Assembly (NCBI GenBank): GCA_030390025.1
Contig: CM059432.1
Coordinates: 70,062,001 to 70,126,000 of the forward strand
Length of the DNA: 64,000 nt
From: Squalus acanthias
Taxonomy: Eukaryota
Direction of reading: 5' to 3'
In this document: positions 1-64,000 of the stretch, in pieces
Numbering within the stretch: the stretch's first letter is position 1
Layout: every line of letters begins with the position of its first letter
Notes under the pieces: model-generated
Database searches by the model: none
Told to the model about the DNA's origin: nothing
Seen by the model: the letters and a program-made list of their open reading frames with translations, nothing else
Program-made: the position numbers and the translations under genes

Positions 1-165
1 GTCCCACAGGTTCCAGTCGGGTCAGTTTGGGAGCGGCTAACCCGACACTCACGAAAATCGGGTGGGGGCGGGATGGAGGCGGGTTGGGTGTCTGAAGCCA
101 TTTTTCCGATTTTTGCAACAGACCCGCCTCCAAACCTGCCTCCTCAGGGCTATTAAAATTGAGCC
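1..165. mobile_element. Right end of a Harbinger-type MITE (truncated by window start)
   Basis: Ends in AAAATTGAGCC with CCCGCCTCCAAACC subterminal motifs like the other Harbinger termini here; CR1 sequence follows at 166. Confidence 0.7.
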
Positions 166-1845
166 ATTTGTGTCTGTCTTTATGGAAGAAGACACAAAAA
201 CTTCCCAGAAATAGTGGAGAACCAATTGTCTAGCGAGAATGAGGAACTGAAAGAAATTAGTATTAGTAAAAAAATAGTACTGGAGAAATTAATGGGACTG
301 AAAGCCGAGAAATCCCCTAGACCTGATGACCTAGATCTGAGGGTTTTAAAAGAGGTGGCTATAGAGATAGTGGTTGTCATTTTCCAAAATTCCATAGATT
401 CCAGAATGGTTCCCACGGATTGGAAGTAGCAATTGTAACCCCACTATTTAAGAAAGGAGGGAGAGAGAAAACGGGGAACTACAGACCAGTTAGCCTGACA
501 TCAGTAGTAGGGAAAATGCTAGAATCTATTATTAAGGACATGGTAACAGGGCACTTAGAAAGAATAATAGGATTGGGTAGAGTCAACATGGATTTATGAA
601 AGGGAAATCGTGTTTGACAAATCTGTTAGACTTTTTTGAGGTTGTAACTAGTAGAATAGATAAGGGGGATCCAATGGATGTGGTGTATTTTAGATTTTCA
701 GAAGGCTTTCGATAAGGTGCCACACAAGAGGTTATTAAACAAAATTAGGGCTCATAGGATTGGGGGTAATATACTAACATGGATTGAGGATTGGTTAATG
801 GACAGAAAACAGAGAGTAGGACTAAACGGGTCATTTTCGGGTTGGCAGGCAGTAACTAGTGGGGTACTGCAAGGATCAGTGCTTGGGCCTCAGCTATTCA
901 CAATCTACATCAATGATTTGGATGAGGGGACTAAATGTAATATATCCAAGTTTGCTGATGATACAAAGCTGGGTGGGAATCTAAGTCATGAGGAGGTTGC
1001 AAGGGGGCTTCAAGGGGATATAGACAAGCAAAGTGATGGAATATAATGTGGAGAAATGTGAAGTTATCCACTTTGGTAGTAAAAATAGAAAAGCAGAGTA
1101 TTTTTTTAAATGGTGAGAGATTGGGAAATGTTGGTGTTCAGAGGGACCTGGGTATCCTTGTACACGAATCACTGAAAGTTAACATGCAGGTACAGCAAGC
1201 AATTAGGAAAGCAAATGGTATGTTGGCCTTTATTACAAGAGGATTTGAGTATAAGAGTAAAGACATCTTACTGCAATTATATAGGGCCCTGGTGAGACCG
1301 CACCTGGAGTATTGTGTACAGTTTTGGTCTCCTTACCTAAGGAAGGATATACTTGCCATAGAGGGAGTGCAACGAAGGTTCACTAGACTGGTTCCTGGGA
1401 TGGGAGGATTGTCCTATGAGGAGAGATTGAGTAGACTAGGCCTATATTCTCTAGAGTTCAGGAGAATGAGAGTTGATCTCATTGAAACACGCAAGGTTCT
1501 TACAGGGCTTGACAGGGTAGATACAGGGAGGATGTTTCCCCTGGTTGGGAAGCCTAGAACCAGGGGTCACAGTCTCAGAATAGGGGTCGACCATTTAGGA
1601 CTGAGATGAGGAGAAATTTCTTCACTCAGAGAGTGGTGAATCTTTGGAATTCTCTACCCCAGAGGACTGTGGAGGTTCAGTCATTGAGTATATTCAAGAC
1701 AGAGATCGATAGATTTTTGAATATTAAGGGAATCAAGGGATATGGGGATAGTGCAGGAAAGTGGAGATGAGGTAGAAGATCAGCCATGATCTTATTGGCT
1801 CGAAGGGCCAAATGGCCTACTCCTGCTCCTATTTCCTATGTTCTT
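166..1845 (+). mobile_element. CR1 LINE, 3' part of ORF2 (frameshifted reverse transcriptase) and 3' UTR
   Basis: ORF pieces 214-429, 678-1046 ([29 protein letters not shown]) and 1046-1609 (LVRPHLEYCVQFWSP); tail TCCTATGTTCT. Confidence 0.95.
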
Positions 1846-2175
1846 TTTATCTTTTCCCACCAAAGTGGATAACTTCACACTTCCCTACATTGTATTCCAT
1901 TTGCCATGTTTTTCCCTACTCAGTCAACCTGTTTATATCTCTCTGAAGCCTCTTTGCATCCTCCTCACAGCTTACTTTCCCCCCTAACTTTGTATCATCA
2001 GCAAACTTGGATACGTTACACTCAGTCCCTTCATCTAAGTCATTAATATAGATTGTAAATAGCTGAGGCCCCAGCACTGATCCTTGCAGTACCCTGTGAG
2101 TTACAGACTGCCAACCTGAAAAAGTCCCGTTTATTCCTACTCTCTGTTTTCTGTCCAGTAACCAATCCTCAATAA
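1846..2175 (-). mobile_element. CR1 LINE RT fragment
   Basis: ORF 1916-2191(-) [17 protein letters not shown]...KFADDTKL. Confidence 0.9.
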
Positions 2176-2176
2176 T

Positions 2177-2250
2177 GCTCCTGTGAAGCACCTTGGGACA
2201 GTTTTACTATGTTAAAGGCACTATATAAATGCAAGTAGTTGTTGTTGTTA
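2177..2250 (+). mobile_element. L2-type LINE/SINE 3' tail
   Basis: CTGTGAAGCACCTTGGGAC...AAGGCACTATATAAATGCAAG followed by (TTG)n; resembles the SINE tail at 29452-29510. Confidence 0.7.
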
Positions 2251-2430
2251 ATCATTCTGATGATTGATTCATTTTGCTTCTGTGTTATTTCTGCCTTACA
2301 ATAAAAAAAACACTAATTAGTAGCATTTAGCCTGAATATAGTTTGTCAGTTTGCTATTTTCCATTGATTTCAGAGGTCAGTGGTAAAAAGGATTCATCGT
2401 TCATCCTGAACACAGTACACACTAGATACT

Positions 2431-2523
2431 GGGGGTAATTTTGACTTTGGGTGATAGTTTAAAATGGGTAACTGAATCGATTTTGTCCATTTTATACTAC
2501 CACCCAAAGTCAAAACTACCCCC
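2431..2523. mobile_element. 93-bp palindromic Harbinger-like MITE
   Basis: GGGGGTAATTTTGACTTTGGGTG...CACCCAAAGTCAAAACTACCCCC; the whole element folds back. Confidence 0.75.
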
Positions 2524-3843
2524 ATAGTGTGTACAAGGTCATATTTCTTTTCATAGTGTGGGCTTACCTATCAAAGTACACTTTTGCATTGGGCACAAGT
2601 AGAAAAGTGAGAACCACAAGTCTCTTTGCACTTGCACAAGTCTTCAGTCACTTACTTCAACCCAACGTGTGGTTTTGTGGTTATATCTGTGACCCACCAT
2701 TAACACTGTCTGCAGTTTAGCACAATTTATTTCAAAAATAAAAGTAAAAATTTGAAAATACTAATTTTATGCACACAATTTCTTGGTTTTCTGGCTAAAT
2801 AAAATATCACTCTCCCTAACTAAATAATAATGGAAATGTATTTAAACCAATAAATTTAGGAAATTCAACCAAGCTTTCCTTTGCATTGAGCACACAAGTA
2901 ACCCTACCCCTAGTGCATATCTTATTCACTGCATTTTTGCAAAGATATTTGTTGGGAAATATTACTTCTGAGTACTTTAGATTACAATGAGACTGATTGT
3001 GGTCCAAAAGAAGTGGTGCACATAACCAGGGCACTGACTATATTTCGAAATTCCAGTTGGAAAACGTGAGTGTTGAATTTTCTGTGGGCCATGCTTCTTG
3101 TTATAAATGTAAAGGATGATTAAGATTAATGAACAGAAAATCCCAGGCTGTGTGCCCATGATTTCCCAAACTTTAAGTGAGTGCTACTCCCTGGTGGAAA
3201 CATCATATTATGAAATCTCCATTATGGGCTCTTCCAAGCCATGACTCCAGTATTTAGCCAACTATCATTCAAATTGACTCCTACAGTATATGGTTTATCA
3301 GTCATCATGTTTCTGCATGAATAATCTGTGGTAGTCATCTCATCACAATGAAGAGTGCTCAGCCAGTATTAAGTACACTTATTTTGCCATTTGATAACAT
3401 ATAATGGTAAAACTTAAAAACTCCAATTGTAGCTTATAAAGTTGGAGTTAGTATCCTGGGGATTTGCTTCATTAGCTTTGTGGGCTTGAGAGAAATTTCA
3501 GTTTAATGTGGTAGGAAGTTTTATTTGTGGATTAAATGGGTTGGGTACAAATTCTACATGGACTGTGGATGAAGTAGATTTGATGAGACAAATAAGAGGA
3601 GATTTTCCTTCCCCAGGAATCCCAGATGCAATTTGGGCAGGAACAATGCGACAAGGACCTGGACTTTAGCGCCCAAACTTCTTCTGCCTCATTCGAATAG
3701 AGTGGACATCTGCCAGGTGCACTATTGGGCACAGACCCACAGCGGAGAGGAAGTCCACATGCTTCTTGGGTCTTAAAGGCACAACAGTATTAAAGAGGCT
3801 AGTGCAGCCGCAGCTCCATGATAAACGCTACTGTTTAAAACTA

Positions 3844-4689
3844 GGGGGGGGGGCGAACTTGCCAGCCCTGGGGAGGTGGGTATGGAGGCGGGACTGCCGG
3901 GAAAATGGCAGAATTTGGGGACGGGTGCCCAACCCGCCCCCAACCCGCCTCCATGCCATCTTGCCAGGAGGCGGATAGCCGTGTCCCATCTCTTTGGAGG
4001 CGGGAAGGGATTAAAGTCTATTAACTGCCTGTTAACAGGTAGTTAACAGGCAGAAAATAGGATTATCCCCTTTTTGCCCTCACAAGTGCGGGCTTCCCGA
4101 AGGCTCCGAAACCCGCCAGGTCAGCGAGGCGAGTACTGGGTCTGCGGGGGTCGGGGGGGGGGGGTTGCAAAAGTGTGGTGTGTAGGTAAGTGATGGGTGC
4201 AAGAGTGGAGAGGTGAGTATCTGAGGTAAGTGCAAAGTGTTAGTAAAAGTGTACCTACCTTTGTTTCTTCCTGTAGGCTTTAGTCGGTGTGTATGCGGAG
4301 AGTCTTAGACCTCCGCAGTAGAGATGACAGATGGCCGTTGCATTCTCCAATGCAACAACCATCTCATTTCTGCAAAAGAAAGAAGTTTGATGAGGTCTTG
4401 AATTCAAGACCTCATCAAACTACAGAGAATGTCAGTGTTTGACAGCGTCACAGAGCTGTCAAACGATGACAATTCATCTGTCAAAAATTTTTGACAGATG
4501 AAACGTCATACGTTGACATTCTCTGCAACTGGCTTTCCCTTAATTGGCCTGCTAAGCCCGCTGGGCAGGCTTAACAAGGTCAATCAAGGGAAAATAGCGT
4601 GGGTTGGCCAGAAGTTGATGGAGGCGGGCTGAAACCCGACAAGTGGGAGTCCCGCCTCCAAAAGCTCCCCATTGAGAAAATCACCCCCC
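3844..4689 (+). mobile_element. Harbinger non-autonomous element, family A (~850 bp)
   Basis: Near-identical to 8078-8923 and 49578-50420; G-rich TIRs; internal palindromes. Confidence 0.9.
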
Positions 4690-4801
4690 AGGATTCTATG
4701 GCACTCTGGAATTGCCTTTAGTTTCTTTCAAAAATACTGAAGTAAAATGTTTACAAGAGCCCGTCTCCATTAAGCCTGTTTGAAGGTTTTTCAACACCAG
4801 A

Positions 4802-5383
4802 GCCCCGATTTTAACACAGGGTGGGAATTGGGCACTGCCCAAGTGGGCATTAAACTGGCCTGAACTCCGCAGAATAAGGCCTGGGAGATTTTTGCTCCTG
4901 GGCCACATTTCCATTCCCCCATCCAGTTTCCAAAATCATCAGAAAGCGGCAGTTGGCCATCAGGCGGGAGCGCAATGGCAGGCAGCAGGAGGTTGCAGGT
5001 GGGGACTGAAGGAACTGTCCCTGTGCACTTGGGTAGGTTGATCGATGAGGGGAGGAGGGCTGCAGGGAAGGCCTTTTGGAAAGTAATTTTTTTTTTAAGT
5101 TACCTCTTTAGGCCAACTCCTCTTCCCACTAGGTTAGCCTGGCGGGAAAGCCACAGCCCCACTCAGACCTGCAGTTAAAATAGCAGTTGGGCCTTGATTA
5201 TGTCATCGGAGTCCAATCTGCATCTTTCAAGAAGGTCCCCTCCAGTTTCCGGTTTCTGTCGGGTGTCCTTGCCTGCTCAGCTACGAGATCGGTGGGAGGG
5301 CATCTAGCGGATTGGCTCGCCCGCTTTTTGTAGAACCCACCCAATATTGATCATATTGATTTCAATATGATGAAAATCAGGCC
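4802..5383. mobile_element. Older Harbinger-like MITE
   Basis: Termini GCCCCGATTTTA / TGAAAATCAGGCC; internal similarity to 42840-43591. Confidence 0.65.
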
Positions 5384-5789
5384 GGTTCTCAAACAGGTAG
5401 CCTTCCGCTCTGCCAAATTACTACCCAGTTAAATTTGTTCCCATCTTGTTGCATTGTCTCTCATCTTGCTTGGTCTTTGTGACTCATGTTTTTCCTATGC
5501 ATTCATTGCTTTTTGTGTCAGTGCCATTTTCTTCCAAAGTTACACACTGACTTGATGTTTTGCCTTAAACATTAATCACAATTGAACTTTGGAGCAAATG
5601 TTGGACACCCTTGGTACATTTCCTTACAGACCTAACAAAATTTAAACTTACTCTGGAAATATATGTGTAAGGAAGCAGTTAGACTCGTTTCAAAATAAAA
5701 ACATTATCATTTTCTATTGACATATATCTTCAGCCCATCAACCTCTGAACAATTTCTTCCATTGCATCACTCATACTAATTGATTAACT

Positions 5790-6440
5790 GTGTGCCAGTT
5801 CTCTCAGGCTCCACACTGCATTTTAAATTTGAGTTTTAATCCACCTCAAAGAATGCAAAATACAGTTTACCTTCAACAAATCCACGCTGGCAGTCCTTGA
5901 TTAGTCCATGCATTTATAAATGCTTACTAATTTTATATTGACTAATGGATTTTAAGAGTTTTACCACAACTGATGTTAGACTAACTGGTCTATAATTACC
6001 CACTTTATCCTTCTCAAACAAGGGTGTTACATAAACTATTCTCCAGTCTAATGGCATCATTTGTATATTGGGATAGTTAAAATCACCCAGTATTATTGCG
6101 CTGCTGATTTGCATTTATTTCTGAACTGTCTGCAAATCTCTATATCTAGTTATCTCTACTGTTTAGAGGTCTGTGATGCACACCAAGAATTATACTATTT
6201 CCCTTCTTATTTCCTCTTACCATATGGGTTCTGTCTTAATGCAACCCCTTAGGAAATCCTTGTGTTCTAATGCTTTGATAGAATCCTTCAGTAACACTGT
6301 CACCACACCCCCACATCGCTGTTATAGTATCATATCCCTCCATAGTTAGCAATGTTTCTAACACCAATACTTTTTGCATTCACCACTCAGTCCTGATTCC
6401 AATCTTTTGAAACATTGACCTATTCTTTTTTCTAGTTTTA
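5790..6440 (-). mobile_element. Degraded CR1 LINE fragments (EN and RT parts joined)
   Basis: ORF 5914-6114(-) joins ILGDFNYPNI to VTPLFEK...GNYRPVSLTSVV. Confidence 0.8.
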
Positions 6441-8077
6441 TCATTTATTTTTTTGATATTCCTTGCCCTTTCAACAGCAACATTTATTTTATTTCTCACT
6501 AAATCATAGCCTCTTTCTTTTCCTTCCTTCTCTGATAATATTTTCTCACTATTTATTTCATCTAAGCCTTCCGCTTCTATTCCAATAGCTTTATTAATCC
6601 TGCTCTCCCTCTCTAGTCTTCAACCTAGATTTGCTCCACCCCACCAGATTAGTTAAAATCCTGCCACACTGCTCCATTTACCCTCTCCATAAGGACATTG
6701 GTGTTGTTTCAATTTAGTTGAAGACCATTCCCCCTTCAACATAGCCTTCCCTTGTTCCAGAAGTTGCTTCAATGCCCCAATATTCGAAGCATATTTTGTC
6801 TTGCAGTATCAAATGGCTTGCCTTGTAATCCCAGGATAATTCTCTGGAAATGCTTTCCAAAGAGCTGGTTACAGCCTGCAGATGCCTTAGTGCAATCACA
6901 AAGATTAATTATTGTGGGGAATTAGGCCTTCATGTTCTTTTCATTAACATGCATAAATATTGGAGTTCGATGATTTTAGCCATAAGGAGACTGCTGTCAT
7001 TTAAGCATTGTTAGAACCTATTGCTATCACTTCCTACACTTATGATTGTTTAATAAAATTTAAAATTACAGACGTTAATGGAGATTTTGCAGCACAACTA
7101 GGGGAGTTTGAGTGTGACCGTGTGGCAGTTTCATGCTTAATGTATGAGATTTGACAGGTATGTAAATTGTATCTCACAAAGCAAAATACTTCAAAATGAC
7201 TCAGAATAGAATACGGTAGTCAAATGTGCTTGACACGAGTGCAGTAAATGTAATTTAGAGAAATCAATGTGTTTCAGGAATATGTGGAGCAGGTTCATAG
7301 AAAGCAAAAGAAACAGAAACTCTTGGAGAAAGCAAGCATTTGTTCATGGAAAATGTCTGATAGTCTTGTCTCGGTTTCAAGAGCTGACAGGAGCAAAGAT
7401 TTTCCAATAATGCGCTACCCAACAACTTCCAGTTGGGCAGAACATGTAGGCAGAAAGCTTTTGCCAAAATCAAACTAAAGCTTCATTCTTATATTATGAA
7501 ATTCAAATGATTGCTAATCAAAAGATCACAGAATAATTATGGATGAGGAAAGCCATCCTATTTCATCCATCCAGAAGTTCCCTAAATTCCCTCCATTTCA
7601 GCATTTCTGGCTGCTGGAGCAAAGTATTCCCTGCGCTGAATGTGCATGCATAATAATCATTCAAATTATTGCAAAACAGTGTGATGGTGAGCAAAAACTA
7701 TGATATGGCATGCATAATTTACATACCTTAGTCATATCAAGTAGTGATGGACAGTCCTGTCTTGGCTGACCTAGTGACGCCTCTGAACTACTTACTCAAT
7801 TGCATCTGGTTCCTCTGAGTGATGCTCTCTGAATTGACAAGGTCTGTCATCTATTGCACTTGGTGCCACTCTCCTGAGGTTTGTGCCCGGGAGTGCCAAT
7901 GATGGCAACCTCACTTGCTACAGCAACATTTGCAATAAAGCATTATTGAATATTATAGCACATGCATGGCCCCCATGCAAAAACTAAAGACAAGTTGTGT
8001 TAGAAAATTTGCTGCAAAAAAGCCTTCTCTATTAATGTGCTGCAGGACTTTCACACCTGCAACAGCACAGAAATACT

Positions 8078-8923
8078 GGGCTGGATTTTGCCAGCCCTGG
8101 GGAGGCGGGTTTGGAGGCATGACTGCCGGGAAAATGGCAGAATTTGGGGGCGGGTGCCCAACCCGCCCCCAACCCGCCTCCATGCCATCTTGCCAGGAGG
8201 TGAGTAGCCGTCCCGCGCTGGGTCCCGTCTCCTTGGAGGCGGGAAGGGATTACAGCCACTTAACTGCCTGTTAACAAGTAGTTAACAGGCAGAAAATAGG
8301 ATTATCCCCATTTAGCCCACACAAGTGCGGGCTTCCCGAAGGCTCCGAAACCCGCCAGGGTCACTGAGGCGAGTAGTGGGTCTGCGGGGGTCGGAGGGGT
8401 CCAAAAGTGTGCTGTGGAGGTAAGTGATGGGTGCAAGTGTGGAGAGGTGAGTATCTGAGGTAAGTGCAAAATGTTAGTAAAAGTGTACTTACCTTTGTTT
8501 CTTCCTGCAGGCGTCAATCGATGGGTGTGCGGAGAGTCTCGCACCTCCGTGGTAGAGATGACAGATGGCCGTTGCATTCTCCAATGCAACAACCATCTAA
8601 TTTCTACAAAAGAAAGAGGTATGATGAGGTCTTGAATTCAAGAACTCATCAAACTACAGAGAATGTAAGTGTTTGACAGCTTCACAGAGCTGTCAAACGA
8701 TGACAATTCATCTGTCAAAAATTTTTGACAGATGAAACGTCCTACGTTGACGTTCTCTGTAACCGGCTTTCCCTTAATTGGCCTGCTAAGCCCGCTGGGC
8801 GGGCTTAACAAGGTCAATCAAGGGAAAATAGCGTGGGTTGGCCAGAAGTTGATGGAGGCGGGACTGAAACCCAACAAGTGGGAGTCCCGCCTCCAAAAGC
8901 TCCCCATTGGCAAAATCCAACCC
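8078..8923 (+). mobile_element. Harbinger non-autonomous element, family A
   Basis: TIRs GGGCTGGATTTTGCCA / TGGCAAAATCCAACCC; copy of 3844-4689. Confidence 0.92.
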
Positions 8924-10594
8924 ACCATCTCAGATAAATGAAGCAGGTTCTGAAGTTGCAGCAGATTAACACTCAACTGATGTGGTGGTTGCAAAATCCA
9001 CTGCATCCCCCTCCCACTGAGTTCACACTTGTATCAGAAAATATAGGTTTTAATATATTCAAAAGTGGTAAATTGAATTTTTCTAGCTAATACTTTGTTG
9101 GGCCTTTTGATGAGCTGCCTGAGTGAATGGCATTTTAGACTCTATGATATCGTTAAAGATTTTAAAAAACAGAAAATGTGGAGCAAAACCAAATGTTGAG
9201 GACATCACAATGTGTGCAATAGTGCAGGGGCCAGTTTGACACTGGTATCAATGTTGGTATTTGTGGGCAGTGCATAGATATGTTGCCTGCTCACACTGCT
9301 CCTCAATCTGGTAAATCAGCTCCGTTTATTGCTGTTCAAATAGCAGTGGAATTTTTGAAGCTACAAAAAAAGTGCTTACTGTCTCATTCTCTTTTTAACA
9401 TTAACATCAGAACACATGGAAATTTTCAAAATTCACCTGTGTCTGGTTGCAATTATACAGCAAACAGATGATCTAGTTAATTTTGCCTAAGTAGTCTCAC
9501 ACCACCACAGATTGAATCACTCTTATTTTATTGCATATAAATTGCAGTCATACTACACTTCTTATTTCAGTATAACACGAAAAGTACATCATGCTAATTT
9601 GGGCCTAGATTTTCCATTTAAGTTATGCGGACCCATGGTGTAGCTCAGACAGACTTGGACATGAAATGCAATGGAACTGATCCACCAGCTCCCTCCTCAC
9701 CCAGCTGCTTATGGGATTTCTTTCCAAAGTCTGCCATAATATGGGTAGGTGTATTTTCATAACATATAAATGGTGGAAATACGATGAATCTGATTAATTT
9801 CCTGCCATTAGTGCCATAGCTCTGCTGGCCAGCATTGCTATGGGTGGAATGGGGGTCATTTAAAATTTAATCAGCCCAAGAGCTTATTCAATTGATTGCT
9901 GAGTGCCACATTAAAAAAAAAATTAAAAAAAATGTGAATTTATACTGGCAGCATTGAGGCTACCATCTATACAGCAGGTTTGGAGCCCCACCATGCCAAT
10001 TTGTCACTCCTACTCCAGGTATACTCCTCAGAGGCAAGAATTATGTAAATCACCCAAGGCTAGGGGTGGGGGCAGAGAAACTGTCTGGGGTTAGAGGCGC
10101 AGGTGGAATTCCTGCCACACCAAAGACACGACGTTCTCACCTCTTTTTGCCGCTATCAGAAATTGCGGGCTGCGTAGAGGTGGGTGCATGATATGCTTGC
10201 TCATAAGTGAGCAGGTGTATTGTGACACCACACAAATTGACACATAAAAATGCGCGAAATATGTCAGACAACATATTTCGTGCCATTTGTATCTTCTCAA
10301 CACTGGGCACAAGGGATGCCAGTAAATGCAGCCGGGGAGATGGGGGAATTTACTTTTTTGAAGGCCAGTTTCCTGAAAGCATTGTGATCGATTGCTTTTG
10401 GGAAACCTGCCATCAGCAACAGCAATATAAATCTTTGAAGCTCTTGGGTCGACTTACATTGTGGAGGGGCTAAATCCCTCCTCTTCCCCCTCCTCCCATC
10501 TAGGAAGGCATTCCATTATGGGGCAGGTGGAAGTTCCTAACCCAAATCCACCCCAGAAGGTCTAGCCCAGAATTCCAGCCCTAATATATAAATT

Positions 10595-11290
10595 GGAACA
10601 ATGGCAGATGAAACTTAATAGGGACAAGTGAAAAATATTATGCATAGGAAATTAAAATGGCTGCCGTAACTTCTCCACGAATAGACAAAGTTGAAAGAGA
10701 CCTGACGATTTTAGTAGCTTTGATGCTCAACGTGCCTCATCATTATGGAGCAGTAATCAACAGAGCGTGCTGAACTATAGAGGCAATGTAATAAATCAGA
10801 GGAAGTCGTACTTAAACTGTACGCTGCTGTGGTCTGACTGCACCTTGAATATCGTGGCTGATTTTGATCACCAAGACACAAGGGTGACATTAAAGCCCTG
10901 GAGGCAGTGCAGAGAAGAGCCATAAGACTGATCACTAGTGTTCAGGCACTGAGTTATGAAGAAAGATTGGACAAACTTAAGATTTTCAGCCTTGAAGGGA
11001 GGCGACTGTGAGATGACATAATAGAGATTTACAAGATCGTAAACAGTATAAAAAATGTAAAACAATTTATGCCATGACATTAAAACAAATGGGCACAGGT
11101 AATAAAAGGCAAATTTAGGAAGCTCTTCACACAAGAGTGTTCAACACGTGGAAATGGATTTCTGGGTAAGGTAGTAGAGACTAAAACTCGAATCCTGTAA
11201 GCGGCAGCTGGATAATGTGACAAGGGACTGTGAGATTTGGAAGCTAAGATAGGCAAAATGGCCCTCCTCATTGGTATCTATCTTGTGAAC
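10595..11290 (+). mobile_element. Old CR1 LINE 3' fragment
   Basis: Degenerate RT C-terminal sequence (CAATGGCAGATGAAACTTAAT, CACCTTGAATAT, GCAGTGCAGAGAAGAGCC) and CR1-like tail. Confidence 0.75.
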
Positions 11291-11959
11291 TCCAAATCTG
11301 CCAGTGTACCCAGAAATCACCATGGTCAAATGTGTGAAACATTTGAGTTTACTCCTAGTTATTCCTGCTCTCTCCAGCTGCACCCTGTTGCACTATCCAT
11401 CTGGGATTAAATCCTGTTACAGTTATAAAATTGCGTTCATTTGGAAACACTGAAATAACATGATATCAAACGTCTACACAATGGCCAAAATAACTTCAAT
11501 TTACCAGTAAGCAGCCTGTTGTGGAGAAAAGGTGCAGGAGTCAAAATCCAAATTTTTTAAAAGTTTGAAAAAAAAATTTCAAGACGGAGGAAAAAAGTAA
11601 CCACTAACAAAATTGCAGGAAAGCATATTTTTGAAATGTACACCTCTTGAGAACATAAGCTTGTTATCAGCAGCAAAAAACAATTGACAGGCGGTAATGA
11701 TTCTTTGATGCTTTTCAAGCAACTAACAAGGCACTTAACCAATATAAATGCTAGAAAGTTCACAATCCAGCTGTGGAGTGCGCAATTATATTAGGCAATA
11801 TCTTCCACGCTGCTAAAGAGCATTGGGAATCCAAACTCCAAGATTCCATCAAAGTCAACTTCAACTTGATGGATAACTATTATAGGCAACAGTAAGGGTG
11901 AAATTAAAAAACATAATTGACGCCCGCTGTTCTAAGTTCAGTGAACATAGTGAGGAGAC

Positions 11960-12889
11960 AGCCTCCAGCAGCCACAGTCCTCCCAGATGCAGCGATGGAC
12001 GGCAAACTGTGAGATGTTAGCTATGTCTCCTGCTGCAAACTGGAAGGATCCACTGGCGAAGAAATTGAGGGCCACGGTGACCTTGACTGCCACTGGGAGA
12101 GCTGTGGTCGCCCAGCTCTGAGGCTGCAGGTCTGGTTGCAGGAGGTGGCAGAGTTCTGTGACCACCTCCTTGGTGAAGCGGAGCCTCCTAATACACTGCT
12201 CCTCTCTAAAGTGGATATACAAGAAGTGCTCTCGGAAGACCCTAGGTGGGTAAGGCCTCCTGTTGAGAGCCCTCCTGGCCCTCCTCCTCCTCCCTCTGCG
12301 CGCATCTTCTCGTCTTCTTCGCTGCCTCCACTCCCCTCTCCCTAAGATACTTGAGCGCGATGGGAACTGCCAGTAGAGCCCCCATGACTGTGAGCAAGTG
12401 TTGTGAGCAGAAGCCTTTAAATAAGAATGAAGGCGTCCTCCACTTGCCCCAACACTCCCTGTTACCTTAGAACCTTGAAAGAAGTTAATAAAGCTGCTGG
12501 AGTTGCAAAACGTTGCACAGAGCCAGTCAAACTGAAGAAATATGTCAGGTGCAAGTTTTTGCTGATGATCCCTTTAAATACCGCTGCTGGAGCCTCCTTC
12601 CTTCTTCCCAATGCTTGCTCAGCTGGTCGCACTTAAGGCATGCCACTAAGTTGAGCGATGAAGTCAAAACTCGCAGAATTGGCGTCAAGTGAGCATTGCA
12701 CACTCACTGACATCACGATCTGCATCATCTACGTAATTTTTGGCGAGCGCTGACATCGGCAGCATTGCCGGCCATCCAAAATGGCGGCTGCTGTGGGACC
12801 CGCCGGCAGCGGACAGAAGTGCAGTGGCAGCCATTTTTTCACCGAATCTGGAGGTAACGGGTGGCACTAAACCGCTAAATTTCTAGGCC
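11960..12889 (-). mobile_element. 5' fragment of a second Harbinger family with transposase N-terminus
   Basis: ORF 11938-12222(-) EEQCIRRLRFTKEVVTELC...[20 protein letters not shown]; terminus GGCCTAGAAATT at 12889. Confidence 0.85.
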
Positions 12890-14007
12890 TATGCCTTTTC
12901 TAATCTGTCCCCATTAGCTCTTTCTGTGCTTCACTTCCAAGAAGGTACGGACTTAATTCAAGTTAAAAATACTATGGGGGGCGATAATCTGATGACGGAG
13001 GAGGCGGGTTTGGAGGCGGGAAAGGCGGGAAAATCAGAAACAATGAGGGCAGGTTCGGAACCCGCCTCCAACCCGCCTCTGCGGGATTTTGCCGGTGCCG
13101 GTTTTGGAGGTCGGGAAACGGTCCTACCTCTAGCTGGCCATGGCACTAGTTAACATCATTAAATGCTCGTTAAGGGCCTCTCTAAGCCTATTTTGAGAGG
13201 CCCTCGTGATTTTTTGAGCATTTCGGCGTGTCCACGACCCTCCTAAACCACGCCAGCTAAACCTGGCGGGTTGACTCGTGGGTGGTCTCCTCACAGCTGC
13301 AGGTTCAACAATACATAGTTTATTTCATCAAGGATTACTTGCAGGTGCCAGAACTTTGCTTTAAAAAGTCTTTGAGCACTTTTAGAAGGCCTTCCGAAGT
13401 CAGAGGTGCTGCAGCTTGAATCTATCAACTGTGGGACCTCCTTGGAAGACCCTCTCCCCGCTTGCAATGAGTGCTTCCCCAACGGAGGCATCTGCAAGCA
13501 GCATGGGAACCATTCGTTTTCTTTCTCCATGGACCTCAAGTGAGCAGAACCAGGCAGCTCAGGAGCAACAGCAGCAGGAGCCCCAACCTGCTGCTCAGCC
13601 ACCTGATGCTGCACAGGGCAGAAGGCGCCAGCGCATCGAGGCACCTCGCTGCAGGAGATACCCCCAACAGAGGGTTTACAGACAAAGGATGAGCTACCTC
13701 AACATGAGTGAGCAGCAGTGCCAAAGGAGGCTGAGACTTTCGCGAGAGGTTGTCCGAGAGATCTGCGGACTGTTGCAGCAAGACCTCATGCCCAGAGGAA
13801 CGGGTGAACACCCTTTACCAGTGGCTGTCAAAGTCACCACCGCACTCAACTTCTTTGCCTCAGGCTCCTTCCAGGAATCATCAGCAGACATCAGCGGCAT
13901 CTCCCAGTCGGCCGCCCACAGTTGCATCTCGCAGGTTACCGATGCCCTTTTTGCTAAGGCCCACAATTACATCCAGTTCACAAGGGATCAAGCAAGTATA
14001 ACCGCCT

Positions 14008-14150
14008 ACACAATAGCAAAATACTGCAGATGCTGGAAATCCGAAATAACAACAGAAAACGCTGGAAAAACTCAGCAGGCCAGGCAGCATCCATGGAGAG
14101 AGAAACAGAGTTAACGTTTCAGGTCGAAGACCTTTCGTCAGAACTGGAAA
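14008..14150 (-). mobile_element. Penelope-type terminal-repeat mini-insertion carrying a hammerhead ribozyme motif
   Basis: TSD AACCGCCT (14000-14007, 14151-14158); absent from the paralogous transposase at ~17730. Confidence 0.85.
14109..14145 (-). ncRNA. Minimal type I hammerhead ribozyme motif
   Basis: Minus strand AGTT-CTGACGA-A-AGGTC(TTC)GACCT-GAAA-CG-TT-AACT: core, stem I, stem II and palindromic stem III. Confidence 0.8.
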
Positions 14151-16519
14151 AACCGCCTGTTCGGTTGGCTTTGCAAATATGGCAGGCATGCCAATGGTGC
14201 AGGGCGTCATAGACTGCACACATGTAGCCCTTAGGGCACCCCATCACAACCCAGCTATCTTTGTCAACCGAAAGGGCTTCCCCTCCCTCAACGTACAGCT
14301 GGTGTGTAATCACAAGAAGGAGATTTTGCATGTTTGCGCCAAGTTCTGTGGTAGTTGCCATGACTCTTTCATCCTGCGGCACTCTAGTGTTCCTCCGCTT
14401 TTCAATCTGCCAAACCAACTTAACGGATGGCTCCTTGGTGACAAAGGCTATCCCCTGAAGAAGTGGCTAATGACGCCGATCAGGAGGCCAGCTAACGAGG
14501 CTGAAGAGCGCTACAACGCCAACCACACCTCGACCAGGTCCATCATCGAGCAAACCATTGGGTTGTTGAAGATGCGCTTCCGTTGCCTTGACTGATCAGG
14601 TGGAGCCCTGCAGTATACACCATACAGGGTCTCCAGAATGGTCGTGGTCTGCTGTACACTGCACAACATCGCACAGCGTTGTGGCTTGCAGCTTCCTGAT
14701 GAGCAAGTGGCTCAGTTCCAGCCCTCCTCAGATGAGGAGGAGGAGGAGGAGGAGGAGGCTGAGGAGGAGGAGGATCTGGAGGAGGAGGAGCAGGAGGAGG
14801 AGCAGGAGCAGGAGGAGGTCAGAGCACCAGTGTATCAATCAGCAGTAGCAGCAGCACGCGAGCACATGGCTGCCCGGGATGCAAGGGATGAACTTATCAT
14901 GGCCAGATTTGCATAGGTTGCCCAAGTTGGCACATGTCCTTGGCTCCATCCTAAGACATCATTGACAATGGACATGACTCTCTGGCCTTCTTTCACTTAG
15001 GCCACCGACCTGACAACGCAAGTGTGGCAGAGCCCGCAATGTGGAGCTGCCCAAGACGAAAGAACAGATGCCATAACGCCAACATTTTGGCATCAAATCA
15101 TTTTAATGCTTTCCAACAAGGATGGCATTTCATCAATACACAGAAACATTCTCCCAATCTGCACACAGATCTGGATGTTATATCCCTTGCCAGCTGTACC
15201 CACACAGCCTTGGTTTCTTTGGGAGGCCTCTTCCTCCCAGATGAGTGGAAGAGCACCTCCCTGCTAGCTCTCAAACAACATTTGCAATGCCACATCCGAG
15301 TGCCTCGGGGAGGCCCTTGCCTTGGAATTGGACATAGTGGTTTCTCAGAATATGTTGCAGGTGGTGCAGCATAGGCAGGAATCCTGCGAAATGAGCCAAG
15401 GCAGCAAGAAGCTATAAAATCAGACTGGAAAAGTGATGTCAGCAGAGGCGAGTTTCAGTCCCAAAACATTAATTGACAAAGGGCATCCCACACCTCTGAA
15501 ATCAAGTGGCCAATCATGGGAAAATCGCAAATTTGTGAAAACTATCAGTGGAGGCGGGTTTCAAACCCACCCAAACCGAAACCCACCTCCAGTGAGAAAA
15601 TCGCCCCCATGGTGTCAAATTATTCAGGCAAACATGGCTGGCACCTGCAACCTCCTTGGAAAGGTATTTCAAGCTATTTCTACTATCGTAGGATTATTGG
15701 CAATTAAAGTGATTGACACTCATGCCCTTAGATAGTAATGTGACACAATTGGCAATGATCCTCATTGTTCACCTTTCTTTTCTTCAAATCAGACACCTTC
15801 TTTTGCATGTCATTCTGATTACGGATAGAGGACTGACATCCCACAACTATTTGACCCTACATTTGTCCTTCCAACCTGTCGAGGATATTTCTCCAGGTTG
15901 ACTGCATCATTTTTATGCCTTAATCCCTTCATCATTGCTCCGATTTTCACACCCACAGTTGGCTTGACTCACAGAGCATTATTTATAGCACTTATGTGCT
16001 TATTATCAGCACCATTATTGCAGCTTTTTTCTGATTGTCTGCTCAGTTGTGCATTCGTTGTAACTCTTCAAGAATGTACTAAGAATAAATTTGTGGGTGC
16101 CTGAATTACCTTAAAAAAATAATTAACTCATTCATGCACAATCAGTGCACAAAGAACATATAAACCCTTGCAAGAGCATCCTATATGGCGCATTTTCCAC
16201 TTCCTAAACTACCAATCTTTCCAGTGTGTCTGAGTGAGATTGCCAAATTTGAAACAATTACTGTCACACTGGGGGAATTTTGTGCTGTTGGCCTAACCCC
16301 ACTAGAAATTGAATTGAGACTGCTGAAACTCCTCTCACACTGGATCGCTGCAATCAGCAGAAAGAGGGGGCTTTTATCCCATCTCTTGGGAGAGCTAATG
16401 ACTGCAAATGATAATGCAACCATTCCCCAGCCTCCAGAAGAGGAGGGGAGAAAACTAAAACAACAACATTTGAACCCAGATTCCAAAGGCAAATGTCTAA
16501 CCCTTTGAGCTATCTAGTC

Positions 16520-16709
16520 TCCCTTCATGTCAAAACATCACAAAGTACTTTGTGCAGTCAACCTTTGGAGTGATTGTTGTTTTGAAGGCAAACACAGCAG
16601 CCATTCTGCACCAGCAACATCCCACAAACAACAATGAGATAAATAACCAGTTAATTCATTTTTAATATAGTTTTGATCAAAGAAGACAATTCTGTGCTGG
16701 TTTTAAATA
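16520..16709 (-). mobile_element. SacSINE1/DeuSINE-like SINE, 3' half (5' half at 21128-21378)
   Basis: Reverse-complement similarity to 29105-29520; split by a CR1 tail fragment that itself contains the Harbinger element. Confidence 0.7.
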
Positions 16710-17197
16710 CATAGGGCTGGATTTTGCCAGGCCCGAGAAGGCAGGTTTGAAGGCGGGTCAGGTGGGAAAGTTGCCCAGAATGGCGTCGGGCTCCGATCCC
16801 GCCTCCAACCCGCCTCTGAGCAACTTTCCCGAATGTGGGCTTTCAGAGGCACTTAACAACCACTTAACTGCCTCTATAATGCCATTTTGAGAGGCCTTTC
16901 TGAGTTTAACACACTTCCCGTGTGCTGCACGTCTCCTTTGGAACACACCAGTTAATCCTGGCGGGCTCACAAGTGGATGGCTTACTAACAGCTGCAGCTC
17001 CACCATAAAAACGGCGTTTTTCACAATGATCATTTGTAGGTGGCAGAACTTTCTTTTCTCAGGTCTGGGAGAACTTTTTGCAGGCCTACTCATTTTGGAA
17101 GTTTTGATGCTGAGATCCATCTCCACTGTGACCTCCTGGGAAACCCCCCTCCCCACCTTGACTGAGCGCTTCCTCAACTGAGGTATGTACCTGCAGC

Positions 17198-18457
17198 ATG
17201 GGAACCATTTATTTCCTTTCCTCCTGGACCTCAGATTTGGATGAAGACCAGCTGCGGCAGCAGCAGAACCCGGAACAACAGCAGCACCAACAGCAGGAGC
17301 AACAACAGGAGCGCCAACCTGCTGCTCACCCACCTGAAGCTGCACAGGCCAGAAGGCGCCAGCGCAGGGAAGCACATCACCGCAGGAGATACCCACAAAA
17401 CAGGGTCTACAGACAGAGGATGAGCTACCTCAACATGACTGAGCAGCAGTGCCAAAGGAGGCTCAGACTTTCGCGAGAGGTAGTGGGCGACATCTGCGCA
17501 ATGCTGCAGCAAGACCTGGAGCCCAGAGGAGCGGGTGGACACCCCTTACCAGTGACCATCAAAGTCACCACCACACTCAACTTTTTTGCTTCAGGCTCAT
17601 TCCAGGGATCTACAGCAGACATCAGCGGCATCTCCCAGGCGGCTGCACACACTTGCATCACGCAGGTAACCGATGTCCTCTTTGCCAACGCGCACAATTA
17701 CATCAACTTCTCCAAGGATCAAGCAAGTGTAACCGCGCGTGCGGTTGGATTTGCTAATCTGGCAGGCTTTCCAAGGGTGCAGGGCGTCGTAGACGGCACA
17801 CATGTAGCCCTTAAGGCACCCCATCACAATCCAGGTATTTTTGTCAACCACAAGGGCTTCCACTCCCTCAACGTGCAGCTGGTGTGTAACCAGAAGAAGG
17901 AAATTTTGCATGTTTGCGCCAAGTACCCTGGCAGTTGCCATGACTCCTTCATCCTGCGCCAATCTAATGTGCCTCCGCTCTTCAGTCCGCCAGACCAACT
18001 TTGCGGATGGCTACTTGGGGACAAGGGCTATCCCCTGAAGACGTGGCTAATGATGCCATTGAGGAGGCCATCCAACGAAGCTGAGGAGCGCTACAACTCC
18101 AGCCACATTTCCACCAAATCCATTATTGAGCAAACCATCGGCTTGCTGAAGATGCGATTCAGATGCCTTGATAGATCAGGTGGAGCCCTGTAGTACTCAG
18201 CAGCCAGGGTCTCCAGAATCGCCGTGGTCTGCTGTGCACTTCACAACATGGCACAGCATCGTGGCTTGCAGCTGCCTGAGGGACAAGTGGCTCATCGCAT
18301 AGCCTCCTCAGATGAGGATGAGGAGGAGGAGGAGGAGGAGGAGGAGGAAAGCGACAACGAACAGCTTGCAGAGGTGCATCAACCAGCGACAGCAGCACGT
18401 GAGAACATTGCTGCCCGGGATGCAAGGGATGCACTGATCTTGGCCAGATTTGCTTAG
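17198..18457 (+). pseudogene. Harbinger DDE transposase, 419 codons with one internal TAG at 18191-18193
   Basis: [39 protein letters not shown] 18224-18457 is in frame; the paralogue has CAG at this codon (14611). Confidence 0.93.
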
Positions 18458-18715
18458 GCTGCCCAATCAAACACATTTGGCTTGCACCTTCTTACCACAC
18501 CATCGACAATGGACAAGAACCTATGGCTTCCTATCACTCTGACCACCATACTGACAATTGCAAGTCGCCCTGAGCCCTCAATGTGGAAGTCCCATTCGTG
18601 AAATGACACAGCCCACAACTTCAACAGTTTGCCATCAAGTCATTTTATAACATTAATTCACAGATGGCATTTCACAATTAAACACAGCAGAACACCCAAG
18701 TGACTACCCTTGTGA

Positions 18716-20691
18716 CTACTTGTGCTTTATCTTCCTCTGACGCATGCTCCTATGTGGAGCTTCCCCTGTGGCTTCAGCAGATGTGGAGGCCCCTTGCTCA
18801 CTTTCATGCTGCTCCTGCCTCGACACCTTTGGCAGGCATCCTCTGGGGTTGCGAGCCTGTGAGGGCTCGCCAACAGTCTGCTGCTCCTGCAGCTGTGCAG
18901 GGGCTGAGACGCCGATCTCAGTTGGGTGAGGACTCTGACCGAGGGCTCTGAGGTGGCATGGTCATGTGAGCGCTTGGAGAGGAGCCCCCACTTCCTTGTT
19001 GTCTGCCACTAACATCCCTCTCATGGGTCAGCCCCACTTCAGAGCTAGCAAGTGGTTTGACAGCACATTGCTGCTCTTCAGGGGGGCCATGAGGACCTGT
19101 TTCTGCACTGGCAGTCCTACTCCAGAGGACTTCCATGAAGCTCTGGTTTCTCTGCTCAATAGCTGACCATCGCTCCTCCAGAGATGTCAGTCTATTCTGA
19201 ACAATGACCATGTTTTCAAGACCCTGGCGACTTAGCTCCTCCATGGACGTAGCCATCCTCTCCTCTACCGTAGCCATCCTTACCACGGAGGTAGCCATCC
19301 TTTCCATGGAGGTTGCCATCCTTTCCGTGGTGATGCATTCATGCGCCAATGCCTCCACAAAGGCTCTGCTCATGTTCGCGATGGACCCCTCCATTCGCTC
19401 CACACTCGCAGCGACCCTGGAGACAAAACCTGCCAGAGACTCCTGCACCTGTTCCTGGAGTTCCAGCACCGCTCTCCTTCTGGATGGACTCGGAGGCACA
19501 GGGTCGACATGCAGCTGAGCCGAGCTGGCAGAGTCCTGCGCCCTCCAACGAGGACTCTCCACTGCTGTCCCTGTCTCCACCATCTGCTGATGCTCACTTG
19601 TGAGCTGTGATACACCAGGTGACAACACTACTCTATGTCCCGAGGGTCCCACCGAGGTGTGAGGGTCTGCGCTGCTGCTGGGTGCGCTTAATTCTGCTGA
19701 CGCTGCGCCCTCAGCGGTTGCAGCTTCCTCTGAGGAGTCTGGTGGCTCAGGCTGTTCCTCCTGGACAGTGGGGAGGGGGGCTGTCGATGGTCCTGTGGGG
19801 GAGTAAAGGAAAGAATTAGACATGTGAGATAAACGTTGCATGCACATTGCATTGTGCAGATGATCATAAGTCAATCTGTTAGAGCATTAGAATCAAGATC
19901 AGTCACTCATGCAATGTCAATGAGAGAGATGAAAAACTATTCTGTCACCAGCTTGCTCTGATGCGCCCGTCTGTCCGTCCCCCACTTGCGCATCCTCCTC
20001 CACTCCCACGATCTCCAGGGCCACCTCCTCTGCACTGGTGAGCTGGGCTATTGAGGGTGACCCTCCTCCTGTCTTCGCCCTTTCCCTCTTATTGTGGGCT
20101 CTCTTTTCCTGCAATAAGGGACACAAGTGGAGTTTGAGTGAGAATGAAGGAGTGAGTGTAGAGAATCCATAGCGTAGATGCTTAGAAGGACAGAAAGATG
20201 GAGTGAGGTCCCAAGACCAAGGGCCCTCCCTGTGTGTTATAAGTTGTTGTCATAGCATAACAGTGATGGGGAGTGTGAGGGCTGCATAGTCGAATAGTTA
20301 AGTGAATGTGTACATAGAGAGAGAGGGAATGGTTAAGGGCGCAGGGATGTAAGGGTCAAGTGGGATGTGGAGGAGGAGGTTGACAATGAAGAGTGCTGGT
20401 GATGAGAGGCGATGGGGAGCAGATTGAGGGTCATGGTGATGTCATACTCACTTTTCCTGTGCGGAGAAGGTCATGAAACCAATTTCTGCACTGCAGCCAG
20501 GTTCTGCTGCACATTGATATGGCTCTGACCTCCTGTCCCACTTGCAGCCACACAGCTTTGGTCTGCTGGGGAGGTTTTTTCCTCCCAGAAGAAGGAAACA
20601 GCACTTCCTTATGAGCTCTTGCGCCCTCCACCAGAGCTTGAAGGGAGTCCTCATCAAAGCGGGGTGCGCACTTGGGTCTTGAGCTTGCCAT
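18716..20691 (-). CDS. Harbinger Myb/SANT-like DNA-binding protein, 3 exons (20691-20452, 20108-19949, 19792-18918; probable frameshifted tail to 18716)
   Basis: Exon 1 APRFDEDSLQALV...W...RTWLQCRNWFHDL; GT-AG junctions with matching phases (0, 1); exon 2 RERAKTGGG; 424 aa to the TGA at 18918. Confidence 0.85.
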
Positions 20692-21127
20692 GTTTGCACC
20701 ACTAATCCCTCAGAAGTCTCAGCAAAAAAGTTGTAAGGCAGAAAATGAACCAAGGCTGCTTGCAGGCCTTAAATGCAGCTGCATAGATGATGTCATCAGA
20801 GGCGAGTTTCAGGACCAAAAGACTCATTGGACCAGGGGATCCCACACGCTGGAAATCAAGTGCCCAATTAGGGCAAAATCGCTCAATTGTCCCGCCTCAC
20901 ATCGGAGGCAGGGGCGGGACCCGCCGACCACCTGACCCGCCCCCAACCCGCCCCCAATGACAAAATCCAGCTCATAGAATTTACACCACAGAAACAGACC
21001 ATTCGGCCCAACAGGTCTATGCTGGTGTTTATGTTCCACGCAAGCCTCCTCCCACCCCTCTTCATCTAACACTATCAGTATAACCTTCTATTCCTTTCTG
21101 CCTCATATGTTTATCTAGCTTCCCTTT

Positions 21128-21378
21128 AATAGTGCCATGGGATCTTTAATGTTCACTTGAATAAGAAGACAGGACACAATTTAATGTTTCCTGGAATAAT
21201 CCTGACAAGTTCCAGTACATGGAGAAGAGTCTAGCTAATGCACCTTGAACAATGCAACACTCCCTCAGAGCTGCACTGGAGTGTCATTTAAATTATGCGC
21301 TCAAGTTCCATTTTGGGACTTGACCTTACAGTCTTCTGACTCAGAGGTGAGAGTGTTACTAACTGAGTCAAAGTGATA
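21128..21378 (-). mobile_element. SacSINE1/DeuSINE-like SINE, 5' half
   Basis: AATAGTGCCATGGGATCTTT...TTCTGACTCAGAGG matches the reverse complement of 29105-29315. Confidence 0.8.
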
Positions 21379-23171
21379 CACTGGTCAATGAGGCACTCTG
21401 GCAATAGTTGTGATATCAATTGGAATATCCAACTAAACTTTGATTTTAAACAGTTCGGTAACAATTTTGCTGTATTGTTTAATTTTAATAATGCAAATTT
21501 AAACATATATGAAAGCCAGTCAGCCCCTCACAGCTGTGCAGTGTTAGCTCCACATCAGAGCCACCTGCGCTAACCGATTTCCCTGTTCGTTCCCCATATT
21601 CTTTAAACTTTTCATCTTCAAATGATTATCTATTTCCATATTAAATGCAATGATTGACTTGGCTTCAATAACTAGTTCTTGTAATGCACTCCATATTCTA
21701 AATACCCTTGTATGAAAAAAAATCTTCTAACCTCCCTTTTATGCTTCTAATATTAATCCGAAATATGTGCCCTTTTGTTACTGGTTCACTGGCCAGTGAA
21801 AACAATCTTTCGCTATTTACCCTCTCTAATCCTCTCAAAACTTTGAACAACTCTATTAGTTCTTCCCCTTAACAACTCTCTCACCATAACTATAACCTCT
21901 CAGGGTACCAGGGGGTATTATCCTAATAAATTACCGTTGCACTTTTCCCATGGCTCCAATATCCCTTCTACAATAGGGTTCCAAAAATGCATGCAGTACT
22001 TCAACTGTGACCAAATCAATAGCTGATACAAATTCATCATCATTCAGTGACCCCACATATAAAACCCAAAAACCCATTTGCCCCTTTTATGGCTTTTTCT
22101 GCCATTAAAATCATTGTTTCTGTACTTCTTAATCTCTCTGTTCCTGAACTCTTACTAAGAATTTAACTATTTAGGTTGTATTTCCATTCCCTTTTTCCAA
22201 AATGAACGGCTGCAGGGCATTCTGAAGGGGGAGGGCGAACAGTCAGAGGTCGTGGCTCACATTGGTACCAACGACATAGGTAGAAAGAGGGATGAGGTCC
22301 TGCAACAAGAATTTAGGGAGCTAGGTAGCAGACTAAAAAGCAGGACCTCAAAGGTTGTAATCTCTGGATTACTCCCGGTGCCACGTGCTAGTGAGTATAG
22401 GAATAGGAGGATAGAGCAGATGAATGCGTGGCTAAAGTGTTGGTGCAGGAGGGAGGGCTTTAGTTTCCTGGATCACTGGGTTTGTTTCTGGGGAAGGTGG
22501 GACCTGTACAAGTCGGATGGGTTGCACCTGAACCGGAACAGGACCAACATCCTTGCGGGGAGGTTTTCTAGTGCCGTTGCGGGGGGTTTAAACTAACTTG
22601 GCAGGGGGATGGGATACAGAGTGGAGCTATAGTAGGGGGTGATGCACAGCCAAATATAGAGGAAAAAGCAAATCAGTCTGGAAGGCAGAGCAAATATGTA
22701 ACTGCACAAGGGAGTATGGCAAGGCTGGTGGCATTTATTTTAATGCAAGGAGTCTTGCGAGTAAGGCAGATGAATTGAAGGTGTTGATGAACACATGAGA
22801 GTATGATATTGTTGCTATCACAGAGACATGGTTGAGGGAGGGGCAGGACTGGCAGCTCAATATTCCGGGGTATAGAATCTTCAGGCGAGACGGAGGGGGG
22901 TGTAAAAGAGGAGGGGGTGTCACAATATTAATCAAGGAGTCAATTACTGCAGTAAGGAGGGATGATATCTTAGCAGGTTCCTCTAATGAGGCCATATGGA
23001 TAGAACTTAAAAACAAAAAGGGGGCAAGCACTTTGCTGGGAGTGTACTATCGGCCCCCAAACAGTCAGAGGGAGATAGAAGAACAGATATGTAGGCAAAT
23101 CTCAGAGAAATGTAGAAATAATAGGGTAATAATAGTAGGGGATTTCAGCTTCCCCAATATTAACTGGGATA

Positions 23172-24120
23172 TCATAGAATCATAGAAGATAGGAGCAGGA
23201 GTAGGCCATTCGGCCCCTCGAGCCTGCTCCGCCATTCAATGAGATCATGGCTGATCATCCAAATTCAGTACCCTGTCCCTGCCTTCTCCCCATATCCCTT
23301 GATCCCTTTAGCCTTAAGAAATATATCTAACTCCTTCTTGAATATATTTAATGAGTTGGCCTCAACTGCCTTCTGTGGCAGAGAATTCCACAGGTTCACC
23401 ACTCTTTGGGTAAAGAAATTCCTCCTCATCTCTGTCCTAAATGGCTTACCCCTTATCCTTAGACTGTGACCCCTGGTTCTGGACTCCCCGGCCATCGGGA
23501 ACATCCTTCCTGCATCTAGTCTGTCTAGTCCTGTTAGAATTTTATAAGTTTCAATGAGATCCCCTCCAGCGAGTATAAGCCCAATCGACCCAATCTCTCC
23601 TCATACGTCATTCCTGCCATCCCAGGTATCAGTCTGGTGAATCTTCGCTGCACTCCCTCCATGGCAAGAACATCCTTCCTCAGATAAGGCGACCAAAACT
23701 GCACACAATACTCAAGATGTGGTCTCACCAAGGCTCTGTACAACTGCAGCAAGACATCCTTGTTCCTGTACTCGAACCCTCTCGCTACGAAGGCCAACAT
23801 ACCATTTGCCTTCTTAACCGCCTGCTGCACCTGCATGCTTACCTTCAGCGACTGGTGCACAAGGACACCCAGGTCTCGTTGCAATTCCCCTTCTCCCAAT
23901 CTATTCCTGTTCAGATAATAATCTGCCTTCCTGTTTTTGCCACCAAAGTGGATAACCTCGCATTTATCCACATTGTACTGCATTTGCCATGCATCTGCCC
24001 AATCACCCAACCTGTCCAAATCATACTGGAGTTTCTCGGCATCCTCTTCACAGCACACATGCCCACCTAGCTTTGTGTCGTCTGCAAACTTGGAGATATT
24101 ACATCTAGTTCCCTCGTCTA
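23172..24120 (-). mobile_element. 5'-truncated CR1 nested in CR1 ORF2
   Basis: ORFs 23534-24058(-), 23265-23504(-); tail (TCATAGAA)2; GATA duplicated at 23168 and 24121. Confidence 0.93.
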
Positions 24121-24983
24121 GATAGTCACAGTGTGAAAGGCTTAGAGGGTGCGGAATTCTTAAAGTGCATCTAGGAGAGCTTTTTGAGCCAGTATGTAGA
24201 AAGTCCTACAAGAGAGGGCGCAGTACTGGACCTAATTCTAGGGAATGTAGCCGGGCAAGTGGTAGAAGTGTCAGTAGGAGAGCATTTTGGTGACTGTGAC
24301 CATAATTCGGTGAGATTTAAGGTAGTCATGGAAAAGGACAAAGATGGACCGGAAATAAAGGTTCTAAATTGGGGGAAGGCCGATTTTAATATGATAAAGC
24401 AGGATCTGGCCAAAGTGGACTGGGATCAGCTACTTGTAGGAAAATCCACATCAGAGCAGTGGGAGTCATTCAGAAAGGAAATAGAGAGAGTACAGCGCCA
24501 ACATGTTCCCGTAAAGGTCAAGGGTGGGACCAGCAAGTCCAGGGAACCCTGGATGTCAAGGGATATATAAGAATGGATTCGGAAAAAAAGGGAGGCTTTT
24601 GGCAGATACAAAGGACTAAAAACAGTGGAAGTCCTTGAGGAGTATAGAAAGTGCAGGGGGGTACTTAAAAAAGAAATTAGGAGAGCGAAGAGGGGGCATG
24701 AAAAAACACTGGCGGACAAAATAAAGGAAAATCCCAAGGTGTTTTATAAGTATATTAAGAGCAAGAGGATAACCAGGGAAAGAGTAGGGCCCATTAGGGA
24801 CCAAAGTGGCAATCTGTGTGTAGAGCCAAAAGATGTAGGTGAGGTTTTAAATTAATATTTTGCATCTGTGTTCACTATGGAGAAGGGCGATGTAGGCATA
24901 GAAATCAGGCAGGGGATTGTGATATACTTGAACAAATTAGCATTGAGAGGGAGGAGGTACTAGCGGTTTTAGCGGGCTTAAAA

Positions 24984-26474
24984 GTGGATAAATCCCCAGG
25001 CCCAGACGAGAGGTATCCCAGGCTGCTGTGTGAGGCAAGAGAGGAGATTGCAGGGGCTCTGACACAAATTTTCAGAACCTCTCTGGCCACAGGGGAGGTG
25101 CCAGAGGACTGGAGGACAGCTAACGTTGTACCATTATTCAAGAAGGGTAGTAGGGATAAACCAGGGAATTACAGGCCAGTGAGCCTAACATCAGTGGTAG
25201 GGAAATTATTGGAAAAAATTCTGAGGGACAGAATTAGTCTCCACTTGGAGAGGCAAGGATTAATCAAGGATAGTCAGCATGGCTTTGTCAGGGGGAGATC
25301 ATGTCTAACCAATTTGATTGAATTTTTCGAGGGGGTGACTAGGTGTGTGGATGAGGGTAGTGCAGTTGATGTAGTCTACATGGACTTCAGTAAGGCTTTT
25401 GACAAAGTCCCGCATGGGAGACTGGTCAAGAAGGTAAGAGCCCATGGGATCCAGGGCAATTTGGTACATTGGATCCAAAATTGGCTTAGTGGCAGGAGGC
25501 AGAGGGTGATGGTCGAAGGTTGTTTTTGTGACTGGAAGCCTGTGTCCAGTGGTGTACCGCAGGGATCGGTGCTGGGCCCCTTCCTGTTTGTAGTATACAT
25601 TAATGATTTAGATATGAATGTAGGAGGTATGATCAGTAAGTTCGCAGATGACACGAAAATTGGTGGAATGGTAAATAGCGAGGAGGGAAGCCTCAGGCTA
25701 CAGGACGATATAGACGGGTTGGTCAGATGGGCAGAACAGTGGCAAATGGAATTTAACCCTGAAAAGTGTGAGGTGATGCATTTTGGGAGGACTAACAAGG
25801 CAAGGGAATACACAATGAATGGTAGGACCCTAGGAAGGACAGAGGATCAGAGGGACCTTGGTGTGCATGTACATAGATCCCTGAAGGCAGCAGGACAGGT
25901 AGATAAGGTGGTTAAGAAGGCATATGGGATACTTGCCTTCATTAGCCGAGGCATAGAATATAAGAGCAGGGAGGTTATGATGGAGCTGTACAAAACGCTA
26001 GTTAGGCCACAGCTGGAATACTGTGTGCAGTTCTGGTTGCCATACTATAGGAAGGATGTGATTGCATTGGAGAAGGTGCAGAGGAGATTCACCTGGATGT
26101 TACCTGGGCTGGAGCGTTTCAGCTATGAAGAGAGACTGGACAGGCTGGGGTTGTTTTCCTTAGAGCAGAGAAGGCTGAGGGAGGACCTGATTGAGGTGTA
26201 CAAAATTATGAGGGGCATAGATAGGGTAGATAGAAAGGAACTTTTCCCCTTAGTAGAGGGGTCAATAACCAGGGGGCATAGTTTCAAGGTAAGGGGCAGG
26301 AGGTTTAGAGGGGATTGGAGAAAAAACTTTTTCACCCAGAGAGTGGTTGGAATCTGGAACTCACTGCCTGAAAGGGTGGTAGTGGCAGGAACTCTCACAA
26401 CATTCAAGAAGCATTTAGATGAGCACTTGAAATGCCATAGCATACAAGGGTACGGACCAAGTGCTGGAAAATGA
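24984..26474 (+). pseudogene. CR1 ORF2 reverse transcriptase region, 496 aa open (upstream ORF2 disrupted)
   Basis: [35 protein letters not shown] motifs. Confidence 0.93.
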
Positions 26475-26887
26475 GATTAGAATAGATAGGGCTTGATGGC
26501 CGGCGCAGACACGATGGGCTGAAGGGCCTCTTTCTGTGCTGTATAACTCTATGACTCTCTGACTCTACTTCATATTTATGTATGGCAAATTGCATTTGTC
26601 ATTTATTTGCCCACTCCCCTAACATGTAGACATCTTCCTGCAGCCTCTTGCACTCTACTTCACAGTTTGCCATGCCCCTTATTTTGGTGTTGGGATCAAA
26701 TTTTGATACGAAGTCCATGTCCAAATCATTTATATATGAAAAACAAAAGAGGTTCCGCTACAGATCCCTGGGGCACAGCACTAGCAAGCTGTTGTCAATA
26801 CAAGAAACATCCATTTACTTCTATTCTCTGCTTTCTATCCTTCAGACAATCCCTCTATCCATGCGACCACTTTACTTTTAATACCAT

Positions 26888-27768
26888 GGGCGCGATTTTA
26901 CCTTTCGATGCGAGTTGGGAGCGGGTCAGGTGCCTTCCGGGTTCCGATCCCGCCCCCAACGACGCCCGACGCACAGACGTAATTTTACGTCAATTGTCCT
27001 TTTTAAGCCCGCCCTGCGGGCTTGTCGGCCAATTAAGAGAAAGCCGGTGTCAGATGGCGTCAGTTGATGATGCGTCATCTGCCGGTTTTCTTAAAGGGGA
27101 CACGTACATTTTTTTTGACATGATTTTTCAGTGTTTGACAGCATTGAGGTGCTGCAAACACTGCCAATCACTGTACAAAGGTGAGCCCTTGCACCCAGAT
27201 TCTCCAGTGACTCTCTCCTTAGGATAAAACAGATGGCAGCTGCAGGTGAGGTTACAGAAGCGATCTGTCACTGGTGAGAGAGGTTCTCCCAATGAGGTGG
27301 GACTACACAAACACTTCAAACCTTGTTACCTACAGAAAAGTCTAAATACATTAAAAATGATTTTCCCAACATTTTCTTACCTCTAAACCTCACCAGTGTC
27401 CCATTGGATCCTTCACACCACTTCTGCAGCTGTCATCAATGCACAAACCTTACGGTTGGCCCACAGTACGCCACACTTACCCTGGCGTGGTGTCCGGATG
27501 TCGGGAAGCCTGCAGTTGACCTGGCAAAATTGAAAAAAGCTTCTTAACTGCCTGTTAATTACCTGTTAACAGGCAGTTAAGTGCCTATAATCCTCTTCCC
27601 GCCGCTAGGTGTCGGGTCCCTGCGCAAATCGGGGACCCGACACTTGGGAAGATTGTATGGAGGCGGGATGACAGCGGGTTCGGGACCCGCTGTCAATCTT
27701 TGCAATTTTGCCAGCAGTCCCGCCTCCAAACCCGCCCTCTGAGTGCCGGCAAAATCCCCCCCCCCCCC
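26888..27768 (-). mobile_element. Harbinger non-autonomous element related to family A
   Basis: TIRs GGGCGCGATTTT / AAAATCCCCC, TSD CAT; contains the TTAACTGCCTGTTAA...AACAGGCAGTTAA palindrome. Confidence 0.85.
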
Positions 27769-29104
27769 CATGTGTCTTTACAACATGTGTCTTTGTGGCC
27801 CTTTATCAAATGCTTTTTGGAAGTCTAAATATACCATACCCAAAACTTCCTCTTTGCCTCTGTGCTCAGTAATTTCCTCGGAGAATTCAATTAGTCAAGA
27901 ATGACCTGCCCTTTCAAATCTATGTTGATTGTCCCTGCTTAGTCCATACCTTTCCAACTGTTCACTAATCTATTACTTATTATGGTCTCTAGTAATTTTC
28001 CTACTATTGACATGAGGCTAACTGGTTCTGGCTAACTATTTCTCGCTTATCCCTTCCCCTTTTTTAAACAGGGCGGTAACGTTCACCACCATCCAGTCTT
28101 TTGCTACAGTTCCAATTTTGGTAAATAAGTTATAGCCTTTGCTATTTCATTACTAATCTCTCTAGTATTCTGGAGTTTAAACTATCTGGGCCTGATGACT
28201 TCAACTTTAAAGGCCATTAACCTTTTTAGTATAATTTCCTTTTAAAATTTCTATCAATTTGTGGTTCCTCTTTTCCTTCTGTGTGTTCTTGCAGTCCTTC
28301 CTTAACTTTCCTTTGTAAATTCTGGAGCAAAATACCTATTAGACATCCTCTTTGCCTCTGTGCTCAGTAATTTCCTTGGAGAATTTGATTAATCAAGAAT
28401 GACCTGCCCTTTACAAATCCATTCCTTTATTCTCTATGATAAGATTGACTTCTTCATCCTTCCTGTACCCTGTATTTACAGTACTAAAGCCGAGTGCTGG
28501 ATTCTGGCAGAGGGGTTGGGTTTGGGGCAGAGCTGGGATCTGCCGCCCTATTCAAGCTGAGCTGAAAAATCCCAATCTGGTGAGCGGGGAGTGCCTGCAC
28601 CCCACCAGTTTGCTGGTGTGTCTGGGGGGCATTTCCTGGGCTACCCTGGGAATTCTGTCAGTCTTGCTCTTGCCCTTGATAGAACCAGCTGAGAGCAAAC
28701 ATGGGTCTTCAACAGTGCACAGTCCAACGATAATCGATCCCAGAGGGATTGACCATTACAGGGCGGTACTTAAAGTAAATTTCTCATCTTCTGGTCACTT
28801 CAGGCTCTGGCCACCCCTCTCAGAGCAGCTGGGTGTTGATCTGTGTTTCCAGTGCCTCCACAGTGTGGACACTATTGTTGCATCACTACAGGCATGGGCA
28901 ACCACCAATATTATTTAAATTACCCCATCCCAGGGATTTGGGATGGGAGCATAGTGGCAGATGGAAGTTCCACACTTCCGACGGTGCAACTGGATTTCAT
29001 CTAGTTTTCTGTGGATCTTTCATGCCAGGACAAAGGAGATAAATTTAGAACTGTAAGTGCCAGGAGCCACAGACGCCAGTCTCTTGGAATCTAGCAGTAT
29101 TGCG

Positions 29105-29520
29105 TGGCAGCCTCGGCTCAGTGATAGCCTCTGAGTCAGAAGGTCGTGGGTTCAAGTCCTATTCCAGAGACTTGAACACATAATCCAGGCTGACACTCCA
29201 GTGCAGTACTGAGGGAATGCTGCACTTTCAGAGCTGCTGTCTTTTGGATGAGATGTTAAACCAAGGCCCAGTCTGCCCTCTCAGGTGGATGTAAAAGATC
29301 CCATGGCACTATTTCAAAGAAGAGCAAGGGAGTTCTCCTCGGTGTCCTGACCAATATTTATTCCTCAACCTACATCACTAAACAAATTATCTGTTCATTA
29401 TCTCATTGCTGTTTGTGGGACCTTACTGTGCATAAATTGGCTTCCGCGTTGGCTGTAAAACGCTTTGCGATGTCCTGAGGTTGTGAAATGCACAATCTAA
29501 ATGCAAATTCTTCTCTCTTT
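29105..29520 (+). mobile_element. Full-length SacSINE1/DeuSINE-like tRNA-derived SINE
   Basis: A box GGCTCAGTG, B box GGTTCAAGTCC, Deu-domain text GATGTAAAAGATCCCATGGCACTATTTC and ATTGCTGTTTGTGGGA, L2-like tail (recognised from memory). Confidence 0.85.
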
Positions 29521-29696
29521 AATACTATAGGAAAATACTCCACAAAGCCCTTATTCCAGTATTACTGGGATGTTAAATAATTAAGTATGAGGCTGAATTG
29601 TTATTAACAATTTATCAGTTAAAATAAACATAAAATCATCCAATCTGTGGCTGGCCTTTTGATTGGAATTCCCAGAATATTGCAGAGCAGATCGAC

Positions 29697-32100
29697 AACC
29701 CAATGCTGAGCCCGCCCAATATAGAATCCACCCAATGTAGAACCCGCCCAATGTAGAGCCCGCCCAATACAGAGCTGGCCCACTGCAGAATCCACCCAAT
29801 ACAGAATCCACCCAATACAGAATTCACCCAATACAGAATCCACCCAATACAGAATCCACCCAATACAGAATCCACCCAATACAGAATCGGCCCAATACAG
29901 AACCGGCCCAATACAGAACCGGCCCAATATAGAACCCGCCCAATACAGAACACACCCAATACAGAACCCGCCCAATACAGAACCCGCTCAATACAGAACC
30001 GGCCCAATGCAGAACTGGCCCAATACAGAACCCGCCCAATACAGAACACACCCAATACAGAACCCGCTCAATACAGAACCGGCCCAATGCAGAACTGGCC
30101 CAATACAGAACCCGCCCAATACAGAATACGCCCAATACAGAACCCGTCCAATACAGAACCGGCTCAATACAGAATCCGCTCAATACAGAACCCGCCCAAT
30201 ACAGAACCCGCTCAATACAGAACCCGCTCAATACAGAACCGGCTCAATACAGAACCCGCTCAATACAGAACCCGCCCAATACAGAACCCGCTCAATACAG
30301 AACCCGTCCAATACAGAACCCGCCCAATACAGAACCCGCTCAATACAGAACCCGCCCAATACAGAACCCGCCCAATACAGAACCCGCTCAATACAGAACC
30401 CGCCCAATACAGAACCCGCCCAATACAGAACCCGCTCAATACAGAACCCGCTCAATACAGAACCCGCCCAATACAGAACCCGCTCAATACAGAACCCGCC
30501 CAATACAGAACCCGCCCAATACAGAACCCGCCCAATACAGAACCCACCCAATACAGAACCCACCCAATACAGAACCCGCCCAATACAGAACCCGCTCAAT
30601 ACAGAACCCGCCCAATACAGAACCCGCCCAATACAGACCCCGCCCAATACAGAACCCGCCCAATGCAGAACCCGCCCAATACAGAACCCGCCCAATACAG
30701 AACCCGCCCAATATAGAACCCGCCCAATACAGAACCCGCCCAATACAGAACCCGCCCAATACAGACCTCGCCCAATACAGACCTCGCCCAATACAGAACC
30801 CGCCCAATACAGAACCCGCCCAATACAGACCTCGCCCAATACAGACCCTGCCCAATACAGACCCCGCCCAATACAGAACCCGCCCAATGCAGAACCCGCC
30901 CAATACAGAACCCGCCCAATACAGAACCCGCCCAATATAGAACCCGCCCAATACAGAACCCGCCCAATACAGAACCCGCCCAATACAGACCTCGCCCAAT
31001 ACAGACCTCGCCCAATACAGAACCCGCCCAATACAGAACCCGCCCAATACAGACCTCGCCCAATACAGAACCTGCCCAATACAGACCCTGCCCAATACAG
31101 ACCCCGCCCAATACAGAACCCACTCAATACTGAAGCCGCTCAATATAGAACCCGCCCAATACAGAACCCACTCAATATAGAACCCGCCCAATGCAGAACC
31201 CGCTCAATATAGAACCCGCTCAATACAGAACCCGCCCAATACAGAACCCGCTCAATACAGAACCCGCCCAATACAGAACCCGCCCAATACAGAACCCGCT
31301 CAATACAGAACCGGCCCAATACAGAACCGGCCCAATACAGAACCGGCCCAATACAGAACCCGCCCAATACAGAACCCGCCCAATACAGAACCGGCCCAAT
31401 ATAGAACCGGCCCAATGCAGAGCCCGTCCAATGCAGAACCCGCCCAATGCAGAACCCACCCAATATAGAACACACCCAATATAGAACCCGCTCAATACAG
31501 AGCTGGCCCAATGCAGAATCCACCCAATGCAGAGCCCACCCAATGCAGAATCCACCCAATGCAGAATCCACCCAATGCAGAGCCCACCCAATGCAGAATC
31601 CGCCCAATGCAGAATCCACCCAATGCAGAATCCGCCCAATGCAGAATCCACCCAATGCAGAGCCCACCCAATGCAGAACCCGCCCAATGCAGAACCCGCC
31701 CAATGCAGAACCCGCCCAATGCAGAACCCGCCCAATGCAGAACCCGCCCAATGCAGAGCCCGCCCAATGCAGAGCCCGCCAATGCAGTGCCCGCCCAATG
31801 CAGAATCCACCCAATGCAGAATCCACCCAATGCAGAATCCACCCACCGCAGAGCCCGCCCAATGCAGAGCCCACCCACCGCAGAGCCCACCCAATGCAGA
31901 GCCCGCCCAATGCAGAGCCCACCCACCGCAGAGCCCACCCAATGCAGAGCCCGCCCAATGCAGAGCCCACCCACCGCAGAGCCCACCCAATGCAGAGCCC
32001 GCCCAATGCAGAGCCCACCCACCGCAGAGCCCGCCCAATGCAGAGCCCACCCAATGCAGAATCCATCCAATGCAGAATCCACCCACCGCAGAGCCCGCCC
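29697..32100. repeat. 16-bp minisatellite, consensus AACCCGCCCAATACAG, about 150 units
   Basis: Directly visible tandem array with regional variants. Confidence 0.98.
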
Positions 32101-32192
32101 GATGAATTCTCCTCTTGGCTTCACAAAAATCGTTGCAGTAACTTATCTGCAGTGTCCCTTTAAGGGCAGTCTACGTACAGCTAGATGGAGAA

Positions 32193-32543
32193 TGGTAGCA
32201 TAGTGGTTATGTTGCTGGACTAATAATCTGGAGACGTGAGTTCAAATCCCACCACAGCAGCTGGGGAATTTAAATTCAGTTAATTAAATAAATCTGGAAT
32301 AAAAAGCTAGTATCGGTAATGGTGATCATGAAACTACTGGATTGTCATTAAAACCCATCTGGTTCACTAATGCCCTTTAGGGAAGGAAATCTGCCGTCCT
32401 TACCCGGTCTGGCTTATATGTGACTCCAGACCCACAGCAATGTGATTGATTCTTAACTGCCCTCTGAAATGGCCTAGCAAGCCATTTATTCAAGAAGACT
32501 GCTCACCATCATCTACTCGAGGACAATTAGGGATGGGCAATAA
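32193..32543 (+). mobile_element. tRNA-derived SINE (second family)
   Basis: A box TAGCATAGTGG, B box GTTCAAATCCC, LINE-like tail TAGGGATGGGCAATAA. Confidence 0.75.
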
Positions 32544-34514
32544 GCTCTTAAAAAACGCTTTGCATAGTTCTTATATTCAATGTATCCTTTTTTTAAAGCT
32601 ACCTTTCTGTCTAAGGGGAAGATATGCTGCAGTGGAAGTGTTAATTTTCCCAGCTAACTTGTCACTTCCAGAAACTAGTTAACACCAGTGCCAGCGCGTC
32701 TAAAATTTTACTGGAACCTAAACTTGATTGACAAAGTAATGAAGTAAGCCCTGCAGGGCTGCAAACTCTGAAGTGTTTTGATTATGAAGGAAAATGAAAT
32801 CCTCATTAGCAAAGTTTAAAAAAAAGTCCTTCCTGCAGGGTTTGTTTAAAGGGAGTGAACCTCTTTTATTGCTAAATAATTAAGCCTGTTCTTCACCTAG
32901 GGTTCTATTCAATATATATTATTGTCTGTTACTTTTCTTGATAATTTATGTAGGTCAAAATAGTAATAGTTATTTGTATTCCACAAGGAGCAGGTCTACC
33001 AGTGTCAAGGGCCTTCTATGCCATCATGTATTGTGCATCGGGTCCAGATGGTTAGTTGTTAATACACATTTTCTTCCTTTGCATAACCACTCGTAGGTGT
33101 AAGTACATGTGTGTGGGAGGAGGATTCACATCACTCCTCGTATTCCCAAGTGTTGCTGGTGGACCTGTCAGAAAGATGGTGCAAAGAGAAAAGTGTTGAC
33201 TGAAACAGTGCCTTGGGGGAGGTCGGAGCTGAGTCGTCCAATTGCTAAGGAGAGAACAGATGATACTCAGCAGGTTGTTGCTTTTTAATTGTTCCTGTCA
33301 GATGAGCCCTACACTTTTTATTTATGCCTGCAGTTGAAATCAGGTGGAAGATACAACAAACTTATTTATGATCACTAATTGCAAGTAAACCAGAATAGAA
33401 GTTTTAATTTGGACCAGTAATAATTTCTTACCTTATATGAAGTGTAATAAATCTGATGAACATGGGTGAATAACATTTTTCAAATAACTTAACTAGCATT
33501 TCTTTTTGAAATCATAAGTAGGGCAACCGTGTGTGTTTAAAATTACCTGTCTTCATTCATGTTTACAAGTGTTTCCTTAATCCCAATTGTAACACCTTTT
33601 GTATACCACAGTCTCAAATATAAGACATTGTTAGCTTTTTTCCTGAAGTGTGAATGCGGTTAATTGTGGATTTTTCAGCATCTGCATTTTGCTATTTAAA
33701 GTTCTTTTAAAGACTAGAATTTGCAGCCACAGTTAATCCAGAAATACAGGTGCTGTAAATGTGACTATTTCAATTCAAATTAGAATTTGTATTTGCATTT
33801 GCAAATGTAATAAGATAATTTGACCTTCCAACATACAATTAACTGCCTGTAATAACTATATTATATTAATACCAATATTAAGTTACTGTTTTCACATATT
33901 ACATTTTTGCATGTTTCAGCAATATTTTCACATCAATCTGAAGACTGGGTTCACGTGGTAATTTTGAGTCATAGGGGAAAATTAGATAACTTCAATTATT
34001 AAAATTATTTTTATATTGGTTTTCAATTAATTATGCCAGCCATCCATAGCATTTTGTTGGGAGAGAAAATTCCTTTCTGAGTTTCTCCCTGAGGGAGTTG
34101 TTTGGAAATTTCTGATCAAATGACCTTTCAAATTAAAGTATTTCCTGGAGAAGCACAAGAATGGAGAATCTTTTTTCCACATTTAAAAATATATCATGAG
34201 AGTCTTCAGGCTCTAGTTAAACCTTCTTGGGGCCTATGAGCTGGAGATTTGGCTTTAGATATTGAGAGAAAGCTGAAGATACATATATGCAAAGGTTTGA
34301 GTAGAGCTCTTAGAAATACTGCTTGACACATTCAGCATAACATCTTAAGCAGGGTTTATTACAGACTTAGCCATCTGGAAAGAATTGAGATTGGTCTAAA
34401 AGGACGTGTGACTCCTGGGCAATTCTCTTAAGGATTACATCCCCTTCAAACCACAGAAGGGTATTCTGGGGAACACAGTCTTATTAAGTGAGCCAGAGAA
34501 CTAGAACTGATCTT

Positions 34515-36311
34515 GGGCTGAATTTTGCCGGTGCTCAGAGGGCAGGTTTGGAGGCAGGTCCGCTGCCAAAATCCAAAAGATTGGCAGCGGGGTGGTATCC
34601 CGCTCTAAACCTGATTCCGTGTGAGTTTCCCTAGTGCCGGTTCTGCCTGCGCTTTGCAGACACGGCACTAAGCGGCAGGTCATGCAATTGTGCTCGTTAA
34701 GAGGGTGTTTAAAGCAATTTAATCACCATTTTACCAGGTACAAAGCATTTTCTCAAGATTTCCACAAGGTTCCCGTTGCTCGGGGATCACGCCAGGAAAG
34801 TATGTCAGGTTTTGAACAACTCTCCATTTCTTTCAATAGGTGACAGCTGCAAAAGTGGTTTAAAACCTACCATTTTACAGCTGGTCACTTTCCAATCTCA
34901 GAAGCTTCAGCCTTTGGTATTTGGAACCCACTTTTGAACTTTATGCACTTTTGAAGTGTTTGGAGTAATCTCTCTATCCAGTGTCACCTCCTTGGAACAA
35001 CCTATCTCACCATTGACAGATTACTTTTGTCATCTCAAATTCACCTGCTTCTATTCCATCAGCATCGGTGCCCTTGAAAAAAATCTCACCTTGGACCTCA
35101 GAATCCCAACACAATCAGCCCCAACACCAGCATCACCGGGCACACCAGCAACACCAACATCCACACCAACCTTCTCCGCAATCAACTGATGCTGCACTGG
35201 ACACAGGGCATCATCGCCCATGCACATTGCTGCCCAGGATGCCAGTGATGGCCTCACCATGTCAAGATTTGCTTCACTTAACACTGTACACCCTGGCTGC
35301 CACATGATGCACCAGGTTGGCACCACCCCACACCAGCACCTTAAAGCATCCCTACAATGTCCAAGCCATTCCTGTCACACTCATCACCATTGAGGCGGGG
35401 GGACCGTTACATCTCACCATTCACTGGAACTCACTAAGACACTTTCAAAGGTGCACACAAATCTGTCCAAGAAGGCAAAGTGGTGTTAATAAGGATTTGA
35501 ATGCTTGACAACACATTAAGAGAACGTTTACATGAGCATTGGCTAAAACACCCAAGTGCCTACCATTGTGTGTTGTTAGTTGGTATGATTGGACTAGGAT
35601 GAGGATGAGTGTGAGGGGTGGCTAGTGAGATGGGGAAGTGATAATGTAGATAGAGAGGGATGGGTGGAGGTGCAAGGTAAGTTGGTGTGAGTAAGAATGT
35701 GCGGGAGTAGGGTAGGGAAGGCAGTGTGATGGGGATGTGATGTGTGGAACAGGAGGATGAGGATGAGGTTGAGTGTGGCTTTGCAGTAACGTTTCGTGAT
35801 CTACTGAGATCATTGAAAGGTTTGCGCCACTGCAGCCTGGTCCTCCTAACGACATCCCTGCTTGTGTCCTCTTGTGCAATGTGCAACCAGGCTGCGATGG
35901 TCTCCTGGGGAGGTCTTTTCTGCCCATGGGAAGGGAAGAGGACCTCCCTGCGTGCTGTGACTCCCTCCATAAGCATATGGAGGGAGTCATGGGAGAGCCT
36001 CGGTGCAGCCGTGCACCTTTGTGTAAGGCTTGTCAGTGTTTGCAGCACCTCAATGCTGTAGAACACTGACAGCACAACTGTCAAAGTCAATTTGGACATG
36101 GCCCCTTTAAGGAAATCAGCTGATGACGCGTCATCAAATGACATCATCAGTCCCACTTCTTATTAATTGGCTGGGAACCTCGCAGGGCGGGCTTAACAAG
36201 CCCAATCATCGTAAAATCTTGTAGGAGGCCAGGATCAATACAGATGCCAGGTTCCCACATGCCATGGACATCATCCGCCCAGGACCCACCGAGGTTGAAC
36301 AAATTCAGTCT
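34515..36311 (+). mobile_element. Harbinger deletion derivative retaining Myb exon 1 on the minus strand
   Basis: TIRs GGGCTGAATTT / AAATTCAGTCT, TSD CTT; 35790-36010(-) APRLSHDSLHMLMEGVTARREVLFPS...WRKPFNDL. Confidence 0.88.
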
Positions 36312-36340
36312 CTTGGTTCTCTTTATTTCCATGAATCATT

Positions 36341-37433
36341 GGGGGGAATTTTAACCCCCCAAAAAAACGGGCGGGTTTATGTCGGGTGAGAGGTTAAAGT
36401 GTTAGAAGTCTGAATCCCGAGCCCAACCTGCCTCCAGCCCGCCCACCTCCGGTTTTAACAGAGTCCGGATGGAGGTTGGATGGCCAACCCACCCCCAGGA
36501 TATGGGTTGGCAGTTTAAATATTATAATGAGGCTGTATGCCTCATTTGGAAGCACCATTTTAAATTTAACAATGGGCGGCCTAGTTTCCCGGGCCTTGGG
36601 GAACCCGGCAGCTAAAGGAAGGCGAGGACTGCTGGATCTAGGAGGTAAGTCCCTTTCCACTTACCTGCTGGATCCAGCATACCTGCCTCGCCAATACCCT
36701 GTGATTGAACACCCCACCACCCACCCCCCAACCAACCCTTCCCATCCCCACCCACCCCCACCCCCCGAGGCCTTGGATCTCACCCCTTCCTCCGGCCTCC
36801 GACCTCCTCCCCTGAGGCCTCCGATCTCCCCCTCCCCCAGTCTCCTCCCCCCCCTCTCATGAGGCCACCGATCTCTGATTTCACCCCCCCAACCCCCGGC
36901 CTCCGATCTCTGGCCCCTGGCCCCAGATCAACCCTCCGGCCTCCGATCCCCAGCCCCCGACCTCACCCCCTTCCCCCACCGGCCTCCGATCTCCGGCCTT
37001 CCGATCTCTAACCCAACCCCCGTGATCTCCGATCCCAGCCTTCCAATCTCCGACCCCCTCCCCCCAATCTCCGGCCTGCTGACCCCCTCTGATTCTGGCC
37101 TTCCAACCCTTCCATTCCAATCTCCGACTCACCCCTGGCCTGCGATCTCCGATCCCCTGCCCCCGATCCCCCCCTTTGACTTCCAATCCCTCCCTCCCTC
37201 CTTTCTGCTCCCTGACTGTGGTCTGGTGCCACAGGCCTACCCACCCGACAGCCAGCCAGCCAGCCAGCCTCTCAATCTGACTAGCTGCCGGCAAGAAACA
37301 GAAAAAAAAGGCTAATCAGGCCCTGCTGTTAAATTCGGCAAGGCATGAGGGAGACCCGTTCCCCTGGGTTTCCTGACCACAATCCAGCCCCCCACCCCCG
37401 CTCCCTACTCACCTCCAACTTAAAATCCTGCCC
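36341..37433. mobile_element. Harbinger-like MITE with internal C-rich CCGATCT repeats
   Basis: Termini GGGGGGAATTTTAA / TTAAAATCCTGCCC, TSD ATT. Confidence 0.8.
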
Positions 37434-39389
37434 ATTTTCTCTGTAACTGAATAAACAAGTATCTTTTTCCTCTTGGGTTTAAAGAAATCTCAGATTTGTA
37501 GCAGTTACGAGGGAATGAAGAGGAATTGGGACCTTCCTATTAAATGCACAAGAATCAGATTCTGTTCCCATTGTGAATATAAGATGAGCCACAATCAGAA
37601 AGAGAGAACAGTGAAAAAATATCATCAGGTCTGTTGAAGAGTGGAGTACCCTTCTGAAGACTGTTGGGTAGTGTAGATACTGTCACTTATCCTGCCCTAT
37701 ATCTCTACATCTAGGGCCATTTAAGTATACGATAAATATATTGCTGTATTTGACTGTACCATGTAATATGCATCTGTAACGTGTTGCGCTATCCATACCC
37801 AAGATTTCTTTGTCCAAAACATAAATATTACACTTCCACAATCTTGTTAAATAAACATAATACTATTCAGATGACAACAAACAAATTTATCAGTACTGGT
37901 CAGGACCTGTGTCCATCCTAACCTATTAACATGTCATTGCCACTTTACATTTTACAATAGAATATGTCATGTGTGGCAGAAATTGTATGTTTTTCTCAAA
38001 CTATATACCTATTATATATTGTTAAATTAATCTTATATTTTTTCTTGATTGTTTTCTGAACAGTACCATGTGGTCTTGATATTATAGGCACTTCTGTTTA
38101 ATACTGCAGGGTTTGTTGATCATTGCACTACTCAGAATAGCAATAGGACATAATTAAATTGCTGCATTGTATTGCAGTTACAGTTACAGTAACAGAAGTC
38201 CATACTCATTACCCTGATTATATGATGCGGTTGGTCAAAGCAAGATCTTTTTTCCTCTGGGATTTTGATTTAAATTGAACTTAGACAGATTGGATGGAAG
38301 CCTTTTCCATGTGACAGCTGTTTAAAAGCCTGTATCAAATGAGCTTGGGCGGTCTCAATCTAGCTTCTAATAGGTGTGAACCCATTGCACAAAAGTGTCC
38401 TTATGACATTGGACTGGAGATTTCTGAAGATGTTTCGTGTGGAAGATGAGTACAAATTGGATAAACAAAACACTAAATAACAAAAAAGTAGTTAAGAATA
38501 AAGCCAGCAAAGTTCTATTACCAACGCAATAGGTTTTTGGGAACAGCCAAGTGGACCACAGAGCCTCTTCTGGCCATGTACTTTCCTATGTTCCTTTGCG
38601 TGATCTCCAGACTCTCTCTGGCCCGTTTAACAAGTGGTGATACAACACCGCAGCCAGAAATCTCATTTAGAGAGCACTCCGATTCGTAAAGACAAAAATG
38701 ACCTGCTTAGCAAGACTCCTGAATCTAATATTATTAGGGGTTGTTAGTTAATATAACTGATTTCTAGAATTATTTTATTTTATCACACCTATTCCAATAT
38801 TTTTCCTCGTGTATTACTTTTAGAAAATTCAGAATTGTCTTCACAAACAACGCATTTACAAATTTATTAAAACTAATGCACAGAGGAAAATATCGGGGCT
38901 GATCTTTAAGCATATACGTAACGCGACCTACTTGGTGCTGTTGCTTAACTGGTTTTCTTTTGCTCATTTCCATCCATTTGGGTCTGCATGGTCTGGTTAA
39001 ATTGCATATTTTCCTTTTGTTCTGTACTATGATAAGTGGTTCAAAGTGTCTTTTTTTCAAACTGTCTTTTAACCCTTTCTATGCTGAAGACTTATGCAAC
39101 TTTCACAATATGCACAATCATTGAAAATCTGTGAACATAACATTCTGTACCTTTCCAATGCTGCGTATTTTAAATTGTAAGTAAATAGTTGTTTGGAGCT
39201 GAACAATTGTCTTAATTCACCACGCAATATTCTGAAGAAATAATGTCATACTTTTTTATATGATTGAGTTGGGTTCTTCAAGGTGAGAAAATGGAAACTA
39301 TTTCTACTGTTGGGTGTGGGACTAATTGGATAGCTCTTTCAAAGAGCCAAGACAGACATGATGGGCTAAATGGCCTCCTTCTGTGCTAT

Positions 39390-40236
39390 GGGCTGGATTT
39401 TGAAACTGGGGTTAGGTTGGTGTCGTGAATCACACATTCTGGCTTGTGAACCCGCCTCCATCGAGATGTGGCCAACCCACTGTATTTTCTCTTGATTGAC
39501 CTTGTTGAGCCCGCCCAGTGGGCTCAGCAGGCCAATTAAGGGTCACCCGGCAACAGGTGACGTCACAGACTGACATTTCATCTGTCAAGAGCTTTTGACA
39601 GATGAAATATCAGCGTTTGACAGCTCTGTGAAGCTGTCAAACACTCACAATACGATTTCTAACTTCAGTCCTTCCTCTCAGGCTGAGTTAGAAATCATTC
39701 CAGCACAGAAAACAGAAGGCTGGAGTTTTTGACAGAACCACGGCTTTCCTGCTTTCTGTGCCGGTGAGATTTCTAACTCCCGAGACCTGAAGGGCTGACA
39801 CCTGCAGGAGGAAGTTAAGGTAAGTAAAACTTTTTCCAACACTTAGCACTTACCTTACACACTTACCTCTGCACACATGCACCCATCACTCACCTGCCCA
39901 CCGGACATATCGACCCCTCCAACCCCTGCAGACCCACGGCCCGCCCCGATAACTTGGCGTGGTTGCCACCTGTCGGGAAGCCCACACTTTTCTTTTTAAA
40001 ATAGGGATTATGCAAAAAACTGCCTGTTAACTACCTGTTAACAGGCAGTTAATTGTCACTAATCCCTTCCCGCCTCAGGGAGTCGGGTCTCAGAACAGGT
40101 CAGGTACCCGCCGCCAGAGAAACTGGCATGGAGGCGGGTTGGAGACGGGATGGGGTCGGGACCCCCGAATCTGCAACTTTAACCCCCCCCACCCCGCCTC
40201 CAAACCCGACTCCACGGGTCATTGAAAATCCAGCCC
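39390..40236 (-). mobile_element. Harbinger non-autonomous element, family A relative, inserted in a CR1 tail
   Basis: TIRs GGGCTGGATTTT / AAAATCCAGCCC, TSD TAT; same internal palindromes in reverse order. Confidence 0.9.
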
Positions 40237-41205
40237 TATGATTCTATTCTACTACTGTTTTGTAATAAAGCATCAGTCCTCCCAGATCCGATACAGACTC
40301 ATGCTCCCTCCACTTTGTTCAAGCATATGCTTTAACCCCTTATTGTACAAAGATGATATTTGCATTTCCAAAAACCACAAAATAATAAAATATTTTTGTA
40401 AATAAGTATGTCTTAGTCTCAGCACATTAGGAAGCCCCAGTAACTGGTAACAAGCAGATCGAGCGCGGGTTAATATATTTTCCTGTAGCTAAGAATGTAC
40501 TGTACTTTGATAGCATTTGCCATAAACAGTCCATTACTAAGATAATGGTGGTGTGGCTTCGGTAGAGGTCATATGTTTACTCTCTAGGCTTTCTGTAGTA
40601 TATCTGTGATATTGTCTGTTACAGACAATGAGGGGCCATTACAGAGCTAGTCACCTATATTCTGCAATTATCAAATTAATTCAATAGTCGAGGCAACTAA
40701 ACTATCCAAAGGGTGTGTGGAAAAGGTCAGAAATTCAAAGCTAACAATAAAAAGCTGTGAGTGCTGGAATTAAATGACTTGTTTTTCTCAACAACTACAC
40801 ACCTTTGCTAAGGGCTTAATTTAAACTCTATTTTACTGATATCAGGCACTGATGATGTTCGAGACCTGCTGAACAGAGTGCAAAGCATTCTGGAAGGGTT
40901 GAAATTGGACAATGTCATATTAGTAACATACACATTTTAATCAAATAGGTTAACATCATTGGTAAAAATTTGGCAACAGTATTTCATAGAATGTGTTAAC
41001 ATTTTCATTACTGATGTCACGCAGCAGAGTTTCAAAACCATAAAAGAAAATTTTGCACTTATACAGCACCTTTCATGTCCTTAGGACAACCCAAAGCATT
41101 TCATAGCCAATTTCAAAATGTAGACACTGTTATAATGCAGAGAAACATAGCAGCCAATTTGCACACAGCAAAGTCCCATACAACAACAATTAGATAAATG
41201 AACAT

Positions 41206-41786
41206 GGGGTAGAGTTTCGGCATTGGGCGCAATCGGTAATCTAAGAGCAAATTGCGCTACTTTTCCGAAGTGAAGTTATGGTTCATGTTTCCGCTCAAAC
41301 TCTTTTGCATACTCACAAACGTAAAATCTTCCATGAACCAGTGCAATCATGCAGCCTTTTAGAATATAACTGTTTTTTTCCCCTTATATTAAAAAATATT
41401 CCTTGCTATATGTAAGAGTGGTAACATGGTTCAATTTTATTCATACAGCTGAAAATGGGTTTATCACAAAAAATAAAAGGTGCCTATTAGTGCTCTTGTG
41501 CCTAAATATGATAGCTTGATTTTAAGAGCCTCCTCAAAGGCCAGCAAATGGGCACAATTAGCGGAAATTCGCCATGGTGATTAATTCGATCTGGAGCCGT
41601 GGGCAGTTTTCCGGGCAGGGCCGGCTTACAGCGCGATGCTTTTAAACCAGCGCAAAAGATTGCGGAAACTCAATTTGCACCAGATGTAACTTGTGCTTGA
41701 AATTACTTGATCTTTTGTGCTGGTTTGCTCGATTTTGGGCGCATTGCGCTGGAAACACTAGTGCAACCTCGCGGAAACTCTAACCC
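41206..41786. mobile_element. Harbinger-like MITE
   Basis: TIRs GGGGTAGAGTTTC / GAAACTCTAACCC. Confidence 0.8.
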
Positions 41787-41789
41787 CTT

Positions 41790-42682
41790 GGGGGAGAAAT
41801 TCAGTATCGCCCCATTTGGGGCGCAATTATCGGCCGGGCGCAAAGATTAGCGCCTGGCGCTAATTATCGCCTCCGACTGCAAACTTGACTTTTATCGCCC
41901 CTGGAGGTGATTGGAGCGCTAAATCAGGCGCTTCACACCTGTCTTAAGGCGCAAAGGCCGAGGAGCGAGGCGCTACCTCAGAGCGCTGGCGAAGCTCATG
42001 TGATGTCAGTCAGCAATGGAACACACACACAATCGCCCGGGCCAGTTCTTAAAGGGGATGGTTAATCTTGCTTTCCATCCACATCCTGCTCATTGCAGCC
42101 TTGAATCTCGGCCTGGAGAGACCTGCACATCAAATCTGCTGGAAAGAACAATGGAGAGTACCAGACAAAGAGCTCAGAGTGCAGCCCCCACAGACTCTTC
42201 TAAATCGATACAAAGAATGGCAGATCAAAATGAACCTGCAAAGTGCTGCTCAGTACCCAAAACTCCTTCACACAACGTTGAATCTCTCCAGAAGTCTCTC
42301 TCTCTCTCTCTCAGAATGCGTAGTTCAAAAATGGCACCAACAATAAAAGGCAGGAATCGGTCACCTTTAAATAGCGCTCCCCCTTTCCCTTCATGACTGC
42401 AGAACGCTCCCCTCAACCTGTCGTTGCTAGCGTCAGGCGGTAAGGCAGGGGGCGCCACTCAATTTCCACTCCGGGGCGTTACCGGGGCGTTGCGCACTCG
42501 ACTGACGTCACAATCTGCCGGCGCAGGAGATCGTGGCGGTAGTGTTTAGCGCCACCGCAAAATGTCTAGTTAATTTCGCGAGCGGCGCAAACTTCGCCGC
42601 GCCTGGGCGCTAGATGCTTTGCGCCCCATTAGCGCCCTCTTAAGGCGCTAACGGGAGGTGCAACCAACTGAATTTTTCCCCC
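41790..42682 (+). mobile_element. Harbinger-like MITE family B
   Basis: TIRs GGGGGAGAAATTCAG / CTGAATTTTTCCCCC, TSD CTT; many AGCGCC motifs; inverted copy at 55404-56296. Confidence 0.9.
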
Positions 42683-42839
42683 CTTATGTTTTAAAGATGT
42701 TTGTTGAGAGATAAATTTTGCCAAGGGCACCAGGAGCATGCCCCTGCTCTTGTTTTGAATAATGCCGTGGATACTTTTATATCCACCTGAATGAGTAACC
42801 AGGGCCTCAGGTTAATGTCTCAACCGAAAGACAGTACTT

Positions 42840-43591
42840 GCCCTGATTTTACCGAGGGGCCGGTATGGTGAATGCGAGCCCTGAAGCGAGTCACGTGCCC
42901 AGGGAGTCCGGGATGTGAAGGAGCAGCTGGTCTTAATGGCTGGACCTCATTTCTATAAATGTTCCCGGAGCCCTGCCCAAACCCGGCCAGATCCACTACC
43001 TGGTCGGTGGGTGGGAGCGGGAATTGGGTGTCAGGAAGCCGCAGCTATGGGAATGGTCCACAGCAGCCAGCGGGGGTCTGGAGGTGATGGGGGTGGGAGA
43101 GGTAGTGGTTCTATCTGTGAGGAAGGGGGGCTCTGGCCACGAGTGGTGGGAGGAACCCTGGGCAAGGGAGGCCCAAGGCTTCCTTATGAGGCCTGGAGGA
43201 GCACTCCCGCTCTTCCTGTCCCACAAGGAAACCTAACATAAAATGTTAAAACTTACCAGCTGGGCCTCTTGTGGCCCACGATCTACCTCCCAGCAGTTGT
43301 GGCCTGACAGGGAAGCTGTCACTGCTTCGCTGCTCAGGCCTCCAACTAAATTGCAGATCGGGTCCTGATGACATCATCGTCCCGATCTGCATATTTAAAG
43401 AAGAACCCCGCTGCTTTCCTGCGAGTGAACCGCCCGCCTGCCAAAAGAGCAAGTTAAGATCAGGAGATGGTGGGAAGGCGGCAGAATCCGAGGGAAGAAG
43501 TGACTCGCCTCATTTTACAATCTCCTCCACCCACCACCCCCCCTGCGCCCCCGCCCGGTTTCAATCAGGCAGGTTGAGTTAAAATCGGGAC
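42840..43591. mobile_element. Harbinger-like MITE
   Basis: TIRs GCCCTGATTTTA / TAAAATCGGGAC; interrupts the SINE. Confidence 0.8.
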
Positions 43592-43880
43592 AGTATCTCT
43601 GACAGTGCAGCACTCCATGTGCACTGCACTGAAGTGTCAGCTTAAATTATGAGCTCAAGTCCCTAATGTGAGGCTTGAACCCATGACCTTCTGACTCAGC
43701 AACAAGAGTGCTACCATTGAGCCAAGGCTGACAACATAGACAGCCATGCATTTGCTTGGTTACTTACACAATATACTCAACACCCATACTAGAAGCCATT
43801 TCAAAACCAAGATAAAGCTCCCTGCTTAGACTAGGTAAATAGCACACCTGTAAAATTACTGCTGCTTTTATTGATTCTAT

Positions 43881-45290
43881 GGGGGCGATTTTCTGATGTT
43901 GGAGGAGGCAGGTTTGGAGGCGGGAAAGGCCTGGAAAATCAGAAACAATGAGGGCGGGTTCAGAACCCACCTCCAACCCGCCTCCGCGGAATTTTGCCGG
44001 TGCCGGTTTTGGAGGTCGGGAAACGGTCCCGCCTCCAGTTGGCCATGGCACTAGTTAACATCATTAAATGCTCGTTAAGGGCCTCTCTAAGCCCATTTTG
44101 AGAGGCCCTCGTGATTTTTCGAGCATTTTGGCGTGTTCCACGACCCTCCTAAACCATGCCAGCTAAACCTGGCGGGTTGACTCATGGGTGGTCTCCTCAC
44201 AGCTGCAGGTCCAACAATACATAGTTTATTTCATCAAGGATTACTTGCAGGTGCCAGAACTTTGCTTTAAAAGGTCTTTGAGCACTTTTAGGAGGCCTTC
44301 CGAAGTCGGAGGTGCTGCAGCTTGTATCTATCAACTGTGGGATCTCCTTGGAAGACCCTCTCCCCGCTTGCAATGAGTGCTTCCCCAACGGAGGCATCTG
44401 CAAGCAGCATGGGAACCATTCATTTTCTTTCTCCATGGACCTCAGATGAGGATGAAGAGGAGGAGGAGGAGGCTGAGGAGGAGGAGGATCTGGAGGAGGA
44501 GGAGGAGGAGGTCAAAGCGCCAGTGTATCGACTAGCACATGGCTGCCCGGGATGCAAGGGATGAACTTATCATGGCCAGATTTGCATAGGTTGCCCAAGT
44601 TGGCACATGTCCTTGGCTCCATCCTAGGACATCATTGACAATGGACATGACTCTCTGGCCTCCTTTCACTCAGGCCACCAACCAGACAACGTAAGTATGG
44701 CGGAGCCCGCAATGTGGAGCTGCCTAAGGCGAAAGAACAGATGCCATAATGCCAACATTTTGGCATCAAATCATTTTAATGCTTTCCAACAGGGATGGCA
44801 TTTCATCAATACACAGAAACATTCTCCCAATCTGCACACAGATCTGGAGGTTATATCCCTTGCCAGCTGGACCCACACAGCCTTGGTTTCTTTGGAAGGC
44901 CTCTTCCTCCCAGATGAGTGGAAGAGCACCTCCCTGCTAGCTGTCACCCCCTCAAACAACATTTGCAGTGCCTCATCCGAAAGCCTCGGGGAGGAATTGG
45001 ACATAGTGGTTTCTCAGAATATGTTGCAGGTGGTGCAGGAGACGCAGAAATGCTGTGGAATGAGCCAAGGCAGCAAGAAGCCATAAAATCAGACTGGAAA
45101 AGTGATGTCAGCAGAGGCGAGTTTCAGTCCCAAAACACTAATTGACCAAGGGCATATCCCACACCTCTGAAATCAAGTGGCCAATCATGGGAAAATCACA
45201 ATTTTTTGAAAACTATCAATGGAGGCGGGTTTCAAACCCATCCAAACCGAAATCCGCCTCCATCTCACCTCCAGTGATAAAATCGCCCCC
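43881..45290 (+). mobile_element. Internally deleted derivative of the 12977-15608 Harbinger family
   Basis: Collinear with 12977-13538 and 14731-15608; TIRs GGGGGCGATTTT / AAAATCGCCCCC. Confidence 0.93.
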
Positions 45291-47310
45291 TACAGTTCCT
45301 TTGTATTGGAAATCAATGCTATTTTTGTGTGCGTGTGATTCAAGCTCTCTATGCCTCCTGCATTTTCTCTGTTGGTTCGCAGGAATTTCATTTGTTTTCA
45401 TAGCATTGTCATTTTGGATATCGAAAATCATTTGCAGCAACATGTAGAAAGAACTTCAAATTTATGTCACTATATTTCTGAAATTTAATCAGGACAGTAA
45501 AGCAGCCCAGTCCAATTCTATTTTCTTCAAACCTACAGTAACTGACATGACTTAAGAGTAAAATCAATTGTTGATTGTATTGTTTCATTCTGCGAAGTTA
45601 GAGTTAGTGGATCAATCTTCGTGCAAATGTTTTCATTTTAACCTGCCACACAGCCTTTTGTTTTATATTGAAGTGCTGTAATAGAATTTGCTTCCAAAAG
45701 CTCAGACGGCCAGATTGTCAGTATGGACACTGGAAGAGACTGCCTACCATGAGAGCTGTGAGCTACATAAACGGGTCTGCAAAAAAATACTGGCCGTGTA
45801 GGATGAAGTGATCTCTAGCTGTGGTTCACTATACAATAATTCTCTGATTTCAACTCAGGGGAGTGAGACAAGTTGTAGAGGTGAGATGCGTTAATTAAAA
45901 AGGGATTTGGTTTCCAAGTGTCTGAAATTCAATTCTCAAATTTATGAGGTCCAAGTTGTAAGATCAGTGTATGTTGAACATAGGTCCTTGTCTACCGATT
46001 GATTTGAGAGTGTAGCATACCTCTCATCTCACAAGTCCAGGAACCATCCTGAACAGTACAGTCTCTTAAAATATAGGAAAAAAACATTAAATTATGTGAG
46101 TGTTACAAAGTACAAGCTGGTGATTATAATTTCCTACATACAAAATCTCAGCTATTGCTAAATAAAATAGCAGCTGTATTGGTATCTGAATTTCTTCTTC
46201 AAGAAGCATAGTACATCTTCGTAACCCTGTGCAGCTTCATTAGTGATTGTCATGGAGACAGACATGGAGGATAGTCATGTGGCTCCACTATAATTTTTAG
46301 TTCCCTTTTCTACGTTGTTTGATTCAGGTCATTATGAGTGAATGCTGTCATGCTTTTTGTAATAATGTGGAAAATGGTTCATTTCTGCAATGAATATCTC
46401 ATTGGCTACTGCTCGTGCTGCATTTGACAATGGAGGTTGAATTATTGTCTGTATTTTGAACACTGGAATGGGAGCTGTGAGGTCTGTGTGTTATGTTGTG
46501 TTTGCTTGCTGGCACAACTCTCTGAAATGGCAAGCAGCTGAACTGATCTCAGGCTGTTCTCAATATCACTGTGTAAGTAATCATGAAGGATGTATTATGA
46601 GAGTAACAACAAAACCTCTCAGAGCATACCTGCAGATGAGCCCATGCTCAGACTTTCTCTCCCTTGATTTTGATTAAAAATGATATTGCAATAAGAAATC
46701 GCTGTATTTTTCTTCTGCGTTCCTTTGTGGAGCATTGGAAGTACACTGCGAATTATTTTCCTTTGGTCACTAATTTTAGTGAAAAGGTAGATGGAGGTAA
46801 ATAGTAGTGCAATACAGGTAGCAAGCATTCATGCATGTTTGGAACAGCACTGAAGTTGTTCCAATGCAAAAATGGGGCCAAGAGAGAAAATTAGAAAAGT
46901 GTACAACGAAGCAGCTTTTTGCCTATTAAGGGCTTGTTAAAGGCCAAAGATCAACAACTTATGCAGAATTACACATGAGCAAATGTATTTCATTCCAGTC
47001 CTTAGTGAATTTAATGAACAGGAAGATGTGAAAGTATCACCACAGCGGTGAAACAAATGATGGGGAAAAGTTTGAACAAGTCCCCTAAATTAAATGCAGA
47101 TGGGTATATAGGCAAGCAGAGGGGGATAATGGCTGAAGGAAGAAAAGGAGTAGGGGCCTCTGGTAACTTTATTTTTCTTTCAATTAATGTCCATATTCAG
47201 TACAAACAGCTCTAAAATGTGCATGTAGTTTGTGCATGTGTGGAGAGTATGAGTAAGCAGGCAAATACTTTACATGGTGGCACTCGTGCTTTTAGTATGG
47301 ATGAGATAGT

Positions 47311-47492
47311 GGAGGTAATTTTAATCTAACCTGCCCAGTCAGAAACTGACGTGATCGGATCAGCTGCCCATTTCACAACCTGCTCGATTTTACTTTCCAT
47401 TGACATCAAAGTAATATCAGGCAGGTTGTGAAAGGGGCAGCCCCTCCGATGCCGACAGTTTCCTGCCAGATGGGTGAGGTTAAATTGACTCC
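47311..47492. mobile_element. ~180-bp palindromic MITE
   Basis: Arms GCTGCCCATTTCACAACCTGCTCGATTTTACTTT / AAAGTAATATCAGGCAGGTTGTGAAAGGGGCAGC; termini GGAGGTAATTT / AAATTGACTCC. Confidence 0.75.
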
Positions 47493-48677
47493 ACGGTGTT
47501 TTTAGTCATAGAGTCATAGAATGATACAGCACATAAGGAGGGCATTCAGCCGATCGCGCCTGTCCTGGCTCATTGAAAGAGCTGTCCAATTAGTCCCACT
47601 CCTCGGCTCTTGTCCCCATAGCCCTGCAAATTTTTCCCCTTCAAGTGTTTATCTAATCTCCTTTTGAAAGTTACTATTGAATTTACTTCCACCGGCTTTC
47701 AGGCGGTGCATTCCAGATCACAACAACTCACTGCGTTGAAAAAAATCCTCATGTCGCCTCGGATTCTTTTGCCAATCACCTTAAATCTGTGTCCTCTATT
47801 ACAGACCCTTCTGCCACTGGAAACAGTTTCTCCTTATTTACTCTATCAGATCCGTTCATGATTTTGAACACCACTATCAAATCTCCTCTTAACCTCCTCT
47901 GCTCTAAGGAGAACAACCCCAGCTTCTCCAGTCTCTCCACAGTCCCTCATCCCTGGTACCATTCTAGTAAATCTCCTCTGCACCCTCTCTAAGGCCTTGA
48001 CATCCTTCCTAAAGTGTGGTGCCCAGAATTGAACACAATAGTCCTGCCGAGGCCTAACCAGTGTTTTATAGAGGTTAAACATAACTTCCTTGCTTTTGTA
48101 CTTTACGCCTCTATTAATAAAACCAAGGAATCAATCCCACATGCTTTTTTAATAGCCTTCTCAACCTATCCTGTCACCTTCAAAGATTTATGTACATACA
48201 CACCTAGGTCTCTCTGTTCCTGCATCCCCTTTAAAATTGTATCATTTAGTTTATATTGCCTCTCCTCATTCTTCCTACCAAAATCTATCACTTCACACTT
48301 ATCTGCATTAAATTTCATCTGCCATGTGTCTGCCCATTTCACCAGTTTGTCTATGTCCTCTAGAGGTCTGTTACTATCCTCCTCATTGTTTACTACATTT
48401 CCGAGTTTCGTATAATCTGCAAACTGTGAAATTATTCCCTGTATAACCAAGTCCAGGTCATTAACATATATCAAAAAGAGCAGTGGTTTTAATATTGACC
48501 CCTGGGGAACACCACTGTATACTTCCCTCCAGTCTGATAAACAACCATTCACCACTACTCACTACTTTCTGTCCCTTAGCCAATTTTCTATCTACGCTGC
48601 CACTGTCCCTTTAATGTTGCTAACAAGTCCATTATGAAGTACTTTGTCAAACGTCTTTTAAAAGTCCATTTACACAA

Positions 48678-51297
48678 GGAGAAATTATTATGGGGAATAA
48701 GGAAATGACAGCAACATTAAAGAAATATTTTGTATCTGTCTTCACAGTAGAAGACACAAAAAGCATACCAAAAATGGTGGGGAACCAAGGGTCTAATGAG
48801 GGTGAGGAACTTAACGTAATTAATATAAGTCGAGAAAAAGTACTAGAGAATCTAATGGGACTAAAAGCCGTCAAATCCCCTGGACCTGATGACTTACATC
48901 CTAGGGTTCTGAAAGAGGTGGCTGAAGAGATAGTGAATGCATTGGTTTTGATCTTCCAAAATTCCCTAGATTCTAGAATGGTCCCAGCGGATTGGAAGGT
49001 CACAAATGTAACACTGCTATTCAAGAAAGGAGGGAGAGAGAAAACAGGGAACTACAGGCCAGTTAGCCTGACATCAGTTGTCGGGAAAAATACTGGAATC
49101 CATTGTTAAGGAAGTGGTACCAGGGCACTTAGAAAATCATAACATGATTAGACAGAGTCAACATGGTTTTCTGAAAGGGAAATCACGTTTGACAAATTTA
49201 TTAGAGTTTTTTGAGGATGTAACTAGCAGGGTAGATAAAGGGGGACCAATGGATGTAGTATATTTGGATTTCCAAAAGGCATTCGATAAGGTGCCACATT
49301 AAAGGTTATTACAAAAGATTAGAGCTCATGGGGTTGGGGGTAATATAGTAGCATGGAAGAGGATTGGTTAACTGACAGAAAACAGAGAGTAAGGATAAAC
49401 GGATCTTTTTCAGGTTGGCAGGCTGTAACTAGTGGGGTGCCGCAAGGATCAGTGTTGGCGCCTCAGCTATTTACAATCTATATTAATGACCTAGATGAAG
49501 GGACCGAGTGTAATGTATCCAAGTTTGCTGATGATACAAAGCTAGGTGGGACAGTAAGCTGTGAGGAGAACACAAAAGGGGGAATTTTGCCAGCCCTGGG
49601 GAGGCGGGTATGGAGGCGGGACTGCCGGGAAAATGGCAGAAACTGGGAGCGGGTACCGAACCCACTCCCAACCCGCCTCTGTGCCATCTTCCCGGGAGGC
49701 GGGTCCCCGACTTGCGCAGGGACCCATCTCCTCGAGGCAGGAAGGGGATTACAACCAATTAACTGCCTGTTAACAGGTAGTTAACAGGCAGTTAAGAGGC
49801 TTATCCTATTTTACCCCTGCAAGTGCGGGCTTCCCGACGGCTGCGAACCTCGCCAGGGTCAGCAAGGTGAGCAGTGGGTCTGTGGGGGTGAGAGGGATCA
49901 AAAAGTCTGCTGTGGAGGTGAGTGATGGGTGCAAGTGTGGAGAGGTAAGTATGAGAGGTGAGTGTAAAGTCTTAGATAAAGTTTACTTACCTTTGCTTCT
50001 TCCTGCAAGCTTCAACCCTTGGGGATCCGGAGGTGCCTCATCTCAACGGCAGAGATGACAGAATGGCTGCTGCATTCTCAGATGCAGCAGCCATCTGATT
50101 TCTGCTGAGGAAAGAGGTTTGGTGAGCCTTCAGTACAAGGGCTCACCTTAGAACAGAGATTGTCAGTGTTTGACAGCTTCTCAAAGCTGTCAAACGCTGA
50201 CAATTCATCTGTCAAAAGCTTTTGACAGATGAAACGTCATATGCTGACGTCCTCTGTCACCGGCTTTCCCTTAATTGGCCGTCTAAGCCTGCAGGGCGGG
50301 CTTAACAAGGTCAATCAAGGGAAAATAGCGTGGGTTGGCCGGACGTCGTTGGGGGCGGGTCTGAAACCCGACAACCAGCAGTCCCGCCCCCAACGCGCCC
50401 CCATTGAGAAAATCCAGCCCAAAGACTCTGCAAAGAGATATGGATAGACTAAGTGAATAGGCAGGAAGGTGGCAGATGGAGTATAATGTAGGGAAATGTG
50501 AGGTTATTCACTTTGGTAGGAAGAATAGAAAAACAGAATATTTTTTAAATGGCGAGAAACTTTCAAATGTTGGTGTTCAGAGAGATTTGGGTGTCCTCAT
50601 GCAAGAAACACAGAAAACTAGCATGCAGGTACAGCAAGCAATAAGGAAGGCAAATGGCATGTTGGCCTTTATTGCAAGGGGGTTGAAGTATAAGAGTAAG
50701 GAAGTCTTGCTACAATTGTACAGGGCCTTGGTGAGACCACACCTGGAGTACTGTGCACAGTTTTGGTCTCCTTATCTAAGGAAGGATATACTTGCCTTGG
50801 AGGCGGTGCAACGAAGGTTCACTAGATTGATTCCTGGGATGAGAGGGCTATCCTATGATGAGAGATTGTGTAGAATGGGCCTATACTTTCTGGAGTTTAG
50901 AAGAATGAGAGGTGACCTCATTGAAACATATAAGATTCTGAAGGGGATTAACAGGGTAGATGCTGAGAGGTTGTTTCCCCTGGCTGGAGTGTCTGGAACT
51001 AGAGGGCATAGTCTCAGGATAAGGGGCGGCCATTTAATACTGAGATGAGGAGGAATTTCTTCACTCAGAGGATTGTGAATCTTTGGAATTCTCTGCCCCA
51101 GAGGGCTGTGAATGCTGAGTCTTTGAGTATATTCAAGGCTGAGATAGATAGATTTTTGGACTCTAGGGGAATCAAGGGATATGGAGATCGGGCGGGAAAG
51201 TGGAGTTGAGGTCGATGATCAGCCATGTTCTTATTGAATGGTGGAGCAGGCTCGAGGGGCCGTATGGCCTACTCCTGCTTTTATTTCTTATGTTCTT
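48678..51297 (+). mobile_element. 5'-truncated CR1 nested antiparallel in CR1 and interrupted by a family A MITE
   Basis: RT ORF pieces 48690-49570 and 50476-51048; ACAA duplicated at 48674 and 51298. Confidence 0.93.
49578..50420 (+). mobile_element. Harbinger non-autonomous element, family A
   Basis: TIRs GGGGGAATTTT / AAAATCCAGCCC, TSD AAA; clean insertion in CR1 RT. Confidence 0.93.
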
Positions 51298-52084
51298 ACA
51301 ATATCAACCGCACTACCTTCATCAACCCTCTCCGTTACTTCATCAAAGAACTCAATCAAGTTAGTCAAACATGATTTGCCTTTAACAAATTCATGCTAAC
51401 TTTCATTTTTTAGCCCATACTTTTACAAATGCCAATTAATTTTGTTCCAGATTAACGTCTCTAAAAGTTTCTCCACCTCCGACATTATGCTGACTGATCT
51501 ATAGTTGCCAGGTTATTCCCTCTCCCCTTTTTTGAACAGGGGTGTAACATTTGTAACAGTCCTCTGGCACCATCACCATATCCAAGGAGGATTGGGAGAT
51601 TGTGGCCAGAGCTTCTGCAATTTCCACCCTTACTTCCCTCAGTAACCTAGGATGCATCCCATCCAGGCTGTATGACTTTTCTACGTTGAGTACTGCCAAC
51701 CTTTCAATTACCTCCTCTTAATCTATTTTTATCCTATCCAGTATCGCTAGTACAACCTCCTTTACTGCTACATTGGCAGCATCCTCTTCTCTAGTGAAGA
51801 CAGATGCAATTAGTACCTCAGCCATGTCCACTGCCTTCACAAGAAGATTACCTTTTTAGTCCCTAATTGGCCCCACCCTTCCTTTGACTACCCTTTTACT
51901 ATTTATATGTTTGTAAAAGAGTTTTGGTTTCCCTTTTATGTTAGCAGCTAATCTATTCTCATAAACTCTCTTTGCATCCATTCCTTTTTTTAGATTTGCT
52001 CTGTACTTCTTTTTGGTTCTCGACTATATTATGAACCTTATATTTGTCCTAAGGCTCCTTTTTCTGTCTCATTTTAACCTCTAT

Positions 52085-53993
52085 GAGCTAAAAATTCAGG
52101 TGTTTTACGCCACCCGTTACTGGCATAATTTTACGAAAACACGACGGTCACCGCTCTTTCGCCAGCTGAGGGCCGTAAAAGCGATGGCCCTGCAAATGTA
52201 AATTAGAGAGAGGGTGATGTGCGTGGGCATGCAACGCCAGCTTAACGTCACCTCAGTGAACTTGGATCTTAGCGCTGAGTACAGCGCTGGGTCCTAAGCT
52301 CGCCATGAAAACCCAGCGTTCAGCAGACTGATAAAGATGCTGTCAGCACCTCTTAAAGGGACACACACATCTTTCAGGTAAGCTTTTGGACTGGATTTTT
52401 TTGATTTTATTGAAGTAGTGGCTTGCTGCAATACATGTTAAAAGCTTTTTAAGTGTGTAGAGAGAGCTGCTGGATGCTTGCAAGGCCTCGGATGGTAAAG
52501 GAAGACCTCTGAGAAGACAGAAAATGCTGCAAATTCTCAGCAGCACAGGCAACATCTGTGGAGAGAGAAACAGAGTTCTTGTCTCAGGTAGAGATGCTGC
52601 CTGACCTGCTGAGTATTTCCAGCATTTTATGCTTTCATTTCAGATTTACAGCATCCGCTCACAGAGTGAAGAGGAAGAAGCAGAAGAGGAGGAAGCAGAA
52701 GGAGGTGTGCACCCCAGACAGCCCCTTTCTGGCTGGGATATCTGGGATCGAATCATCTGCCTGCGGTCCCAGTGACCACAACCCCAATTACCCTTTCAAC
52801 ATTTGTCCCACACCTTACCTTCCCTCTGTTACTGACCATCACAGCATCCTCTTGGCCACGATGCTGAAATAAAAGCCACCACAAAGCAAAATTTCCAATC
52901 CAACTTTAATACATCTATCCATCCAATATGAAATCAAGAAATCAACTCATCACCCTCTGACTGTCTTGTGTGTGCCCTTGCCTATCCTAGTGATGTCACA
53001 CAGTGCTACCCCAGTGCAGCATTGCTGGTGGAAGGTGGCTGACTTTCAGTGGGGTACACTGCAAATGGCCTTGCTGGTCAACCTTGAGGAGCTGGTGGCT
53101 GACGGTGTTTCTTCTTTTTCTTCTTCTTCTTCACTCTCCTCTTCCTCTTGGTCAACCACTGGCTGGGCAGGCTGCATTTCTCGGGTGTGTGAAATGAGGA
53201 AGGCACAAGGGTGGAGTTGTGGTGAGGGGAGGGCAGGAAAGCAAGAGGTGCATGCCAGAAGGAGGATAACGTATGTGGATATCAGCATCTTGTATCCTTT
53301 CAGCCCCGCCACTGACCAAGGGCTCAGCCATGCCCCTGCCAAGAATGGCCTGCACCATCTCCTCCAAGGGAGTGAGGTGAGGCTAGGAATGGAAGATGTG
53401 CCTCGTGTTTGGTATAGATTGTTGGTAGGTGAGTGATTTGGGAGCTGGAGGGGAGGAGTCGTGCATTGAGATGCGAGACCCTGGGTGCCCCTTCCCTGGC
53501 TTGCTGAGCCATTTGTGTTGGTGCTAAAGCACTTTTCCTATTTTTTGAGGTTCGAAAGGAAAACCAGCTTGAAGAGCTGAAGACTCCCATTTGGGAGTTT
53601 TTTTCCCAAATGTTAATTTTTTTTTCAGAAGACAGTTGAGCTGTAATGGCTGAAAAATGCATATTTTACATCATGTTAATTTTTATCATTTCAGAAGTCA
53701 TTGCCCTTTTAAGAAAACGGCAATGCATTGCCCTTTTAACATCCCACAATACTTTGCAAAATCACAGCCTCGCTGTGCGAAGCTGCAACACAGCTTCTGA
53801 ATGCCACATTGGGTCTGATGCAGGGACGAACGGCACCAGGAGGGCATTACACAGTCAGTTTAGTGCTGGGCTAATAATCATTAGTCCCCAGTGCAAATTT
53901 TTCACACCTACCAGTGCCACCATTTTTGATAGCCGTTAACCCGCGGCCGCGGTGGCACCAGCAGCTTTTGTGTCGCACTCAAATTTTTAGGCC
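52085..53993 (+). mobile_element. Degraded Harbinger derivative (acidic transposase tail, Myb remnant MAQQAREGAPR on minus)
   Basis: Termini GAGCTAAAAATT / AATTTTTAGGCC; interrupts CR1. Confidence 0.75.
52517..52658. mobile_element. Inverted pair of Penelope-type terminal fragments (same family as 14008-14150)
   Basis: 52517-52589 matches 14052-14124; 52592-52658 is the reverse complement. Confidence 0.8.
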
Positions 53994-55403
53994 TGTATCT
54001 TTAGTCATCCAGGGAGCTTTAGCTTTGGATCCCCTTCCTTTTCCCCTCGTAGGAATGTGTCTACTCTGTACCCAAACTATCTCCACTTTGATTCATTGTT
54101 CATTTACTGTTTTGCCTATCAATTTTTGATTCCAGTCCACCTTGGCCTGTTCCCTTTTTTAACTCACTGAAATTAGCCCTCTTCCAGTTAATTATTTTTA
54201 CGATTGATTGTTCCTTGTCCTATTCCATAAGTATTCCAAACCAGATGATATTATGATCACTGTTCCCCAAATGCTCCCCGATTGTAACATGCTCCACCTG
54301 CCCTACTTCATTCCCCAGAGCTAGATGAAGCATTGCTTCCTTCCTTGTGGGCTGGAAACATTGTTGTTGATCTTTCCCACTGTGTGTTTTGTTCTCCTAT
54401 AACTTAGTGATTAATTGTTGTAAGATTTAAACAACACAATGTACGTGCACCCAATTCTTCAGATTCAAAGAAAGAGAATTGCCACTGTGTCATTTAACTC
54501 TTTCAAAAAGGAGCTGACTAACTATCTGGTTGGGAATAGGACTGGAGGTTATAGGGATAGGTATTGACTTGGACGATTAAATACTTCATGGGTCATAATG
54601 GTACCTTGTGCTGCTGGGACCAGGGAGAGGGGAAGGGAGATCTTGAATTGTCTTAGACACATTGATACTGATCTTGGTTGGCCTATCCAGTGCTTATTCT
54701 CTTCCTCCATCCAACCAGCCTAGGATTGGAAATTCATGCTGCACAATGATTAGATACAGCACATAGATGTATCAGCATGCTCTATCAGTTTCTTCACAGA
54801 TTCCCTTTTTAAAAAAATCATATATATGTGCCTTTAGCCCTTCAAAAAAACTTACACTACTAATGTTAAATGGTAAGGTTTCTGATCAATAGTGCACACT
54901 ATGGCAGAAGCCGACTGTGCTGAAACAGATGTTGATCTTTGTAAATCCCAAAGCCTTCTGTTAGTGCAGATGATAAGATCAGCCAGATAAATGTGCTGGT
55001 TATTAAAGGACTGCCAACAGAAGCTGATTGATGCGAACACTTCCAGCATGAAAATATGCCCCAGATGGATGTTCAGTCACTTGTCAATAGAATTTAGTCA
55101 TGGAAGTAAAGGCAGTCAATATCTGCTGTAATCGATAATGGGAAACAACAAAGCAACCAAGCTCTATTTCACAGGAAGTAGCAATTCACAAGACAAGTAT
55201 ATTCAATGATTGTTCTTTCCTATATGTGCTATACTTGGGTTTACCATCACTCAGTTAGTCTTTTAAATGACCAAATTACTTTGATTACTAGTATTGAATA
55301 GGGCTGCAAAGTGTCAAAAATAAATATCCTATACTAGTAGACAATTGAGAGGGACAAGGTTATGGAGGGTTATAAACACAAGGATGAGAATTTTAAATTT
55401 GAG

Positions 55404-56296
55404 GGGGTAAAAATTCAGTTGGTTGCGCCTCCCGTTAGCGCCTTAAGAGGGCGCTAATGGGGCGCAAAGCCGCTAACGCCCGGGTGCAGCGATGTTTGCG
55501 CCGCTCGGGAACTTAACTAGAGATTGTGCGGCGGCGCTAAACTTTACCGCTGCGACCACCTGCGCGCGCAGATTGTGACGTCATTCCATGGTGCAACGCC
55601 CTTGTGGCGCCCCGGAGCGGAAATTGAGTGGCGCCCCCTGCCTTACCGCCTGACGCTAGCAATGACCAGAAGACTGGAACGCTATCAATCGCTGTGGGGC
55701 TGGGGGGGGCGCTATTTAAAGGGGGCCTCTTCCTGTCTTTTATTGTTGGTGGCATTTTTGAACTACGCATTCTGAGAGAGAGAGGGAGAGACTTCTGGAG
55801 AGATTCAACGTTGTGTGAAGGAGTTTTGGGTACTGAGCAGCACTTTGGAGGTTCATTTTGATTTGCCATTCCTTGTATCGATTTAGCAGAGACTGTGGGA
55901 GCTGCACTCTGAGCTCTTTGCCTGGTACTCTCCATTGTTCTTTCCAGCACATTTGATGTGCAAGTCTCTCCAGGCCGAGATTCAAGGCTGCAATGAACAG
56001 GATGTGGATGGAAAGCAAGATTAACCATCCCCTTTAAGAACTGGCCCGTGCCATTGTGTGTGTGTTCCATTGCTGACTGACATTACATGAGCTTCGCCAG
56101 CGCTCTGAGTTAGCGCCTCACTCCTTGGCCTTTGCGCCTTAAGACAGGTGTGCAGTGCCTGATTTAGCGCTCCACTCACCTCCCGGGGCGGTAAAAGTGA
56201 AGTTTCCAGTCAGTGCCGATAATTAGCGCCAGGCGCTAATATTTGCGTCCAGACGATATTTGCGCCCCAAATGGGGCGCGACCTAATTTTTACCCC
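55404..56296 (-). mobile_element. Harbinger-like MITE family B
   Basis: TIRs GGGGTAAAAATT / AATTTTTACCCC, TSD GAG; inverted copy of 41790-42682. Confidence 0.92.
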
Positions 56297-56299
56297 GAG

Positions 56300-56935
56300 G
56301 TGTTTTATATATGGAGTTGCAGGAAAGATGTCAGGAATTTGGGAAGTGACACCACGTTCAAGAAATTTGGAGAGGAATGGGAGGCGGTGGTAGTTTGCAT
56401 GGACAGAGGGGTTGAGGGTGGGTATTTTGAGGAGGATTGGGGGATGATTGTGGTTTTGAAAGTGAGGGGGAAATTACCTGAGGAGAGGGGACCATTTACA
56501 ATGTCAGCTAGCATGGCTGCCAGGAGGAGAAGTTGAGTAGTCAGCAGTGCAGTGGGAATGGGGTTAAGGGAGCAGGAAGTGGGTCTCATGGCCAAGATGA
56601 GAGAAACAAGAGCAAGACTGGGATCAGGACTGGGGAAGGGGGAAGTCTGGGGGGAAGGTTGGCTTGGCGGGCAATGGGAAGGGCAAACAGCAGAGGCAGC
56701 TGAATGGATGGTCTCAATTTTAGTGATAAAGAAGTCCATGAGCTCCTCATGCTTTTGGTTGGAGGTGAGGGTGGAGGGGACAGGGGAGAGGGGTTTATGG
56801 ATATAAGAGTGCAGAAAAAAAACCAAAGATATTCCTGGAGTAGTGGGCAGATTTTGTAGAGGAGAGTGAGGCCTGATAGCTCTTGATGTGGTCCAGCCAG
56901 ATCTAGTGATGGATAGCTAAACCAGTTGTGCAACA
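56300..56935 (-). mobile_element. L2 LINE ORF2 fragment
   Basis: ORF 56305-56826(-) FFITKIETI...TSCSLNPIPT..LL...LSSGNFP..FK, typical of the L2 pre-RT region. Confidence 0.8.
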
Positions 56936-58052
56936 TATACGCTCATGTTTGCACCCCTTGGACTTGAGTGAGCGAAGCAGCAATGGGCTCAGGTGCAGAG
57001 AAGCAACTAAAGTCTGTACGAAAATGGAGATAAACTACATAGGCATGGCAGTCATCATGTGAGTCATGTAATGATCGTAAACTGATGGAAGAGAGGATAT
57101 AATATGAAACAGTCCAAAATCTTACGGCCTGTGGTGGAATAGATTCCATTTGTAGGCACGGTAGAGTCACCTTGGGTAGCTACATACTAATGGGCTGTAT
57201 TTTGCGACCCCCACGGGTACGTACGAGGTGCGCACGCGCCCGTAGGGGCCGCGCAAGTTCCGGGTTTAGGCATGCGAAGCGCATGCGCTGAAACCCGGCA
57301 CTTGTGATCTGTCAAGAATCTCTTGACAGATCCTCCGTATCCCCGGGAGAAGTTCCTCTGCGGGTGGAGAGTTGCACTATTTGCCCAACTTCCGCCCGCT
57401 GAAAGGCCATGGAATTCTTACGCCTGGTAAAAGCAGGCGTAAAGGCCTGCTTTTACCAGCATAAGAGTTTTAAAAAATAGAAAAATAAAATGTTATCACT
57501 CATTTATACATTAAAAACCCTGTCCAATAAGGTAAGTTTATATTTAGCCCCGTTAAAACATATAGGGGGCTAAATTCGGTTGATTGGCGCCTCCCTAAGA
57601 GGGCGCTAACGTGGCATAAATCAACTAGTGCCTGGCTGCGGCGCCGCTAATGCATCCCACGAAATTCAGTGGGAGATTAGCAGCGGCGCTGCGCCGCCGG
57701 CGATGACGTCATCGCCGTGCGCAGCGCCCCGCTCGTGCCCCGGCTGTAATATTGGGTGATGCCCCCCGACTTACCACCGGACACTATGTCCGCCGGGGTC
57801 AAGGGGGCCTACCTGTGGCCGGGGTGGCGCTAGTTAAAGGGGAGGTGGCGGGCGGCCATTTTTGTTGCTGGCCGCCTGCCAGCACCTGCCCCCGTTGCTG
57901 TCCTCGGCCCCCGTGAAGCCCCCCCGCGGGGTACTGGCTGCTCTCCGTGAGCCCGGCACTCCTCTTGAGTGCCGGGCTCGTTTGCCGGCACTCCCGATCC
58001 CTGATGGCCCAGCTGGGCACCGGGATACGCTGTGCCAGGCCCCTCTCCTTTA

Positions 58053-58154
58053 GTAACTTTACCTGAAGAAGGGGCGATCGATAGCTCCGAAAGCTTGTAA
58101 TTTTAAATAAATCTGTTGGACTATAACCTGGTGTTGTGCGACTTCTCATTTTTG
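58053..58154 (+). mobile_element. Penelope-type terminal-repeat mini-insertion carrying a hammerhead ribozyme motif (second family)
   Basis: TSD TCCTTTA (58046-58052, 58155-58161); AT-rich insert within a GC-rich MITE; AATAAA at 58106. Confidence 0.85.
58059..58100 (+). ncRNA. Minimal type I hammerhead ribozyme motif
   Basis: TTAC-CTGAAGA-A-GGGGC(GATCGATA)GCTCC-GAAA-GC-TT-GTAA: core, stem I TTAC/GTAA, stem II, palindromic AAGCTT stem III. Confidence 0.82.
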
Positions 58155-61100
58155 TCCTTTAATAAGGGGAGGAAGGCCTGCAGTACCGCGGCACGTAGCG
58201 CCACAATATTGGCTTGCAGCGCTCCAAGAGGGACGCGGGGTGCTTCCAGTAGCGCCCCTCCTCCCTCTCGGGGCGCTACCTGGGAAAATCAGCCGCAGGG
58301 GCGCTAACTTTTTCGGGGCGCTAACCCGGTGAAGGGCGCTACCCAATTTTAACCCCATAATTTTTTTTTCAAAACATTAAATTTTTCTTTAAAATATTTA
58401 ATTAAATGCCATTTTAATTAATTTTATATATGTAATTTTTAAAATTTATTTCATGTGCTCGTGTATTTTTTACATCATCCCCATTCATACTTATGACAGT
58501 TCCCTACGTACGGAACTCCCATAAGTATGAATGGGGATTCCCTTCTTTCATTGGTTGGGCTGGCCCACGTGATCCCAGGAGTGCTTGCAAACCACATGCG
58601 CCCCTGGGACACGTGGGCCTCTACGCATTTCTACCAGGAGTGGCCCAGGATCGCAAGCCTCCGTATCTCCCGGACCACCAGGTAAATGCGTAGATTTTTT
58701 GATGATCGGAGGCTTCAGGCCCAATATCTAAATTTGAAGTCAGTGGCAGTGAAGGAGTGGATTCAGGAGTTCTTAGAGAGTAATATCTGAGACCTGGTGG
58801 ATGTTGTCCAATGGATTCAAAGAGCCAAGAAGGAGCGGAGAGCCGGCCATTAACCAACATAGGTTGATCCCAAGGTCCAGTCGAGGTGCATAGTGGCCTC
58901 AAGTGTTACCAGTGGGGAACCAGCGGATCTGCTGGATGAACAGAAGCATGTGCAGCAGTGGGAGTGAAATCCAGAAGCCAAGCGCCAAGGGTGCAGGGTG
59001 AAGGGTAAATCCTAGGGATCAGTTCAGATGATTAAGATCGTCCAAGGAGCAGTTGTAAGGCAGTGAGAAGCACACAAGATTGGTAGCAGCAGGAACTTGA
59101 GAATATTTTCAGAAAGTGTGATTAAGTGATTCACTCTATGCACAGACCAATTAAATACTTTTTGACAGTGGCATTCATTTCTATGTGAAATCCATTGTTC
59201 TTTATGGGATAAACAGTGGAAGCTTACTGCGCTACTTTTCACTGTAAGTGAGTAGTTATGTCATTCTAATGGGGTTTTTCATTCAGGTGCATGTTAAACA
59301 AATTGGGAAATTGGATGTGTTTTTTTCTTTAACTAAGCTGTCATTATAAGTAGGCCATGCTATAATTGATGTAAGTAAACAGAAACAATTTAAGTTTGTA
59401 TGTACATTTGCACTCAAGGATTGTGTTTCAGGCTGTTCCTCTTTGTTGTGTTTGCTGACCAACACATGCAGAATCATAGATTTTGAGGTACTGTAGTTAT
59501 TAAGAAACTGAAATAAAAATCAACATTAGTAAAAACTTTGGCTTTAAAGTCTTTTGAAATTATTCTTCGTCACTTTGGGGCTACAATACTTGGCATAAAA
59601 ATAAACTATTTTAGATTGAAGTACAGTTTATTCAATAAAGTTTATTAATAATGTCAAAAATACCATTTCATTTTTTTTTAAAGAAACAAAGAATATAGAG
59701 AGTTTTGGGGTTCTCACTGCCTGGTACTAATAATATCAGTTAAGTAATTGAGCGTGTCAGTTATTTTTTAACCGTGGCAAAATTGCCTATTTGCAGCAGC
59801 AGCAGAATACGGGATTCCTGTTTAGTGAGTGCTCGCATTCTCAGCAGCAAGGTGCATTTTAATTTGTCCGCTGTCCATGGTAGAGTCTAGTTTTGCCCAT
59901 TAACTAGCTTGGCACACTGAATGGAAAGTTCTATTCTTTTGCTACGCACCATCTCAGACATTGGTAGTTAACATGGCAAGGACTATGCCTATGCCACCTA
60001 GTTGGCAAATACAGAATTGCATTGGTTCTGATGGAATGCAACAGTGGAAAGCAATGAAGGTGGAGGGGTGCAAAACGCTTATGTGGAAAAGGGAGGTGGA
60101 ATTCTCCCCTACTCGAAAGAAAAAAAATAATTTCAGGATCAAGAAATAAACATTACGCCTAATAAGTCTGACCGCTTTTGATAGATTTCAGCCCATTCCG
60201 CATTCACTTTCTCTCCAAATACCTCAACTCCCCTTTCCAGGAGCACATCTTGATGTCTGTTCATCCAATTTCTATTATTCACTTCAATGGTTTTCTCTGG
60301 GAACTCATTATTTTGCATAAAAATAACTTCCCTTCTTTCTCCTGACTTGGTAATTTTTTTAACTTGTTCCCCATCCAGTTTTAAACCCTTCACCATAGTG
60401 GATAATTTGCCTGGCTTAATTTAGTCAATACTCATCATCCTGAAGAAGTCAACTCATGTGCAAATTGTGTGTTTATCGTAATTCAATTTGCAATATTAGA
60501 ACTATATCAATTTAATATAAATGTATGGTGTGGTAGAAAAAGAAGTTATTTTTTTGAAATTGTAAAAGAAATATATATATCAGGTTTGATGCACGCTGCC
60601 AATAATAGAGTATTGTGAGGACCATCTTGGTACCTTTGTTTGCAGTTAGCTACTTAAAATATGGCCTAGAATTTTAGAAATTGCAGCGCAGAAGAAGGCA
60701 TTTAACTCATTGTGCCAGCGCCCTGATTCTGATACAATATTAATATTGTAATGCTTTTATTATGCTGTTAGTTATTAGTGTATAGTATTATAGTAGAGTA
60801 AATTTTACAAGTTCGAACTCCCAACAAGGAATCTCACTCTATGAGAGGGAAGATAGATCATCGGAGTTTAGCCTCCCAATTCACAGCCCTCCCTTTTGTT
60901 TGGTTATTAATTTTAATACTCGAAAATCGGCAGCCGCACAAATTGAGCGCACTGATCGTTGGCCCAATTGTCCAGTCTGCCGTCCTGTTAAGCAAAGCTC
61001 GCACTAGGAGTGCTAATTGGAAAAATTTGTCCCAGTATATTTCAGTGTAACCAATGCTACACATTGGCTCTGTGAACATTTTTTTTATTTGCCTTGCAGA

Positions 61101-61653
61101 ACATCCTAAAAAAAATAATTGGGAACAACCACTGAGTAAATGATATGGAGAAAATGCGTTCTGCTGGAAATTGCATGATCTCTTTTGGCTCATTGCTGAT
61201 CTCGTGGCTGACAGATCAGAAGGTATTCTGGTTTAATTTTTTGCTGGCAGATTTATTCCTCTATTAGAAAATTTATATAAATAACATTGCATGAAAGATG
61301 ATGGTTTCTTTTTTAATAAGCTGATACTTCAATGTGAAGAGAGAGAACTAAAGACAATTCCTATCCTACTACCCTCCCCCATCCCTCTCAGCTTCAGCTT
61401 TTTCACCTCGTGAGCAATACTGACAACAAGCTGTTCACTTCCAGAGCTTTCCAGGCTTGAGATTACCTCTTAATCATTTTGTTATGGATTGCAATTCCAA
61501 ATATAATAGTGATGCTGTACAGAAACATCAGGGACACTTTTCATAAAATCATTAAGATAGTTTTGCCACAATCGCTTTCACAAGCTTGTACTTGTTGCAA
61601 GTTTTGACTTTTCTGGTAACTTGTAAGTCTTTTGCTCTGCTGCATCCATGTAG

Positions 61654-64000
61654 CATAGAATCATAGAATCATAGAAATTTACAGCACGGAAGGAGGCCCT
61701 GTCAGCCCATCGTGTCCGCGTTGGCCGACAAAGAGCTATCCAGCCTAATCCCACTTTCCAGCTCTTGGTCCGTAGCCCTGTAGGTTACGGCACTTCAAGT
61801 GCACATCCAAGCACTTTTTAAATGTGGTTAGGGTTTCTGCCTCTACCACCCTTTCAGGCAGTGAGTTCCAGACCCCCACCACCCTCTGGGTGAAGAAATG
61901 TCCCCTCACATTCCCTCTAAACCTCCTACCAATTACTTTAAATCTATGCCCCCTGGTTGTTGACGCCTCTGCTAAGGGAAATAGGTTCTTCCTATCCACT
62001 CTATCTAGGCCCCTCATAATTTTATACACTTCAATAAGGTCTCCCCTCAGCCTCTTCTATTCCAAAGAAAACAAACCCAGCCTATCCAATCTTTCCTCGT
62101 AGCTAAAATTCTCCAGTCCAGGCAACATCCTCGTAAATCTCCTCTGCACCCTCTCTAGCGCAATCACATCATTCTGTAATGTGGTGACTAGAACTGCACG
62201 CAGTACTCTAGCTGTGGTCTAACTAGTGTTTTATACAGTTCAAGCATAACCTTCCTGCTCTTGTATTCTATGCCTCGGCTAATAAAGGCAAGTATTCCGT
62301 ATGCCTTCTTAACCACCTTATCTACTTGGCCTGCTACCTTCAGGGATCTGTGGACCTGCACTCCAAGGTCCCTTTGTTCCTCTACACTTCTCAGTGTCCT
62401 ACCATTTAATGTGTATTCCCTTGCCTTGTTAGGCCTCCCCAAATTCATTACCTCACACTTCTCCAGATTGAATTCCATTTGCCACTGTTCTGCCCACCTG
62501 ACCAGTCCATTGATATTTTCCTGCAGTCTGCAGCTTTCTTCTTCATTATCCACCGCATGGCCAATTTTTGTATCATCTGCAAACTTCTTAATCATACCCC
62601 CTGCATTCATGTCTAAATCATTGATATATACCGCAAAAAGCAAGGGACCTCGTACTGAGCCCTGCGGAACCTCACTGGAAACAGCCTTCCAGTCACAAAA
62701 ACACCCATCAACCATTACACTTTGCTTCCTGCCTCTGAGCCAATTTTGGATCCAACTTGCCACTTTGCCCTGGATCCCATGGGCTTTCACTTTTGTGACT
62801 AGTCTGCCATGTGGGACTTTATCAAAAGCCTTGCTAAAATCCATATACGCTACATCAAACGCACTACCCTCATCGACCCTCCTTGTTACCTCCTCAAAAA
62901 ATTTAATCAAGTTAGTCAGACACGACCTTCCCTTAACAAATCCATGCTGACTGTCCTTGATTAATCCGTGTCTTTCTAAATGAGGATTTATCCTGTCCCT
63001 CAGAACTTTTTCCAATAATTTTCCCACCACCGAGGTTAGGCTGACTGGCCTGTAATGACTTGATCTATCCCTTTCTCCCTTTTTAAACAAAGGTACAACA
63101 TTAGCAGTCCTTCAGTCCTCTGGCACCACACCTGCAGCCAGAGAGGATTGGAAAATGATGGTCAGAGCCTCTGCTATTTCCTCTCTTACTTCTCTGAACA
63201 GTCTGGGATACATTTCATCCGGGCCTGTGGATTTATCCACTTTCAAAGCTGCTATGCCCTTAATACTTCCTCTCTCACTATGTTTATTTCATCTAATATT
63301 TCACACCCCTCCTCCCTGATTGCAATGTCTGCATCACCCCTCTCTTTTGTGAAAACAGATGCAAAGTATTAATTAAGAACCACCTCCACACACAGATTAC
63401 CTTTATGGTCTCTAATAGGCCCTACTCTTTCTTTAGTTATCCTCTTGCTCTTAATGTATTTATCAAACATCTTTGGGTTTTCCTTGATTTTACTTGCCAA
63501 AATGTTTTCATGCTCTCTCTTTGCTTTCCTAATTTCCTTTTTAATTGCACCCCTGCACTTTCTATACTCCTCTAGAGTTTCTGCAGTATTGAGCCCTCGG
63601 TACCTGTCATAAGCCTCCCTTTTTTTTCTTTATCCTACCCTGTATGTCCCTTGACATCCAGAGGGCTCTAGATTTGTTAGTCCCACCCTTTTTCTTTAAG
63701 GGAACATACTTGCTCTGAACCCTCAGGATCTCCTCCTTGAATGTCTCCCACTGCTCTGACACCGATTTACCTTCAAGTAGCTGTTTCCAGCCCACTTTGG
63801 CTAAATCCCATCTCAGCTTAGCAAAATTGACTTTTCCCCAATTGAGAACTTTTATTCCTGGTCTATCTCTGTCCTTTTCCATAACTACCCTAAATCTAAC
63901 TGAATTATGATCACTAGCACCAAAATGCTCTCCCACTGATACCCCTTCCGCCCGCCCAGCTTCATTCCCTAAAACTAAGTCCAGAACCGTCCCCTCCCTT
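61654..64000 (-). mobile_element. CR1 LINE ORF2 and 3' tail (continues past window end)
   Basis: ORFs 62188-63090(-) RT, 61745-62029(-), 63607-63936(-); tail (CATAGAAT)n. Confidence 0.95.

Follow-up and report, generated by a model that had tools for sequence, protein, structure and literature searches.

The window analysed here, a stretch of 64,000 nucleotides from Squalus acanthias, raises the question of how a short segment carrying a hammerhead motif came to lie in the hairpin of a MITE, and whether it is a mobile unit in its own right or a piece of something larger. The host elements and the insert comprise the following features:

57192 to 58722, no strand assigned: outer MITE-like element with short GGGC/GCCC ends, flanked by an AAT duplication at 57189-57191 and 58723-58725.
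57565 to 58356, no strand assigned: inner MITE, host of the insert, with imperfect terminal inverted repeats and a 3-bp ATA duplication.
58038 to 58050, plus strand: left arm of the hairpin, the hot-spot target, placed from the sequence and from empty-site matches.
58046 to 58052, plus strand: left copy of the TCCTTTA duplication, read from the sequence and probably trimmed from a likely 12-nt stagger.
58053 to 58154, plus strand: 5′-truncated, tail-less piece of a Neptune-type Penelope-like pLTR, with 310 exact genomic matches and L166 as parent.
58155 to 58161, plus strand: right copy of the TCCTTTA duplication, the first 3 nt of which also continue the element.
58164 to 58178, plus strand: right arm of the hairpin, covered by a 19-mer with 2,684 exact copies.

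Both host elements were recognised in empty form. That of the outer MITE had 16 exact matches and 106 at no more than one mismatch, its halves being contiguous in 12/12 fetched loci, and for the inner MITE all 30 empty-site loci aligned, at ~70-90% identity over the longer matches. The doubly nested arrangement given in a preliminary description, an inner MITE with its ATA duplication inside an outer one with its AAT duplication, was thereby upheld. MITEs of the PIF/Harbinger type lack an ORF, occur in many copies and have terminal inverted repeats flanked by a 3-bp TWA-like duplication; in the present hosts 3-bp duplications and empty sites are present, the inverted repeats are imperfect, and no partner transposase was matched to them.

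The 7-bp TCCTTTA duplication described around the 102-nt insert is there in both copies. Its empty target site was found in the genome, with 61 exact matches and 2,172 at no more than one mismatch, and the filled left junction is unique (one match at up to two mismatches). Since duplication and element share letters at both junctions (3 nt on the 3′ side, 1-2 nt on the 5′ side), the insert spans 58051-58157 at most. At one of the loci with the exact 102-mer, L312, the sequence continues into the body of the element for 1,500 nt or more, and in none of 30 such loci did it stand alone with both ends as in the insert. With its junction microhomologies included, the insert is identical over 107/107 nt to copies in L037/L038, L227 and L238. 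The insert is no separate mini-retroelement but a piece of the pLTR, the end that carries the ribozyme in an abundant Penelope-like element.

This element is present about 100,000 times in the genome: a 26-mer of its pLTR had 97,107 exact matches, against none for a control, and ends of one type numbered 73,776, 33,595 of them with a tail. At L166 it forms a pLTR-ORF-pLTR tandem whose ORF begins where the tail ends. The ORF matches RVT_1 (E 1.8e-9) and contains a DKG motif, which bears out the suspected link of the insert to Penelope. Before its endonuclease part lies a C-x4-C-xx-C linker, like the CX2-5CxxC of the Neptune/Nematis clade, followed by a GIY-YIG-like core (VYLI..WYIG), inside which two cysteines were seen on inspection by eye; EN+ elements have at this end a GIY-YIG endonuclease with a CCHH motif. 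Pfam gave no match for this part of L166 itself, and many of its relatives carry PF01541. The best-scoring matches of the protein include shark proteins at 79-93% identity, a search of solved structures with the reverse transcriptase part gave no match, and the one near-full ORF that was read contains an in-frame stop. Copies with 5′ truncation, with an inverted partner and with or without a tail were all seen. On these sequence features we class the parent as a Neptune-type EN+ Penelope-like element. Literature searches covering titles and the openings of abstracts returned no description of this shark family, for which a name may exist in supplements or Repbase, both outside that coverage.

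The ribozyme portion of the insert contains two features:

58059 to 58100, plus strand: minimal type I hammerhead motif, with a predicted cut after 58096.
58106 to 58111, plus strand: AATAAA, with a GU/U-rich stretch following it, which by the poly(A) consensus we take to be the likely poly(A) signal of the parent element.

In this motif, stem I pairs UUAC (58059-58062) with GUAA (58097-58100), the core CUGAAGA (58063-58069) is followed by an unpaired A (58070) and a 5-bp stem II (58071-58075 with 58084-58088), and GAAA (58089-58092) leads into the palindrome AGCU (58092-58095). The parts thus lie where they had been placed, but the motif is a minimal one without helix III rather than the "full" hammerhead claimed. 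Stems I and II both form in the predicted fold of the region, which was no better than that of shuffled sequences (z 0.31 and -0.75), and the loose core pattern turned up in 37/100 shuffled windows. The Rfam search that had been proposed as a check, run on 2,201 and on 121 bases, matched no hammerhead model at E ≤ 10, and all hits in the window fell below the gathering score. Support for the hammerhead therefore comes from the copies rather than from the sequence of the insert itself. We examined 171 copies, of which 150 could be parsed and 21 gave no parse. The core (CUGANGA, GAAA and U16.1-H17, with position 7 free) was intact in 141 of the parsed copies, the palindromic 15.2/16.2 was GC in all 150, position 17 was U in 130, and 96% of the cells in stems I and II were paired. 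A compensatory pair in stem I (UA in 99, CG in 43 and UG in 5 of the 150) likely reflects one event; the outer pair of stem I was broken in 51, and stem II showed no double changes. The core kept in the copies agrees with the earlier reading of a minimal hammerhead of type I whose helix III is reduced to a palindrome. For the dimer, the lowest-energy form predicted (-30.5 kcal/mol) differs from the active one, which comes to -18.7 kcal/mol. Among genomic copies there is a weak excess of 5′ ends at the predicted cut; in the insert itself, the hammerhead is best seen as a passenger, the template not having been cut there.

The ends of other copies indicate how such pieces arise. The 5′ ends of 100 subfamily copies lay from 1 to more than 700 nt upstream of the anchor, and in short copies the fullest single position held at most 14/100 or 18/100 of the ends, with at least 15 positions in all. 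These tallies were made by hand on the first 100 of 448 and of 1,200 matches, with paired arms counted twice, and were backed by a scripted check on 30 matches per subfamily. The ends are thus largely heterogeneous, as the preliminary description had said would be expected of an ordinary truncated fragment. The 3′ ends of 100 copies fell into 48 without a tail, 49 with a tail and 3 between, and solo copies that measured 90-110 nt, lacked a tail and had duplications of their own made up 3/100 unbiased copies, with several more in another set. The ends are nonetheless not placed at random: two 3′ sites are preferred and the 5′ ends form a broad pile-up, which is why stubs of ~100 nt recur.

An inverted partner accompanies the majority of short copies (22/30 and 17/30 in two subfamilies), and the pile-up may therefore partly reflect the joining of arms. 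In inverted pairs with a duplication of at least 9 nt, one end with a tail was combined with one without in 99/100 cases; 93/100 duplications measured 11-14 nt, with a mode of 12 nt (41/100). Junction microhomology averaged 2.0 nt at no-tail ends, against 0.86 by chance, and 1.7 nt at tail ends, against 0.73, in 25 of 27 pairs. This pairing of one tail with one no-tail end, with duplications of ~12 bp, was not found in print.

The position of the 5′ pile-up differs between subfamilies. In that of the insert the peak lies at -11/-12 from the hammerhead core, with a TATA box at -43 and an initiator A at -13, and in the second subfamily at -7/-6, with TATA at -38/-39 and the initiator A at -7 (Fisher p 1e-5 for the shift). 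The pile-up, lying ~30 bases past the TATA box and moving with it, suggests that the reverse transcriptase ran off the start of the transcript, as placed by the predicted TATA box and initiator. A link of the pile-up to the TATA box across subfamilies was not found in print, and searches of titles and abstract openings found no description of start-site run-off in Penelope-like elements. TATA box and initiator are short motifs, and a stall after stem I of the hammerhead could also give a 5′ pile-up. We considered the latter explanation, in which the insert has the same origin and the pile-up results from stalling or strand joining just past stem I, since in both subfamilies the pile-up is no more than 15 nt away from the stem, and fold-back palindromes showing local microhomology make up many of the junctions. 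The position of stem I is nevertheless the same in both subfamilies, whereas the peak shifts by ~5 nt with the TATA box and initiator, which makes this explanation rather unlikely, if the strongest of the alternatives.

We also asked why the insert lies in this hairpin, for which a DNA fold of the empty site gives -10.7 kcal/mol. The hairpin has received at least 17 independent insertions of the Penelope-like element, in both orientations and at ~50-90 times chance; the target named in the earlier description is thus a recurrent insertion site, and a real hot spot that we did not find in print. These repeated insertions rule out a single chance event. An amplified composite of MITE and insert was also rejected, since the junction is unique and the 16 other insertions are not alike in subfamily, length or orientation. 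A symmetric target, CTGNC^N12^GNCAG, accounts for most of the hot spot. Among the 41 pairs with exact 12-nt duplications, the favoured letters were C at position -1 (32 pairs), T at -4 (25), G at +13 (25), C at +15 (27) and A at +16 (29). A matrix built from 99 non-MITE sites gave the window site a likelihood ratio of 411, the 99.9th percentile of the background being 106. The hot spot is thus likely due to a match with the sequence that the element prefers to cut, and searches of titles and abstract openings found no target consensus described for Penelope-like elements.

An alternative with the same origin for the insert would attribute the hot spot to DNA structure, the hairpin forming a cruciform preferred by the GIY-YIG nuclease. 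The 17 insertions in both orientations would fit this, as would the comparison with a control site ~210 bp away in the same MITE, which has TTAAAGGGGAGG as well: insertions were found in 10/2,684 copies of the hairpin and in 0/2,687 copies of the control (Fisher p 0.001). However, the matrix alone gives a ~10-fold difference between the two sites, with 2.9 insertions expected at the hairpin and 0.3 at the control, leaving a ~3-fold excess at the hairpin (p 0.001); the commonest register there is not the best register of the matrix. Duplications at the hairpin, where resolved, have the usual length of 11-13 nt and not the arm-to-arm length inferred for cutting at its base, several long insertions with a misassigned duplication having been left out of account, and the 99 other targets show neither an excess of hairpins (4/99 at -6 kcal/mol or below, against 6/198) nor dyad symmetry beyond the matrix (p 0.30). 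These targets rule out hairpin targeting in general, and we regard the cruciform as an unlikely cause at this site.

The preliminary description had proposed a discrete solo terminal repeat or retrozyme-like unit moved in trans. An independent, non-autonomous piece of ~100 nt, retrozyme- or SINE-like, transcribed, processed by its hammerhead and mobilised by the protein of the Penelope-like element, might be expected to recur as the solo tail-less copies do; animal retrozymes derive from such pLTRs and have monomer forms (bioRxiv 10.64898/2026.07.22.740005), and pLTRs are capable of moving other sequence in trans (PMC3846280). Against this stand the spread of 5′ ends, the absence of standalone copies with both ends among the 30 exact loci, the identity with the pLTR of longer copies, the lack of a predicted promoter and of any short-period tandem array among the 100 matches listed. 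The insert is, moreover, not a cut-to-cut monomer, because the sequence upstream of the cut is kept. The proposal was thus not supported, and we consider it very improbable. Least probable of all is that recombination or deletion reduced a longer insertion to its pLTR, as has been invoked for rotifer solo pLTRs that lack duplications (PMC3846280), since the insert matches present-day copies exactly, has a duplication on either side and has both ends at preferred insertion ends.

The insert is thus very probably a young 5′-truncated, tail-less pLTR copy, likely made by target-primed reverse transcription of element RNA into the MITE. A dimer of the RT/GIY-YIG protein would cut both strands 12 nt apart at sites like CTGNC^T-N10-A^GNCAG, leaving two 3′ overhangs. 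Either could prime cDNA, with synthesis beginning at the no-tail start from one and at the tail start, ~35 nt beyond, from the other, and with ~2 nt of pairing helping the priming. At the insert, the no-tail cDNA alone would have survived; it was likely begun on the 5′ pLTR of the transcript and likely ran off the 5′ end of the RNA after ~100 nt, and the other overhang would have been trimmed and joined through TA microhomology to give the 7-bp duplication. The observations on which this mechanism draws are the pLTR identity, the two classes of 3′ ends, the ~12-bp duplications, the symmetric consensus and the repeatedly used MITE site. The insert, which starts just 3′ of the predicted start site and has no TATA box, initiator, tail or ORF, was therefore likely dead on arrival, a dead-end pLTR stub that is likely an ordinary by-product of a known element class. 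The whole reading, in which tens of thousands of junctions of the shark element preserve the transposition mechanism, with a dimeric enzyme, a pseudo-palindromic site, a fixed 12-nt stagger, one overhang per start site, cap-site run-off on monomeric mRNA, stubs of ~100 and 135 nt, a small share of templates cut by the hammerhead and a preference for the hairpin beyond its sequence score, is one that we can put forward only tentatively.

If such templates are indeed cut, they would be genomic evidence of a hammerhead working in vivo, and the run-off stubs, if real, would resemble retroviral strong-stop DNA. The insert offers a way into the Penelope transposition cycle, the later steps of which are described in PMC11167929 as not yet validated. 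The consensus, the 12-nt stagger, the one-tail rule and the predicted start sites are sharp predictions for an existing in vitro assay, and the MITE hairpin is a naturally occurring substrate that scores high and has a matched control site nearby.

Comparison with known systems places the shark element among the Neptune/Nematis-type EN+ elements, whose ORF combines RT with a C-terminal GIY-YIG and a CX2-5CxxC linker (PMC8557442). As described there, these share pLTRs, heavy 5′ truncation, an inverted 5′ copy, a hammerhead in the pLTR and a 30-40-bp tail often found at one end alone. The shark element differs in its very high copy number and in that its 99/100 one-tail rule, 12-bp stagger and symmetric consensus have been measured; the passages of PMC8557442 on these elements give no figures for the one-tail rule, stagger or target consensus. 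Minimal hammerheads of metazoan Penelope-like elements, mostly single motifs from truncated elements (PMC4209133, the main text of which does not mention sharks), share with the present motif a short helix I, an unpaired base before stem II, the G10.1-C11.1 pair, a palindromic 15.2-16.2 and the lack of helix III, whereas the shark motif has a stem II of 5 bp and mostly U at position 17. Non-LTR retrozymes (PMC7229834; bioRxiv 10.64898/2026.07.22.740005) likewise have a type I hammerhead, pLTR-derived sequence and no ORF, but form tandem repeats with a hammerhead per unit and circular RNAs, whereas the insert, of a kind with variable ends, carries one minimal motif and is the only copy in the window, which contains no tandem units of the retrozyme kind. 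The proposed mechanism resembles that reported for Poseidon PAc of Anolis carolinensis (PMC11167929), whose purified protein, a predicted dimer, cuts and extends both strands, starts at two sites bracketing the tail and primes without homology to the cut DNA. Two start sites bracketing the tail, cutting and extension of both strands, AT-rich targets and insertion that does not need ribozyme cleavage are shared by the shark element, which differs in that its ORF begins where the tail ends and not within the hammerhead, its junctions show ~2 nt of microhomology, and a small excess of its 5′ ends lies at the predicted cut.

The 102-nt insert at 58053-58154, which lies in a hairpin of a MITE, is flanked by the TCCTTTA duplication of the preliminary description (58046-58052 and 58155-58161) and carries an AATAAA at 58106-58111. 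The empty site is frequent in the genome (61 exact matches, and 2,172 with at most one mismatch) and the left junction with the insert in place is found a single time, indicating a true insertion. The proposed nesting of MITE within MITE was also confirmed:

57192-58722: outer MITE-like element, AAT duplication; its empty form has 16 exact genomic matches
57565-58356: host MITE, ATA duplication

The outer element contains internal hairpins at 58477-58538 (31-nt arms at 90%), which recurs in other copies, and at 57424-57459 (15-nt arms at 100%). Because the insert is identical over 107/107 nt to other copies of a Penelope-like element (PLE), while copies of the host MITE are only about 70-90% alike, the insertion is young.

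The insert had been taken for a discrete hammerhead mini-retroelement, a view that the copies do not bear out. In a sample of 100 copies (the first listed of 10,627 genomic matches to a subfamily 27-mer, with loci fetched), the 5′ ends are scattered upstream of the anchor, a reference point in the terminal repeat (pLTR), at distances of 1 to over 700 nt. The exact 102 nt occurs at 310 genomic places, and at the first 30 of these it was never found alone with both ends: 23 continue into upstream element sequence and seven start near the same point, but with an inverted partner present (judged by eye). The tail, an optional extra 3′ stretch, was present in 24 of the 30 loci (22 by script, two with small indels by eye), and 3 of the 100 sampled copies were solo stubs of 98-104 nt that lacked the tail and had duplications. 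A retrozyme or SINE-like unit, as defined in sections of PMC7229834, bioRxiv 10.64898/2026.07.22.740005 and PMC6155905, was rejected, as the insert showed neither tandem arrangement nor fixed ends when tested for them. The insert is, and works like, a truncated PLE end; an excerpt of PMC4209133 describes most minimal hammerheads as single motifs from truncated PLEs.

Across the 3.7-Gb genome there are 97,107 exact matches to a 26-mer of the insert, compared to 0 for a control. The parent-type element at locus L166 is organised as a tandem pLTR-ORF-pLTR, and its ORF of 893 codons, with one in-frame stop, contains RVT_1 (E 1.8e-9), DKG, a C-x4-C-xx-C linker and, as read by eye, a GIY-YIG-like core. 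A Pfam search of L166 did not recognise the endonuclease part; its best-scoring matches include shark proteins at 79-93% identity, and the GIY-YIG family PF01541 is present in many relatives. Assigned by its motifs, L166 fits a Neptune/Nematis-type Penelope-like element as defined in part of PMC8557442. For one shark protein annotated as an epn2 isoform (P0015), the match to the PLE protein is 93% across 35% of the query; this reflects either an annotation error or exonisation of part of a PLE. Contigs of two other organisms (runs X6 and X8) also pile up on 58112-58135, so relatives probably have this pLTR family too.

With respect to the 5′ ends, the interval 36-59 nt upstream of the anchor holds the starts of 22 of 100 copies, a density roughly threefold that of the adjacent positions. 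Hand tallies placed the peak of the insert's subfamily at -11/-12 from the hammerhead core, where the window copy itself starts (first 100 listed of 448), and that of a second subfamily at -7/-6 (first 100 listed of 1,200). The TATA and initiator consensus and their 30-nt spacing were used to place the predicted transcript start: the insert's subfamily has a TATA-like box at -43 and an initiator-like A at -13, and the second subfamily has them at -38/-39 and -7. The shift between the peaks was significant (39:16 vs 20:46, p 1e-5) in a test that was not blind, the shift being expected beforehand, yet with a few such copies already seen; a scripted check of 30 loci of each subfamily gave the same direction. 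The pile-up would be produced by reverse transcription running off at the transcript's start, PLE promoters being located in the pLTR according to sections of PMC2377424 and PMC3846280. The rival explanation is that it reflects stalling near stem I.

The reported hammerhead stood in part: the motif does begin 6 nt within the insert, but it has no helix III, none of the Rfam hammerhead models matched it, and its fold is no better than that of shuffled sequence. Of the 150 copies that were parsed, 141 have an intact core, and across all 150 position 7 is freely variable and the palindrome invariant; one pair of stem I covaries and its outer pair is broken in 51/150, and changes in stem II are one-sided only. 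One search pattern gave 3,085 matches to copies ending near the predicted cut. By hand tally, with three indel rows dropped, 13 of 97 copies begin exactly at the first base past this cut, vs 3.7 simulated with random flanks; about three of these starts can be explained otherwise, and 11 copies begin at another position, -5. There is thus a weak hint of cleavage by the predicted ribozyme, in under 1% of templates. Since sequence on the upstream side of the cut is retained in the window copy, its template had not been cleaved, and part of PMC11167929 reports that RNA ends at the cut were not found and that cleavage was not needed.

The 3′ ends fall into two classes, with 48 of 100 copies lacking the tail, 49 carrying it and three ending in between; for one end type, 33,595 of 73,776 ends genome-wide have the tail. 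The fetched loci held 108 inverted pairs, 100 of them with a duplication of at least 9 nt. One tail and one no-tail end were paired in 99 of these 100 and two no-tail ends in the remaining one; the corresponding split for the eight pairs that lack a duplication is 6 and 2. Duplication length has its mode at 12 nt (41/100 pairs) and is 11-14 nt in 93/100. Microhomology at the junctions was longer than expected by chance, with 2.0 nt against 0.86 at no-tail ends and 1.7 nt against 0.73 at tail ends (25 of 27 pairs, the two with negative overlap being dropped). The window copy belongs to the no-tail class and has an overlap of 3 nt. Trimming of a 12-nt overhang at the 5′ junction probably accounts for its 7-nt duplication, and the true duplication would be 5 nt if the cut was in the register commonest at the MITE site.

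The target consensus from 41 pairs with exact 12-nt duplications is symmetric, roughly CTGNC^T-N10-A^GNCAG, and the core is AT-rich (72% AT vs 55% in flanks, 27 pairs). On a matrix built from 99 non-MITE insertion sites the window site scores 411, the background 99.9th percentile being 106. A one-off MITE insertion, as initially expected, was overturned by a junction search that found 10 no-tail ends, including the window copy, joined to the right arm of the hairpin. Seven more PLE insertions at the hairpin, among 12 matches, are in the opposite orientation, and the hairpin insertions vary in subfamily and length; the 17 are a minimum because the search was limited to a single end type and a single sequence variant. 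With 2,684 copies of the right arm and about 40,000 no-tail-type ends, uniform insertion expects 0.12-0.20 ends there vs the 10 observed, and a control site about 210 bp away in the same MITE (2,687 copies) had no PLE ends in the single orientation searched. The matrix predicts 0.3 insertions at the control site and, from the mean score of only four empty sites, 2.9 at the hairpin vs the 10 seen; sequence preference therefore explains most of the hot spot and leaves an excess of about 3-fold. At other targets, neither hairpins nor dyad symmetry were enriched. Outside the MITE, five PLE ends (L342, L344, L345, L347 and L351) are joined to sites that share the sequence TAAAGGGGAGG, several of them having a run of pyrimidines to their left, and two other target 10-mers repeat, three and two times, among the 99 sites. 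More PLE hot spots in other repeats are likely.

The window also contains the following elements:

11938-12573 and 13386-14114: decayed frames similar to the Harbinger-type transposase region
17162-18193, + strand: Harbinger-type transposase frame (DDE_Tnp_4, E 2.3e-29)
18918-19886, - strand: 322-codon frame facing the transposase frame, no family assigned
23534-24205, - strand: LINE-type reverse transcriptase frame
24843-26474, + strand: LINE-type reverse transcriptase frame (RVT_1, E 1.7e-35)
29725-32203: long minisatellite, whose strong strand skew gives many spurious open frames
about 55400-56280: second MITE-like element, with motifs in common with the inner MITE
62188-63111, - strand: LINE-type reverse transcriptase frame

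The three LINE-type frames are presumably CR1-like, and the Harbinger-type frames are possible partners of the MITEs with 3-bp duplications. At locus L060, a PLE copy ends just past its AATAAA, at neither of the two customary 3′ positions; the sequence to which it is joined matches 55729-55830 of the window, in the second MITE-like element.

Copies of this PLE give useful, testable mechanistic signals. The two 3′-end classes correspond to the pair of start sites that part of PMC11167929 describes for the Anolis enzyme. The L166 ORF begins at the tail's last bases, its start codon (L166:4508-4510) being the end of the tail, which places one reverse-transcription start site where translation begins; the ORF of the Anolis element, by contrast, begins inside the hammerhead.
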